Below, in pieces: positions 1 to 64,000 of a stretch of DNA of 64,000 bases (position 1 is the first letter of the stretch; each line of letters begins with the position of its first letter). Source of the stretch: Tubiluchus corallicola (taxonomy: Eukaryota; Animalia; Priapulida). Under the pieces are notes generated by a model that was given only the letters and a program-made list of their open reading frames with translations, did no database searches and was not told the origin of the DNA. The position numbers and the translations under genes are program-made. The stretch is taken from contig JAQGDQ010000838.1 in NCBI GenBank assembly GCA_030141605.1, positions 1 to 64,000 on the forward strand, written 5' to 3'.

Positions 1-425
1 ATTTTGTTTTAAAATGTTTCAGTTCTAAGATATAATTACAAAAAAACGAACTATATATGTGTGATTTTGTTTTAAAATGTTTCAGTTCTAAGATATAATT
101 ACAAAAAAACGAACTATATATGTGTGATTTTGTTTCAAAATGTTTCAGTTCTAAGATATAATTACAAAAAACGAACTATATATGTGTGATTTTGTTTTAA
201 AATGTTTCAGTTCTAAGATATAATTACAAAAAAACGAACTATATATGTGTGATTTTGTTTCAAAATGTTTCAGTTCTAAGATATAATTACAAAAAAACGA
301 ACTATATATGTGTGATTTTGTTTCAAAATGTTTCAGTTCTAAGATATAATTACAAAAAAACGAACTATATATGTGTGATTTTGTTTTAAAATGTTTCAGT
401 TTTGGATGTAATTACAAAAAAACCC
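1..425. repeat. 63-bp tandem satellite array (first copy, runs off the window start)
   Basis: Unit attttgttttaaaatgtttcagttctaagatataattacaaaaaaacgaactatatatgtgtg repeats about 6.5 times. Confidence 0.95.
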
Positions 426-2316
426 AACATATATATAACTAACATCACTTATCTAAATTAAATACTATATGTGTATGCAACTACATTAAATTTGTGTTTA
501 TGTACATTTATGTTGTACCATTGGGTTTATACGTCAAAGTTTGATGTTCTGTCTTTAGTTTAAATTATTGAATGTGACTTGTATTCTTAGTATATGATTT
601 TATAGCGTTATATATGTATGTAATTATATCTTTGTAATCAGTGTGTGTATAATGTGAATTGTAATTGTAACGGTAATTATCTAATAAAATATGAAAACAT
701 GAAAAATATGATTCAAATCTCTTAACTGTGAAGCTTTGAAATTGTTTTCTGCCATTAGTTTAAACAATATTTTATCAATCATAAGTACATTTATAACAAA
801 AACAATGGGTACTTAATCAGACGCTGATTCGTTACTCTGTTTCAGAGAGTAGGTACGTCACTTATAAATTTAGTAGGCACACGATTACAAGAACTGTTAG
901 TTATTCGTTAAGTAAGACTGAAATTGAGAAGGTTTGTAACTTGTTGTTTGAATAGCGGGTGTGCGAAAGGGTGGGACAAGTTGGTTATGACGTGTTTGAT
1001 GTTGACGTTAAACTATAAAAATAGAATGAGTGATGACGAAGCTAATGAAAGAAAGAGGAAAGTGCTGGGGTCAGGGGGACGCAAAAGTATAAATAATTCG
1101 CCCTGTAAGGTAGAATTCAGAGTTTATTAATGTGCTACAGATTTAATTTAATTAATTAGAGCGCCCACTTTGTATTACAAACGAAATGACAGCAGATACT
1201 ACAGCATTGTTAGAATCAGGAGACAGTGAGGTATCGCCTCATAGTAGTATTTGGATATGATTCCAAGTGAAAGCATAGTTTTCTGCCAATATGTCAGTTT
1301 GCAGGTTGTGTTTGCCAATTTGCGAGTAACGTAACAAAATCTTTGTGTTTGTAACTGCATGCCCACATTTTAATTAGCAGTAATGTACAGCCGTGATGCA
1401 AGAAGGTAGATAACTCTTAATGCTTCTATCTAAAAATACTTTCGGTGATAAAACTGAACAACTTTGCGCAGCTGTGCTTAACAAATACAGAACTGAATTT
1501 ACTATGACATCTATTCTGTTGTGAGACGCAAGCGGTGGCTATATAACTAAATGGTCAAACAGTGTTACTATGGAACAGAATGGAAAAAATTACGACAACG
1601 AATACAACTAATACGTCAATCAGTTATAATAATAATTCGTGAAGTTGTTAAAAGACGGAAGAAGGAGCAAGTAGACTGGCATTTACTGATTTACTCTTTG
1701 ACCCCCAAAAACATTCTTAATATAGACCAAAAAACATACTCTTAGTATATGTTAAGTTAATATATTAAGTATAATAAGTACATGTTAAGTATATAAGTTA
1801 AATTAATATATGATCTATATGTTGAGAGTCCAGTATAACAAGTACATGTTAAGTATATAAGTTAAATTAATATATGTTCTATATGTTGAGAGTCAATTTA
1901 TTGAGTGTAAGCCATTCAGTAACATAAAACTCTAAATTTATTTAATTATTGTCAACAAAGAAGGTATTTGTGTCCTCTGCAAAGGAAGACGAGCTTTATT
2001 ACTACAAAGAGGCATGTTATTTACATACAAAAGAAATAAAAGTGGACCTAAAAAGAAATAAAAGTGGACCTAATGTTGATCCCTGAGGGAAATCGACTAT
2101 TTTAAGGAGTTTGGAGCATTGATATTGATATCCATCTACTTCAGTGCGTTGGATACAACTTCAACATGTTGTTTGATGTTTGTTTACCTCAAGTTGATGA
2201 TGTCTCACCATAACTCATAAGCCGTTTGTAAATAAGATGTTTGTTTTAGTAGGTGATAGTTGCTTTTATCATCTTTGTTTTCAGGAAAATTGTATGTGGC
2301 GGCATAAGAGTTTCGT
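401..2316. repeat. Segmental duplication copy 1 (matches ~7840-9690)
   Basis: Near-identical sequence from tttggatgtaattac to cggcataagagtt at an initial offset of 7439 bp, with small indels. Confidence 0.95.
1880..2165 (-). mobile_element. Degenerate LINE reverse-transcriptase fragment (second copy ~9290-9540)
   Basis: Minus strand reads FPQGSTLGPLLFLLYVNNMP in the second copy, resembling the non-LTR RT motif PQGSxLGPLLF; this copy has a 21-bp internal duplication. Confidence 0.6.
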
Positions 2317-2970
2317 TACACTAAAAATACTACAATAAATGCTACATTACAATAAAAGCTACATTACACTAAAAATACTACAATAAAAGCTACTTTACAC
2401 TAAAAATACTACAATAAATGCTACATTACACTAAAAAATACTACTAGAAAAGCTACATTACACAAAAAATACTACAATAAAAGCTACATTACACAAAAAT
2501 GCTACATAAAAGTTACATTACACTAAAAATACTACAATAAAAGCTACATTACACTAAAATACTGCAATAAAAGCTACATTACACTAAAAATACTACAATA
2601 AAAGCTACATTACACTAAAACACTACAATAAAAGGTACATTACACTAAAAATATTACAATAAAAGCTACATTACACTAAAAATACTACAATAAAAGCTAC
2701 ATTACACTAAAAATACTACAATAAAAGCTACATTACACTAAAAATACTACAATAAAAGCTACATTACACTAAAAAATACTACAATAAAAGCTACATTACA
2801 CTAAAAATACTACAATAAAAGCTACATTACACTAAAAATACTACAATAAAAGCTACATTACACTAAAATACCACAAAAAAGCTACATTAGACTAAAATAC
2901 CACAATAAAAGCTACATTACACTAAAAAATACTACAATGAAAGCTACATTACACTAAAAAATACTACTAT
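2317..2970. repeat. ~31-bp minisatellite
   Basis: Unit acactaaaaatactacaataaaagctacatt repeated about 21 times. Confidence 0.95.
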
Positions 2971-3204
2971 ATACAATACATTCAGTAAAAAAACTTTCGT
3001 GGCTGCCACGTTCATTGATTATTATTTACAAACAGTCTACTGTTCCACATTTTAAAATAACTATATGGTATAATTCGTACGGAACTGACAAAAGTTAGCA
3101 GATGTTTTTTTGGATAAACAATTAAAACAAGTTCCAAAGAGTTTTTGGACCGCCTGTAAATAACAATCTACAACTACATAACAGAGACTATTATTACCCC
3201 ACTT

Positions 3205-3325
3205 TTACCCTAAATAACCCTCACCAGACAGGGCAACACCAGGTACCATTTTTAAAGTTTTTAACCCGGGCGGCAGTATCGGACTCACGACTTCGCAGAC
3301 GGAAAGCGGACGCGTCACCATTAGA
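3205..3325 (-). mobile_element. tRNA-derived SINE head fragment
   Basis: Minus strand has box A-like tctaatgg and box B-like gagtccgatac, followed by aaaaactttaaaaatggtacc. Confidence 0.5.
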
Positions 3326-3825
3326 TTAAACCTACTAAACAAAACCACTAGACTAGATCTGATAAAGTAATTCCTTATCATCTCATTCTCATTTAGCCTA
3401 CGTTTCAATACGCTTTTAATGGTTCTGATGAATATTTATGGTAATTTTCGTTTTTTACTACTTTTCCAAAGGCAAGTTTAAAAAACAGTTTAAACGCAAC
3501 AATTTTAGTCAGGAATTTAAATGTTTTACAAGTTCAATCTAAGGGAGAGACGTATTCATTTAGTAGTAGTAGTTAGTAACATCTCTATTTGGCATATTGA
3601 GAATCATAACAGAATATTAGGATGCTTAATTAGTGATAGTTGAAAATTAGTGACACTGCTGAAGGCAAATGCGTCAGTGCAAAAATTAAACTATAGGTGC
3701 AAACAAAAAATATATAATATTATATATAATATATATAATGACAATAAAATAAAACTTTAAACTTAAACTTTACATATTTTACGAGTAAAAACAAGGAAGT
3801 CACAAACGCCAATTGATGATACAGT

Positions 3826-4152
3826 TGGTCTGTAATAATTCTTACACTACTGAGTTAATAATTCCACACAGCGGATACTACGCTCTCTGGTAACAATTAT
3901 TTTTGCTTTTTCTTTTTTGAAGGCAGCTAACAGTGAACGCATTCCTTACGTACACACGCACATTCACACACACACGCACACACACACATGCACACGCACA
4001 CATGATTTTGCAAAGATATATCAAGAAGTAATGCTTCTGAGGCTTTGCTGCCAATTGATGATACAGTTGGTCTGTAATAATTTTTACATTACTCAGTTAG
4101 TAATTCCACATAGCGGATACTACGCTCTCTGGTAACAATTATTTTTGCCTTT
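3826..4152. repeat. Local duplication of ~105 bp separated by a CA-rich tract
   Basis: gccaattgatgatacagttggtctg...gaaggcagctaac occurs twice. Confidence 0.8.
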
Positions 4153-5066
4153 TCTTTTTTGAAGGCAGCTAACATTCATGTCACTAGTCTTTCAGAGCGA
4201 AACTCATTATCAAACGATATGGTTGTGGGAGTTTAGAATCAAAATCTCTCTTTACTGCATCTTGACGAAATCAGTTAATTGAAAAAATAGTCTGTACGAG
4301 TTGAGAGCAGAAAAAATAGGTTTAGCGTTTGCATGGTCGATAACTGTGTTGAATGATGATTAAAAAATTTCTAATTGGCGTAGTTGATATCGCTTTAAGT
4401 TACCTACCTGGTGAGTTTTCCACAAAATTAGTCCACTGGTTTAGAAAAAGTTTTTTACTGCTGTCCTTGCAGACATTGTGCTAAACTCGACTGTTTAGTA
4501 GAACCTTTTTGCGTCAACTCAGTAGAGCTGAAACTCATAGAGGCATAAACTCATTTAGTCATGTTATCAACAAAACAAAGCAAACAAAACAAAGCATACG
4601 AAAGAAAAGTTATTCTTTTATCACTCGTAGCATTGTATATCATTGACATGACAGAAAAGCAGTTTCTTCTGCATCTACTTCAACCACAGCAACATCATAA
4701 GATTTGACGACTAAACTTGAATCACGATAATGCGCATGCGAGTTGACGTGGGTTGCGTAAACAGCACGATTATCTATTGCGCAGTGCTGTTCGGAGAAGT
4801 AATACGTTTCACACGCACAGAGCTTAGAAATTCGACACACGCAGGTGACTTGCTGTTGACACGCGACGGACTTTTTCGTTTGCTACATGACAGATAAATG
4901 CAATTAACTCTCTTACACGCCAATGAAATAGAAAAATTGACGTGCTAGTAAACGAACGAGTTTCATCACAACTTATCCCGCTTGCTATAAACTATAAGTA
5001 TATATATATTCAGTCAGTGAAAGATACTGTACACAATGCGATCCAAACGAAGAAGAAATAAAGACG

Positions 5067-5246
5067 AACTGTAGTAGACATGAGCGACTAAGAAACACTC
5101 TTTATACAGAAATTAGCTCTCTATATCCAAACTTTACTTACTTATCAGATGATGACAAACTAAAATTATTATTAGGCTCAAACGATTCTGAAATACTCCA
5201 AATTGCTTATAATTTTGTTTTAAAATGTTTCAGTTCTAAGATATAA
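5067..5246 (+). mobile_element. C-terminus of a LINE (CR1/L2-like) ORF2
   Basis: Open frame NCSRHERLRNTLYTEISSLYPNFTYLSDDDKLKLLLGSNDSEILQIAYNFVLKCFSSKI* resembles non-LTR ORF2 C-termini; its last codons are the first satellite unit. Confidence 0.65.
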
Positions 5247-7864
5247 TTACAAAAAAACGAACTATATATGTGTGATTTTGTTTTAAAATGTTTCAGTTCT
5301 AAGATATAATTACAAAAAAACGAACTATATATGTGTGATTTTGTTTCAAAATGTTTCAGTTCTAAGATATAATTACAAAAAAACGAACTATATATGTGTG
5401 ATTTTGTTTTAAAATGTTTCAGTTCTAAGATATAATTACAAAAAAACGAACTATATATGTGTGATTTTGTTTTAAAATGTTTCAGTTCTAAGATATAATT
5501 ACAAAAAAACGAACTATATATGTGTGATTTTGTTTTAAAATGTTTCAGTTCTAAGATATAATTACAAAAAAACGAACTATATATGTGTGATTTTGTTTTA
5601 AAATGTTTCAGTTCTAAGATATAATTACAAAAAAACGAACTATATATGTGTGATTTTGTTTTAAAATGTTTCAGTTCTAAGATATAATTACAAAAAAACG
5701 AACTATATATGTGTGATTTTGTTTTAAAATGTTTCAGTTCTAAGATATAATTACAAAAAAACGAACTATATATGTGTGATTTTGTTTTAAAATGTTTCAG
5801 TTCTAAGATATAATTACAAAAAAACGAACTATATTGTGTGATTTTGTTTCAAAATGTTTCAGTTCTAAGATATAATTACAAAAACGAACTATATATGTGT
5901 GATTTTGTTTTAAAATGTTTCAGTTCTAAGATATAATTACAAAAAAACGAACTATATATGTGATTTTGTTTTAAAATGTTTCAGTTCTAAGATATAATTA
6001 CAAAAAAACGAACTATATGTGTGATTTTGTTTCAAAATGTTTCAGTTCTAAGATATATTACAAAAAACGAACTATATATGTGTGATTTTGTTTTAAAATG
6101 TTTCAGTTCTAAGATATAATTACAAAAAACGAACTATATATGTGTGATTTTGTTTTAAAATGTTTCAGTTCTAAGATATAATTACAAAAAAACGAACTAT
6201 ATATGTGTGATTTTGTTTCAAAATGTTTCAGTTCTAAGATATAATTACAAAAAAACGAACTATATATGTGTGATTTTGTTTTAAAATGTTTCAGTTCTAA
6301 GATATAATTACAAAAACGAACTATATATGTGATTTTGTTTTAAAATGTTTCAGTTCTAAGATATAATTACAAAAAAACGAACTATATATGTGTGATTTTG
6401 TTTCAAAATGTTTCAGTTCTAAGATATAATTACAAAAAAACGAACTATATATGTGTGATTTTGTTTTAAAATGTTTCAGTTCTAAGATATAATTACAAAA
6501 AACGAACTATGTGTGATTTTGTTTTAAAATGTTTCAGTTCTAAGATATAATTACAAAAAACGAACTATATATGTGTGATTTTGTTTTAAAATGTTTCAGT
6601 TCTAAGATATAATTACAAAAACGAACTATATATGGATTTGTTTTAAAATGTTTCAGTTCTAAGATATAATTACAAAACGAACTATATATGTGTGATTTTG
6701 TTTTAAAATGTTTCAATTCTAAGATATAATTACAAAAAAACGAACTATATATGTGTGATTTTGTTTTAAAATGTTTCAGTTCTAAGATATAATTACAAAA
6801 AAACGAACTATATATGTGTGATTTTGTTTTAAAATGTTTCAGTTCTAAGATATAATTACAAAAAACGAACTATATATGTGTGATTTTGTTTTAAATGTTT
6901 CAGTTCTAAGATATAATTACAAAAACGAACTATATATGTGTGATGTTTTAAAATGTTTCAGTTCTAAGATATAATTACAAAAAAACGAACTATATATGTG
7001 ATTTTGTTTCAAAATGTTTCAGTTCTAAGATATAATTACAAAAAACGAACTATATATGTGTGATTTTGTTTTAAAATGTTTCAGTTCTAAGATATAATTA
7101 CAAAAACGAACTATATATGTGTGATTTTGTTTTAAAATGTTTCAGTTCTAAGATATAATTACAAAAAACGAACTATATATGTGTGATTTTGTTTTAAAAT
7201 GTTTCAGTTCTAAGATATAATTACAAAAAAACGAACTATATATGTGTGATTTTGTTTTAAAATGTTTCAGTTCTAAGATATAATTACAAAAAAACGAACT
7301 ATATATGTGTGATTTTGTTTTAAAATGTTTCAGTTCTAGGATATAATTACAAAAAAAAACGAACTATATATGTGTGATTTTGTTTCAAAATGTTTCAGTT
7401 CTAAGATATAATTACAAAAAAACGAACTATATATGTGTGATTTTGTTTTAAAATGTTTCAGTTCTAAGATATAATTACAAAAAAACGAACTATATATGTG
7501 TGATTTTGTTTTAAAATGTTTCAGTTCTAAGATATAATTACAAAAAAACGAACTATATATGTGTGATTTTGTTTCAAAATGTTTCAGTTCTAAGATATAA
7601 TTACAAAAAAACGAACTATATATGTGTGATTTTGTTTTAAAATGTTTCAGTTCTAGGATATAATTACAAAAAACGAACTATATATGTGTGATTTTGTTTC
7701 AAAATGTTTCAGTTCTAAGATATAATTACAAAAAAACGAACTATATATGTGTGATTTTGTTTCAAAATGTTTCAGTTCTAAGATATAATTACAAAAAAAC
7801 GAACTATATATGTGTGATTTTGTTTTAAAATGTTTCAGTTTTGGATGTAATTACAAAAAAACCC
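5212..7864. repeat. 63-bp tandem satellite array (~42 units)
   Basis: Same unit as 1-425, highly homogeneous with homopolymer-length variants. Confidence 0.97.
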
Positions 7865-9690
7865 AACATATATATAACTAACATCACTTATCTAAATTAA
7901 ATACTATATGTGTATGCAACTACATTAAATTTGTGTTTATGTACATTTATGTTGTACCATTGGGTTTATACGTCAAAGTTTGATGTTCTGTCTTTAGTTT
8001 AAATTATTGAATGTGACTTGTATTCTTAGTATATGATTTTATAGCGTTATATATGTATGTAATTATACCTTTGTAATCAGTGTGTGTATAATGTGAATTG
8101 TAATTGTAACGGTAATTATCTAATAAAATATGAAAACATGAAAAATATGATTCAAATCTCTTAACTGTGAAGCTTTGAAATTGTTTTCTGCCATTAGTTT
8201 AAACAATATTTTATCAATCATAAGTACATTTATAACAAAAACAATGGGTACTTAATCAGACGCTGATTCATTACTCTGTTTCAGAGAGTAGGTACGTCAC
8301 TTATAAATTTAGTAGGCACACGATTACAAGAACTGTTAGTTATTCATTAAGTAAGACTGAAATTGAGAAGGTTTGTAACTTGTTGTTTGAATAGCGGGTA
8401 TGCGAAAGGGTGGGTTATGACATGTTTGATGTTGATGTTAAGCTACAAGAATAGAATGAGTGATGATGAAGCTAATGAAAGAAAGAGGAAAGTGCTGGGG
8501 TCAGGGGGACGCAAAAGTATAAATAATTCGCCTTGTAAGGTAGAATTCAGAGATTATTAATGTGCTATAGATTTAATTTTATTAATTAAAGCGCCCACTT
8601 TGTATTATAAACGAAATGACAGCAGATACTACAGCATTGTTAGAATCAGGAGACAGTGAAGTATCCGCCAAATAGCAGTTTCTGCCAGTATGTCAGTTTG
8701 CAGGTCGTGTTTTGCCAATTTGCGAGTAACGTAACAAAATCTTTGTGTTTGTAACTGCATGCCCACAATTTAATTAGCAGTAATGTACAGCCGTGATGCA
8801 AGAAGGTAGATAAGTCTTAATGCTTCTATCTAAAAATACTTTCGGTGATAAAACTTTGCGCAGCTGTGCTTAACAAATACAGCACTGAATTTACTATGAC
8901 ATCTATTCTGTTGTGAGACACAAGCGGTGGCTATATATCTAAATGATCACACAGTGTTACTATGGAACAGAATGGAAAAAATTACGACAGCGAATACAAC
9001 TAATACGTCAATCAGTTATAATAATAATTCGTGAAGTTGTTAAAAGACGGAAGAAGGAGTAAGTAGACTGGCATTTACTGATTTACTCTTTGACCCTAAA
9101 AAACATTCTTAATAAGACCCAAAAACATACTCTTAGTATATGTTAAGTTAATATATGAAGTATATTAAGTATAATAAGTACATGTTAAGTATACAAGTTA
9201 AATTAATATATGATCTATATGTTGAGAGTCCAGTATAACAAGTACATGTTAAGTATATAAGTTAAATTAATATATGTTCTATATGTTGAGAGTCAATTTA
9301 TTGAGTGTAAGCCATTCAGTAACATAAAACTCTAAATTTATTTAATTATTGTCAACAAAGAAGGTATTTGTGTCCTCTGCAAAGGAAGACGAGCTTTATT
9401 ACTACAAAGAGGCATGTTATTTACATACAAAAGAAATAAAAGTGGACCTAATGTTGATCCCTGAGGGAAATCGACTATTTTAAGGAGTTTGGAGCATTGA
9501 TATTGATATCCATCTACTTCAGTGCCTTGGATGCAACTTCAACATGTTGTTTGATGTTTGTTTACCTCAAGTTGATCATGTCTCACCATAACTCACAAGC
9601 CGTTTGTAAATAAGATGTTTGTTTTAGTAGGTGATAGTTGCTTTTATCATCTTTGTTTTCAGGAAAATTGTATGTGGCGGCATAAGAGTT
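7840..9690. repeat. Segmental duplication copy 2
   Basis: Matches 401-2316. Confidence 0.95.
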
Positions 9691-11171
9691 CGTTCTTGTG
9701 TCTCTGGCATACTGGGCATCAAAGCCAAGCTGATCCGCTCGGTAATAAGAGGCTCGTGCAACATCTGGAGAAAGTACCTGCGAGCGTGATGATACAATGG
9801 CCAACAGGAAAGAAGGGAGTATACTCCCGTCGCCTCTGGCACAGGATGATGCATCCTAGGGCAACCTGGAAGCGACACAGGTGGTACGATCGACGCCTGT
9901 GAAATTCCGTCTGATCTACGCTCAAACTTTTATGTAATCAGTTGGGCAGAACAATAACTTTTTCATCTTTAGCTTTTTGCTGTTTGTTACGCTTCTTTTG
10001 ATAACGGTTTCATAAAGTATTCGCTTGATGTATACGACACTACTTCCTGGAGTTTGGGGGACAGAGTGTCTTTTGGACCAAAACTATAACTACTGCTGAC
10101 ATCCTTCAGTGAGCGAGTTGTGTGAGCATGTTACACAGAACTGTCCTCCAACGCAAAGCTGGCGGTGACAGAAAGTCGGATACATCTTCGGTGGAAAAAA
10201 GGATGTGGGTCCATTGAAATGTCAACTGCTATCTGCGCCTGTGCTTTTCTCTGCAAAAGAAAGTATTATTAAAGACTGTAATTAGCTGGTTACAATTACT
10301 AACTACGTAGATTAAGCAGGTTTTGCAGTTGAATCGTTGAAAAATAAGGATTGTGTTAGTTTAAACATAATTTATTATAGGATCGGATTAGACAGTTTGA
10401 ACAACATGATTTAGGATCCTCACCACAACAGACTTTATACACTATTTACAAGAACATTTACAGTAAGAATGGACTATACCTACATAAGCTGACAAGTTTT
10501 ACTACAAGAATACATTAGTCATTAGTAGAAAATGACGGTTAGAAAATATTAATGTACGATTATTTAAGACTGATGCATTTAATATCAAATAGAAATTACC
10601 GGAAGCGTTTAATACGTAATATAAAGTTATGTATGCACTGGAATATTTTACAGTTAAGCAGTTAATTTAACAACATAGTTAAATTAGTCTTTTCCGAATA
10701 ATAACAACTTCAATAGATCATTATTTCCTAAGGTAGCTAAGGTATACATGTATTGGGAAAGGTATTGGCTTCATGTAAGGACTGTATTGTCAACACGCTG
10801 TTTAGGTGAGGAGGTACCTGAATTTGTACCAGCATGTAATAGCTGGTAGAGTTTCGATTAATATGAAAGCCTTGCAGAGGAAAAGGTGTTTGCAGTTGCT
10901 CTTTATCCAGGTGAAAAAGACCCTGTTATCAAATGCGTGTATGTACACAATGTGCAAATTAATGACGAATAAATATTACCCACAATTGTATGCAGATAGG
11001 TAAACAAAAATATAAACTTGAGAACTGCAGACTGATTAACATCACTGATAATTATGGTACAGCATGTAATGATTGATACTCGTAATTCTAGAGGTGCAAT
11101 CGACATGGTAAACCTGTCAATACAATCCACAATCCATTTATTAAATAAACAAAATCATTTTATCTTATCTT

Positions 11172-11485
11172 ACCTTGTCTTGTCTTGTCTTGTCTTGTCT
11201 CGTCTCGTCTCGTCTCGTCTCGTCTCGTCTCGTCTCGTCTCGTCTCCTCTCCTCTCCTCTCCTCTCCTCTCCTCTCCTCTCCTCTCCTCTCTTCTCTTCT
11301 CTTCTCTTCTCTTCTCTTCTCTTCTCTTCTCTTCTCTTCCCTTCTCTTGTCTTGTCTTCCCTTCCCTTCTCTTTTCTTTTGTTCTCTCCTCTTCTCTCCT
11401 CTCCTCTCCTCTCCTCTCCTCTCCTCTCCTCTCATGTCATCATCTCATCTCATCTCATCTCACCTTACCTCACCCTACCTTACCT
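11172..11485. repeat. Compound pentanucleotide microsatellite
   Basis: (TCTTG)n,(TCTCG)n,(TCTCC)n,(TCTTC)n blocks. Confidence 0.95.
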
Positions 11486-11606
11486 TCCAAATTTTTAACT
11501 CTTGCTGAAAGTGCTGATGTACTGCTGTTTCATCAAGCGGGGAACAAACTATTTGTTCTCTCTCTATCTTTCTCAATTCTTTTTTCCTCCAATTCTAATC
11601 TTTCAT

Positions 11607-11646
<40 letters not shown>

Positions 11647-13349
11647 CAGTTGTGGTTGAAGGAGATGTATCCTTCAACCACAACTGCTAATCCATCGGTT
11701 CCACACACCTACGTTCATCAACTGACTCTGAATCCTTGCTTGCTTCCTCACCAGGTCTCCGTCTCCTAAATTCTCCTCCTACAAGCCTTGTTATTTAAAC
11801 CACAAGAAAACCCGCCACTTACATACTGCCTTTTTGCATATAGGGCTTGTGTCGGCAGTAATGCTGCATAAAACATGTAAATTTAAACTTCCGCAGTGAC
11901 CGTTAGATGCAGCCATTTTGACGACAAGTTATTTGAACAAGTTTAGATAACACAAAATAAAGTTTGAAAAAATAACACGTCACTAACTGCGTAAAATTTA
12001 AAATTACTGTATCTTGTCAATAAGATTAAAAATACGTCTTGGTTAGTGAGTGGTGCGCCTGGAAGTGAGTCAACGACATTTTACCAATTGGTGAAAATGT
12101 TTTAAATGATATGTAATTTTGTTTTCTAGTTACATCAGCAGGTATGCGAAACGGTATGTAATAAAACTTTGTGAGGAAAGTTTTTTGGGACATAGTTCAA
12201 CATTTCCTTTTCTTCACCTGAATTACGTTGTGTGTATATGACGTCATGTAATGGCGCGGCCGGAACAGTATTGTTAGAGATTTAAAATTGTGCTACCTTC
12301 TTATAAAAAATCTCCAACAACATAATTGTGTAGCTTGTATCGTGTAATCTGAAAACAAATAAGATAATTTTATGTAATTTTGATCAATTTTACGGCGAAA
12401 TCTAAACCAAATTGATCTAATTAACTTTAACAAAGTTTTACGCAAATTATAAAATCTAATCTCTAGTCTAATTAATCTAATCTTTTTAATAAACAAAGGT
12501 TCAAGATTTAAGAAATTACTAAATCAACTTACATGGTGATCTTCTATAAGTGTAATTATGAAATTATAACAACGAATCAATGAATGACGCTAAACAATCT
12601 GTCACTGCAGTGTGTGAATGCCTGAGCGACTCCAATCTACAGGTAAAAGACCGGTCACATGAGGAAACCAATTTATAACAGAAAAGAGGGGCAATACAAG
12701 TTTAAATCAGCACAAAAATGAAAACAAATAAAAAATCCTTTAAAGACGAGTACGATATGCGCTTAAAATTGCTATAAAGTAATATAATCTTTTAAGGCGA
12801 TTTTTCTGAAACCTACTTCAGGTACCCCTTTTACTTCAAGTACCCCTTTTACTTCAGGCACCCCTTTTCTTGTCTTTTAAGTTAATAGATTAGCGGCTGC
12901 TGCAATTCGATCTTTTCATTCTTTATCTTTCATCTAGTTCCACGTTCCATCTTTCATCTAGCACTGATTGCCTGAGTTGTCTTTCTTTCGTTTCATTAAC
13001 TTATCAACTTGGAGATGCTACAAATCCTTCAATGTCCGCCATGATGCTGTCAGAAAAATAATTAACCCACTATATATTTGATATATTTCTTGATTAAATA
13101 TCAGTACAAATTGTTACCGTCATTTATATAACACATACGCTCACAAAACTACAATTAAAACATTGATAGAAACACAAGAAAGAAAACATTAACCTATTTA
13201 CAAACATCACATATTGATGTATAAAATCCATATTTTAAAAATATAATAAAACATAAAAATAATATAAACACCGAATATATCAATAAAGAATAAAGACATA
13301 GATATTTAGAGTAATGCATAAATTGAGAAACATTGATGAAAATCTATTC

Positions 13350-14035
13350 TAGTTTACCCGTACGTAATATATGGTGGTGTATATAAAAGTAATCTGGAAG
13401 CTTTACAAATTACCAAGAACAGAATTCTCAAACTAATATATCATGTAAGGTATGACCATCTCACAAATATAATTTACTTGTCAGTTAAAACTCTTAAAGT
13501 GAAAGAAATGTATGACTTGTATTGTCTTCATTTCATGTATCAGTATCATAATTCACTACTTCCACCAGCTTTTCAGTCATACTTTAGTCCAGTTTCAAAT
13601 CAACATGATCATTACACAAGTTATTCAGTCGGAAACTATGTACTCCCTCTTCCAAAAACAAATATAATGAAACAGTCATCAAAATATAATGCTATTAAAA
13701 TATGGTCATCAATTCCGCGCGAAATGAAAACTCTTTATCAATTTAAAAAAAGCATGAAAGAATTACGTACTGCAACGGTATACTTAACTCACAATTTTAC
13801 TCATCCTGATCTTAAGTTACTAACAAAACTTATTTTGTTCTAATGTACGTTATAACTGATGAAAATACTATGTAATGTTAATTGTCAATTGTTACACTTA
13901 TCTGGAGGAGGACTCGAAAGCTCAATGCTCCTTCCTCCTCCTCACAGTCACTCGTTTATTATAATGTAATAACAATTTGTGTGTATGTTTATATATGTTT
14001 ATATCTACGATTAGAAGTTAAATAAATTCATAATT
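13350..14035 (+). mobile_element. 5'-truncated LINE (CR1/L2-like) 3' end
   Basis: ORF 13478-13843 has FMYQYHNSLLPPAFQSYF and AIKIWSSIP (WNxLP-like), followed by a 3'UTR ending in aataaa and short repeats. Confidence 0.75.
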
Positions 14036-14249
14036 CAGTAATGCAACAGATTATTGTGTACCATCCCGGGCCTTTAGATATTAACATGTAAATTCCAGAC
14101 CTATTCGTAAAGGAATATTTTCCATAATTACGCAATATATTTAAAATATACATATCATTGGTTCCAATTAGAAAAAATGTTTTTTCTTCATTAGCATATC
14201 TGGAAAATCAGGACATAAAGAATTAACTTTTGCAAACATATCCGGTCTA

Positions 14250-14625
14250 TTGTGTCCGAAGAGAAGAAAATGGATGTGGCGGAGATGAAGATGTTGAGAT
14301 TGATGGTGGGAGTAACAAGAAGGGATAAAATCAGGAATAGTAATATTAGAGGAACAGTGAAAGTAATGGAAGCCTCGAAAAGGATACAAGAGGCAAGATT
14401 GCGATGGTATGGGCAGCTGAAAAGAAGAGTCGGGGAAGATCACGTGGGAAGAGAGGTCATGGAAATGGAAGTGCTGGGAATAGAAGAAGAGGACGACCCA
14501 AGCGGAGATGGATTGAATGTATAAACGGAGAAGAACATAAATGAAGAGATGGTCAACAACAGGAATGCATGGAGAAGACTTATTCACAACGGCGACCCCG
14601 CATAGGGAAAAGCTGGAAAGAAGAA
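14250..14625 (+). mobile_element. RTE-clade LINE 3' fragment
   Basis: EMKMLRLMVGVTRRDKIRNSNIR...RLRWYG is typical of the RTE ORF C-terminus; ends gaccccgcatagggaaaagctggaaagaagaa. Confidence 0.85.
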
Positions 14626-14854
14626 ACATATTCTGTCTATTGTGTTCGTATTTATGACTGACAAGCATGGATCATGTGTACCTCATCTTCCACTTCTCTT
14701 ATCATTACGTTGTTTACAAATTGTTTTATGCATCAGTAACTTGTACGGTTTATGATACCTGCCTGTTTGAATGGCTTATGAAGAAATTTTTAAGAGGAGT
14801 GTTAAAGAGGAGACTGGCTTCTTTGAAAGAATATCACATGCAGTTTATTTTCTA

Positions 14855-15082
14855 AACCAGAAGTAATACAACACAGTGTTTTCTCTCTAAAGTTCTACCA
14901 AGCCAACTGAACAGGTAAAACTTTTCCACGAAGTTAAAGGAAGCCAGCAGTTGATAACAGGTAAATGTTTCTGTACAATGATGGAAGTTTAGACTGTATA
15001 CAGAGAAATAAACCAGGTAAAACTTCTCCATGAAGTGAAAGGAAGCCAGCAATTCATTAAAGGTAAATCTTATGCATATCCG
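14855..15082. repeat. ~120-bp repeat family (also in tandem at 26235-26510)
   Basis: Shared ctgtatacagagaaataaaccaggtaaaactt...ggaagccagca units. Confidence 0.8.
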
Positions 15083-15587
15083 TTTTTATGTCCGTCTTAT
15101 ACATCCGTTTTTAAGAAAAAGTTAGAATATAATTTAGTTCTTTTGTGACGTATCTAAATAAAAAAACTGGAAAGAAACGCATTAGATGGAAAACAACGGG
15201 AAAGAGAACGAAACTGGAGAAGTAGATCTCTTTGTTTTAAGTGCGGGTTGTTGTTAAGATGCTTGACTGTGGTACATTTAATCTTTGACATACAGCAACT
15301 GCGCATGTGTACATCGAAACTGTGAAAAGGCTTATTATTTCATAAGATGCTGTAAACGTGGCGGGAGGTGGCGGGGGAGGGTGGTCGAGCGTGCTTCACT
15401 TATGTAACCTGTGTAATTCAAATTTTTTTGAATTAAATATCGAATCTAAGACACATTGTAACGTCCATTTCAGCTTCCCACATAAACAGACTCGTGCAGT
15501 AGCTTGTGTCGTGTGAGTGTGGTGTTTGTTCAGTTAGTCTCTCAGTTGGTTGGTTACTTACTTACTTACTTACTTGCTTGCTTGCTT

Positions 15588-15695
15588 ACTCCTGCTATTC
15601 CTAGTCGGTCACCCATCCAAGTACTAACCCGCCTCTACGTTGCTTAATTTCCGTGATCAGACGAAAACCAGTGTCATCAACATGATTTGAACAAC
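15588..15695 (-). pseudogene. Degenerate 5S rRNA-derived sequence (pseudogene or SINE3 head)
   Basis: Reverse complement contains tcgtctgatc...aagcaacgtagaggcgggttagtacttggatgggtgaccg, matching 5S box A/IE/box C; an (AGTA/AGCA)n tract follows downstream. Confidence 0.75.
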
Positions 15696-16482
15696 CGGTA
15701 TCTTCAACGCTGTAGTCGTGTATAAGCTGTGATATACAAGAATTGCAAACTTGCTACATAGGAACATGTACTAATGCGTATAAATTCTTCTCAAATACCA
15801 GTAAAATCCACACTAAGTTTCCTTTCTTAATAATCAGTATACAAATCAGTAACAACAGTATACAAACATGTTTAATATTACCCTATATCGATTCCATTTT
15901 TTTACTTTTTCAAGAACGGAGGTCAACGACTTAAAAAACAACAACAACAATAATAATTAATGCATTTAAAATCATCTTGTATTCAATCTACGACGCAATG
16001 CGACGTAATTGGCTTTCGTTTTTCAATTGTAATCTTTCTTTAACGATTTTACCCTACTAAAGAAGAAAGAGAAATTTGACCTGCGAGTGACACCATTAGT
16101 GAAATATGACGCCACTAGCATCAGAACACAGTGCGCCGGTCAAAACACAATTCACCAGTCAGTAGGTTACTGAGGAACGATAAGAGGGACGTGACAGATG
16201 GACAGTCTCACCTGTAGACGACTATTTAATTGATCGCATTTCGTCGTACTAGATGCTTAAACTCTTAAACAGTAATATTAGAGTAAGGCTAATTAGAGTA
16301 GGTTAATTATATGTAGCTAATTACAGTAGGTGGATAAGAATGTGGGACAGAAACTAGTAAAAACACTTAAAGCAGGAGCTTGTTCACACATCATGTTAAT
16401 ACGTCATCTCTGTGTGCTGTTACATGTGACTCCAGCTTAAGGTTCATTTTGTGATGATTTTTGTGACAATTTTCTAATCATT

Positions 16483-19400
16483 ATGGCTAATTACAGTTGG
16501 ATTTGGATCAGTGTTGCAGTAAGTAAAGGCAGACAGGCTGGTGCTATTTTTATTTTCGTTTTCTCATAATTAATTAATTATTTTTCTAACATTAGTGATC
16601 AAGCAATGAGGCAAAATTTGGACTTCGTATTTCACGTTTTAAGTTTTGCTCGACGTAAGTTCAAACACTAGTAGTGGTATACAACGCGTTTTTTAATTTC
16701 GTTTTAATTAGTTTAAGAAATTATAACTACGGATGAGCATTCTCTACCAGAAAGCGAATTCGAATCGAATCGAATTTATGACATTATCTGGTTTATGCAG
16801 CAGTAATTAGCATTTTTGCATACATTAAACACTATTTTTACTGAAGCAGTAACTAGTATGAAGTATTATTAACGTAATATTATCCATAAGCAGGGAAAAC
16901 TACATGTAGGATATGAACAAATATTAAGTCAATACTCACTAGCTTTTTCATACACATAAATACTACAGTATATGCATAGTATGTTTTGTATCACTGATAC
17001 GAAAGCAGTGAACATTTTTCTACATGGTTGTAGCTCATTACAATAACAACATTAGAGATCAAACAATTTCGAACGCTCACTCATAACTATAACTTCTCGA
17101 GGTTTTTCACTCAACAGCTCAGCTTGCAGCTAATGAATCTGTTGGTATGTTTAAACGTATTTTATTTTTCAGCGTGCAGAGATTTTAAATGATGTAGCCC
17201 TACATAAATAAACTGTATATCACATTACTATTTTTATAAGTCTAGCGAAGGGTGCAGAGATTTTAAATGATGTAGCGCGCCACATAAATGAATGGTACAT
17301 CATATTACTATTTTTATAAGTCTAGCGAAGGAAAAACAATTGCAACTTGTAAAAGCAATGGTAGAGGGGTTGGGTAGAGGGCCCCACTAACTAAAATGGT
17401 AGCAGTTTTCGCACTATCTGGAATTACTTTTGTTACCATGGATACGAACGCCTATGATAAACCAGCTAATAAAAATTGAGAAGCAAAACAAAGATGTTTT
17501 CCAATTTCTTTCGTAGGTCGTTGCAACTCTGGACATTTGGACTGTGCATGGAGCACGCGGGTACAATTTTAAGAAAATGAAAACTGAGAAATTTGGTAAT
17601 TAATCTAACTAGTAATTTAGCAACTTTAGTGATTGTGTGCAAAATTTGGGACAACGGAGTTTTTGATAATGTAAGACCATCAAATATTCGCACTGATTTT
17701 GACAAGTTTCTTATTTTGGAATCGACTATTTTGGAGACTATAACAGCAATAGCGACTCCTAATTCTTATCTGCTTATCTGCTTGTGGAAAGTTCTGAACT
17801 AGGCAATACGCCATGATGAAACGTTAAATTGCAGAGGTACCTTAACCTAATTTTGATTCTACCTTGGCAAAGTAAATATCCGGGTGAAGTGCTGCAGCAT
17901 ATCAGATTCCTTAGTTTCTTCTTCCTGCTTCTCTTTTATTCGTTTTTCTTAAATTCTATTTTCTCATCCTGTCTTTTCTTTTCCTTTTTTTCCAACCTTC
18001 TTTTTCTTTTTTAATTTGTTTCTTTTTCCTCAGTCTGGCTGCTTTTCCTCTTCTAGCTTTTTTTCAGTCTTCCTACTTGCCACCCAACCTACTTGCTTTA
18101 GCTTGCATAATCACATTCTTGCTTGCTTGCTTACTTGCTTTCTTGCTTAATTACTGCTTGCTTGCTTACTTACTTACTCACTTACTTACTTAATTACATA
18201 CTTACATACATACTTACTTACATACTTACATGCTTACTTGCTTGCTTACTTGCTTACTTACGTACTTACTTATTTACTTACTTGCTTTCTTACTTAATTA
18301 CTGCTTGCTTGCTTACTTGCTTGCTTACTTACTTACTCACTTACTTACTTACTTACATACTTACATACATACTTACTTACATACTTACATGCTTACTTGC
18401 TTGCTTACTTGCTTACATGCTTACTTGCCTTACATGCTTACTTACTTGCTTACATGCTTACTTGCTTACTTGCTTACTTACGTACTTACTTATTTACTTC
18501 CTTGCTTGCTTACTCACTTATTTACTTTGCACGTGCTTTTATTATTTTCTATTTTATAGATACGACTGTTCCATGCAATACTTTGGATCCATCTAATACT
18601 GATCTTGTACAAACACGTGATACCTCTGGGGTGCTTGACCAAAATCAAGATCGTGTTATTACTGCCACCGACGGTTTTAAACGAGGAATTTACGACGAAT
18701 TCACCGTTTGTTGGTATGAATAAACACGCTTTAACTTGAGTATAATCATTAGTATAGAGGCTACAGAATTTTGACACTAGAAAAGCATGCGTGTATTATG
18801 ACTGGTATCACAAAATTCTTTACTTTTCTCTAGAATGGTCTATACATGTATATTTAATTTGGCTGGCTACGGTTTTGTTCAGTTCAGTTCAGTGCAGTTT
18901 TGTTCAGGTTAGCTTGTCATATATTAACTCATTTCGTTATGTAGTTTGCTAGGATTAAAGATGCTAGTTCATTGTACTTCTTTCGTAGTGTATTTCGTTT
19001 ACTTAATTTACTTTTGTTTTACATTAGTTCACTACTACACTTCTCTTGATTCTACTTCTTCTTAGTTGTTTTTGCTTCACTTTGCTTTGCTTCCTTTTTC
19101 TTTGACTCGCATCATTTCACTTTGCTTCCCTTCCTGTCGTTTCACTTCACTTCACTTCACTTCACTATTTCGCATCGTTCCTCTTGCTTTACTTTCCTGT
19201 TACTTTACCTTACTTCACTCTTTCACTTCACTTCACTTCACTTCACTTCACTATTTCGCATCGTTGCTCTTGCTTTACTTTCCTGTTACTTTACCTTACT
19301 TCACTCTTTCACTTCACTTCACTTCACTATTTCGCATCGTTACTGTTGCTTTACTTTCCTGTTACATTACTTTACTTCACTCTTTCACTTCACTTCACTA

Positions 19401-21501
19401 TTTCGCATCGTTGCTCTTGCTTTACTTTCCTGTTACTTTACCTTACTTCACTCTTTCACTTCACTTCACTTCACTTCACTATTTCGCATCGTTGCTCTTG
19501 CTTTACTTTCCTGTTACTTTACCTTACTTCACTCTTTCACTTCACTTCACTTCACTATTTCGCATCGTTGCTCTTGCTTTACTTTCCTGTTACTTTACCT
19601 TACTTCACTTTTTCACTTCACTTCACTTTATTCTATTATTATGGTTTGTCCAAGGCTTTGTCTTAGTAGCAGTAGAAGTCATAGAAGCTGCAGTGAAAGC
19701 GAGCAGTGACTTTTGCATAGTTCTCGTGATGTACAAACAGATCATTCTTGCTATAATCGCCTTAATATTTTTTGTGGTCAAAAATAGTAGCTGATTGGTT
19801 TACGTTAGCAAAAAGATGGATCACAGGCACTTTATTATCTTTACATATAGGTGGTTAAAGGGGAAAGCTGATGTATTCTACCTACACAGCGACAGATTCC
19901 CGGATAAGATTGAAGAAGATGGAGTACCAGAAAATGTCGAGTTGCTAATATCAGTATTTGATTCTGGAGAGGTTTCATACGTTCATGGCAATGAATTTAC
20001 TGAGTAAGTGGCAACTACACACTTCATGGATTACTGACATAAGCAACAGTCAGACATACTACTCGCTCGACAGAATTTTTACACGTAAATCAATCGAACA
20101 TACTACTCACGAATTACTGTTAATTTTAGTTTTGTAACTGTGAATCCATCTGCTGATCTGGATGTGGACAAGGAATTCATCCATTACTGCGTGGTGGTGG
20201 ACGCAAATGCCCAGCCAGATCCAACTGTGACTGTGTACTGGAATGGTGGAGCAGACGTAAGATTATTTTTTCTATACAATAGTGAAAAAAGGGCTTGTCC
20301 AAACCTGCTTTTCTTTGTCAACTTGTTTAAAAAATAACAAACTTTACACAGTTCATAACTTAACTTGCAAAAGACTTCGTGAAATGATTTTAAAGCAGCT
20401 CAGTTCCTCGCAGATTCGATTTAGTTACTCGTGCCCTGGATAAAGTATTGCAGACAAGGCACCTAGTATGCCTGGCACTGGAGACCTAATGCACAGGCCA
20501 AACATTTGTGGGAATGTAAATCATTTTGCATAACCATTATTTTGAATCGAAATCCAATTATTTTACATTTTTCCTCCGGATTAGGACACGAATAAGCGCT
20601 ACATTAATGACATCAAAATATCAAAGATTTTTTACCTAAGCAGCAAGGCTAGGCGAGTTGCACTTTGCCATAAAGTTAAGCAGTTTTTCACCTGGTCAGT
20701 AAAAGGGTGATTGATTGTCAAACTGCCCAAGTATTTGCCTCGTTATAGGTGGATGAATGCGTGTCTGGTTGTGGCTAGGGCACCTCTACTGGCTCAGTGT
20801 CTCGTTTTTGAGGAGTACTGTCTCTCGAACTGTATAAAAAAAGAAAACACAAAACATCCCACTAGAGGGCACTCAGAAGAGGTGCCAGTCTTTTTTATGA
20901 AGTGACTATGGACTAAAATTTATTTTGACATTTTTACCTTATGACCTTGACCATTGACTTTTTGATCCAAAAAGCAATGGGTTTCTAGGTCTTGCGCAGG
21001 CCATAGACCTGTGTCAGGTTTGGTGATTGCAGCATCGTCTTTTGATTTTGTTTTGCAGACATATACGCTGGCATCACTAAATACCCTCTGCACCAACTAT
21101 TGTAGGTGTAGAAATAATTCAATCGAGGCTGCATTTTCTGTTTGTAAAATTTAATTTTTCGTGATTTTTCATATTTTACAGGTACAGCAACAACCTGCAG
21201 CGTTCGCAACTGCTTTGCGAGTCATGTTTGAATCCGGTGAGGACGAAGCAGGAGACATGTTTTATAAACCAGATGAAGGTGCCATGTTGAGTGATATAAA
21301 CGTTTACAGCAGAGCTTTGTCAGCTTCAAGAATAGCAAAGATATCTCAGAGCTGTATTAATTGTGGTGATGTATTTTGCTATCGTACTGCTCCTAGGATG
21401 CCTCTAGGAGGCGTAAGTGTTCGTTAGCATTATAGCATAGCAGAATATGATTTATATAATATAATATTATATATCTATATATAAATAAATGGCAAACAAA
21501 G

Positions 21502-21535
<34 letters not shown>

Positions 21536-22677
21536 ATTTGTTTGCCGTAAAATGGATTTCATTTTACGTAATCCTCAGTGATAAAACGAATTAATAATTG
21601 TTAAAACACTGCTACACTGCTAAAAGCAAATGCGTTTGGTGCAAAACTATGAAGTACTGTGCACAAAACTGAAACTAGAAACAACTAGAAATACTCATTT
21701 ACATACATAGATACGATAGATACAGTAATACAATATATAGGGACAATATAAGTAAAATGTATAATAAACGCAAGACAAAGTTTACATTAATTTATCACAA
21801 TATACGCATAATACGTAATACAAAACATAGAGTAATATGGTACATAAAATACATAATAACAAGGACTAGGTTCACACCAATTTCGCAATAAACACATTAC
21901 AATCATATGTAATACACAACAGAAATTACTTGCAGATTGCCGTTTTAATTTACGAATGAGTTGCGAATTAACATACAACTACTACAGCTATAGCTCACGG
22001 AAGGCCAAAATGCTAATGTATTGAAGGGGCTTCAATTTTAAAAGAGTGAATACTGTAAAAGGCTAAATACCTACTAAATAAACAAACAGGTGGCAGCACC
22101 GTGGCAGTAATTGAAAACTAAATTAAGACCAAAAAGGGCCTATGCACCCACTGCAATATACATTTTAATTACATTAGTGCCTCTCTTTCTATAAATGGTC
22201 CGAATTAGGTTAATCATTGTTTTCTAAGCCGCATCCGAGAAAAATGGAGAGTAGAGAAAAAGAGAGAATAGTGAAGAAATGGAGAGGAAAAAGAGATGAG
22301 TAGAGCCCTATTTAATAATCTTGTTTTAAGTTTGCTAGATCGTAATGCAGTTACGTCTTCTTCAGATCATTGAAATTCCATCTCTTTGCTTAACACCAAA
22401 GGACCTTGCAAAAAGATGTCACAATCCAGCCACACTTCTAGAAGTTCATGGTGCGTCCAAATTTAATTTGAAGAAAAGAGGTAATAAAAGACGAAGTGGT
22501 TATGGCAAACGTTCATCAACTGGTTTTGGCACTGGATCATCCACTGGTTATGGTGCCAAGTCTTCTACTGGTTACGGTGCGGGATCGTCCAATGGTTATG
22601 GTGCTGGATCGGCCACTGGTTATGGTTCGCAATCCCCTTCTGGTTATGGCTCAGGATTCACCAATGGTTATTTTTAG
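16483..22677 (+). CDS. Secreted divergent pentraxin/LamG (ConA-like) domain protein with GYG-repeat tail, ~372 aa, 8 exons
   Basis: Phase-compatible GT-AG exons 16483-16518, 17118-17144, 17517-17595, 18560-18713, 19851-20003, 20130-20256, 21182-21412, 22366-22677 (1119 nt). Pentraxin-like motifs FTVCWWLK, HYCVVVD, VYWNG, LSDINVYSRALS, CxxCGDVF. The first three exons are tentative. Confidence 0.75.
17517..17595 (+). CDS. Pentraxin-like gene, probable exon (end of signal peptide)
   Basis: tttctttcgtag acceptor and G|gtaatt donor; VVATLDIWTVHGARGYNFKKMKTEKF; phase 0 to 1 fits the next exon. Confidence 0.5.
18105..18525. repeat. (CTTA/CTTG/CATA)n tetranucleotide microsatellite, intronic
   Basis: Direct inspection. 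Confidence 0.9.
18560..18713 (+). CDS. Pentraxin-like gene exon
   Basis: ttttatag acceptor and TG|gtatga donor; TTVPCNTLD...DEFTVC. Confidence 0.8.
19135..19630. repeat. ~70-85-bp minisatellite with variable (CACTT)n, intronic
   Basis: Unit ctatttcgcatcgttgctcttgctttactttcctgttactttaccttacttcactcttt(cactt)n, about 6 copies. Confidence 0.9.
19851..20003 (+). CDS. Pentraxin-like gene exon
   Basis: WLKGKADVFYLHS...GNEFT; GA|gtaagt donor. Confidence 0.8.
20130..20256 (+). CDS. Pentraxin-like gene exon
   Basis: FVTVNPS...FIHYCVVVD...VYWNGGAD; gtaaga donor. Confidence 0.8.
20860..21118 (+). mobile_element. Helentron/DINE-like non-autonomous element (tentative)
   Basis: Starts actag with an imperfect palindrome ggcactcagaagaggtgcc, internal atgaccttgacc motif, weak 3' hairpin. 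Confidence 0.35.
21182..21412 (+). CDS. Pentraxin-like gene exon
   Basis: VQQQPAAF...LSDINVYSRALSASRI...PLGG; gtaagt donor. Confidence 0.85.
22366..22677 (+). CDS. Pentraxin-like gene terminal exon with GYG octapeptide repeats
   Basis: cttcttcag acceptor, IIEIPSLC...NGYF*, AATAAA at 22843-22848. Confidence 0.8.
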   Translation: MIEIPSLCLTPKDLAKRCHNPATLLEVHGASKFNLKKRGNKRRSGYGKRSSTGFGTGSSTGYGAKSSTGYGAGSSNGYGAGSATGYGSQSPSGYGSGFTNGYF

Positions 22678-22869
22678 ATATCACTACAGTTTTCATCTAA
22701 TTAACATTATGATTTTGTTTTCTACTCTATTATGCAACAATATGTACTGAAAACTTTGTTTAGGTGGAAGTTTGAGACTTTATTTGAATAATGTGGATTT
22801 ACAGTCACACACAAGGAAGTAAATTTATCTCTATTTTTGTAAAATAAAGAATTGTATGTTTAGTTACTG

Positions 22870-24720
22870 TTTATGTTCAAATGCGATGTATGTTCTAAAG
22901 CCTTGACATTTGGTTGTGGCTAAAATGGATTCAACATTTGCTGCCTGTGATTAAATATTGTTGTTGTGCACTAGAAATAGTAGTGGACGTATGACGGATC
23001 CTTGTGGAGCTCCATATTTTTACGTATATGCAACATTAGCCATTGCAGTATTATGGCCTGCTGCTTGACTGTTTGCAGTTAGGTGGTTTAGGAACCAGAT
23101 TTTTTGCCAGTCTTCTAACTCCGTAATGTTCAAGTTTGCATAATACTATTGTTCGCAGTATCAAATGCCTGGGCTGGATCACTTTACTAATAAAAAAGGT
23201 TTTATTTTCTAAATTTTCAGTAATGCTATGAGCTCTAATTCGGTAGTGTATGCTCTTCGAAAGACCAAGCTCAGCTATATTTACAATGTCATGTTTTATT
23301 AAATATGTGGTTTAGGTGTTGATGAACAAATTTTCCTAAGATTTTGGGAAAACGTGGTAAAACAGACATGGGTCTGTAATTGCTTTGAAATGTTTATTTT
23401 TACCAGGAACTTTTCCAGTTTGAAGTGAATTCTTGATTATATGTGCAAAGGGTGTTGCAATATCATCAGTAACTTCATTCAACAATCCTGGGTGATATAT
23501 GATCAAAACCAGCACTCTTATTTGGATTTTAGGAATTATCTATTTTAACAACGCCCATTTTAGTCGTTTGATTAAAAGAAGGAATGTATGTAAGTTTCTT
23601 GTAAATAATTTTCCGGGTTGGCATTCATTTTAGAATATTTGACGTTATTTTTTCTTACCTTCAGTGAAATATTTATTGCATGTATTTATTATCTTCTTAT
23701 TTTCATGAATAAGACGGTTATTTAGTTTAAGAGTGACAGTCACTTGTTATTTTATTTTATTCATTATTTCTTATATAATAGTCAAGTTTTTTCATGTTTG
23801 ATAGACACTTTGATACTTTGGTTTGATTATAACTAGTTATTGACGTTCTCGATAATTTTATAAGTTGATTTTTTATGATGTATATTCTTGTTTCGCTACT
23901 TGTTGTTAAGCATATAATGTTGCATTCAATTTCTATGTTTAATGTTGGTTATTAATGCAATGGTTTAGTTTATCGTAGCTTTAGTTTTAACTATTTATAG
24001 TTTTGACGTTGTTTCAAGCATTATGTTTGTAAATTTATTAATTAAAATAGGTGATAGGCAAATTCGCCATTTTCATGAGATGTTACGTTATTCTATGATG
24101 TATTTGATAAGTCACGTATTAAATTATATTTACGTTGACTGCTATATGAGCGAGTCTGTCGTGAGTTTTTGCCTGATGTCCTTTAACTTCTGCTTGCAAA
24201 TCTGTTATGATGAAGCTTGGAAGATGAACCGAGGCATTGGTTAGCTATAATTATGTATATATCCTGTTATATATTTTGTGTCTAATATGTTTAAAAATAT
24301 ATTAATTATTAGAGTAGTAGTTTCGTATGTGATTCTTTTGTGTGACAAGAAATCGATGTAATATAATATACAACTATATAATATAATATAGTGGTTTTGA
24401 TTCACCCATATGAATTGTAAATCCATAATTTATTCATAATCACTTGGAGATGTGTAAATTACCATCACTCAAGATAGATATTTTTCTTATTCCTTAATAG
24501 GATTTCAATGCTTTAGTTTCATCAAGCTTCCAACTGATTTTGACAATTTATTTTGAGCAAAAAAGCCAATACTTCTTCCTCTTTTATGTTAATGAGTCTT
24601 AGTAATGAATTTCCAGACAATTTTTTGAAGCACAGATTTTGTCCACTAATCACATCTCTGATAATGCTATTACTGACAATCTAAACTGCTCAAATATGAA
24701 AAAACGGTAAAAATTTTAGT
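22870..24720 (-). mobile_element. Degraded LINE (CR1/L2-like) ORF2
   Basis: Minus strand NYRPMSVLPRFPKILGK (~23335-23381) and GAPQGSVIRPLLFL (~22972-23013); many stops and frameshifts. Confidence 0.8.
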
Positions 24721-25929
24721 ACATGTTGGATATGTTAACACATGTTATGCTCAAGAGAAAGTTCCTACTGATTACCGTACTGATTTGGCCCATTAATCAA
24801 TTCATTACTATCATCATGTTTTTATTACTAATCGTATATTGCATCGTTAATTCTTTTTCTCTGTCTCAAGCTACGCATTGGGAAACATAACCTTGAGAAA
24901 ATTGCCGTTAAAATTTGCCATTGTTTTTTGTCGCGTTTCTGCAAAACACTTAGCAACCGCACAAATGTTGGTTGCTACGGACTTTGCAAGAACACATTAA
25001 AGTTATGTTTAAATGCAGTAGATGGCTCTTCCTGACGAAGATCTGGGTTTGGCAATAGAAAAAAACCTGAAGCAAAATGACTGATTCCTGGAGGTACTAT
25101 CACGAGTTTTTTTTACAATTGCAGTACTAGTTTCTAGTCAGAAAAGTGGGCAATGAGCTAGAAAATTAGATTTTTAGTATTTTTTTGACATTTTCTTGAT
25201 AACTGATGCAAGAATACGACAGTCCAATATGTTTAACATTTGTTTTTATAAGAAACGAAAAGTTTACATTGGCCAAATTTTTGGTGCATTCTACTTTGCA
25301 GCATCGTATCGTAGTTTTAGCTATGCCAACTTCTGGAGGGTAAAGGTTTGCAAGCACACACCTGATTTTAATTTTGTTGCTACTTTCCAGGAAATATTTA
25401 TTGAATGTATTTCCCAATTTTCTGTTTTCATAAAAAAACAATTATTTAGTTTTATATTCATTTGGCATTTGTTACTCTGATTTATTCATCATTTCTTTAA
25501 TAATAGTTATAATAGATCAGGTTTTTTGCTATTTTGATACCTTGTTTTAATGATAATTTATCTTTTCCAATCTCCTTTTAACCTTTGGCTTCTTCGTTCA
25601 ACTCCTCATTCAGCTTTTAAATCCGCTCAAAGGCAAAAAATTCCCCATTTACGTCTCCACCACTTATCCACATGAGAATTGGAAATGCAGAGTGCATACT
25701 GCTTTCCACGACCACAGTCTCATTTCCAGGAAAATTCCGCGGGACTCCCGCGTCCTGCCTTCTACTCAGGATTGGCTGGAACATTCCAGAAGATGCAGCG
25801 GAGTTGCAAGACTAAGTTCATAATTTTTTGTTTGAATTCCAAGAAGTTTTTACCTCCACATGCCAGAAAAAAGGCACATACTAAGAAACCAGAAAAAATC
25901 TCACATGCTCTTCCAATAAACCAGTAAGT

Positions 25930-26170
25930 AAACTATAAACGAAAGAAACAGAAAACAAACGACGAAATGAATAAACGAATGAACAAACGAACAGACGAAC
26001 GAACAGACACGGAGACGAAGGGACGATTGAACAAAGGAACAAACAAGCGAGCAAACGAATGAATGAATGAACGAAAAACGAACGAACGAATGAATAAATG
26101 CACGAGTGAGTGAAAGAACCGACGAACGAGCAAACGAACAAACGAGCAAGCAGGCAAACAAACAAATGAA
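25930..26170. repeat. Degenerate (AACG/AATG/AACA)n microsatellite
   Basis: Direct inspection. Confidence 0.85.
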
Positions 26171-26986
26171 TAACAGGTGAAAATACACAGAAAATTCAAA
26201 TCAACTATCAGTGAGCGCTTAAGTAAAGTTGAAATGAAAGTTTAAACTGTATACAGAGAAATAAACCAGGTAAAACTTTTCCATGAAGGGAAAGGAAGCC
26301 ACAAGTTGATTAAAGGTAAATGTTATGCATACTAGTTCAAGGTTCTGTACAATGATGAAAGTTTAAACTGTATACAGAGAAATAAACCAGGTAAAACTTT
26401 TCCATGAAGTGAAAGGAAGCCAGCAGTTGATTAAAGGTAAATGTTATGCATACTAGTTCAAGGTTCTGTACAATGATGAAAGTTTAAACTGTATACAGAG
26501 AAATAAACCAGTTTAATAGCTGAAATTTAGTAAATTCTTGTTTGAGATTTTAATTTAATATTTTAGCAAGAGAATGTAATAATATGACTATCCAATGGAT
26601 GTATGCATGTACAATAATGCTATTGATAATAATAATTATGGTTAATTACAACAAACTCATAATTAATGAAGGAAGCATGAGCTTCACGACATGGCTAGAC
26701 TATGGGCACATATTCGTAGTTTACAAAAAGTTGTTTTAGTTTCGGAGGTCAAAATATTGCTCAGCAGGTGATTTTCCATAACACAACCGTTTTTTATTTT
26801 GCAATGGCTTTTCAACTTGTTTCCTTCCGGATTTTCATCACCAGGCACTGTATTGATATCATCTCTACGTGGCTGAGTAAATTCTATGTGTGGATGAACC
26901 CTCAAATATTAGTTGCAAACACCCGCAAGCTATCACGTATAAAATAACCAAAGCAACCAAAAGAGCAACACAAGCTTATTGTTTGT

Positions 26987-27410
26987 TGGCATCCCTCTGT
27001 CTCGGAAGACAATGGAGTGTGCGCCAAGAGAGTCAGTTATTGATCACATTGATGGAGCTGCAGCGTCGACTGTGGCTGAGCAGTGCGATCCTTGAACGTC
27101 TCCAGGGCGCACGCCTGGGCAAGGTGTATGGAGATCCTGAATTGCCCAGACAACAGGAACCCCCTCTCTTCCTCCATGGTATAGTCCAAAAGAAAGCAGA
27201 GCGATACTTTTGCCACCAGGTTGGCTGCCGGAGTCAGTGAGCATGCTGGACTGGTCCGCCTTCAGGGCTCCACTTCTGATTTGGAAGGTTAACTCCTCTA
27301 CACATGGTCGTTGGGTCACTTGATCGCCTCCGCCCTCTAGCCGTTGGCTGCTTGTGCAGCTCCTTCGCCTAGTGTGTGCATTCGTGTGTGAGATACAGTG
27401 TGGGCATTCG
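26987..27410 (-). mobile_element. RTE-related SINE body without the 5S head
   Basis: Homologous to 36735-37128; minus-strand 3' end cgagacagagggatgcca. Confidence 0.75.
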
Positions 27411-27894
27411 TGGACAACACGAGCTTATAGCTAATTAATAAGCAACTCTAATCCATTAATTCACAGGCCAAATTTAGCAATAAAGAAACAGACTCATCTC
27501 TATATAGTACACTATGCATAGTAGTTAATCTGCATTGAAGTAGCGTCTTTTCTTCCTCTGTGTCTTGAGCTCCATGTTATTCCACACTAATAGCTTCCCA
27601 CATGAATATGAATAATAGCTTCCCACACGCCCGACAGATCACGCTGTACAATGTTACATCAACAACAAGATGGCTGTGTTGCAGCAGCTTTACTGGGACG
27701 CTAATGACGTCATCGAGCTCCAAATGAAAGGACTTCAGCAACGACTTACAATGCCCACTAGAAACTAGTGTCAATGTCATAGGTTATTATCAACATTTGT
27801 CTGTGCTGTTTTTGCTTATTACTGAAATTGTGTAATTAGGGAAATGCAGTTTTTAATTTGCTCTCTTAAACAAGTTTGTGCTCTTAAAGCACAA

Positions 27895-28380
27895 GGAAAC
27901 ATAAATAAAGCTTAATCTTATACCACTTACATCCTGTCTTAATGCATACAGAGCTTGTGTTTGAAGTAACGCTGTGTAAAACTTGTAAATATAAACTCCA
28001 GCGATGACACAGTTCTTTCAAACAAGTAGGCGTAATGCAAAGTAATATAACTTTGTGGTCATAAATAAAGCTTAATCTTATATCACTTAAATCCTGTCTT
28101 AATGTATACAGAGCTTGTGTTTGAAGTAACGCTGTGTAAAACTTGTAAATATAAACTGCAGCCATGTCACAATTCTTTCAAACAGGTAAGTGTAATGCAT
28201 AGTACATGTAATATAACTTTGTGATCATAAATAAAGCTTAATGTTATATACATCCCATCTTAGTGCATACAGAGCTTGTGTTTGAAGTAACGCTGTGTAA
28301 AACTTGTAACTATAAACTCCCGCAATGACAATTCATTCTTTCAAACAGGTAAGCGCAATGCAAAGTAATATGACTTTGTG
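27895..28380. repeat. ~160-175-bp tandem repeat x3
   Basis: ataaataaagcttaat...cagagcttgtgtttgaagtaacgctgtgtaaaacttg repeated three times. Confidence 0.9.
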
Positions 28381-28504
28381 TGGAAAGTTCTTTGGGATAT
28401 ACTTTAAAATTCGGTTTTCTTTCCCTTTAAACAAAGACTTTCGTTCAGTTTCCTATAGACCTGTTTCAGATCTGCAGTTAATCACGGACCTTGCTTCTTT
28501 TTAC

Positions 28505-29090
28505 AACAAAAAACAACCAAACTGTTGAGAACAAGAATAATTTTTTTTCGTTTAATGCATTAGACTGAATGTTTTTACCTAATGTTTGTTCTCGAAAACT
28601 GCCGTGTCACCTGTGTATTCAAGTAAATAAAAGCAATAAACAAATGAGTTAAAACATCATGATGTACTTATTTATATTATCATTTCATAACATACAATCT
28701 GTAAATGAAAATATAAATGTTAGTAGACGTAACAACATATTACAATTCAGTATTTAATCATGGGAATTTCTATCCCGACACATACAGTGCCTTTATTAAG
28801 TTTAGAAATAGCTTTGCCTCTAAACGTTGTGAAAGACCTGCTCCGTCAATTTTCATGACTGTCAGGTCTTTCCCAACGAATTATTTCCTGCCTCAGACTT
28901 TATACCAGGCCTGTTCATTAAACAGTTACATGGTTAATGATACGATAAGACAGGTTTCCTTTATACATACTTGCACAATAGAACTACAGAAAGTAATTAT
29001 GTACTCTTTTTTTAAGTACCTGGTATAGTTATTATATAGAGCAAATATTAATTTGCTTACTTGGGAAATTGAGTTTCCGACACGAAGCTT
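28505..29090. repeat. Dispersed ~600-bp repeat (second copy ~56560-57228)
   Basis: Colinear similarity from caaccaaactgttgagaacaa to ttccgacacgaagc. Confidence 0.85.
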
Positions 29091-29609
29091 TTCCGGTAAG
29101 TTACGGTCGTGCAAGAAAAAAATCCAGTTTAAAAGGTTGGTGGTCGCGCAGAAAAACGTTCCGAAGTTCAGACTACAGTAAAAATAGAACAAGTGGTTCG
29201 CGAAGTTAAAATTTCCCAGTGTGGTATTACAGTACATTAGCTTTTGACTGAATGCCTAGTTACAACTTTATAGCTTTAGTAAACTTTTAAATTATGTTCG
29301 AAAATCTTTTGCGTGTTAAAAAAATAATTAAATGCCGAAACAATAACAGCTTATCACAAATTGGAAAACATGCATGCTGACAAAGTTATAAAGCAATAAG
29401 AGCAGGAAACAATAAAGAAATCAACAACTAGTTAACAAGATCTTCGTCGCAGAAAATAAGACATTGGTAAAAATTTATTGTCCAGAAAAAACGGGTATTA
29501 CGGTATCAGGAATTCCCGTAAAGAGAAAGTGTACCAACAGGTGCACAGAGCCGTGCAGCGCAAAGGAACTAAAGTGAAAAATTTTTTAGTGCTGGGACAA
29601 AATACCCCT

Positions 29610-30227
29610 TAAAATAAAATCGGACCCAATCTTAAACTGTAGGACAAAACAATCTACTCTTTAAAATATTGAAAGGAAACATACTATTTTTTAGAGAATC
29701 ACTTACGTGAAAGACTTATTACCACACAAACACAATTTCACATTCGTTCTACTAGTTCTTCGCTGTTACACGCATTTCGCCATTCGCTAGCTAGATGGGC
29801 ACTAGCACCTGCATTTCGGAAACGCATTGCACAAAAACAGGTGCTGTGCCTCTCAGTTCAGATGTGTTAGTAAATGACGAACTGCTCACGTTCGACAGCG
29901 CATGCGTGAGCACAGTGGTAAATTTGAATTTTTATCTTAAAACTTGCCTAGTTTTAGCACAACATACCGAATATCTTACAGTAGCTCAGTACTTCAATTT
30001 TCGCTTTCGCAAACACGTGCAACATGCTCGTAAAATATTTTTGCTGTTGAAAATTATGTTGGTTTGTGATGTCATCAATCGTTGGGCTCGCCCGTCGTTA
30101 ATTAAGTTTTTAATCTATTATTTAACTATCAGAAATGCTTTTGCAGTATCAATCGTGTTAAATGTATACTCTTTATCCAACTTGAAAATGGGGTAGTATA
30201 TGAAAAATCATCCTGTCTTCCCTTAAA
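29610..30227. mobile_element. Kolobok-like non-autonomous DNA element, copy 1 of 4
   Basis: ~600-bp family with copies at ~34111-34727, ~40500-41090 and ~51363-51968; the best copy is bounded by TTAA-AG...CT-TTAA. Confidence 0.65.
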
Positions 30228-30973
30228 GAAATGAGAAACTGTACCAGCTATTGAAAGAAACCTCTTCGTCTAGTTTCCATTGAAAATGGTGGTTACATAA
30301 CGCACTTGATGTAAATTTTAACAATAGTTAAATTCGTTAAATTAGTAAAAATAGTAAAAATTAGTAAAAATAGTAAAATTAGTTAACATTAAAAATTTTT
30401 TCCGGCATTAATTTTTTTGACTTGTTGAAATATACCGTAATCAAAACTTGGGGCACGTTTTTTGCACCACCTGGTATATCGTTGTTAGTAATTTCCATTT
30501 ATTGTTCATTTTACTCCTTGCAAGAATTTCGATCTTCGCAAAACTCAGGTAATTTACAGATAATTTATGTCTACAATTAGTGCAGCGGCAGTTTAGAATC
30601 ATTCAATGAACATACCGCAAATTCTATTTACTGCAAATTATTTTTGTACAAAAGATTGCATTACCCAGTTTGCGTCATAAAATGAGAAAAAGTATCAAGT
30701 GGTCACGTAGCTTAGTTTAATGAATTGCAACTTTACGGCTGCATTATATCTTCAGGCGATGACACGATTCATTTTTCTGTCACCAATAATATTATAAAAA
30801 CTTGACTGTTCAGGCTTAAGCGTTCAATAACAAGGTAAATTACACATTGAAACCCTTAGCAGTCTTATTTTAGTTTGACTAGCAAAAACTATACATGGAA
30901 ATATATGACGTGTTTCAACGTTAAATTGTGAAACGTGCAACCAAATAAAAAATGAAAAATGGTCGTATAAATT

Positions 30974-31775
<802 letters not shown>

Positions 31776-34110
31776 TTGATGAAATGATTGGTAAACGTAA
31801 AAATGATCACTCTTTCCAGCAGAACAAGGCAGCCCTGACAGTAGGACATTTAAGTAGCAGGAACGATTAGAAATCAACAAATTTAACCAGCTGCAATAAG
31901 GCAGTGCAGCCGGAGTTACCAGTGACGTCACGCGCGCTGTTTCTCGATTCAGGGATGTGCCGACAGGGCAACTTGTACTCCGATCCGATCCGAGCCGATT
32001 ATTTCTACCTAATGGCAAGTTGTTTTCCCATCGGATCCGATTATTTTGAACTAACGGTCGCTCCGATACGATCCGATCTCAGACCTAATCCGATATGATG
32101 GCATTAGAGCAGTTGCATCAAACGGTGAATCTACGTACGGTTGTGATTGTAGCGAGTCAAAATTAAATCCCAAAAGAATTTCTAGATAGGTTAACAGCAA
32201 TAACTGTAATTTTCGTTTAAGACATTTAAGAAGCAGGAATGATGAGAAATCAACGATACCTTTATATATTTATATAAATATATTTATCTATTTTGTAAGT
32301 GAGTCGGTACTAAATGCTTCCAGTAGGTTCTATCTGATATAAAATGCATCAGTCTTAAATAATCGTACATTAATATTTTCTAACCGTCATTTTCTACTAA
32401 TGTCTAATGTATTCTTGTAGTAAAACTTGTCAGCTTGTGTAGTTATAGTCTATTCTTACTGTAAATGTTCTTGTAAATAGTGTATAAAATCTGTTGTGGT
32501 GAGGATCCTAAATCATGCTGTTCAAACTGTCTGATCCAAAACCTATGTTATGTTTAAACTAATAAGCGTAATTTCGATTATACGTAATAACAAAAGTATG
32601 ATGATTACTAATGTATTCACAACGAAAATGCGTTTCAGGTGAAAACTTGGGTGAAAATGTTTAATTTGAAAGCTTTACCCGGCCATTAACTGAGTAAGCT
32701 GAGTAGCAAGTGAGTCGGTAAAAATTACTATATGGCTTCACAAGCTTCAGCGGTAATGCTACTCAGTTGGAAGTAGCCTAGGTGTATGTGTACATAAATT
32801 ACCCTGCATACTAGGTTACCATTTGGCTAATAGTGTAAGTATATAAGCAGGTTTTTTATCAACTGCAGGACTATGAGGTATCTCAGAAACAGTGTGAAAC
32901 TCATCAGTTAAATTTCTTTTAACATTTTTTACAGTAAACTTAGTAATACATTCAACTAACAAAAAAGTAACTTGAGATACCGTGCCCAGGAATTCGTTAT
33001 CTTCTTTTAAAAATGCTGCTTTTATTGTTGCTTCGTCTGCCTCAGCTGTCGTACCACGCTCCGAGAACTTTAATGTCAGATCTTCCAGTTTTGCCAAACG
33101 ATTCTGGAGAGTGTGTCTGCACATCTTGACACGCTGAAGATAGTTTGAAATGTCACCAATCATTGACTTACATATTAGGTTACCCATTTGGCTAATAGTG
33201 TAAGTACATAAGTTAATAATATAACCATTTAATTAACAAATAAGGTTGATATAATGGCATAAGGATTTATATGCATAAACCTGCTAGCGTTTGGCTTCCT
33301 TCCCTCCGCTATTATTTTATGGACGCAATTAGGCTTTCTGTAAATCAAACGAAATGTTTTATCTGGTGTCCTCTCACCGATGGTTTGCTCTTTTAACTAT
33401 TTTTATCACATATAAATTCCTCTAATATAAAAATATTGTTAATACATGTAAAGATGTAGATTGGTAAAAAACTAACAGTTTTTAAACATTAATTTATCTG
33501 CTTTTTAAATAGTAGAATGCACCTAAATTAACGTTTCTCATTCAGAGAAACTGTTATCTGTTCTGTAGTAGTGACATGGTTCAAGCTTGTTATATTTTTG
33601 ATGTAATTATACGATTTGAATATGTTTTATTTGGTTGGTGCAATAAACTCATTATAACTCGGGGGCGTCTGTAAAAATTAATTGGATTTAATTCAATTTA
33701 ATAGGAATTATGCGGAAATCGTTTTACAGAAATGGCATTTACGGACAAGCTTGATTTGTATGAAAGAAACTTGACGTTATTTGTGTTACGTTTCTCGGGA
33801 ACAGGATGCTGAATACGATCAGTGACCCTACGAGAATTTAGGATGGATTCTTTTCAATCTTTATCTATTCCTAATTTATAACCATTTTGTGGATTTCGAC
33901 AAAATTCGACAAAGTCTGATACAGTAAACAAAAACTGGGTGAAAGGACAGAACAGGTCACTCAGTATGTTGGGTTTATTTTACTATTAACACTCAAACAT
34001 AGAAGAACATAACAAAAAAAAAATTGCAGAAAAACTTTCTATAGGACGTAAATCTAGAATATACCACCTCTGAATATAAATTTTCAGGCGTGGTGGTTGC
34101 CGCCACTCGT

Positions 34111-34727
34111 TTAAAGCGGACCAAAATCGGACCTAATTTTAAACTGTAGGCCAAAACAATCTACTGTTTAAAATATTGAAAGGAAACACACTTTTTTACA
34201 AAAAATACTTCTGTGAAAAAATTATTACTATACAAACTCAGTTTCACGTTCACGCCACTAGTTCTTAGCTATTATATGTATTTCGCTATTCACTAGTTAG
34301 ACGCGCACCAGCATTTTGGAAACGCATCGCACAAAAACAGGTGCTGACCTCTCAGTTCAGATGTGTTAGTTTGTGACGACCTACACACGTTCGACAGATC
34401 ATGCGTGAGCACAGCGGTAAATTTGAATTTTTATCTTAAAACTTGCCTAGCTTTAGTACGAAACACTGTATCTCTTACAGAGTAGTTCAGTACTTCAATT
34501 TTCGCTTTCGCAAACACGTGCAACACGCTCATGGAATATTTTTGCTGGTGAAAATTATGTTAGTTTGTGATGTCATTAATTGTTGGGCTCGCCCGCCATT
34601 GATTAGGTTTTTAATCTATTATTTAATTATCATAAACGCTTTTGCAGTATTAATTGTGTTAAAATGTATACTTTTATCGGTCTTGCAAATGGGATAGTAT
34701 AGGAAAAATCGTCCGGTCTTCCTTTAA
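34111..34727. mobile_element. Kolobok-like non-autonomous element, copy 2
   Basis: ttaaagcggacc...ggtcttcctttaa; homologous to 29610-30227. Confidence 0.7.
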
Positions 34728-35499
34728 AAATTATGACCTATGAAAAGACCTTATGGGGACTTTTCGTAAGCCCATCACGGCTTCAGTGAGCGTGCGCTAC
34801 TTGAACTAATTCAAACGTCTTCAGCTTACCTAATATTCACGCAAAAATGTTACAAAGTCACACATCGAATGTTTTTGTAAAAAATTATTATACTTTTGAC
34901 GAATATTGATAATGCGCTACTTTTCTTCAACGCGAATGACGTCATTGGAAGAAGAATGGACATTGAAAATGGGAGCGGCCAAGTGTGAAGTGATCGCGAC
35001 TTTAAAGTGATTTTACTAATTAAACGAGGTGCTTATTGCAGTTTTATTACTAAATTCTTCTAACATTTTTTGCGAACATAGAAAGAAGCCTGACGTCCTA
35101 GAAGCTTGAAATTTTCTTCAAATAGTTTGCTAATCGATCCGTGACCAATAACTGTTAACTAGCACCGTTTCGACATCATTAGCAAAAGCAAAAGAATTCA
35201 AATTTTCCGACACGAGTATTTAAAGATTTTAAATTTGTGAAGGATGGTTCTAATCTAAGGATTTGCTTCGTGGCTAAAGTGTCTGTATTCGATTAAGAAA
35301 GATGGCGCGTCTCTTATTGGACTGGCGTTATTTTTGCGTTGCGAGTCGCGACCCGTTCCTATATTCTTGCTCTATTGTGTAACGACTCGTATTTTCTAAG
35401 TATTACGACAATTAAATTTGGTTCAAAAACGTATTTACACTCGACACACTTAGATTTACAGCGTACTGAAAACGTAAAACGCACAATTTTTAGATTTTT

Positions 35500-36070
35500 T
35501 TTAGATTTAATATTTTATTTCAAACTTTACAAAGTTCATATACACATCACAAATTAATAAAAATAATACAATAAATCATGACACACAACAATAACACAAA
35601 TAACAATTAACGATATAACAAACTACGCCAATGACATCTAATTACAGAAGTAAAGTTTGCATCACTGTTTAAAATGTTCTTGCATGTAAAATTTTCACTC
35701 TTATTCAGCCTGACGTGTAAACTGTATGCACATTTTCTATGAATCACATCAAAATAAATAATATTAAGTCTAGTAGAAATATATCTTGCGCTCGTATCAT
35801 ATGAAAAGTTAAACAGCTTCCGTGTTGATACATTATATGCAACCTTGAGTTTGCTAGGATTGTAAGAATAAAAATGTCTCCAAGTGGACATACAATAAAA
35901 CGTAGTGCAGTAAGCATTAAACAATTGTCTCTTCACGTTAACTGAACATTGAGTAAATTTCTTGAGTAATTTATTAGCTCTACCATAGTAAATTGAACAT
36001 TGTCGTAACATATCTAAATCATCTCTATTTCTATCTGATGAAATATGACCCAGATATTTTTCCTTTTTAC
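35500..36070 (-). mobile_element. LINE 3' fragment with A-rich tail
   Basis: Minus-strand KYLGHIS then ORF 35607-36011 (KRQLFNAYC...KLKVAYN) typical of non-LTR ORF2 C-termini; aataaa and A-rich tail near 35500-35520. Confidence 0.75.
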
Positions 36071-36734
36071 TAGGTACAAAACAATCTATGAAACAGAAAG
36101 CGAGACAGCCTATTCAGAGCTGTCTGGATGGCAAATTAACAAATCCTATTTTATAAATATATGATTCAATAAATTACAAATAAAATACAATCAATAAATT
36201 GCAAGCAGTCACAATATAATACATCAATAATAAACAAACAGCACCTATATTATAATTAAAGTACATTTGCAGACAAAAACATTAGTGCTTTTAATATGTT
36301 TTATTTTGGTTTTGAATGCGGTTATGATTTAATACGTTTGATTTCGCTTAATGCGTTTGATACATGTGAACCTGAGTTACAGAGCTTGACACCAATTTCC
36401 AAAGTTATTGTTTGTTTCAAATTAAATGTTCAGGACTTTCAAGTAATGCTAATTTGTTATTAATTTTTTCCAATGAAATTTTTAACTTGTTTACATATTT
36501 GAAAAAGAATAATAATGTGATAATTCTTATGGGTTTTTATAACTGTTAGTTTTTAGTTTGTTTCTTAAAAATTAGTTACAGAATGTGCTTTCTTAGGACT
36601 GTTTGGCTTGTATTGATGATTTCGTCTCAAACCTGACATTAATTTTAGTGCATAATTTTGTAACATGTTAATTTTTACTTTTGGTTTTTGGAAGACTACA
36701 CAGCTATCTGGAAAATGCATAAAGGCTGGTTGGA

Positions 36735-37248
36735 TGGCATCCTTCTGTCTCGGAAGACTGGAGTGTGCGCCAAGAGAGTCAGTTATTGATCACATTGATG
36801 GAGCTGCAGCGTCGACTGTGTCTGAGCAGTCCGATCCTTCAACCACTGGAGTATGGAGATCCTGAGTTGCCCAGACAACAGGAACCCCCTCTCTTCTTCC
36901 CTGGTGTAGTCCAAAGGAAAGCGATACGTTTGGCACCAGGTTGGCTGCAGGAGCTGCCGGAGTCAGTGAGCATGCTGCACTGGTCCGCCTCCGGGGCTCC
37001 ACTCCTGATTTGGAAGGTTTACTCCTCTACACATGGCCGTTGGGTCACTTGACCTCCTCCGTACTCTAGCCGTTGGCTGCTTGTGCAGCTCCTCCGCCTA
37101 GTGTCGAGGTACAGTGTGGGCATCCCGCAAGCCTACAGCACCTGGTATTACTAGGCGTTTACTCATCCAAGTACTAACCAGGCTCTACGTTGCTTAACTT
37201 TGGTGATCAGACGAGAACCGGTGTTTTCAGCGTGATTTGGCTATAGTG
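36735..37248 (-). mobile_element. 5S rRNA-headed SINE (SINE3-type) with RTE-like body and tail
   Basis: A 120-nt 5S-like sequence (37129-37248) is joined directly to a ~395-bp body also present at 26987-27410. Confidence 0.75.
37129..37248 (-). pseudogene. Full-length 5S rRNA-like sequence (SINE head or pseudogene)
   Basis: Reverse complement ...ctcgtctgatcaccaaagttaagcaacgtagagcctggttagtacttggatgagtaaacgcctagtaataccaggtgctgtaggctt; no oligo-T terminator follows. Confidence 0.85.
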
Positions 37249-37924
37249 TATAAAGACTAGTGTTTTGTGTAGTAGTACTTTTGTATCTTTCGATAGTTGG
37301 CCTTTCACTTGCCGTAGATATGAAGTGATGGTTGTCAGTTTTGCATGTTTTCAAGTTGCTCGTGCCATGATGAATCTTTGCCCAGTGGTCAACTACAACC
37401 TCCGTGTTCATTACCTCGAGCGATGCCCTCTCTTCGGCTATTACAACGTTGGTACTCCCAGAGGAAGACGAAAGGTGTGAGTTCAGGTATAGTGCCATCA
37501 CAGAACACCGTGTACAAATCGTATCATAAAAATAGCAGCCGTGCGTCGTACTGATATATGAGCAGCAGAGTTTAGAATTTCTAACGTAGTTTAATTATAA
37601 CATTCGCAAGCTTTCCTAATTCATTGCTGTAAGTGATACTCACAACGCAGATTAATAACACCCTGCGGACAAATATATAATTATTATTATAGTACAAATG
37701 TATAAACTCTCTACTTACTGAAGACGATAAGTAATAGGCGGACTAGTAACAGAAGTTTGAAAACAATCTAATTATCTAGGGAAGACTATAATACCAAGAT
37801 GCTCTTACGAAATATCATCTTATGAATAGTGGTATCAGTTGACGTTTTCTTTCTGGCTATTTATGTGGCTGAGGGAGTATACATAGACGCCGATAATGAT
37901 TGGGGTACTCTGGCGTTATTTTAT

Positions 37925-38380
<456 letters not shown>

Positions 38381-38799
38381 CGTGCGTGTGCGTATATATA
38401 TATATATAAACTTTATTTAATGAGCAAAACATTTATTAAATATCAAACACAACACGGTAAATATAAGAGGATAGCAATGCCAGCCCTCCGTCTTCAAGTC
38501 GGTTCCTAATCTCTCCCCGAAGTGCGGGCCTCAAACACTTTTGCTAACTACCTAATGCGCCGTGAGCTTCTGCGCATAAGGATTACATCATCAATCTTTA
38601 CTTCTGAGTCAGCCGGTCGAACATCAGCTGGTCACGTGATGATGCCACACCTAACTAGGCTTCTATCCGCGACGATAATTTAATCTTGCATCGTCAAGCA
38701 TTTAATCTTGAATTATTAATTTAATAATTTAATCACCAATATAATCAAAATCATTATTTAACACAGCTTTCCTTTACTCATAGAAGTGTTAGGAGTAAG

Positions 38800-39203
38800 G
38801 TTAGGCGTCGAACGTTCGAGTTTGAATTCGTTTCGAAACAGTTTTTTAGTTCGAGTTTGATTCGAACCTAAAATTGTGGATTCGTATAATTTAGCACTTC
38901 GTCTACATACGTTCTTTCTCATCAGAACGTCTGAAACGTCATGCTGTCGGTTTAGTTGCCATTTCTGTGCAGAATTTTTAAAACAAATTATCTGTGTTTT
39001 ATTGCAAAATAAAATTAAGTAATATGCGTGAGTTTTGTGAAACTGCCTTTTGTTAATGATTCGAAAATCTGTACGATTCTCTTCAAAAATGAACTAAAAT
39101 TCGATTCGAATTCGAAAACTGGAGATTCGGCTTGATTCGAGTTCGAAAGTTACTTATTCGATTCGATAGGAAGTCGTTTTCTGGTAGAGAATGCTCACCT
39201 CTT
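38800..39203. mobile_element. MITE-like element rich in TTCGAA motifs
   Basis: Its end ttctggtagagaatgctca is present inverted at ~16733-16752. Confidence 0.45.
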
Positions 39204-40499
39204 AGAAGTCACCCCGGAATGGTGTTCAGCTGCCATTGTAACCTCTTTTCTATTTAATGTAATGTATTCTCTATTGAATGTAATCTATTCTTATACGACG
39301 TCTCTTACAGAAATAAGCAGCCAGAATTAAACAAAACAGCGAAAAAGTCGTTCTTACGCCCAAAGAGCAGTATTACACATCGTTAATAGAAGCAAAAAAC
39401 AAGTACTTTTCATTATTACACTATTAGTTCTCCTGGAGCTAGCATACAAAAGTATAGGTCGTTATTAGTTTGTAATTGAATAGCAAGAAATAAGTCAAAT
39501 AAATATGTGACAAAATTGCAATTTCGTCTTGATGAGGTGTGAACAATCTTCGTACGGGCGTAAAAAACACCTGTCATCTGTAAATGATGCAAAACAGCAG
39601 GTTTGTTCGTAATTCACTCAGCTGCAAGTGTTGAAAAGTGTTTTGCAGTGTTTACAATATCTAAAATATTGTTTTACCGCATAGAAAAGCTTTTACGTGA
39701 GCTGTGTAATTGTTGTAGATTCCTGTTTAAGGCCATTTGAGCTGGATGTTGCATTGTGCTGCCACCTAGCAACGAAAATAATACGAAAACAATTTACTCT
39801 GATTTTGGCCTTCGATGAAACCTTTGAGCATCGTAGCTTTTGAGTTTTGAAACATATAGGCAGTGTCGGCTCTACCACTAGACAAACAAGCAGTCGACAG
39901 AGGCGCCAAAATCTGGAACTATTGTTTAGTTTTTAAATTTAACTTTAATATTAAAAATAACATAGTGTTACTTAACTGCACAACACGTTAATTAAAGCAA
40001 AACCGGACCCAATTTTAAACTGTAGGTCAACACTGCTAGATTTTCCTACATAAACGTTTTCATCAGGAGGGCGCCACACGCTCTAGCTACATCACTGTAG
40101 CTAGAATTACAAAAAAATTACCAAATTCCAAGAAACAGGCCTTTAGGCAACTAGCAGCATTACGAAAACGGGGCAAGTAATGCGTCAGTAGTTATATATG
40201 CCTTATTAACTTGAACCAGTGACGCATTTGCGGATACACAATACGTGGTTTATGCATTCCATGTGTAATAGCTAGGCAGCTTATTAAATTATGACGCCAC
40301 ACTGAATATATTTATGTGTCAAGTGTGAATATCCTAAGTTTAAATCGGGACGTTGTCCTGGAAAAGCGGATATCCTGGTTTATGTCCTCCTGGAGTGACG
40401 ACGTACGGTTTAGTTTGAAAATTTGGCATGTTTCAAGCTAGACGATCGTGTTACTGTGATTTTAATTTTCCTGGTGATTTCGATGTGTGCACTAGAAGC

Positions 40500-41090
40500 T
40501 AAAACCGGATCCATCTTAAACTGCAGGTCAAAACAATCTACTTTTTAAAATATTGAAAGGGAACTTACTTTTTTTCAAAAATGACTTACGTGAAAGAATT
40601 ATTACCACACACACAATTTCACGTTCGCGCCACTAGTTCTTCGCTGTTACATGCATTTCGCCATTTTCTAGTTAGACGGGCACTAGCGTCTGCATTTCGG
40701 AAACGCATTGCACAAAAAACAGGTGATGTACCTTCCAGTTCATATGTGTTAGTTTGTGACAAACAGCGTGAGTACAGCGGTAAATTTTAAATTTGAATTT
40801 TTATCTTAAAACTTGCCTAGTTTTAGTACAACAAATTGAATATCTTACACTAGCACTGTACTTCAATTTTCGCTTATGCAAACACGTGCAAAACGCTCGT
40901 GGAATACTTTTGCTATTGAAAATTATGTTAGTTTGTGATGTCATCGATACTTGGGCTCGCGCGCCGTTAATTAAGTTCTTAATCTATTATTTAATTATCC
41001 GAAAGCTTTTGCAGTATTAACTGTGTTAAAATGTATACTTTTATCGGATTTGAAAATAGGTTAGTATATGAAAAATCATTCTGTCTTCCT
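40500..41090. mobile_element. Kolobok-like non-autonomous element, copy 3
   Basis: Homologous to 29610-30227. Confidence 0.7.
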
Positions 41091-41516
41091 ACATATACAC
41101 ACAGACATATTATTAAAAAGGGAAGCTATGAACCCAATGATGAGATGCTAATTTCAGAGGTATATGCAGTTGTTACACAAAATCATCCTAATTACGAAAG
41201 TTTGTACTACATTACTGTTTGTACAGTAATAATGGCGCTTGAGCGAATAATATTACTCTGGATACGTCTAGGGAAGACCAAAAGATTTTCTCTTTGGATT
41301 TAGAAATAATTAATCATTTCGGGAATTTCTAAATTAAAACGTAAAAAGTAATTCAACTAGCGAAGAATCACAGTGAATTAAATAAATTTTCTAAATTGTT
41401 AAAAACATTTTAAATTTAGTATTATATTAATAATCTTATAGTGTATTGCGTCCAATTTCTTAAGAAACTTAGAAAGTAAATGTAAAATGCCTTTGGAATC
41501 ATTTTGAAAAGCTTAT

Positions 41517-41604
<88 letters not shown>

Positions 41605-41635
41605 CAGTAGCAGTAGTAGCAGTAGCAGTAGCAGC

Positions 41636-41689
<54 letters not shown>
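41517..41689. repeat. (CAG)n-(TAG)n trinucleotide repeat, tail of the adjacent minus-strand LINE
   Basis: On the minus strand it follows aataaagatttt directly. Confidence 0.95.
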
Positions 41690-41690
<1 letters not shown>

Positions 41691-42095
41691 AAATCTTTAT
41701 TTGTCATTTTAAAAACATTGACCATCATAATAAAAGACAGACAATCAGTGTTAGTTCATATAAAAACATACACTGTTCTGAGCAAATGCGTCTGGTGCAA
41801 GCTAAACTATAAGTGCAACTAGAAATTCAAAAATAAAATATAAACTAGTTTAGTAAGGTCTAGGAAAAATAAAATTATGATATGAGTAAGTATCATCGTG
41901 TTCGTGTGTCGGATATTCAAAACAAGTCATTAAATGTTTTTTAATTAAGACTTGAATATTGATAAAGAGCTGCTGTGTTTTAGTGATGTCGGTAATGAAT
42001 TCCAGAGTTGTATTGCTTGCTTAGTAATGGAATTCTTTCCATATTGATGGTTCGAAATTTGTTTCTTCAATTGCATGGCTTTTTGTTTTAATTAT
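41690..42095 (-). mobile_element. LINE 3' end fragment
   Basis: Minus strand YGKNSITKQAIQLWNSLPTSLKHSSSLSIFKS (WNSLP motif). Confidence 0.75.
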
Positions 42096-42302
42096 TTAGA
42101 TTTTCATTGATTCAAAATTTAAACTATTTAAAGAGAATAAATTATCGTGTGGATGAATCAATAATCTTTTTTGTTGTTTTCTTTCAGTGGTATCTGATGT
42201 ACAATCTGCGCAAAACGTTGTTCTGGGAATTATTTGCATTGTTTGCGGGAATTTAGCTTGCCAAAATTGTACTGGACAGTGTACACTAGGCATCTCTTAA
42301 CA

Positions 42303-44015
42303 ATGGCCATGATACCAGCAAATGTAGTGAACACGCCGAACTACGTGGTACAAGAAATGGCTGTACAAAATATGGCGACCGTGCAGCAAAAGCAAGACAG
42401 ACACCTAGCGGGAGATATAACAACTAAGAAACTGGCATTTGCTGCAGCGATCACTCAAACGGTTTTTGGTTTGATTTTTCTGCTTTTGCAAGTTATTGTG
42501 GTTTCTGTGACCTGTCGTGGTTGTGACGGAGCGTTGATTGGCTTATGGGCAGGCATTGTGTTTACAGTCACAGGAATTGTGGGATGTGTAGGAAGATTTA
42601 AGGACAGACCAGGAGTGTGGATAGGTTTCATGGTGTTATCTATTATTTCTGCAATAATAACATGCATAGCGTTAATTACAGCTGGTATTGTAGCAGCATT
42701 TACATCGGATCAAAACAGCACAGTTCACAATATTCACGTAACGTACGTTGCCTTTTGTGTACTAGAATTTATTACATCCCTTTTCTCAGCTGTAGTGTGC
42801 TGCAAGTTAATGTGCTGTAGAGTGACAGATTACAGCAAAAATCAAATGACAATCGTACCAGCATCAGCTACTGAACCTGGAAGAATGACAGGTGTGGTTG
42901 CCATCAATCAAGAGCAGAAGACGGAAGTTGTGTACGACCTTCCTTATGTTACACCACTTCCGCCGACGATGTCTGCAGGTCCTGCACTACCTCCTAGACC
43001 AGATGAAGTCACCGGTAACAACAAAATGCGATACAGAGAAAATCTTGCAAAAACTACTTCGGATGAAGTTGACACGAAGAGGAGCAAAATTCGCTATCTT
43101 GAAAAACTTGGGGAAGGAAGTTACAATGAAGTTTACAAAGCCATACTGCACAAAGATGCACAAGATAGAAACGTAGAAGAAAAAACAGTCATAGCCAAGT
43201 GTGCAATAAGGGGAAAACGAAATCAGTTTGTTACTGCATATCACGAAAAAGAGCTTGAGACTTTGAGAGAAATTCCTGTCCATGAAAATCTGCTGGGTAT
43301 TATCACGAAAATAAATGATGCAGACAAAGGTCAGGTGGTAATCGTTGATTATATGGAGGATGGAGACTTAAAATCGTTCCTTGTGAAGGAAGCAGAGTGT
43401 ACCGACCAGTACACAAATAGTGCTAACTTGACTGTCAGGATGGCAGTATCATTTGCTTCTGACATTGTCTCTGGACTTGAACATCTGGCTAAGCATAAAT
43501 GCTTGTGTCGTGATTTGGCCGCTAGGAGCATTCTTGTCTCTGCAGACCTTAGGTGCAAGGTCACTAAATTTGGGAAAGAAGAAGACGTTGTTAGTTATCG
43601 GTGCAGCGTGAAGAGATTACAAAAGCGTTTGCCAGTTCGCTGGATGGCACCCGAGTCTTTGCAATTTAACAAGTATTCTACAGAATCAGATGTCTGGTCA
43701 TTTGGGGTACTCTTCTGGGAAATCGTAACTCTTGGAGCTACGCCCTATCCAGAACACAAAACGGCTGGTGAGGTCGTTGAAGCCATCAGAAATGGATACC
43801 GCATGGAGTGTCCTCCGGGCTGCTCAGAGGAGTTGTATGAGCTGATCGAAGTTTGCTGGCGTGAAAGTCCCGATGACAGACCCAGCTTTCAACAACTGCG
43901 TCAGCAGTTACAGCAGATGCTGGAAGATGTCAGTGGCTACGAATCATTATCTGATTATAAGCTCATTGATGTCTATCAGGACCTCATGGCGGGTAACATT
44001 GACGAAATTGTCTGA
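42303..44015 (+). CDS. MS4A/CD20-like four-TM protein fused to a tyrosine pseudokinase with an ITAM-like tail (570 aa, intronless CDS)
   Basis: ATG in acaATGG context with a splice acceptor at 42187. Four hydrophobic helices with MS4A-like GLWAGIVF..G and E..S..SA..CC. TK motifs [35 protein letters not shown]...P..RP.F. Confidence 0.92.
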
Positions 44016-44646
44016 TTGTGTGCAAACGTTGATCAAATCATTCTGGCCCTCGAAACAAAGTGAAATGGTAGTTAAATCTTCATTAGTTGTTAAAGATTTG
44101 AAGAAATGATGATGAAATCGATTATCTACTTCCATTGTAAAGTGAGCACGCGTGTGACAAATTACTTCGACTTTCTAGTAAGCTAGCAGATCTTTTAAGA
44201 CTTGACATTGTGTGATAGTTTTAGAAATGTTGGGCTTAATTTTACTAAACTTATTTTATTACTTAAACTAAACTAGTTCAAATTTATTTTAAATACATCG
44301 CTTGACTATTCTTTGTAAGAATTGTAAATATCATTTAAACCTTTTGGTGATTTACTGTTACATTTTGTTTCGTCAAAAGCCCGTTTTATTCTGTATAGGA
44401 AAATATTTTTGTATTTTCGTGTACGTGTACACGTGCTAGATACAAACAAGTAATACATTGTTTATTGAGTACATTATACTGATTTCTACAAGCTGGCTTT
44501 TTCGTGTACAAGTCAAACAAGTAACATCACTAGAAGCAGACGAAGTTGTGTCTTCTTGTGGGTAGAGGCGTGGTCGCAGGCTGGGGAGGGAGTTTTTTTA
44601 ATCACTACCCCATACACAAACTTCTTGCTTGTCACTAGTGATACTT

Positions 44647-45937
44647 GTGATATGTGGTGTACGTGTACCACCTGTGATATAGGACGCTTTCGTTACGACA
44701 CCACAAACACTTTTTGCTACTAATTTCCGATACGTGCTGACACGTGGGTTCAGTGAATCTTTCCATTTAAGCATAGTTCACAGACATGTATTCCGAATAG
44801 AACCAAACAAAACAGTTCTTAATATTGCCGATAAATTCTGGGTTTAATGAAATAATAAGAACTAAAAAAAAAACAATCCACTCTAATCCAAAACAACAAC
44901 AAAGTTGTTATAATTACAAACAACGTTTCCAGACAACCTACGATAAACAGAAGACTAGTTAGCCCCAACCCAGGTGAGGGAGAATGATGTAAGGTAAGTA
45001 TACTTATCAGTTGTAGTGACTGCTGTCGGATTCCAACGTTTGACGATCTCCATCACTCTGGAAGCTGGAATAACGTGAGTAACCGGTTATGCGAACTTCG
45101 TGGAATCTTGAGCAGCTACTCTTCCAAAGCTTGAGCGGGGGTGGGTGGGTGTAATCTTACGTGGCCACTTCTACAATGCTTGTCAGGTGTACCGGAGTCG
45201 TAAGTGGTTACTTCTCCGATCCTAGTGGAGTGCAGTGGAGTCCTGGCCCATGGAGCTCGTAGAACTACCATTGGTACTACGTCTGGTCATCGCCTGGTTG
45301 TTTCTGCACCAGATCTCCCGAATTTCCGTTTACAGCAGTACGTCAAATAACGAATAATAGACAGTTTATTGGTGTTTTCGCCTCACGGCTCGAACACCTA
45401 ACCCTTTGGTGTGTCAGTGCCCTTTAATAACTTTCTGTCGCCACAATAATTAAGTTTTGACTTCGACTGTTAATAAATGTTCGTCGGAAGCCATATTCGA
45501 CGACTTCACTGGCCTAGCACGTTCGACACACTGTGTTGAGCCTGGTTTCAATTTCTAGGACAGGTAAAACTGGATGACCTTGTCCTTTAACACGACGGTT
45601 CATTGGCTAGATAGCCTGTTCAGTTGAGCGTATGACCAATCACTTACTTTCTTGTAAAGGAGATCTAGGACAGGTATGAGGTGGGACCCTTCCCAGAGCT
45701 AACTAGATGCATGCTCATATATGTACAGTCACAACTTGCTTTACTGTAGTAGGTAAATTCGCTTAATGAGTAATTAACTAATTACTCATTCAATTAACAT
45801 AAGTAATTAGCTAAATTAAGCTATTAATGTAGCCTAAGTATGGGATATACACAAAATCATACTAGAATACAGTTCAACTATATTAAAAGGGGTTGCAATG
45901 CTGCTCGGTAGTTCTTATATTCCAGACTGACGTCACA
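44647..45937. mobile_element. Possible solo LTR (tentative)
   Basis: GC-richer ~1.3-kb segment bounded by tgtga...tcaca; no convincing TSD found. Confidence 0.3.
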
Positions 45938-46654
45938 GTATATATATAGACATATATACACATATATCTATAAACACATATAACACGCACACACACACAT
46001 TTATTGCAAAAATTATACACTAGTACAGAGCAAAACAAATTACATCATACATAAAATCAGTGTATAACCAGTCAGTGACAGATGTCAGCAATTGTGTCAG
46101 TTAGAGTAAGTGAAAAATCACAAGAATAAAAACATTAAAATACTATATTACATATCTACAAATTTGTCCACATGATGACGTCATGGTGATTTATGAAATT
46201 GTGAATTTTAATACTTTTTGATAGTTATTGCTACTTTTTCAAAGGTTTAAATTTAAAAACTAATTAAGTTTTAAAGTCTTGGTACTGGTAGGAGACTACA
46301 ACCAGGTGAGCTATATTTTGGCTTGTCGTCTGCCAAATTCTATTATTAAAAAACCTAACGGACATAAGCGCAATACGAATTAATAATGTAGTGCTTGAAT
46401 ATTTATAACAAATTTTTAACGATCATAATGATAATAGTTCTGCTGAATTCATTTTGATTATGAATTGTATTTTTGCATGTTGTTTGTTTGGGAAAAAATA
46501 AAACGATTTGATTTGATTTTTGACTACTGGCATTGATGTTCTGAAGTTTAATCAGAAAAAAGTCGACGGGTAAATACTTGTATTAAGCATGATTGTTTTC
46601 TATAAATATCATTCTACGCTTCGTAGAAGATTAAACTAAATATTCGTTTACAAC

Positions 46655-46690
46655 GGCCTTGGTCATGGGTTCAAGTCCCAGTGGGGGTAG
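46655..46690 (+). mobile_element. tRNA-derived fragment (box B / T-loop)
   Basis: ggtcatgggttcaagtcccagtgggg; the 5' half of a tRNA is absent. Confidence 0.45.
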
Positions 46691-48312
46691 AAAAGTGCTC
46701 AGACTTTTATAAGTTTTTCTGTTTTAGTACTGCTTTCATATGTTTACAAAGTGAGAGTTCACTTGTGCATAGGCATGTCAAATTGGAGATATTGTGATAA
46801 TAAAATCTGTTATAAAGGAACGTTCCATGATTCAAGTTAAATTTTATCTTGTAAATGTTGTTTTTCTGAACATTAAAATATTCTCTTTGATCTGATTTTG
46901 TGTTTTGGACCATATATAATTATGTTTAATGTTTGACTATATTTAGGAACGACTGGTTTTTGGTTTTTAGCTGTTGTTGTATTTTTGTTTTTTGTATTTA
47001 TGGACGTTTATGTATTTTTTCATAGTTGTGTTCTGCTGTCATTAGCGTCTTTTTGTTTACTGTCTTTCTGAGAAGGGTGGTTGACTCGCTAATCTTTGGT
47101 TTTTCGCCACCCTTTCTCCCATGTTCATTTGTATTTTTGTATATTTTATTGTCAAATTAATGTAAATTTATGGAGAAAAATAAAAAATCACTTAATTCCA
47201 CAAACGTTGTTTCAAGTAAATGGTGTACGAACATGCTTTTAATTTTGCCATGGGAGACGGAGTCTTTGTGACAGTGCACAACATATTATAAATGAAACAC
47301 TTCTATAAAGTGTGTAAAAAGTTGGTCTTACTATAGTGGAACAGGCAGGAAACAACTTTTTTTTAAAATTGTTACTGAATGACCAAAGTTGAGTTTGTAT
47401 CAGCACTGATAATGGTAATCACCTGCATTCTTTTTCCACAGTAATCTTAATAAAACGTGACTGTGGCTCAACAGGTTACTGAACACTTTATAATCATGAT
47501 CACAGTTTTTCTTAGTTCTCGCTCCATTTCATCTTTCATTCACTACCCCCCCCCCACTTTTATGCATATATTATCATTATTTCAATTATTAATCACTTCT
47601 TTAAGATTTCCACGTACAGTGTGGCCTGTCAAGCTTTTAGGCTCAAACTGTATGCATCAAAATTATTCTGTAATGTAATTTGCACATGTATATGCTGCAT
47701 AATAATCTCTTTTGTAATTTCTGGATAATATTGCATTTATATTTATATTTACTTCAGTGAAATTATCTGTATTTTTATTATAACTGTAAGATGCAGTGTG
47801 GAAATAAATAAACTTAAACTTAAAAAAACTCTTGACGGATACGCGAACTGTAAAAAAAACACGGAGAAGTCACCTCCAGATCTGGTAAACCAGGAAAGAA
47901 CAGAAACGCAAAAAAACACAAATTTCTATTGCATTTTATATTATAAACTATCAAAGATAACAAGAAACACGAAGGCCAAACTACCATTCACACACATTTT
48001 ATAGTAAAATAAAAGAAATACTGATTAAACAAACAAACGACAAAGCATTGTGAACAAACTAGAGAAATTGTACGATGATTCTTAACGGCTGGAATACCTT
48101 CTATCAACAGAATGATGTGCTCACTAAGCTAAGTAACCATTAGTTAAATGCACTCCAACACTTAGAAAGAATAAAATTAGTTAAACTAGCAAAGATGATA
48201 GCAACAATCAACTGAATCAGCTACGAACACCGTGACGCCCTTTCAAATTTGAAGTGAAGTTTAAGTTTGTCAGGATTAGCTATGGGGCTAGAAGATCAAC
48301 TTTGCTCAAGGG

Positions 48313-48505
48313 GATCCTAGCTACACACTGGAAACCTCTTTGACTGCAAGTTGCCAGATTTGAGGAAAGCAGCTAGATTCCTAGCTACATCCTGGAAACC
48401 TCTTTGACGGCAAGTTGCCAGATTTGAGGAAAGCAGGTAGATTCCTAGCTACATCCTGGAAACCTCTTTGACTGCAAGTTGCCAGATTTGAGGAAAGCAG
48501 GTAAA
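48313..48505. repeat. 64-bp tandem repeat x3 inside a probable minus-strand LINE 3' end
   Basis: ctagctaca...ggaaacctctttga...gatttgaggaaagcag at 48317, 48381 and 48445. Confidence 0.9.
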
Positions 48506-51362
48506 TTTCAAAGTCCCAGTTATTGGGCAACACCAATAACTTTAGGCAGAATTGTAATAAATGAAGTAGTAAAGAACTTTGCTCGAGGAAGGATATTAAA
48601 CTTCTAGCTATCAGAGTGATTCACACATTCTGTGCAAAATGGAAGTCTCGGGTTTAAGACGTGAAATCTCACAAAAACATCTCAAGATCATAAAAAATTA
48701 TTTTCTTTACAGCTACGTTCGGATAATAACTAGAGTTGATATGTGAACAAATTAAGTATGTGAAAAAGCGTTTAATAAAGTATGCTAAAGGTTTTGTACA
48801 AAACTTTCAAGATACAGTATTAACATATTTAACGTATTTGAACTAAACAGTCATTGTTTACTAACAATCCCAGTATAAGCAGTCATTTTTTGCAAAATAT
48901 TAGTTCTATAACGTTTATAATGCTTAATTATATCACGTGGCTAACATATTCACCCACATACCCTCATTTTAACAATCACAAGACCAGAGAAGAAACAGAT
49001 AATTTGATGACATTCCACACAGAAGCTGATACTTTTTTGTGGAACAAAGTTAATTTTTAATTTACTACAAGTAAATAGCACTGCAAAATGACCGAAACAG
49101 TGTTGTGACTGAAGCCTACGTCGAGAACTACAGTAGTCAGAGCACAGCACAGACAAGGAAGTACATGGCACTGTTTGCATTAGTCAAAATATAGCATTCA
49201 GTCTACATATAGTACCCAATAAATAATACAATCTACATCTATGTAAGAGCACAGTTGTCACCATATCACAAAAAACACCTGTATCTATTCTACTCTTTTG
49301 TGAACGTTTATACTCAGCAAATTTCATTGACAAATCAGAGGTCTGCCATAAGAAAGTACATTTAAAATACAATCACGTAAAGCTGGACATCAAGAAAACA
49401 TTGGACAAACCAATGCAGTAGTGTAAAAGGTTTCTAGTGTTGCTTACATGAAAAAAGGCCATTAGAAATGTCTCTAATGCCAAATGCATAAAGAAAACAA
49501 AATGGACAATCCAAGACCATGACAAATATCTCATGAAAATTTATTTAATTTTCAGTAAGGTAAAGTTAGTAAGCAGCAATGCAAACTCAGAACATTGCAT
49601 TACTTTACGAGTAACAGATAAGTCAGCGGAAGTTGTAGTGAGCGGTATTACACAGGTAACTAAAGAGTTGTGAAAAAAGTTTGAAGTTGAATTCTCAGCT
49701 ATGAAGTACTACTCTGTTCTGAAAGCTGCTGGGACAACTAAAATTCATGACATACCAAAGCGTCCAGCATCCACATTGAGTGTGCAAGCGCGAGAGAACG
49801 CATATTGTCCATGGGTAATAAAAACAAAGATTTTGGCAGCGGACATGGCAAGCCAGACGCCATAAATTCTTTCTAATTTTTAACGTTTAGTGTCCGGCAT
49901 TCAGCACCTGTTCCTTATTCAGTCAATATCAGACGGCTTTGCGAATTGTTACACAAATGAATACAGTAAGAAGAGAAAAGTATTGCAAAAATACATTTGT
50001 TATCAAGCGTTTAGCTTAACTGGAAATCCTAGTCACATACTGGCACGTGCTGCCACCACACAGCGGTCAACGAATAAATAAAAAAATCCTACGTATAATA
50101 CAACTAGCAAAATAAACTGCCAACTTCATAGAGAGCTGGCACAACATTTGCAAACACTTTCATTCATGAGTTTTGAATATAAACCTTAGGAAAAAGCTTT
50201 TTGCATACTGTACATAACCATGTATGAATTGTGAAAGGCTCTTCCATTTTCAAATAACTGATGATTTTTTTCTTTAGTTCTTACTTTATACTTGTACAAA
50301 ACCAGAGCACATGCTTTACAGCCCAGCACAGTGGTGTGTTTGGCTGTTGTGCACCCACTAAGTAGAGAAAGTACTGTCCCTCACACAGTTTCTTGTCATT
50401 TGTCACGGTGCTTAAAAACCGTGCACTGGCATATTCTTGAATTGTGGCAATTTAGGCTATTAGTAAGCAAATAGTTTTTTGTTTAGGATTTTATCAAGTT
50501 TATGTATAAATTTTCACACGTTTGTTTATTTAAAATTACAATTACAAATTACAACATTAAAGTTCCACTTTACACAGCATTAAAACAATTTTCTGAAGTA
50601 GCGCCCCCACTAATTTTTACTACGAACCGCCACTGTGTGCAGAATGTAGGATATGAAATGAAATGATATATTATTACGAACTGAAATTTATGATGAAATG
50701 ACTTCCACGTGAATAAAAAAATTATCAGAAAAATGAGGCAAGTTGGCACTACGGTAACCAGTTCTAAACAAATCATGTAGGTATTAAACAATTTCAGTAA
50801 ACCAACCACTGAAGTATATGTACATGTGACCAGAATTATTAGCATAGACGGGCCATATTCAATAGTAGCAATAAATAATTAACACAATTAAAGATGTCAA
50901 CAATCAAGTTTACATTGCAAAATCAAGGATCTCTACAATAGAGAAATGTTCTAATTGTTTATTAACTGTTGTTCAGGAGGATTTCCGGATAAGATTTTAG
51001 AGTTGCACGTGTCAAAAACAAACATACTGGCATGCACTTCACAATGTTCTGATAAGAATGAAACTAAAATGTTTCATATAGACTTAGTTTTAGAATACAG
51101 ATTATAGCCAATACACGATACAAACATACATTATTACAATTCTCTGAAGTATGAAAAACTACAGCACATTATACCAAAGACGGCAAAATTTGCACCTGGC
51201 ATGGAAAAGTAGTGGCCTACTTTGCATTTTTGGATAGTTTCTCAACAGTGAATAAATATTTGCTCTACCTTTTATATCGGAAGATGGGAAGACCATTTGC
51301 ATCAGTCTATTAACAAGCCACAATGGTTCATTTCATACATTTAATGGATACAGACAAGAACA

Positions 51363-51968
51363 TTAAAGGAAAAGCTAACCCAATTTTAAACTACAGCTCA
51401 AAACAATCTACCCTGCAAAACATGGAAAGGGAACATAGTACTTTCTCAAAAATGGGTTTCGTGAAAATTATTACCACAGAATGGCAATTTCGTGTTTGCA
51501 CCACCAGGAGTTCACTGTTACATGCATTTTGCCATTCACTAGCTGGACGAGCACTATCGCCCGCATCTCAGAAATGCATTGCAGAAAAAGCAGGTGATGT
51601 ACCTCTCAGCTGGGAGGTGTTCGGTTGTGACGTACTGCACATGCTCGAGAGCTGATGCGTGAACACAGCGGTAAATTGGAAATTTTGAATTTGAAATTTG
51701 AAATTTGTCGAGTTTTTGTACGTTACACAGTAGCACTGTACTTCAATTTCCGCTTTAGCGCACACATGCAAGCAGCTTGCAAAATGTTTGTGCTGTCGAA
51801 AATTATGCTCTGTTGTGATGTAATCACTAGCAGGGCATGCCTGCCATAAATTTTTCAACCTATATTTCAATTATCTCAAACACTTTGGCATTATTATAGG
51901 TGAAAAATGTATACTTTTTAGCGTTCTTTAAAATTGGGAATGATACGCAAATCAAAATTTTCCTTTAA
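51363..51968. mobile_element. Kolobok-like non-autonomous element, copy 4
   Basis: TTAA-AGGAAAA...TTTTCCT-TTAA ends; homologous interior. Confidence 0.75.
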
Positions 51969-52613
51969 CCACTTCACTGCCTGTATGACGAGAATCTCCC
52001 GTCATGAAAATTCTATTCCGACTGGCCTGTATGACGAGACTCTACCGTCATGCTTAATATGCAAATTAACTGACGCCTATGTCAGTAGCAATAATACTTA
52101 CACACGCCACATGCAATTGAGGAATCTAGCTTTGAAAAGAAAAAGCGGTGGTGCCCTCTCTTGTCTAAAAAAGATGATAGACAAGCTAGAAAACATTCAT
52201 GGCCAAATAACGCGCAAAATGGTCAAAAAAGATTGCTGTTGTTGCCGAGATGTCGTCTGCTACATTGTCACTGCTTTTCCTGTATCTTTGTCAATTTTTT
52301 TGTCTTCAAATGACCGGAAAAGATGCAGTGTGGAGCAAATTAGGGACTTCGTGGCAAAATTTGGGATAGAGTCATCAGATGATGGTAGGTGAAGCCAATC
52401 CATACACGACTATTAGACATGAGAATTTCAAAATTGTATGGTTGATAAATTGTGTGCATCCGAGCTACAAATTACAGCATTAGGCCTGCTCTTAATTCTT
52501 CTACGCACGGCAATAGTGACAATAGAAGTGGTTGTGATGCAGTCACAACTTTTCATTTTACCAAAATATTCTTGCACGCCAGCTGGAATACAAATTGCAC
52601 GGCAGTGAAGTGG
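51969..52613 (+). mobile_element. Non-autonomous piggyBac-like element
   Basis: Perfect 13-bp TIR CCACTTCACTGCC / GGCAGTGAAGTGG with TTAA on both sides (51965-51968, 52614-52617). Confidence 0.85.
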
Positions 52614-52905
52614 TTAATTAATCCGAAAATTATCAAAATTGGAATTTCTCATAGAAATCACCGACAATCGCAGTCATATCGACAGACTACTGTATTAGCA
52701 GGTTTCTAAAATAAATAACACATTCTGTGATACCACTTGGCCATGCCAGCGTGCGATGAGCCGAAGAGAAATTTGACGAAATAATTCCGATAATGAAGAC
52801 AAAATGTAGTCCATTTGAAAATACGAAAACCTGTATTTTTCAGAACGACAAAATTTCCGGGCAATGTGCAATGCGATGATTCCAAGAACTAAAACATAGT
52901 TACTG

Positions 52906-52965
52906 TTAGCAGGTAAATCGGTTCTTAGCAGTGGATCCAGATTTTGACATGTTATCAACATGAGC
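52906..52965 (-). CDS. eIF4E: eIF4E terminal coding exon
   Basis: AHVDNMSKSGSTAKNRFTC*; contains the S209-equivalent KSGS. Confidence 0.93.
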   Translation of the reverse strand, partial: AHVDNMSKSGSTAKNRFTC

Positions 52966-55900
52966 CTAAAAGTAAAAATGACCAAAATTAAAACCATCAT
53001 CTTTCAGTAAATATGATTTTCTAGTAATTCAAAAGATAATTATTAATGCAAATCAATTTTTTTACAGGCATTTAAAAATATTTATAGTTAAAATGCCACA
53101 ACTTTATTAAAACTTTTAATTTACATAGTTAAAAAAATCATGTCAAACGTTTTGAATACTGTATCAATATATCTTTTATACAGGTCTGCTTAATTACTAC
53201 AGATTTAGCTTTTTGTAAAAACATAATTAGTGCATAATTACTATAACAATTTCTTTTCTACTGGTCTGCTTAATCATTACCTATTTGGCTTTTCGTAAAT
53301 ACATAATTTAGTGTATAAATTTCTTTTCTTCAGGTCTGCTTATTCATTACCTATTTGGCTTCTGTTAAATACATAATTAGTGCATAATTTACTGTATTAA
53401 TTTCATTTTACTGGCCTGCTTATTCATTACATGTTTGGCTTCTGTTAAATACATAATTAGTGCATAATGATCTATACTGTAGGCTCTGCCTATATCAACT
53501 GGTTGTATGTTTGTAAAAATTTACCACTGATGATGACAGCAGTAAACATTTGACATGAATTTTAACTATGTAAATTAAGAGTTTTAATAAAGTTGTGCTG
53601 TTATAACTATAAATTATTATTATTATTCCTTAATAATAAAGTGGTTGCTGCATGTGCTTAGCGAATAAAGTTAAGCAATGCCAAGCCTGTTCGGTAAATA
53701 TAATGGGTGGGTAAAGTTTCTGTTAACAATTGGACGAGCACAAATGCTCTCTGAACAAAATCTACAAACAAAATACATGAAAACAACCAGAATAAGTTTT
53801 CCTAATCCATTTTGTAGCTAGAGCTGGGATTGCTTAACTTAGTAGCTGGGTACACATCGTGTACAGCTTTAGTTCGAAGAGTGTACGGAAATTCACTAAT
53901 ACTTGCTTCAGATCGTTTCTGTGGCTTAATATCGTGTATCACACTGCTCAGTGATGACTAACAGACAGTATTATGGCACTTTTACATTATAATTGAAAAA
54001 TTTCAATGTTGACTTAGCCAAGAAAAAAAAGCTGCAAATTTTTCCCACCTACCTGGAAACCAATTTGTACTTTTGGAGGAATACTGAGTCTTTCCTTTAA
54101 TTTGCGACTGAAAATAAAAATAATACGATGTGCATATGTGTAACATAAAACCTCTAAATATGAAGATTCCAAATCGTTTCTGCAAATTTTGTCCTCCGGG
54201 TGAAGGTTTCTTGTCTTGCCTAGCACCAGAGATCTCTAGCTAAGTACACTAATCATATATTACTAACACTTAGCAGTTAATCTACACATTTGGCACTGAA
54301 AACAATTTTAATGCAATGTCAGCCCTGAAACTCAGTTGGTGAGTGAAACATTGTGAATTAACTTAACCATGTAAGTAGACAAGTGGTGTCTAATGCACTA
54401 AAGCAGCAAAAACATCTTTTTCAGGAGATTGCAAAGATATAATAAATTAAAACAAACACTGTGTGATAATGGAAAGGCATGTACTGCCTCTGAGGCCAGC
54501 AAGCAGTTACCTCAACTTACCTGTCAGGTGATTTCATGGTTGATGACTTTAGGTACCTGGCTTTGTGAAATGCTGCAGACACTTGGCCTTGATATGTTGG
54601 GTCTGGTCACATGTAGTTTATAGATTTGTGTCTGGTTAACTGAATTATTGTTTCCTGCTGTCTGCTGTTGCAATTGGTGTTTATTGTCTGTCACAGTTTT
54701 TTAATGGTGCTCTAATGTTTGGGCAAGGATGTAAGTTGCTTTTATTTACTTTAATAATTTTTGCAGTTTTGATTAGCTACTGAAATTAACTGTATATGTG
54801 AAATGTTACTTTATGTAATTTGTTTGTGTATGTACTAATTTATTATTACATAAATATTATAGTTATTATAGAGTTATTGTAGAGTTATTATATTCATAAA
54901 ATATGCAACAATTTACTTATTTACATTTCTATATTCTACATTTCTACATTCTTAACAGAATAAACAATTAATGTACACACTTATGTCTGGACTTAATGTT
55001 TGGATTGGAGTGTTTTGAGCATTCTTGGTCGTTCTTAATGAAATGGGTCATGCATGCTACAGGCCATTTATATATAGATTTTTGAAATAAAGTAATATTT
55101 TTAGTTGTCAAGGTCATGGGTCGAGTACTGTACATATAGTGGACAAGATTAGTCACGCAATTATCCACTAGACATATAAATAATATTTTTACACCACAGC
55201 ACAATACTCAGTACCAGGGATGTCACCGAAACGAAATTTTTGGTTCGATTTACCGACAATCACACTTTTGGTTTCAGCAAAATCTAGTAAGTATCGTAGC
55301 CAAAATTTCGGATAGTTTTCGGTAGTATTTTTCTGATGTTTTACTAGTATTTATTCACTTTACCCTTTCTTTTCTCCTAGTTGTCAAAACAGCTGGAAAA
55401 TCTTTGCTAAAATAGTTCAAATAAAGCAAAAATTTCGTTTACAGAATAGTTTACTGGCGTGCTTTTCACAGCAATGTGGCGTATCTTCGTGCTGATCAAT
55501 GTGAAGTTTTGGGTTTCCAGGCCCAATTAACCGAAATATCAAACTACGTATATATTTGAACAAAATCGCATTTAAATTTATAATTTACAAAACATAGGCA
55601 AGAAAAAAAATGTTTATTTTTAATGAAGCATTATGATCTTTAAACGTTAATCGTTAAGGATACTTAAATCCAAAAACATTGTAAAACATTAATTTTTCTA
55701 ATGTGAGCCACTCCATCAAACTTGAGGTTCTATACTATAAAACATCCCTGTTTTTTGTCAGTAATTTTGTATCACAGCAAATAAAAGTACACAAAAAAAC
55801 AAAATGTTTTTGTATGTTTTCATTACGGTTTGCCATGTTTGGTAAATTTCGGTTTGCTATGTTTGGTAAATTTCGGTTTGCCATGTTTGGTTAAATTTCG

Positions 55901-58900
55901 GTTTGCCATGTTTGGTAAATTTCGGTTTGCCATGTTTAGTTAAATTTCGGTTCCCCATGTTTGGTAAATTTCGGTTTCCTATGTTTGGTAAATTTCGGTT
56001 TCGGTTTTTAAATTTAGTTTCGGTAACACCCCTGCCCAGAACACGCTGGTACAGTATCTTCAATCCTTAATCATTTCTATTCGAATATCTCCTACCACAT
56101 AAAAATTTAGCATAGAAATTTGCAATTGCACAATATGGTCGTACAAAAATCCACCCCACAATTTAACACGTACAAATATTGAGTTTAATAAAACTTTAAC
56201 AACAGTTTATTCACCCTATTTTCATTGTAGCTTCCGAATTTCGGGCGTCGGCCGTCCACATTGCTAATTTATCTCCTTTCGTTCGTATATTGATCACGGC
56301 ACCGCAGACATTCTCGCTGTGTTCATCAAAAGCTTCGCCGACTAAACACAACAGCTGCAAGATGAAATGAACAGAAATCAGTTAGATCCACATCCACAAG
56401 TTAGATCCACATCCACAAGTCTCGAGGAAAAAAATAAAATTTGTTTTTTAATTTCGTTTAATGCATTAGACTGAATGTTTGTTCTTGAAAAGTGTTTCAT
56501 GTCCACTACCCTGTCACCTGTGTATTCAAGTAAACAAAAACAAAAAGACAAACAAACAAAAAAGACAACCAAACTGTTGAGAACAAAAATAATTTTTTTT
56601 ATTTTTCGTTTAATGCATTAGACTGAATGTTTTTATATGATGTTTGTTCTCGAAAACTATTATTAGTGTTTGTCCATTACCGTGTCACCTGTGTATTCAA
56701 GTAAATAAAAGCAATAAACAAATGAGCTAAAACATCATGATGTACTTATTTACATTACATTTCATAATATACAATCTGTAAATGAAAATATAAATGTTGG
56801 TAGACGTAACAACATATCACAATTCAGTATTTAATCATGGGAATTTCTATCCCGACACCTACATGGGAATTTCTATCCTGACACCTACATGGGAATTTCT
56901 ATCCTGACACCTACATGGGAATTTCTATCCCGACACCTACAGTGTCTTTATTAAGTTTAGAGATAGCTTTGCCTCTAAACAGGGGGAAAGACCTGCTCCG
57001 TCGGTTTTCATGACTGTCAGGCCTTTCCCAACGAGTTATTTCCTGCCTCAGACTTTATACCAGGCCTATTAACTAAACAGTTGCACGGTTAATGATGCGA
57101 TAAGACAGGTTTCCTATATACATACTTGCACAACAAAAGTTGCAATCTTTCTTTAAGTACTTTGTACAGCTATTTATACAGAGCAAATAGTAATTTGCTT
57201 ACTTAGGAAATGAGATTCCGACACGAAGCACCCACGTTTGATCTAGTTGTCACAGTTATAATTATAGGTAGGTGTCGATTTACGACTGTTCCTCATTACG
57301 ACCCTGACCGCAATTTAATTAATTATACAAAACCAACTATAGCTCATATTTCCTTCTATTTTTTTAAACAAAGTAACTTTTTACAGCCAACTGTTGCGAA
57401 AAATCTGTAGGTATCGCCTTACTTAGTACGTACACACATACAAAATCCAGGGGTGTAAGCAGCATCTATGAAAGGGCACATTTTGCTTACCCATATTTCT
57501 GTGGTCATGCTAGTGACGATTTATTTATGAATTATGAATTTAAGTCACAGTCCTTTTAAAATGAACAATAGATGCACGTTTTCATATAGAGTTCAATCTC
57601 GATAATGCCGGCCAAAATGGCTGATTGACAAATTAAGCACAATCATGGATAATCACACACTTTTCCATCAAAAAGGCAAAGTTCTGCTCCCGCACTCCCG
57701 TCCCTTGGGAAAGAGCAAGGGGGCACTGCCCCCGTGGCTCCGGCGCCCCTGACAACATCCTACTAGTAGGGACGCATCACTTAAACGCAAGCGTCGGACT
57801 TGCGTCCAAGTAGTCTTACAACCAATTTGCCAGAACCGACTGTGGTCGTAAGTCAAGGACAATTACCTGTATTTATAATCTCTTTTGCTTTATGAATTAC
57901 ATTTTATTGTGTCGCCTATGGAAACATTAGCCAATACAATCACATGTTCTGATACCATTAGAGCAAATATGTCATTAGGTCCTAATTTAGGATAAAGGAA
58001 CCGATTAGCAGAGATCTATACCTACCGTTTCCATCCAAAAATTATCTAAATCTGAATATCGTTGTTGCTTGTTAAGATTTATTAGCCATCGTCCACCGTT
58101 TCGATTCTTTTCATCTTCCCACATGGGTTTAATCCCTTGCTGCAATAGTATGAAAAATTAATTACACAATACCAAAAATTACTTATCTAATAACACTGAT
58201 ATACTAAATTATTTTAAAATACAGTGTTCCCTCACTTATCGCAAAAGTGAATTTCAGCGAAGTAGGGACGCTATACTTACTTTTACATTATTTTAAGTCT
58301 TTATAAACCCTCCCCACACTCTTATACATAACCCTTTCTCATTCCCTTAATAACTTTTCCTATACTGTACAAAAACTTTACTTAAATGTTCATAAAAGTA
58401 TTTTAAACTCTTAAACATAGATACGTAATTTTAAAAATTTGACGGGTGCTGTGTACAATCCCACGTTGGCAAGTAGCATCTCAAGCGGGCGTACGTGCTA
58501 TATTTCATTTTTGGTGTGTATTCATCCGCCGAATAAATACACTATTTACTGTAAATGGTAATTTTTTATGATTTATAATATACTTTTAATGTTAGAATTA
58601 ATATTTTTAATATATTTTTATACATTTTGTGATTTTTTTAAAGCAAAATTCATCAAATCTATACATTACTGTACAATACATACTACGCATGTGCAAAAAT
58701 ACTTTAGACAGAGTACCGTAAACACCCGCGAAACAGCGAAAATACCGCGATAAATATTTTACATTAATATTTTTGAAAACCCGCGAAACAGCGAGTTAGC
58801 GATAAACGAACCGCGATGTAGCGAGGAAACACTGTACTTCAAATATGACTCGATGTTATTTTTTTCAATCAATTACTGAACAAACATCAGATTACACAAC

Positions 58901-61900
58901 TGAAATTTTCAAATTTTGCTATTTTCATGACATCACACAAAACAACCAATCACAGTTAAAAGGGGTTACATGTTCATTCTGTCTGCTCAAAGTAAGGTTA
59001 ATGATAACTCCTTCTAAAACTTCGATATAAAACTCTGAAATACAAACAATCATTAGAGTTATCAAACAGTGACATTGACAACTCAAGGACACTTGTATGC
59101 TTGGAGCTACTAAAAACACTCATAGACATCGGTTTGCCAAGACCTCGCTTTTACGGATATCGGAAAAATCGGACAAAATCCGGGCCATTGAAAGTTCCGC
59201 ATATGACTGACACAGTCCACTGTTTCGCAACCTGACCGTTAGTTGACAGGCCGTCACTTTGCATCATTACATCAGTGCAACCACGCAGCGTGTAACGTGA
59301 CACGTGTAGCTTGCATGTCAGGAGCGGCCTGTGCTAGACGTTTTTGAGACAAGTTAGGCGATTGATTCTACATTACCGTGAGTCTAATACATTAACTTAG
59401 TAATGGCGCCTAATGCATTGACTTAGTACCGGTAAATAGGCAATTGGCAAATTCAGATGGACATCTCGTTTTTGTCCGGCAAACCGAGATGAGTGTACTA
59501 CTATACTGTAGAATAAACTAACTCAATTAATTTCAATGATAAAAAACTAAAATTTGCAGATTTCACACTTTTTGATAAACACACTTAAGATACTGGTTAA
59601 GACAATTAATTTTCAAGTGTTTAATAAACTAGTAGCAAAATATGATGTAATTTACCTAATTAGGCTAAATTATGTTAGTTTTGCATGCATGGATCATAAA
59701 AAATGTTAGTACTAAGTTAAAAAGTTCACACACACACATTTATATGTTTTGCCAATATCACTTTCTGAAGATTGCAAAGGCCAAAATACTTTGGCAAGAT
59801 GTATTAAAGTATAACTTATGTATTAAAAGAACATGTTAAATAAAGAATAAAACGGCACATAGTTTCAAAAGAAGAATTGTATATAAGCTCAAAAAACAAT
59901 ACAGCATGTTGGCAACAGTGTGTGCTGGTATTTAATTACACAGCAGGCACCACTTAATAGACTCACTTTGGGATAGAGGTGTTTTGACTCATTTAACTGA
60001 CTGAACCTATTAACCGATGAGTGTAGTATTACAGGTAAAGAAGTATGTCATCGGCTTACTATGCACTGCAAAGGTTTTTAATGATTTTCAGAAAGGCAGT
60101 AATGCCAAAATTCCTTTGTGCAGTTAAAAATTAGAAAAAATATTTTAAAATATTAATTTATATAATTGAATTAGCAATAAATTAAAAAGTATACTTTTCT
60201 AAGTTTGTTTATTTGCAAAAATCACAAAAATTCCTTCAAAGTCGGCTGCTTCGTTTTCTCGCGAAGAAGTTGGCTCACAAAGTTCTCGTAATTATAAAAA
60301 CATTGAAAACTGTCGTTGTTCATGACTAAAACAGTTCTGAATCGTTTGCTCATTTACATTGCTCTTATTTGCTGTACGATGTTTACTCTCATAAGTCACA
60401 AGGAAAACTGGCTGATTACTGTACCTGCTTCTTTGACTGTTAATTCATTAAGCCTGCAACCGTGATTTCCAACGTTAGCGCATGATAAATGTAACTATTT
60501 ACAAACAAAACAGTACTTAAAATGATACATATCTGCATATATTTTAACACACAGAAATATCTTATTTTAAGTACCTAAAGCAAAAATATTGAGCCAATTA
60601 TGTGGAGTTATTTAAACCAGTTCCCGACAGTTTCTATATAAATTTGAATAGAAGTGGCCAGACATTACCAGACATTTTTGAGTCAATTAGGTGACTGATT
60701 GTATTAACCCTGAGTCTAATAAATGGCGTCTACTGTATATATCAGAATGCAAAAATCATGCAAACTTACCTTCACATGTAATAGAACTACAACTAATCAA
60801 CTACTTTAGTGAGAAGCCACTAACTAAGATTGTAAAGAAGCCAGTATAATCATTTCAGGTTTTTCTTAATTTCATGCAAGCAGTCACTCCAGTCAGCTTA
60901 ATGACATCAAGCAAAATTATATTAAAGTTATCATCTCAAGGTTGCCACCAAATTTAGGTTAAACCACATCCATACATTCCCAGTACACTCATATCTCGGT
61001 TTGAGGGACCTTGTTTTTACGGATATCGGAAGAATCAAAATCCGGACCGCTAAAAAGACATCACTGTAACCACTTGTGTATCTTTACATATAAAAATATC
61101 GAGTCAATTATGCAGAGTTATTTGAGTCAATTTGCATAGGAGCGGCCCGTACTAGAGACAATTAAATGATTGATTCTACATTGCCGTGAGTCTAATACAT
61201 GACGCCTACTGTACTGGATTACCATCGGTAAGTAAGGACAATCGGCAAATTCGGACCAACGTCTCCCCGTTTTTGTCCGGCAGACCGAGATATGAGTGTA
61301 TTTCCAGTTTCCATATGACAACATTTTTGTGTGTTTATCAAATGTTTCTGCTGTCAATTCTATCCAAAACTAAAACTCGAGTCCATTTCGCTCGTAGAAC
61401 AAAAGAAAAACTACTCAATGCATGCAGATATATGCAGCATTCTTAAGCGGAAACTATGCAGACCTATCACACATTCGCAAATTAAAACTTCCACACAAAA
61501 ATTTCAATACCACAAACTCAAGCTAAGTGAGAAGTTACCCAATTTCTAATACAGAAGCTACACTAGTTAGCCTCCACCATCAAGCCAGGCAAAGGGACAG
61601 GAAGCAATCCGCAATCAAACTTACCTTAAATAGTGAATAATCGCAACCCGACTGTAATCGGCTAGCAACTTCAATGTGATTATATAATCTGTGAGAATAA
61701 CAGCTGTTGTTAGTAAAATGCAAAGTCAGCAAAAAACGATACGAGTGCGCTTCACCCTGCTGCAGAAAGGTGGCAGCAGCAGCTCACCTTGAATAAGGAA
61801 TAATCGCAGCCATGAGGAAGATGAGTGGGAGACAGGACATGATTATACAACCTAGGATAAAGTTAGAAAAATGCAAATCAGATAGATAATGACGCAATAT

Positions 61901-62359
61901 CAAATTCACACTCGTTAAAAAAAATGTGTTTTGATGAGTTCTCAATTTTTTTCTTGAAGACAAACTGTTACATAAACCAAAAAAAATGAAATTTATTATG
62001 TACTAAACAAGTTTTATTCTCCTCACACTGTTACCTCTTATTCATGATACGAAACTCTCGATGGGGTTCAATTCATGATAAGTCATAAAATAGAAGGTAA
62101 GAGAATATAAAACTACCAAATTATTTAAACATTACATAACAATCTAATATTTCACAATTTGCTATTTTACTTACGCCCAGAAATCTTCTACAGTATCAAA
62201 TGACGTGATATCGCAAAGGTTTTCCTCCCACTGCTTGGACTTGTCATTTTTAAAGAACCACAGTGTCCAGGCATTCTGTAATGGATGCTTTATGAGTAAT
62301 TCTGGGCTAATTTCAACTTCTTTGCTGACTACTGCCTTCTGTTCTGACGATTCTTTGTC
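52906..62359 (-). CDS. eIF4E: Eukaryotic translation initiation factor 4E, class I (5' coding exon not found in window)
   Basis: Exons 62175-62359 (KHPLQNAWTLWFFKNDKSKQWEENL..TVEDFW), 61788-61851 or 61625-61688, 58026-58139 (GIKPMWEDEKNRNGGRW), 56215-56354 (LLCLVGEAFD..VCGAVINIRTKGDKLAMWT), 54053-54107, 52906-52965 (KSGSTAKNRFTC*). All are GT-AG and phase-compatible. Confidence 0.97.
53082..53612. mobile_element. Foldback-like element with ~70-bp imperfect inverted ends and internal ~60-bp tandem repeats
   Basis: acaactttattaaaacttttaatttacatagttaaaa..catgtcaaa is inverted as tttgacatg..ttttaactatgtaaattaagagttttaataaagttgt. Confidence 0.7.
54053..54107 (-). CDS. eIF4E: eIF4E exon
   Basis: RKLKERLSIPPKVQIGFQ, 55 nt. 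Confidence 0.93.
55215..56034. mobile_element. hAT-like MITE with subterminal ~23-bp repeats
   Basis: 25-bp TIR cagggatgtcaccgaaacgaaattt (22/25 match); imperfect 8-bp TSD ctcagtac/cccagaac; tandem ttcggtttgccatgtttggtaaat at 55826-56005. Confidence 0.75.
56215..56354 (-). CDS. eIF4E: eIF4E exon
   Basis: LLCLVGEAFDEHSENVCGAVINIRTKGDKLAMWTADARNSEATMKIG. Confidence 0.96.
58026..58139 (-). CDS. eIF4E: eIF4E exon
   Basis: QGIKPMWEDEKNRNGGRWLINLNKQQRYSDLDNFWMET, 114 nt. Confidence 0.96.
58222..58834. mobile_element. Tc1/mariner-pogo type MITE
   Basis: TA-cagtgttccctcacttatcgc ... gcgatgtagcgaggaaacactg-TA. Confidence 0.8.
59117..59495. mobile_element. TA-target MITE family, copy 1
   Basis: cactcat..tcggtttgcc / ggcaaaccgagatgagtg; homologous to 60986-61298. 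Confidence 0.7.
60986..61298. mobile_element. TA-target MITE family, copy 2
   Basis: TA-cactcatatctcggt ... accgagatatgagtg-TA. Confidence 0.8.
61625..61688 (-). CDS. eIF4E: eIF4E alternative 64-nt exon, variant A
   Basis: cag|A..AAG|gtaag; LYNHIEVASRLQSGCDYSLFK. Confidence 0.92.
61788..61851 (-). CDS. eIF4E: eIF4E alternative 64-nt exon, variant B
   Basis: tag|G..AAG|gtgag; LYNHVLSPTHLPHGCDYSLFK. Confidence 0.88.
62175..62359 (-). CDS. eIF4E: eIF4E exon
   Basis: DKESSEQKAVVSKEVEISPELLIKHPLQNAWTLWFFKNDKSKQWEENLCDITSFDTVEDFW. Confidence 0.96.
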
Positions 62360-64000
62360 CTAAAGAAAACAGACATTATGAACTTGCTGCAAGTGCAAGA
62401 AACACGCAATATATTTGGTGTTAACAAAAAGTGTCAATATTAAAATCAAAATAATTACAAAACAGCAGGTGGTTATTTTCTAGGTTGCAAAATCCTTTAC
62501 TCTCTGGATGCTACATATTATCAGACTCACCCATTAAAACTTAAGTGCACATTCGTAACATGTGAAAGGTATTACATATATCACATGCAGGGCACAGTTG
62601 TGGGCAAGGAAATAGGGGGGGAGAGCAAGCACCGAATTAAAGCTTACCCACAATTATTAAGCCTGTTAGCTTTTACAATCAAAGAATCAAACAACACAAT
62701 CATTAACAAGTCACGAGGAATTATATTATAATAACTATACTAGCAGGTACAATCACAGAATGAAATATCATAATTATTATCAATACTAAAATATCACTAT
62801 ACTAAAACACAGCGGAACAATTAGCCTGGCTAGCTCACAGGTCTAAATGTTCAAGGTAGACCTGTCTTACACAGCTTAAATACAGAAAATTAGAACACTA
62901 TTAATGTAAAAAGTCATTCAGAAGCAAATAAGTACAGTGAGATTAGAGGGAAATTTAAGCTATTTCAATGTTACAACAAGCCTAAAAAAGGAGGAAATGA
63001 GATGAAAAAATTATGAAAGAGAGATAGGCAAGAAGACAAACAATGTAATATTCACAAGTGAAGTGAATCAAACGCGAAGTAATTATGAGACGAACTTCGC
63101 GACAACAGTATTGTAATAACTGTGCACATGAACAGATTGACTCCCAGAATTATTTAAAAAATAAACAGAAATAAAACAAACCCAGCAAAACTGGTTAAGC
63201 AGTCTTCAGAAAAATGCAATCTGGGTGCAAATTTAATAATTTTTTCTACCTGAAATGGGGTCAGGCATCTGCCTGTACGCAAACATTTGCCTGTCTCCAT
63301 TTTTTCTAAGCGTACCCATAGAGAATCCTACACAACATTAGTTCTGTAAATTTCACAACATTGCATAGCAGATTTTTCTAACCCACGTAAGGTTTTTTCT
63401 GCTTAATCTGTGCTTAACAGTAAATTCCTTATCCAAGTCATTTTCATGAAACTCCCAAGCGACAGTGTTTTAATTTTTCGGTTGTCAGTACACATGTGCT
63501 GCATGGCGGATAAGTAACTGTACACAACTGCATCATAAGAAGCGAACATAAAAGATCTTTCAACAAAAAAAAAATCAATCTCATTGTTGAATTCAGAGCA
63601 AAAAATATAGAAATACCAACTGAATATATTATAATCAAATATTTTTGTATTTTGTCTGTCTTCTTTCATTTTTTTGCCCTTTTAAAAGTAGTTCATTTGG
63701 TGCACGGAGAAGCAGAAAGATTTGAATCTAGCATGTGCCGGTGAGAATATCAATAACGTGGTGGCATTTTTGTCCTAACAGGACAGTGAAAACTTTGTGC
63801 ATCAATTGTGTAGATCGATTCAGAAAAAATACAAGGTTTTATTAATATAGAGACACAGTAAACATGGCAAACTTAGTTGACTGGCCATGGAGACCAGTGT
63901 GCAGATGTCTTATCCTTGTCATCTGACAGATTTAGTGGACTTCCATGAGGGACGCATTAAATTTGCGCCCTGCGGATTACACCCAATTCTGCTCAGCTTA

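What the first reader, a model, noticed from the sequence alone, without database searches (positions are those of the whole stretch)
42303..44015. Tetraspan MS4A/CD20-like membrane domain fused to a tyrosine-kinase fold: candidate new receptor class
Seen: one uninterrupted 570-aa ORF has four hydrophobic helices (with [23 protein letters not shown] and [13 protein letters not shown], a CxxC loop and an NST sequon), then a linker and a complete TK domain. Known: MS4A proteins (CD20, FceRI-beta, necklace-neuron chemoreceptors) are small 4-TM proteins with both termini cytosolic and no enzyme domain, while classical receptor tyrosine kinases are single-pass. Inference: the kinase fold would lie in the cytosol, giving a self-contained sensor/scaffold. 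I do not know this architecture from described gene families.
Basis: partly seen in the sequence, partly recalled or inferred. Interest (0 to 1): 0.92.

Follow-up and report, generated by a model that had tools for sequence, protein, structure and literature searches.

The report
Four-pass MS4A receptor with dead kinase
This animal gene joins a CD20-like four-pass membrane domain to a tyrosine-kinase domain that has lost its magnesium-binding residues, a pairing also found in a marine priapulid worm, and it likely works as a signalling scaffold rather than an enzyme.

Summary
The 570-aa ORF is real and unbroken. Residues 44-172 are a CD20/MS4A-like four-helix membrane domain: a profile of its relatives hits FcεRIβ (E 7.6e-16) and CD20, and the AlphaFold model (pLDDT 83) matches FcεRIβ. 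Residues 264-536 are a Cad96Ca/Ret-type tyrosine-kinase domain. The same architecture with the same lesions exists in Priapulus caudatus (XP_014662088.1, mislabelled 'Ret-like'). The two kinase domains form one clade (100/99) and their linkers are homologous (z 9.4), so the fusion and the inactivation most likely happened once and were kept. Contigs show further copies 82-89% alike. Both proteins keep an SH3-ligand-like PxLPxR and several tyrosines. The best reading is a non-catalytic co-receptor or scaffold, like FcεRIβ and HER3 joined in one chain. Ten literature searches found no description of this architecture. Expression, ligand, partners and the host's phylum are untested. Verdict: a new multi-pass variant of receptor tyrosine pseudokinases, not a new active receptor kinase.

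The parts
42165..42187 (+). Pyrimidine tract and AG: likely splice acceptor of a 5'-UTR intron (upstream exon not located)
   Evidence: sequence; inferred
42197..42256 (+). 19-codon upstream ORF in another frame, ending before the main ATG
42303..44015 (+). Intron-free coding sequence, 570 aa (P0001)
42432..42818 (+). CD20/MS4A-like four-helix membrane domain, residues 44-172, with the family motif G80-x-W82-x-G84...G91..G94, E155 and the C166/C167/C171/C172 cluster after TM4; both ends predicted cytosolic
42819..43088 (+). Cytosolic linker, residues 173-262, homologous to the Priapulus linker; Y215 conserved
42981..42998 (+). PALPPR (227-232): PxLPxR motif, like a class II SH3 ligand (consensus recalled); PPLPRR in Priapulus
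43092..43910 (+). Tyrosine-kinase-fold domain, residues 264-536, Cad96Ca/Ret-type; predicted pseudokinase
43110..43127 (+). Degraded glycine loop GEGSYN (third Gly replaced by Asn)
43188..43202 (+). Beta-3 strand VIAKC (296-300): either K299 is kept with Ile at the conserved Ala position, or Cys takes the Lys column, depending on alignment register
43506..43529 (+). Catalytic loop CRDLAARS (402-409): base D404 kept, His replaced by Cys, metal-binding Asn replaced by S409
43566..43574 (+). KFG (422-424) in place of DFG
43938..43985 (+). C-terminal tail Y546-ESL-x8-Y558-QDL: ITAM-like spacing; only the first YxxL is kept in Priapulus

Best explanation
The gene encodes one chain in which a CD20/MS4A-like four-pass membrane domain is fused to a Cad96Ca/Ret-type tyrosine-kinase domain lacking both magnesium-binding residues, so it is predicted to be a pseudokinase that likely serves as a co-receptor or scaffold. 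Shown: the fusion, the two domain identities, the lost residues, and a second full-length member in Priapulus caudatus with the same lesions. Inferred: the four helices place the protein in a membrane receptor complex by side-on contacts, as FcεRIβ and MS4A4A do. The PxLPxR linker motif would pre-bind an SH3 protein such as a Src-family kinase or an adaptor. An active kinase acting in trans would phosphorylate the kept tyrosines (Y215, Y432, Y546) to recruit SH2 proteins. The well-conserved kinase C-lobe would act as a docking or allosteric surface, as in HER3. Also inferred: the fusion arose once, with inactivation before the two lineages split, possibly through a processed (intron-free) copy.
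For: Pseudokinase: CRD..S and KFG in the window, NRD..S and NFG in Priapulus, against HRD..N and D(F/L)G in 20 of 20 other kinase domains. A review states that loss of DFG is expected to preclude Mg2+ binding, and that such receptors signal by trans-phosphorylation and allostery (PMC13259870, passages). Membrane domain: 46 of 59 hits carry Pfam CD20 at E<=1e-4; the profile hits FcεRIβ at 7.6e-16 and CD20 at 7.8e-10; the model matches FcεRIβ at Z 17.1, rmsd 2.5, 135 aligned. Single origin: kinase clade 100/99; 18 residues shared only by the two, against at most 4 with any other row; linker z 9.4, 0 of 1000 shuffles reach it. Kept under selection: residues 440-505 are 67% identical against 28-35% for the membrane domain, linker and N-lobe; 21 of 39 listed coding differences among contigs are synonymous where 22% of sites are. 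PxLPxR is in both linkers (1.1% and 1.9% of shuffles), in 0 of 18 other receptor-kinase juxtamembrane regions and in 0 of 59 MS4A-like proteins. MS4A2 amplifies Lyn-dependent signalling, and MS4A4A steers the receptor kinase KIT (PMC11663944, passages).
Against: Only two full-length members were found, so conserved motifs rest on n=2, and the PxLPxR pattern was chosen after seeing the sequences. The catalytic Asp (D404) and the αC Glu (E317) are kept, and probably the β3 Lys, so residual activity is not excluded. The ITAM-like tail is not kept in Priapulus, lacks the acidic residue at -3, and the same spacing occurs in 9 of 18 ordinary relatives, so it is inherited rather than special. The membrane-domain tree does not join the two members; their grouping is only not rejected (AU p 0.44). 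Fold search alone does not single out MS4A: sarcospan Z 17.3, uroplakin 16.0 and a designed helix bundle 14.9 score alike. The synonymous count uses 39 of the 40 best-supported rows out of 389 and pools contigs. Some contigs of other copies carry small gaps or unrelated flanks, so not every copy need be intact.
Confidence: 0.55

Rival explanations
1. Self-contained chemosensor: a small hydrophobic ligand binds the MS4A bundle and switches the conformation or clustering of the pseudokinase domain directly.
For: CD20 is reported as an odorant receptor (PMC11026480, title and abstract start). Ciona MS4A genes are enriched in palp cells, and ascidian MS4A loops are variable (bioRxiv 2022.08.15.492342, passages). 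The loops differ strongly between the two members, and several copies exist here.
Against: The 90-residue low-confidence linker couples membrane and kinase domain only loosely (weak model). The extracellular loops of this copy are about 5-7 residues. No ligand pocket was tested.
Confidence: 0.17
2. Decoy or brake: the dead kinase domain pairs with active receptor kinases of its parent family, or soaks up their SH2/SH3 partners, and so dampens or re-routes them.
For: The kinase derives from a single-pass receptor family (sister to Lingula Cad96Ca-like kinases, 98/98) and keeps the substrate-side C-lobe and the tail. MS4A4A controls KIT trafficking.
Against: The added PxLPxR and the kept tyrosines fit recruitment equally well. 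Whether this animal has an active parent-family kinase could not be checked, as no genome is held.
Confidence: 0.15
3. Atypical but active kinase, as the first reader's 'receptor class' implies, with K422 or another residue standing in for the metal.
For: D404 and E317 are kept, probably K299 too, and the activation-loop Y432 is conserved in both members.
Against: Both Mg-binding residues are lost in both members, and the DFG replacement differs (Lys against Asn), so it is not a conserved substitute. The glycine loop is degraded in both.
Confidence: 0.08
4. Non-functional processed copy or assembly chimera.
For: The coding sequence has no intron in a window where the eIF4E gene has kilobase introns, and repeats flank it. 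No single listed contig spans TM4 to the kinase start.
Against: The frame is open for 570 codons. Near-identical contigs of two studies tile the gene. The same fusion, with a homologous linker, exists in another species. Listed differences lean synonymous.
Confidence: 0.05

Closest known systems
Priapulus caudatus XP_014662088.1 (RefSeq prediction, named 'Ret-like')
   Same: CD20 domain (E 1.2e-12) plus PK_Tyr_Ser-Thr in one 624-aa chain; same lost Asn; lost DFG Asp; homologous linker with PxLPxR; 38% identity overall.
   Different: Second extracellular loop of about 55 aa with two Cys; VAVK intact; only one tail YxxL. It is a database prediction with a misleading name, and no paper on it was found.
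Receptor tyrosine pseudokinases (HER3, EphB6, EphA10, PTK7, ROR1/2, RYK, STYK1)
   Same: Membrane-anchored tyrosine-kinase fold with broken catalytic motifs; EphB6 also has Ser for the catalytic-loop Asn and no DFG Asp (Table 2 of PMC13259870).
   Different: All are described as single-pass. This protein has four passes, no signal peptide and no ectodomain.
MS4A family (FcεRIβ/MS4A2, CD20/MS4A1, MS4A4A) and the invertebrate CD20-like proteins
   Same: Homologous four-helix domain; predicted N-in/C-in topology; tail tyrosine and SH3-type motifs.
   Different: 0 of 59 related membrane proteins found carry a kinase domain. Vertebrate members recruit kinases in trans. The second loop is nearly absent here.
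Cad96Ca/Stitcher-like receptor kinases, nearest the Lingula anatina group (XP_023933531.1, XP_013382122.1)
   Same: Source family of the kinase domain and of the two-tyrosine tail.
   Different: Catalytically intact motifs; the longer Lingula member is single-pass.
Multi-pass kinase fusions elsewhere: TRPM6/7 channel-kinases, oomycete GPCR-kinase fusions (recalled, not checked by any search)
   Same: Multi-pass membrane domain and kinase fold in one chain.
   Different: Unrelated membrane domains, other kinase classes, and largely active enzymes.

Membership tests
CD20-like / MS4A superfamily domain | Four membrane helices with both ends cytosolic | tested here: met
   Hydropathy; model helices at pLDDT >90; K/R counts 4, 3, 3 on the inner flanks against 1 and 0 in the loops. 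A prediction only.
CD20-like / MS4A superfamily domain | Sequence homology to solved MS4A proteins | tested here: met
   Profile of 65 sequences: FcεRIβ 7.6e-16, CD20 7.8e-10, sarcospan 2.1e-6, a tetraspanin 0.33.
CD20-like / MS4A superfamily domain | Pfam PF04103 above its gathering score | tested here: inconclusive
   Window protein 17.8 bits against a cut-off of 27.9; its Priapulus homologue 48.6.
Vertebrate MS4A gene family proper | Stand-alone protein of up to about 300 aa, no enzyme domain | tested here: not met
   570 aa with a kinase fold; size range from PMC2826416 passage.
Vertebrate MS4A gene family proper | Orthology by phylogeny or synteny | not tested
   No vertebrate sequences were in the tree, and the membrane-domain tree was unresolved.
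Tetraspanins (CD9/CD81 type) | Large second extracellular loop with CCG motif (recalled definition) | tested here: not met
   Loop of about 5 residues, no CCG.
Active receptor tyrosine kinases | HRDxxxxN catalytic loop | tested here: not met
   CRDLAARS.
Active receptor tyrosine kinases | DFG motif | tested here: not met
   KFG.
Active receptor tyrosine kinases | VAIK lysine and αC glutamate | tested here: inconclusive
   E317 is kept. K299 is in register by BLAST with a one-residue gap but shifted by MAFFT.
Receptor tyrosine pseudokinases | Tyrosine-kinase fold with substituted catalytic residues | tested here: met
Receptor tyrosine pseudokinases | Ectodomain plus single membrane pass | tested here: not met
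   Four passes, no ectodomain.
Receptor tyrosine pseudokinases | No measurable phosphotransfer | not testable with these tools
   Needs an enzyme assay.
ITAM-bearing subunits (FcεRIβ type) | (D/E)xxYxxL-x7-9-YxxL/I in the C-terminal tail | tested here: inconclusive
   Spacing met (Y546, x8, Y558), acidic residue at -4 rather than -3, motif absent in Priapulus.

The most novel reading that the evidence does not exclude
An old animal family of four-pass receptor pseudokinases: an MS4A-type sensing bundle wired in one chain to a kinase-fold switch and Src/SH2 docking sites. It would be the first multi-pass class among tyrosine-kinase-fold receptors and would show directly how MS4A domains pass on signals. 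If this host is not a priapulid, the family would span phyla.
Probability: 0.25. Interest if true: 0.85.

Novelty: new variant of a known kind. Interest (0 to 1): 0.64.

Why it matters
Receptor tyrosine kinases and pseudokinases are described as single-pass proteins, and MS4A proteins borrow kinases from partners; how MS4A domains signal is still open. A natural, conserved fusion is a 'Rosetta stone' link between the two and gives a single-chain test system for MS4A-to-phosphotyrosine coupling. It also corrects a database label (the Priapulus 'Ret-like' protein) and adds profile-level evidence that invertebrate CD20-like proteins are true MS4A relatives, which a 2010 survey doubted (PMC2826416, passages). 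Limits: two full-length members, non-model animals, no functional data.

Tried and rejected
No host genome is held, so paralogue count, gene neighbours and phylum stayed open. Sequencing runs: no RNA holder listed, which says nothing on expression. The one guessed-RNA run did not cover the gene. A word-based search with residues 30-240 found 0 of 3244 candidates. It missed even the Priapulus protein, as did the search of representatives, so further fused members can have been missed; 'longer' and 'shorter' lengths were not searched. Two metagenome scans found nothing. The single-sequence fold of the full protein was unusable (pLDDT 39), so the kinase pocket was not modelled. Foldseek gave no hit at E<=0.001; its top four rows were FcεRI chains. 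Homodimer prediction of the membrane domain gave no answer, score 0.00, neither for nor against. The protein atlas returned only kinase clusters for the whole protein and never answered for the N-terminal part. NCBIfam gave only sub-threshold bacterial kinase models. No earlier scan notes exist. The idea that the linker comes from the receptor-kinase juxtamembrane region was not supported: best z 2.1 among 14 such regions, best z 3.5 among 40 MS4A-like tails; its origin is unresolved. The CxxC as a family disulphide and the NST as a used sequon were rejected as unconserved or too close to the membrane. A Pfam scan of 149 other frames of the window found only an eIF4E exon and one weak alternate-frame hit below cut-off.

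Full report
Observation. The ORF at 42303-44015 (+) encodes 570 aa without a break. It is the only long, non-repetitive ORF in a repeat-rich, 34% GC animal window. Four hydrophobic helices lie between residues 44 and about 170, and Pfam PK_Tyr_Ser-Thr covers 264-536 at E 3.9e-68. An acceptor-like AG at 42186-42187 is followed by an in-frame TGA and a 19-codon upstream ORF, and the ATG has a strong context. So the coding sequence is intron-free and a 5'-UTR intron is likely (inferred). Contigs from DNA runs of two studies match the gene at 98-100% in pieces, for example 42487-42949 in X4 and 42966-43585 in X1. No listed piece spans TM4 to the kinase start.

Membrane domain. Direct Pfam scores are below cut-off (Tetraspanin E 7.2e-5, CD20 E 0.0035). 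phmmer of residues 1-196 against 1.84 billion representatives gave 59 hits. Of these, 46 match Pfam CD20 at E<=1e-4 and none has a kinase domain. The named ones among the 10 looked up are from Ptychodera, Tubulanus and Ciona, the last named MS4A8. The window protein has the family's GxWxG..G..G motif, E155 and the Cys cluster after TM4. A profile of the 65-row alignment hits FcεRIβ (7.6e-16), CD20 (7.8e-10) and sarcospan (2.1e-6), and a tetraspanin only at 0.33. The model built on that alignment has pLDDT 82.9. Foldseek ranks FcεRI chains first but none at E<=0.001. VIA-align ties sarcospan (Z 17.3) and FcεRIβ (Z 17.1, rmsd 2.5, 135 aligned), with uroplakin at 16.0 and a designed bundle at 14.9. 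The fold agrees, but the sequence profile carries the assignment. Charges favour both ends inside the cell. Both outer loops are only about 5-7 residues in this copy.

Kinase domain. Its nearest solved relatives by sequence, after one tandem EGFR construct, are Tie2, Ret and FGFR, and database neighbours are Cad96Ca-like receptors. The catalytic motifs are broken: GxGxxG reads GEGSYN, HRDxxxxN reads CRDLAARS, and DFG reads KFG. All 20 other kinase domains in the alignment keep HRD..N and D(F/L)G. D404 and E317 remain. The β3 strand either keeps K299 with Ile at the usual Ala position or has Cys in the Lys column. By the criteria in PMC13259870 (passages and Table 2 seen) this is a predicted pseudokinase, closest in pattern to EphB6.

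A second member. In each of two searches, one of the returned proteins (1 of 13; 1 of 19; 7999 candidates scored each time) had both Pfam domains: XP_014662088.1 of Priapulus caudatus, 624 aa, named 'Ret-like', CD20 E 1.2e-12. It has CEGSTS, NRDLSARS and NFG. The two kinase domains group at 100/99, sister to Lingula Cad96Ca-like kinases at 98/98 (22 rows). With three long-branch rows removed, each one alone still attaches beside the Lingula pair (99/99 and 97/96). They share 18 residues seen in no other row, against at most 4 for any other pairing. Their linkers align at z 9.4, with 0 of 1000 shuffles reaching the score. The membrane-domain tree (56 rows; 9 of 65 left out as short or near-duplicate) is unresolved and does not join them, though it does not reject the grouping (AU p 0.44). 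One fusion followed by, or together with, inactivation is the simplest history (inferred). Its age cannot be given because the host's phylum was not determined. At 38% identity the two may be orthologues from distant species or old paralogues.

Other copies in the host. Contigs 82-89% alike cover the membrane domain plus linker (X1 record 3, X4 record 20) and the linker plus kinase (X2 record 12, 42923-43471), and the two sets overlap at 42923-42949. From its length, X4 record 20 holds the start codon to residue 216 with only about 24 extra bases, so that copy is likely intron-free too (inferred, assuming the loose end at 42301 belongs to it). A hand translation of one loose end gives a β3 strand VVAKC, like the window copy. 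Of the 40 differences shown (of 389), 39 are in the coding sequence: 21 synonymous and 18 not, where 22% of sites are synonymous. This hints at purifying selection, but the sample is pooled and selected. Some contigs have small gaps or unrelated flanks, so some copies may be broken.

How it likely works. Conservation between the two members peaks in the kinase C-lobe (67% over 440-505; 52% over 351-540) and is lower in the N-lobe (35%), membrane domain (33%) and linker (28%). This suits a kept binding surface rather than a kept ATP site, although C-lobes are also the most conserved part of active kinases. Both linkers hold PxLPxR (shuffle rates 1.1% and 1.9%; 0 of 18 other juxtamembrane regions, 0 of 59 MS4A-like proteins), and Y215, Y432 and Y546 are shared. 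The window copy ends in YxxL-x8-YxxL. The same spacing occurs in 9 of 18 ordinary relatives and not in Priapulus, so it is inherited and dispensable. Vertebrate MS4A proteins work as side-on partners of receptors: MS4A2 amplifies Lyn-dependent phosphorylation, and MS4A4A steers KIT and Dectin-1/Syk signalling (PMC11663944, passages). Receptor pseudokinases signal through trans-phosphorylation and allostery. Joining these, the best reading is a co-receptor or scaffold phosphorylated in trans (0.55). Rivals are a self-contained chemosensor (0.17), a decoy or brake (0.15), an atypical active kinase (0.08) and a dead copy or artefact (0.05). Every mechanistic step beyond architecture and residue loss is inference; expression was not examined.

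Novelty. Ten full-text searches of the open library turned up no description of an MS4A/CD20-kinase fusion. I saw listings and abstract starts for these, and keyword passages of four papers; no supplements were read, and subscription journals are not covered. The architecture already sits unremarked in RefSeq/UniRef for Priapulus. Multi-pass kinase fusions of other kinds exist (TRPM6/7, oomycete GPCR-kinases; recalled). I rate it a new variant of a known kind, a four-pass receptor tyrosine pseudokinase, with interest 0.64. It is surprising to kinase and MS4A specialists and well supported as a real conserved architecture, but it is narrow in known range and without functional data.

Noticed in passing
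window 62174-62359, about 58127 and about 56309, minus strand: Exons of an eIF4E gene (Pfam IF4E E 4.5e-11 for the first; motif matches for the others) separated by introns of 2-4 kb.
   Followed up: partly
window 22345-22677, plus strand: 110-aa ORF with basic pairs followed by Gly/Ser/Tyr repeats of 8 residues; could be an exon of a neuropeptide-like or structural protein; no Pfam hit.
   Followed up: no
window 1-423, 5212-7862 and 1-2317 against 7440-9694: A 63-base satellite array (about 43 copies) and a 2.3-kb duplicated block at 94.6% identity.
   Followed up: no
window 40488-41055 and 41517-41690: A very high-copy dispersed repeat, and a CAG-to-TAG microsatellite about 600 bases upstream of the start codon; many contigs skip about 40012-40518.
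   Followed up: no
P0019 (Ptychodera flava XP_070540019.1) and P0066: CD20-like proteins that appear to carry two tandem four-helix units.
   Followed up: no
P0003 and P0016 (Lingula anatina): Catalytically intact Cad96Ca-like kinases that are the nearest relatives of the pseudokinase and share a one-residue longer loop after the GATPYP motif.
   Followed up: partly
C-terminal tails of P0004, P0005, P0007, P0010-P0014, P0088: Cad96Ca-type receptor kinases end in two YxxL/I/V motifs with ITAM-like spacing (9 of 18 checked).
   Followed up: no
run X5 laid on window 43496-43966: A run with the same species label as the best holder shows only 84-89% similar pieces of this gene family among the listed contigs: a divergent population, a related species or paralogues only.
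   Followed up: no

What the first reader, a model, noticed from the sequence alone, without database searches (positions are those of the whole stretch)
43110..43580. The kinase domain has coordinated pseudokinase substitutions ([17 protein letters not shown])
Seen: the Gly loop is GEGSYN (third Gly lost), HRDLAARN is CRDLAARS (43506 onward) and DFG is KFG (43566-43574). The beta-3 Lys (VIAK), alpha-C Glu, catalytic Asp and the whole C-lobe are kept, with no stops. Known: the DFG Asp and catalytic-loop Asn are the Mg2+ ligands. Inference: both metal ligands were lost in an otherwise preserved fold, so this is a selected pseudokinase scaffold. Alternatively the Lys may replace the cation charge and allow metal-independent nucleotide binding.
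Basis: partly seen in the sequence, partly recalled or inferred. Interest (0 to 1): 0.72.

Follow-up and report, generated by a model that had tools for sequence, protein, structure and literature searches.

The report
CD20-like membrane protein fused to pseudokinase
This animal gene joins a four-pass, CD20-like membrane domain to a tyrosine-kinase domain that has lost both magnesium-binding residues, a layout shared with two Priapulus (penis worm) proteins, and it likely works as a catalytically dead signalling scaffold of an apparently undescribed receptor type.

Summary
The motifs are real ([17 protein letters not shown]) and are not assembly errors: contigs from three studies keep the Ser and the KFG. 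They sit in one intronless 570-aa ORF (42303-44015). Two Priapulus caudatus proteins have the same layout and also lack both metal ligands (N to S; DFG to NFG). The three form one clade with the motif columns removed. Diverged copies in the sequencing runs show mostly silent changes (27 of 46 listed; rough dN/dS 0.2-0.3). So this is an old, selected tyrosine pseudokinase, not a decaying retrocopy. The Lys of KFG is lineage-specific (relatives have Asn), one relative also lost the beta-3 Lys, and this copy has Ile at the adenine-pocket Ala. That weakens the idea that Lys replaces Mg2+. An SH3-ligand motif, a YxN site and a tail Tyr are kept in all three, suggesting a scaffold phosphorylated in trans. 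Activity, expression and partners are untested. My literature searches found no description of this four-pass layout.

The parts
42169..42187 (+). Polypyrimidine tract plus CAG: likely 3' splice site of a 5'-UTR intron (in-frame TGA at 42195-42197 follows)
   Evidence: Sequence; splicing is inferred, no RNA seen
42303..44015 (+). Single-exon ORF, 570 aa, ATG in ACAATGG context: four-pass CD20-like domain, linker, tyrosine pseudokinase, Tyr tail
42429..42821 (+). Four-helix CD20/MS4A/sarcospan-like membrane domain (about residues 43-173)
   Evidence: Hydropathy; AF2 helices at pLDDT about 60-80; three-sequence profile hits CD20 E 3.7e-4 and FceRI-beta E 0.0096; VIA Z 17.5 sarcospan-complex chain, 16.3 FceRI chain B
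42798..42818 (+). CCxxxCC cluster after TM4, kept in all three members; likely palmitoylation site
   Evidence: function inferred from recall
42933..42998 (+). Linker with YDLPY and a class II SH3-ligand motif PALPPR (227-232)
   Evidence: PxxPxR present in 3 of 3 members
43092..43910 (+). Tyrosine-kinase-like pseudokinase domain (residues 264-536)
   Evidence: Pfam PF07714 E 3.9e-68; model pLDDT 88.4, TM about 0.8 to FGFR kinases
43110..43127 (+). Gly loop GEGSYN (third Gly to Asn)
43188..43199 (+). Beta-3 VIAK: Lys299 kept, adenine-pocket Ala replaced by Ile297
43410..43418 (+). Kinase-insert YxN (Y370), Grb2-SH2-type docking motif
   Evidence: Present in 3 of 3 members, P0113 and P0004; binding inferred
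43506..43529 (+). Catalytic loop CRDLAARS (Asp kept; His to Cys; Asn to Ser)
43566..43574 (+). KFG in place of DFG
43596..43598 (+). Activation-loop Tyr432, shared by the three members and by 0 of 43 other kinases at that column
43938..43985 (+). C-terminal tail with ITAM-spaced tyrosines (Y546, Y552, Y558); only Y546 is kept in the two Priapulus proteins

Best explanation
The gene encodes a four-pass CD20-like membrane domain fused to a tyrosine-kinase fold lacking both Mg2+ ligands, and it likely acts as a catalytically dead scaffold that an active kinase would phosphorylate in trans and that would then recruit SH2/SH3 adaptors. Shown: the fusion, the residue losses, their sharing with two Priapulus proteins, and a silent-site bias among copies. 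Inferred: both termini are cytoplasmic (even number of helices, CD20-like topology). Inferred: the Cys cluster is palmitoylated. Inferred: a Src-family kinase docks on PALPPR, or a partner Ret/Cad96Ca-like RTK phosphorylates the YxN site, Y432 and the tail Tyr. Inferred: the folded pseudokinase is kept as a binding surface. It would work like FceRI-beta (tetraspan with a phospho-tail) combined with HER3/EphB6 (dead kinase phosphorylated in trans). My odds: selected gene about 0.93; little or no catalysis about 0.85; trans-phosphorylated scaffold about 0.55.
For: Same layout and loss of both metal ligands in P0003 and P0084, both Priapulus caudatus. The membrane and linker part is homologous on its own (pairwise E 1e-14 and 6e-12). 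The three form one clade with motif columns removed (100/97; 97); an AU test rejects grouping this copy with active Lingula kinases instead (p 0.0014). P0084 has also lost the beta-3 Lys (Arg), and the Gly loop decays differently in each member, so catalysis is not being conserved. Meanwhile alpha-C Glu, the DFG Phe, APE, alpha-F Asp and Arg526 are invariant and the fold models well. Listed kinase-domain differences among copies: 27 silent of 46, against 23-30% expected (p 1e-7 to 4e-5). Listed indels in the ORF net to 0 or +3 per contig. PxxPxR, YxN and the first tail Tyr are kept in 3 of 3. Asn171 and Asp184 bind the cations (PMC4718504, section 4).
Against: No biochemistry. Catalytic Asp, alpha-C Glu and (in 2 of 3) the beta-3 Lys are kept, and CASK is active without Asp184; the same review warns that nucleotide binding cannot be read reliably from sequence (PMC4718504). 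Short docking motifs can occur by chance. YxN and the ITAM-spaced tail also occur in active relatives (18 of 128 have the tail pattern, this copy included), so they may be inherited leftovers. The full ITAM spacing is missing in both Priapulus proteins. The dN/dS figure pools several copies and uses only the rows shown (40 of 364). Only three full-length members are known.
Confidence: 0.6

Rival explanations
1. Metal-free nucleotide-binding switch. The domain still binds ATP without Mg2+, Lys422 standing in for the cation, and binding sets its conformation. This is compatible with a scaffold role.
For: STRAD-alpha uses basic side chains in place of the cation (PMC4718504, passage). EphB6 has HRSxxxxS and RLG and an accessible site (PMC13259870, Table 2). 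Lys422 is kept in the diverged X4 and X5 copies. Hinge and Gly272 are normal.
Against: P0003, P0084 and P0113 have Asn, not Lys, so it is not the family's mechanism. This copy has Ile at the Ala70 position that lines the purine pocket; PTK7 (VLVK) and RYK (AFVK), which also replace it, are listed as occluded, though the review names other residues as the cause in PTK7.
Confidence: 0.2
2. Atypical, weakly active kinase (CASK-like): Mg-independent phosphotransfer using the retained Asp404, Lys299 and Glu317, switched on by clustering of the membrane domain.
For: Catalytic Asp and the Tyr-kinase Arg are invariant in all members. CASK precedent (PMC4718504). A clade-specific activation-loop Tyr is kept.
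Against: P0084 lacks the beta-3 Lys; P0003 and P0084 lack the first Gly of the loop; the HRD His is Cys or Asn in 2 of 3.
Confidence: 0.12
3. Decaying processed pseudogene or chance retrocopy chimera with no function.
For: The coding region has no intron, whereas RTK genes usually have many (recalled). Several diverged copies exist in the runs.
Against: 570 open codons; same fusion and residue losses at only 43-44% kinase identity to Priapulus; silent-site bias; frame-preserving indels; Kozak-like ATG and an upstream acceptor-like site.
Confidence: 0.04

Closest known systems
Priapulus caudatus XP_014662088.1 and XP_014667023.1 (both labelled 'Ret-like' by automatic annotation)
   Same: Four-pass CD20-like domain, CCxxxCC, PxxPxR, pseudokinase with N to S and no DFG Asp, YxN, tail Tyr
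   Different: 43-44% kinase identity; NFG instead of KFG; beta-3 Ala kept; longer second outer loop; no ITAM-spaced second Tyr. No paper on them was found.
Human receptor tyrosine pseudokinases (EphB6, EphA10, HER3, PTK7, ROR1/2, RYK, STYK1; PMC13259870, passages and Table 2)
   Same: Membrane-anchored Tyr-kinase fold with degraded motifs; EphB6 also has Asn to Ser and a basic residue at the DFG Asp
   Different: Those are single-pass receptors, nearly all with large ectodomains (topology recalled). This has four helices and short loops, and its kinase derives from the Ret/FGFR/Cad96Ca-like radiation.
MS4A proteins CD20 (MS4A1) and FceRI-beta (MS4A2); sarcospan-type tetraspans
   Same: Four-helix bundle. 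MS4A tails carry SH2/SH3 sites, and MS4A2 has an ITAM and amplifies Lyn-dependent signalling (PMC11663944, passages).
   Different: None of the solved chains listed carries a kinase domain. Vertebrate TM3 motifs are not matched. PMC2826416 (passages) holds that invertebrates lack true MS4A genes.
P0113 (unnamed Logan protein: Ig domains, one TM, HRDLAARS and NFG) and Lingula anatina Cad96Ca-like/FGFR-like kinases (P0004, P0205)
   Same: Nearest kinase relatives in the trees; P0113 shares both metal-ligand losses
   Different: P0113 has an ordinary single-pass Ig layout; the Lingula kinases keep HRD..N and DFG. P0113's sister position is only moderately supported (99/93; 87 under the mixture model; the alternative is not rejected, p 0.155).

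Membership tests
Pseudokinase (sequence definition, PMC4718504) | Lacks at least one of beta-3 Lys, HRD Asp, DFG Asp | tested here: met
   DFG Asp is Lys422; Lys299 and Asp404 are kept
Pseudokinase (functional) | No phosphotransfer activity | not testable with these tools
   Needs a kinase assay
Tyrosine kinase group fold | PF07714 match, RDLAAR-type loop, bilobed fold like FGFR/RET | tested here: met
   E 3.9e-68; Foldseek TM about 0.8 to FGFR kinases; the model was built on an alignment of mostly active kinases
Receptor tyrosine (pseudo)kinase | Single membrane pass behind a large ectodomain | tested here: not met
   Four hydrophobic helices, short loops, no ectodomain family
RET / FGFR / Cad96Ca orthologue | Cadherin or Ig ectodomain, and kinase nested in that clade | tested here: not met
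   No such domain; the clade's nearest rows are P0113 and Lingula kinases, not the arthropod Cad96Ca rows; deeper forks are weak
CD20-like (Pfam PF04103) | Score above gathering cut-off of 27.9 bits | tested here: inconclusive
   Window copy 17.8 (whole) and 23.7 (part), below; P0003 48.6, above; P0084 27.7, just below
CD20-like / tetraspan fold | Four-helix membrane bundle superposing on CD20, FceRI-beta, sarcospan | tested here: met
   Z 17.5 (rmsd 2.8, 136 aligned), Z 16.3 (2.8, 137), CD20 Z 12.3 (3.3, 131); uroplakin ties at 16.3 and unrelated bundles reach 14.6; sequence profile picks CD20 and FceRI-beta as 6 of 7 hits
Vertebrate MS4A | TM3 motifs SLx2Nx2 and Sx3Ax2G; Cys pair in the second outer loop (PMC11663944) | tested here: not met
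   Read from the alignment: no Asn motif; no Cys in the window copy's second loop (P0003 has two)
Processed pseudogene | Intronless coding region | tested here: met
Processed pseudogene | Stops or frameshifts, and neutral substitution pattern | tested here: not met
   Open frame; rough dN/dS 0.2-0.3
Processed pseudogene | Genomic poly(A) tail and target-site duplication | not tested
   Only poly(A) signals were searched; the first AATAAA is at 45472

The most novel reading that the evidence does not exclude
This is a previously undescribed receptor class: CD20-like four-pass sensors hard-wired to a tyrosine pseudokinase, duplicated and diversified in their outer loops to detect different chemical or immune ligands, and signalling through trans-phosphorylation. 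It arose by swapping a dead Ig-type RTK's ectodomain for a tetraspan. Hints: several copies per genome; one copy fails to align over residues about 47-75 and 98-143 while TM2, TM4 and the linker align; second outer loop very different in length among members; MS4A proteins respond to chemical ligands (PMC11663944).
Probability: 0.25. Interest if true: 0.85.

Novelty: new variant of a known kind. Interest (0 to 1): 0.62.

Why it matters
Over 94% of metazoan and plant membrane kinases are single-pass (PMC10463195, passage). A tyrosine pseudokinase carried by a CD20-like four-pass domain is a different wiring: the tetraspan and the kinase-like docking module that vertebrates keep in separate chains (for example FceRI-beta with Lyn) are here one polypeptide. 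It gives a direct handle on what invertebrate CD20-like proteins do. It also offers a graded natural series for studying how ATP sites decay while the fold is kept: P0113 (NFG, intact Gly loop), P0003, P0084 (Lys lost) and this copy (KFG, Ile in the pocket). The range looks narrow so far, which limits general impact.

Tried and rejected
No whole genome is held, so copies could not be assembled and no codon model was run. No RNA holder was listed; the one guessed-RNA run X6 had 0 contigs laid, which says nothing on expression. A search with the membrane region alone found no hit among 3167 candidates, not even P0003, so that search is insensitive. A profile search added no new four-pass member among 47 hits. 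Only the best 150 of 70,919 representatives were visible, and only P0084 among them had three or more N-terminal helices. The metagenome scan gave 18 loci, none matching the membrane profile; the 9 with a readable catalytic loop were canonical. Atlas searches listed only kinase clusters without CD20, which is no proof of absence. The membrane domain alone gave only a chance big-defensin hit in PDB sequences. The full-length model's kinase part was poor, so one search was not used. Complex prediction (homodimer of the membrane domain) was not available, so oligomerisation is untested. No second copy lies in the window. Assembly chimera was rejected: overlapping contigs run from TM2 through the linker into the kinase, and Priapulus has the same fusion. 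Scan findings: nothing. Two papers sought by id were not held. P0118 (NFG) and P0216 (NIG) lost the Asp separately; they fall elsewhere in the tree.

Full report
Observation. The region lies in the window's only long ORF, 42303-44015 on the + strand, 570 aa with no intron. In an alignment with 42 other related kinases, 40 keep the catalytic-loop Asn and 40 the DFG Asp, and all 42 share this protein's alpha-C Glu, APE Glu, alpha-F Asp and Arg526. One detail was misread: VIAK keeps the Lys but has Ile at the Ala position. 119 of 128 kinase domains match the Ala pattern, and that Ala lines the purine pocket (PMC4718504, section 4 read).

Not an error. Six runs were listed, four holding the stretch. 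X1 has a 620-nt contig over 42966-43585 with no difference, and X2 covers 43470-43620 with none; these may be the window's own sample. X4 and X5 come from other studies. Their diverged contigs (44 differences in 405 nt; 77 in 471 nt) show a silent change in the Ser409 codon, and no change is listed at KFG. Differences within about 30 nt of a contig end appear not to be listed, so Cys402 is checked only for the X4 copy.

What it is. Pfam gives a Tyr-kinase domain at 264-536 and weak tetraspanin and CD20 matches at the N-terminus. Hydropathy and AF2 show four membrane helices. A three-sequence profile of that part hits CD20 (E 3.7e-4) and FceRI-beta (E 0.0096) as 6 of its 7 PDB hits. The model superposes best on chains of the dystrophin-glycoprotein complex that I take, from recall, to be sarcospan (Z 17.5), on uroplakin and on FceRI chain B (both 16.3); unrelated bundles reach 14.6. 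The kinase domain, folded on an 82-row alignment of mostly active kinases, gives pLDDT 88.4 and TM about 0.8 to FGFR kinases.

Relatives. The best hit among 67 was P0003 and the only multi-pass hit among the 150 visible representatives was P0084; both are Priapulus caudatus proteins labelled Ret-like. Both have four helices, CCxxxCC, a PxxPxR motif and a pseudokinase: CEGSTS/NRDLSARS/NFG and SQGRTG/HRDLSTRS/NFG, the latter with Arg for the beta-3 Lys. The membrane and linker part is homologous by itself (E 1e-14, 6e-12). Kinase identity to the window copy is 43-44%, and 67% between the two. Of the 241 proteins fetched, only these two and the window's own match the membrane profile, which was built from them. 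The window's taxon was not determined.

Tree. From 128 kinase domains I chose 46, then 24, rows and dropped the motif columns. The three four-pass proteins form one clade (100/97; 97). Placing the window copy with the active Lingula kinases is rejected (AU p 0.0014). Next come P0113, an unnamed single-pass Ig receptor with HRDLAARS and NFG, and then active Lingula kinases. P0113's place has support 99/93 and 87, and the alternative is not rejected (p 0.155). So 'dead before the fusion' is plausible but not shown. The bootstrap had not fully settled.

Selection. X1 holds contigs of at least two further copies at about 82-89% identity and similar depth, one covering the membrane part. This means at least two loci whatever the ploidy. 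Of the listed kinase-domain differences, 27 of 46 are silent against 23-30% expected, giving a rough dN/dS of 0.2-0.3. This pools copies, is uncorrected, and rests on 40 of 364 rows plus 12 rows; three non-coding rows and two membrane-region rows (both replacements) were left out. The six ORF indels listed pair up, by equal depth, to net 0, 0 and +3 (4 indel rows not shown). An acceptor-like site at 42169-42187 followed by an in-frame stop and a good ATG context suggests a non-coding first exon (inferred). Origin by retroposition is possible, but the gene is not decaying.

Mechanism. Asn171 and Asp184 hold the cations (PMC4718504). Both are gone in all members, while other catalytic parts decay differently in each, which is the pattern of relaxed catalysis in a retained fold. 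What is kept in 3 of 3 are docking features: PxxPxR, kinase-insert YxN, a clade-specific activation-loop Tyr432 and the first tail Tyr. Their ligands (SH3, Grb2-type SH2) are recalled, not tested. The window copy's tail has ITAM spacing (1.2% of shuffles), but so do 18 of 128 kinase rows including this one, so it is inherited rather than new. I infer a membrane scaffold phosphorylated in trans, like FceRI-beta plus HER3/EphB6 (PMC11663944 and PMC13259870, passages); confidence 0.6. Metal-free ATP binding (0.2) has precedent in STRAD-alpha and EphB6, but Lys422 is not shared and Ile297 may crowd the pocket. CASK-like weak activity (0.12) cannot be excluded because Asp404 and Glu317 are invariant. 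A decaying retrocopy gets 0.04.

Known and new. It meets the sequence definition of a pseudokinase. It fails the single-pass test for receptor tyrosine kinases and is not shown to be a RET, FGFR or Cad96Ca orthologue. The membrane part is CD20-like by fold and profile but not a vertebrate MS4A by motif; PMC2826416 (passages) denies true MS4A genes in invertebrates, while PMC5620054 (passages) lists a CD20-like family across metazoans. Searches for the fusion found no description: one search gave 0 papers, and the listings showed none on it. The holozoan tyrosine kinome paper has no mention of CD20 or Priapulus in its main text (PMC8662651). Its supplements and those of PMC10463195 were not read and could list such proteins, and most subscription papers are outside the library. 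The layout is already visible in precomputed Pfam annotation of P0003.

Verdict. A real, selected tyrosine pseudokinase, notable mainly for its four-pass CD20-like anchor: a new variant of a known kind, interest 0.62.

Noticed in passing
window 22339-22677 (+): A 24-nt tandem repeat encodes Gly/Tyr/Ser-rich octapeptides ending at a stop codon; probably the last exon of another gene.
   Followed up: no
window 41517-42054: A GCA-then-GTA microsatellite followed by a very high-copy interspersed repeat (contig depth about 200,000-330,000 against a few hundred in the gene) just upstream of the gene's acceptor-like site.
   Followed up: no
window 1-436 and 5212-7875: 63-bp AT-rich satellite, about 43 copies in the longer array; its weak Aida_C2 Pfam matches are likely artefacts.
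   Followed up: partly
protein P0113 (Logan, unnamed): Single-pass Ig-domain receptor pseudokinase with HRDLAARS and NFG but intact Gly loop and beta-3 Lys; candidate sister of the four-pass family.
   Followed up: partly
proteins P0118 (Lingula) and P0216 (Ptychodera): Other invertebrate Ig receptors that lost the DFG Asp separately (NFG; NIG with HGELTARS).
   Followed up: partly
window 42243-42280: One X4 contig skips 36 nt in the presumed 5' UTR (ends TG..AG); a variant or paralogue, not shown to be splicing.
   Followed up: no

What the first reader, a model, noticed from the sequence alone, without database searches (positions are those of the whole stretch)
43923..43985. C-terminal ITAM-like motif with a third internal tyrosine, echoing FceRI-beta (MS4A2)
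Seen: [21 protein letters not shown] fits YxxL-x8-YxxL with acidic residues upstream and an extra Tyr 6 residues after the first. Known: the ITAM consensus is YxxL/I-x6-8-YxxL/I and recruits Syk/ZAP70/Shark tandem SH2 domains; the ITAM of the MS4A member FceRI-beta also has a non-canonical middle Tyr at +6. Inference: this could be an invertebrate immunoreceptor-like module that signals by recruiting Src/Syk rather than by its own catalysis.
Basis: partly seen in the sequence, partly recalled or inferred. Interest (0 to 1): 0.75.

Follow-up and report, generated by a model that had tools for sequence, protein, structure and literature searches.

The report
MS4A-like receptor fused to dead kinase
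The three-tyrosine motif is real but sits where related receptor kinases carry the same tail tyrosines and is not kept in two priapulid-worm counterparts, so it is likely an inherited kinase tail; the unusual thing is the protein, a CD20-like four-pass membrane domain fused to a predicted inactive kinase that likely acts as a docking scaffold.

Summary
The motif YESL-x8-YQDL with a middle Tyr at +6 is in the sequence. It ends a 570-aa single-coding-exon gene (42303-44015) joining an MS4A/CD20-like four-helix domain to a tyrosine kinase domain that lacks the DFG Asp and catalytic-loop Asn. Two Priapulus proteins with the same fusion keep only the first Tyr (0 of 2 ITAMs). The kinase falls among Cad96Ca/Stitcher-like receptor kinases. 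Their tails carry the same first YxxL, a second Tyr usually 11 residues on, and Phe/Leu/Ile at +6; 8 of 17 match the ITAM pattern. Human Tie2 has Tyr at 0 and +6 in register, and the first Tyr matches the FGFR1 Y766 position. One extra copy in read data lacks the first Leu. What the three fusions do share are a juxtamembrane E-x-x-(Y/C)-(D/E)-x-P-Y plus P-x-L-P-x-R box, a kinase-insert YxN and the activation-segment Tyr. Best reading: an MS4A-pseudokinase scaffold, likely phosphorylated in trans. The motif is ordinary; I did not find the fusion described.

The parts
42161..42187 (+). Pyrimidine tract and AG: likely splice acceptor of a 5'-UTR intron; the coding exon would begin at 42188
   Evidence: Sequence; an in-frame TGA at 42195-42197 lies after the acceptor, so no upstream coding exon joins in frame here. 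No RNA test.
42197..42256 (+). Out-of-frame upstream ORF of 19 codons in the presumed 5' UTR
   Evidence: function untested
42303..44015 (+). Uninterrupted coding sequence, 570 aa: MS4A-like four-helix domain, linker, tyrosine pseudokinase domain, 30-residue tail
   Evidence: same architecture in P0002 and P0103
42405..42833 (+). Four membrane helices, MS4A/CD20-like bundle (residues 35-177)
   Evidence: Hydropathy; model pLDDT 90.5; profile hits FceRI-beta E 9e-16 and CD20 E 4e-10; fold match 8k7t_B Z 17.0, rmsd 2.3, 136 aligned, tied with two dystrophin-glycoprotein-complex chains
42924..42998 (+). Juxtamembrane box E-x-x-(Y/C)-(D/E)-x-P-Y ... P-x-L-P-x-R (residues 208-232): likely SH2/SH3 docking site
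   Evidence: 8 of 25 positions identical in the 3 fusions, against 12 of 90 in the whole linker; Y215 invariant. Binding is inferred.
43092..43910 (+). Tyrosine kinase domain of the Cad96Ca/Stitcher-like group, predicted pseudokinase
   Evidence: Pfam PF07714 E 4e-68; tree; motif table
43410..43418 (+). Kinase-insert Y370-x-N, a Grb2/Drk SH2-type consensus (consensus recalled)
   Evidence: Y and N kept in 3 of 3 fusions
43506..43529 (+). Degenerate catalytic loop: Cys for His before RD, Ser for the metal-binding Asn
   Evidence: Ser in 3 of 3 fusions, Asn in 17 of 17 relatives
43566..43574 (+). KFG in place of DFG
   Evidence: K, N, N in the 3 fusions; DFG in 17 of 17 relatives
43938..43949 (+). 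First tail YxxL (Y546-L549), at the FGFR1 Y766 position; the only tail Tyr kept in all fusions
43956..43958 (+). Middle Tyr552 (+6): hydrophobic position of the family tail
   Evidence: F 8, L 4, I 1 in the 13 relatives that have the first YxxL-type site; Tyr in Tie2; T and S in the Priapulus fusions
43974..43985 (+). Second tail YxxL (Y558-L561), matching the second family tail Tyr
   Evidence: Column at least 90% conserved in alignment A1 as reported; S and V in the Priapulus fusions

Best explanation
The motif lies at the positions of the two tail tyrosines of Cad96Ca/Stitcher-like receptor kinases and was likely inherited with the kinase domain, on a protein that fuses an MS4A/CD20-like four-helix membrane domain to a predicted inactive tyrosine kinase and likely works as a docking scaffold phosphorylated by another kinase. 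Shown: the architecture, its recurrence in two Priapulus proteins, the shared loss of the DFG Asp, catalytic Asn and third G-loop Gly, and the register of the tail tyrosines. Inferred: N- and C-termini face the cytoplasm as in MS4A proteins. The bundle clusters, or joins a partner receptor, in the membrane. An active Src-family or Cad96Ca-like kinase then phosphorylates the kept tyrosines (Y215, Y370, Y432, Y546), which recruit single-SH2/SH3 proteins of the Grb2/Drk, Src or PLC-gamma type. Tail Tyr2 and Tyr3 are dispensable at family level.
For: Orthologs: P0002 and P0103 (Priapulus caudatus) share the fusion and form one side of a branch with the window kinase (100/99). They keep 1 of 16 motif positions and only Y546. 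Donor tail: the first Tyr is 28 residues after the CW in all 3 fusions and 26-28 in 13 of 17 relatives; a second Tyr follows at +11 in 12 of those 13; 8 of 17 match the ITAM pattern. Tie2 aligns without gaps with Tyr at 0 and +6. FGFR1's tail Tyr aligns with the same column through P0007, and Y766 is the PLC-gamma site (PMC4899036, passages). In the model the tail superposes on Tie2 (2oo8, model 12-272 to chain 850-1114, Z 28.9, rmsd 2.5, 237 aligned). Only 1 of 78 hits to the N-terminal half has the ITAM pattern. A contig in runs X1 and X2 (one sample) lacks three bases that remove L549. Stitcher recruits Src42a to its intracellular domain (PMC4876545, passages).
Against: Only three full-length fusion proteins are in hand and two come from one species, so the loss of Tyr2/Tyr3 in Priapulus may be a single event. 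A second gene copy in the same organism keeps all three Tyr and the ITAM pattern (L561I), although four random replacements would miss all three Tyr 57% of the time. The window tail is ITAM-shaped, with a spacer inside the consensus. The beta-3 Lys (2 of 3 fusions), alpha-C Glu and catalytic Asp are kept, so residual activity is not excluded. No binding or phosphorylation was tested. The 17 relatives include near-duplicates and are not independent.
Confidence: 0.7

Rival explanations
1. The tail is a working ITAM. The Cad96Ca/Stitcher-type tail was already ITAM-shaped, and after the kinase lost activity this lineage kept it to recruit Syk/Shark after Src phosphorylation, as Draper does.
For: Pattern met with an x8 spacer; kept in copy B with L561I. 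The donor tail has an 11-residue Tyr spacing in 12 of 13 relatives. Invertebrate Src42A-ITAM-Shark signalling exists (PMC4503800 and PMC6219719, passages). The second half of the tail is low-confidence in the model, so possibly flexible.
Against: 0 of 2 Priapulus orthologs keep it. One copy or allele lacks L549. The spacer is 12 here and 11 in the family. The first YxxL follows the kinase C-lobe as in Tie2 and FGFR1. The closest active relative (Lingula P0003/P0033) has no first Tyr.
Confidence: 0.12
2. The kinase is an atypical but active enzyme that autophosphorylates its own tail and insert tyrosines when the tetraspan domain clusters.
For: The kinase domain is the best-kept part (106 of 278 positions identical in 3 fusions). 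Catalytic Asp and alpha-C Glu are kept in 3 of 3, beta-3 Lys in 2 of 3, and the activation-segment Tyr432 is invariant.
Against: Both metal-binding residues (DFG Asp, catalytic-loop Asn) and the third G-loop Gly are lost in 3 of 3; the DFG Asp position varies (K, N, N) and P0103 has Arg for the beta-3 Lys.
Confidence: 0.08
3. The tail beyond the first YxxL is a drifting remnant with only a structural or terminal role (packing on the C-lobe, and a terminal E-x-hydrophobic end), and none of its tyrosines signals.
For: The tail is poorly kept (4 of 30 positions). In copy B, 4 of 6 listed changes inside the motif alter residues, against 0 of 4 in the helix before it. Copy C1 has an in-frame gap. 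The terminal Glu is at least 90% conserved (E568).
Against: Y546 is invariant in the fusions and sits at a known SH2 docking position in FGFR1. The numbers of changes are small, and differences near contig ends were not listed (10 of 19 shown for copy B).
Confidence: 0.1

Closest known systems
Cad96Ca/Stitcher-like receptor tyrosine kinases (RET/FGFR/Tie-related; nearest: Lingula XP_023933531.1 and XP_013382122.1)
   Same: Kinase domain groups with them (94/99; with Lingula 98/98); same tail register, kinase-insert YxN and terminal E-x-hydrophobic end.
   Different: They have intact HRD-N and DFG motifs (17 of 17), and those inspected have a single membrane span; here there is a four-pass MS4A-like domain and degenerate catalytic motifs.
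Priapulus caudatus XP_014662088.1 (P0002) and XP_014667023.1 (P0103), auto-named 'Ret-like'
   Same: Same MS4A-like plus kinase fusion, same catalytic losses, same juxtamembrane box; kinase 43-45% identical.
   Different: No ITAM pattern: only the first tail Tyr is kept.
FceRI-beta (MS4A2) and CD20 (MS4A1)
   Same: Four-helix MS4A fold and profile match; three tyrosines near the C-terminus with the middle one at +6.
   Different: In FceRI-beta the Tyr are at 0, +6, +10; Y219 binds Lyn and Y225 SHIP-1 (PMC3353146). Here they are at 0, +6, +12, about 370 residues after the last helix and behind a kinase domain.
Receptor pseudokinases PTK7/Otk, RYK, ROR, ErbB3, EphB6/EphA10 (recalled, no call)
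   Same: Membrane protein with a catalytically impaired tyrosine kinase fold that signals through partners and trans-phosphorylated tyrosines.
   Different: Those are single-pass receptors with large ectodomains; this one has four spans and short outer loops.
Drosophila Draper-Src42A-Shark ITAM pathway
   Same: Invertebrate YxxI/L-x6-12-YxxI/L motif (PMC6219719).
   Different: Draper's ITAM is shown to be necessary and sufficient for Shark recruitment. Here binding is untested and the motif is not conserved.

Membership tests
ITAM | Two YxxL/I separated by 6-8 (up to 12) residues | tested here: met
   x8 spacer; consensus from PMC3353146 and PMC6219719
ITAM | Acidic residue three before the first Tyr (Reth consensus, recalled) | tested here: not met
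   -3 is Val; Glu and Asp are at -5 and -4; that Asp is Ala in copy B
ITAM | Both YxxL/I conserved in orthologs | tested here: not met
   0 of 2 Priapulus fusions; kept in copy B, broken in C1
ITAM | Lies in a free, unstructured tail open to tandem SH2 domains | tested here: inconclusive
   Model block 261-270 (holds Y546-Y552) has mean pLDDT 69 and superposes on the Tie2 tail; 273-279 is under 50
ITAM | Src-phosphorylated and bound by Syk/ZAP70/Shark tandem SH2 | not testable with these tools
   Needs phosphopeptide binding; no genome was held in which to look for Syk or Shark
FceRI-beta-type MS4A with three-Tyr ITAM | MS4A/CD20-like four-helix domain | tested here: met
   Profile hits FceRI-beta and CD20 first; P0002 passes the Pfam CD20 cut-off (48.6 vs 27.9) while the window fragment falls just under it (25.9); fold tie among FceRI-beta and two dystrophin-complex chains
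FceRI-beta-type MS4A with three-Tyr ITAM | Tyr at 0, +6, +10 | tested here: not met
   0, +6, +12
FceRI-beta-type MS4A with three-Tyr ITAM | Motif belongs to the MS4A protein's own C-tail | tested here: not met
   It follows the kinase and aligns with receptor-kinase tails; 1 of 78 hits to the N-terminal half has the pattern
Cad96Ca/Stitcher-like RTK | Kinase domain groups with the family | tested here: met
   (35 rows, midpoint root, no one-clade test; no fly Cad96Ca or human RET/Tie/FGFR rows)
Cad96Ca/Stitcher-like RTK | Two-tyrosine tail with hydrophobic +6 | tested here: met
   the spacing is 12 here and 11 in 12 of 13 relatives
Cad96Ca/Stitcher-like RTK | Single membrane span with ectodomain, and intact catalytic motifs | tested here: not met
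   Four spans; CRD...S and KFG
Tyrosine pseudokinase | Loss of one or more of VAIK Lys, HRD Asp, DFG Asp | tested here: met
   DFG Asp lost in 3 of 3, and the catalytic Asn too
Tyrosine pseudokinase | No measurable phosphotransfer | not testable with these tools
   Needs a biochemical assay

The most novel reading that the evidence does not exclude
An invertebrate lineage built a one-chain immunoreceptor or chemoreceptor by fusing an MS4A bundle to a dead Cad96Ca-type kinase whose tail is a cryptic ITAM. The Cad96Ca/Stitcher tail (YxxL-x7-YxxL/I in 8 of 17 relatives) would then be an unrecognised Shark/Syk docking site, and this protein a convergent counterpart of FceRI-beta.
Probability: 0.12. 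Interest if true: 0.75.

Novelty: new variant of a known kind. Interest (0 to 1): 0.4.

Why it matters
The motif itself is a caution: receptor-kinase tails of this group often match the ITAM pattern, so the pattern alone does not mark an immunoreceptor. The fusion matters more. The receptor pseudokinases I recall are single-pass. A four-pass MS4A-like domain wired to a tyrosine pseudokinase, shared with a priapulid and present in several copies here, would give invertebrate MS4A-like proteins a direct signalling output. A 2010 survey concluded that invertebrates lack MS4A-like genes (PMC2826416, passages), while the profile built here from mostly unnamed hits, those named being invertebrate, finds FceRI-beta and CD20 first. 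It also makes one question testable: whether Stitcher-type tails bind Shark.

Tried and rejected
No whole genome is held, so Syk/Shark genes, paralog loci and synteny could not be checked, and the animal's lineage was not determined. A word-index search with the four-helix region found nothing. The word-index searches with the full protein and with alignment A2 found only P0002 and missed the known ortholog P0103, so absence of further fusions is not shown. The representative search used only the first 266 residues; 1 of its 78 hits has a kinase domain, and its top hit P0036 is a repeat protein that I rejected as spurious. The metagenome scan gave 18 loci matching kinase parts only, none in the four-helix region; they were not followed up. 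No RNA holder listed; the one guessed RNA run did not cover the gene; no verdict on expression. Run X4 laid no contig on the tail. The ESM Atlas did not answer, so look-alikes by features or structure are unchecked. Foldseek gave no match at E 0.001 for the four-helix model; FceRI-beta ranked first at E 0.004. The primary Stitcher docking-site paper (Tsarouhas 2014) is not held, so which Stitcher tyrosines bind Src42A or Drk is unverified; I recall a tail tyrosine binding both. Searches for Tie2 tail residues (0 papers) and Stit/Drk docking (0 papers) were empty. Retention of three Tyr in copy B was rejected as evidence of selection (P 0.57). No paralog lies in the window. Earlier-findings look-ups returned nothing. 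No complex prediction was run. No supplements were read.

Full report
Observation. The stretch 43923-43985 reads [21 protein letters not shown] on the + strand. It is the end of one open frame, 42198-44015. An acceptor-like pyrimidine tract ends at 42187 and an in-frame stop follows at 42195-42197, so translation likely starts at ATG 42303 and gives 570 aa from a single coding exon. The pattern YxxL-x8-YxxL with Tyr at +6 is there. It arises in 1.6% of shuffles of the tail and 3.9% of shuffles of the protein; 23 matches lie outside one simple repeat in the six frames of the window.

The protein. Residues 35-177 form four membrane helices. A profile of 73 sequences (the window domain, two fusions and 70 of the other 76 hits with a match in this region) finds FceRI-beta (E 9e-16) and CD20 (E 4e-10) first among solved structures, and 64 of the 73 match Pfam CD20 at E 0.001. 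The model matches FceRI-beta (8k7t_B, Z 17.0, rmsd 2.3, 136 aligned), tied with two dystrophin-glycoprotein-complex chains that I take from recall to be sarcospan. So the domain is MS4A/CD20-like, but closeness to MS4A2 in particular is not shown. Residues 264-536 are a tyrosine kinase domain.

Orthologs. Two Priapulus caudatus proteins have the same fusion: P0002 and P0103. In a 35-row kinase tree the three lie on one side of a branch (100/99), next to a Lingula Cad96Ca-like kinase (98/98), inside a group of Cad96Ca-like kinases from arthropods, a tardigrade, amphioxus, scallops and an annelid (94/99). I left P0008, P0010, P0021 and P0032-P0035 out; the root is a midpoint and no one-clade test was run. 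All three fusions have lost the DFG Asp (K, N, N), the catalytic-loop Asn (Ser) and the third G-loop Gly, whereas 17 of 17 relatives keep HRD-N and DFG. The kinase is still the best-kept region (106 of 278 positions), as expected of a maintained pseudokinase fold; inactivity is a prediction.

Test 1, conservation. The two orthologs keep 1 of 16 motif positions, Y546; Y552 is T and S, Y558 is S and V. Contigs of runs X1-X3 (one sample) show further copies. Copy B matches up to the stop codon and then goes on in unrelated sequence, so it is likely a separate gene; it keeps three Tyr, with D542A, K553M, L554F and L561I. That is weak evidence, since four random replacements miss all three Tyr 57% of the time. 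A half-depth contig (C1, in X1 and X2) lacks three bases and so L549, which breaks the first YxxL. These come from assembled contigs, not reads.

Test 2, donor tail. The first Tyr lies 28 residues after the conserved CW in the fusions, and 26-28 in 13 of 17 active relatives. In 12 of those 13 a second Tyr follows at +11, and the +6 residue is Phe (8), Leu (4) or Ile (1). Eight of 17 match YxxL/I-x6-8-YxxL/I (alignment). The 17 include near-duplicates. Human Tie2 aligns ungapped through the tail with Tyr at 0 and +6, and FGFR1's tail Tyr aligns with the first-Tyr column through P0007; Y766 is FGFR1's PLC-gamma site (PMC4899036, passages). The model of residues 284-570 (it lacks the first two strands) places the first half of the tail along the Tie2 tail. 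The middle Tyr therefore needs only a Phe-to-Tyr type change at an existing hydrophobic position, and the likeness to FceRI-beta (0, +6, +10; PMC3353146, passages) is likely coincidental.

What is kept instead. Tyrosines identical in all three fusions are Y215, Y350, Y370, Y432, Y458, Y482, Y512 and Y546. Y215 lies in a juxtamembrane box followed by P-x-L-P-x-R (8 of 25 positions identical, against 12 of 90 for the linker); Y370 is a YxN in the kinase insert; Y432 is in the activation segment. From recalled SH2/SH3 consensus sequences these are likely Grb2/Drk- and Src-type docking sites.

Mechanism. Most likely (0.7) the protein is a membrane scaffold: the MS4A-like bundle sets clustering or partner choice, an active Src-family or Cad96Ca-like kinase phosphorylates it in trans, and single-SH2/SH3 adaptors bind. 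Stitcher recruits Src42a to its intracellular domain (PMC4876545, passages). All steps after the architecture are inferred. Rivals are a working ITAM (0.12), an atypical active kinase (0.08) and a non-signalling remnant tail (0.10). The ITAM rival is not excluded, because the donor tail is itself ITAM-shaped and invertebrate Src42A-ITAM-Shark signalling exists (PMC4503800 and PMC6219719, passages).

Novelty. The motif is ordinary. The fusion is in RefSeq only under an automatic 'Ret-like' name. Searches for MS4A with invertebrate, tyrosine kinase domain, CD20 and evolution (25 of 32 listed), Priapulus with pseudokinase (3 of 3) and MS4A with pseudokinase (20 of 60) showed no title or abstract start describing it. 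I saw those as listings only, apart from passages of PMC2826416, which concluded that invertebrates lack MS4A-like genes. The library misses most subscription journals. Expression is untested, no genome was held, and the lineage of the window's animal was not determined.

Verdict. Observation confirmed; ITAM/FceRI-beta interpretation not supported, recruitment-based signalling plausible. Interest 0.4, carried by the fusion rather than by the motif.

Noticed in passing
P0004, P0005, P0007, P0010, P0011, P0012, P0014, P0015 (C-terminal tails): Active Cad96Ca/Stitcher-like kinases from arthropods, amphioxus and a scallop-like record have tails matching YxxL-x7-YxxL/I, the textbook ITAM spacing. 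Whether they bind Shark/Syk is worth testing.
   Followed up: partly
window 42760-44047, runs X1-X4: Raised depth and divergent contigs (36 differences in 325 bases; 44 in 405) point to at least three copies of the gene in this organism. One X1 contig shows a one-base loss at 42965 with a one-base gain after 42967.
   Followed up: partly
window 62174-62359 (-): Exon of an eIF4E gene (Pfam IF4E, E 4.5e-11).
   Followed up: no
window 5210-5848 (-) and 6543-6869 (-): Short matches to the AIDA C2 domain (E 3e-5 and 1e-5), likely exons of an AIDA gene.
   Followed up: no
window 40513-41090, 41700-42050 and 44600-45500: High-copy interspersed repeats flank the gene (summed contig depth up to 2.5 million against about 250 in the gene); a (CAG)n-(TAG)n microsatellite lies at 41517-41690.
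   Followed up: no
P0037-P0113: A large set of standalone CD20-like proteins (those named come from Ptychodera, Tubulanus and Ciona), many with PPxY-type motifs in proline-rich tails; P0040 and P0100 carry two tandem four-helix units.
   Followed up: partly
window 42197-42256 (+): A 19-codon out-of-frame upstream ORF in the presumed 5' UTR.
   Followed up: no
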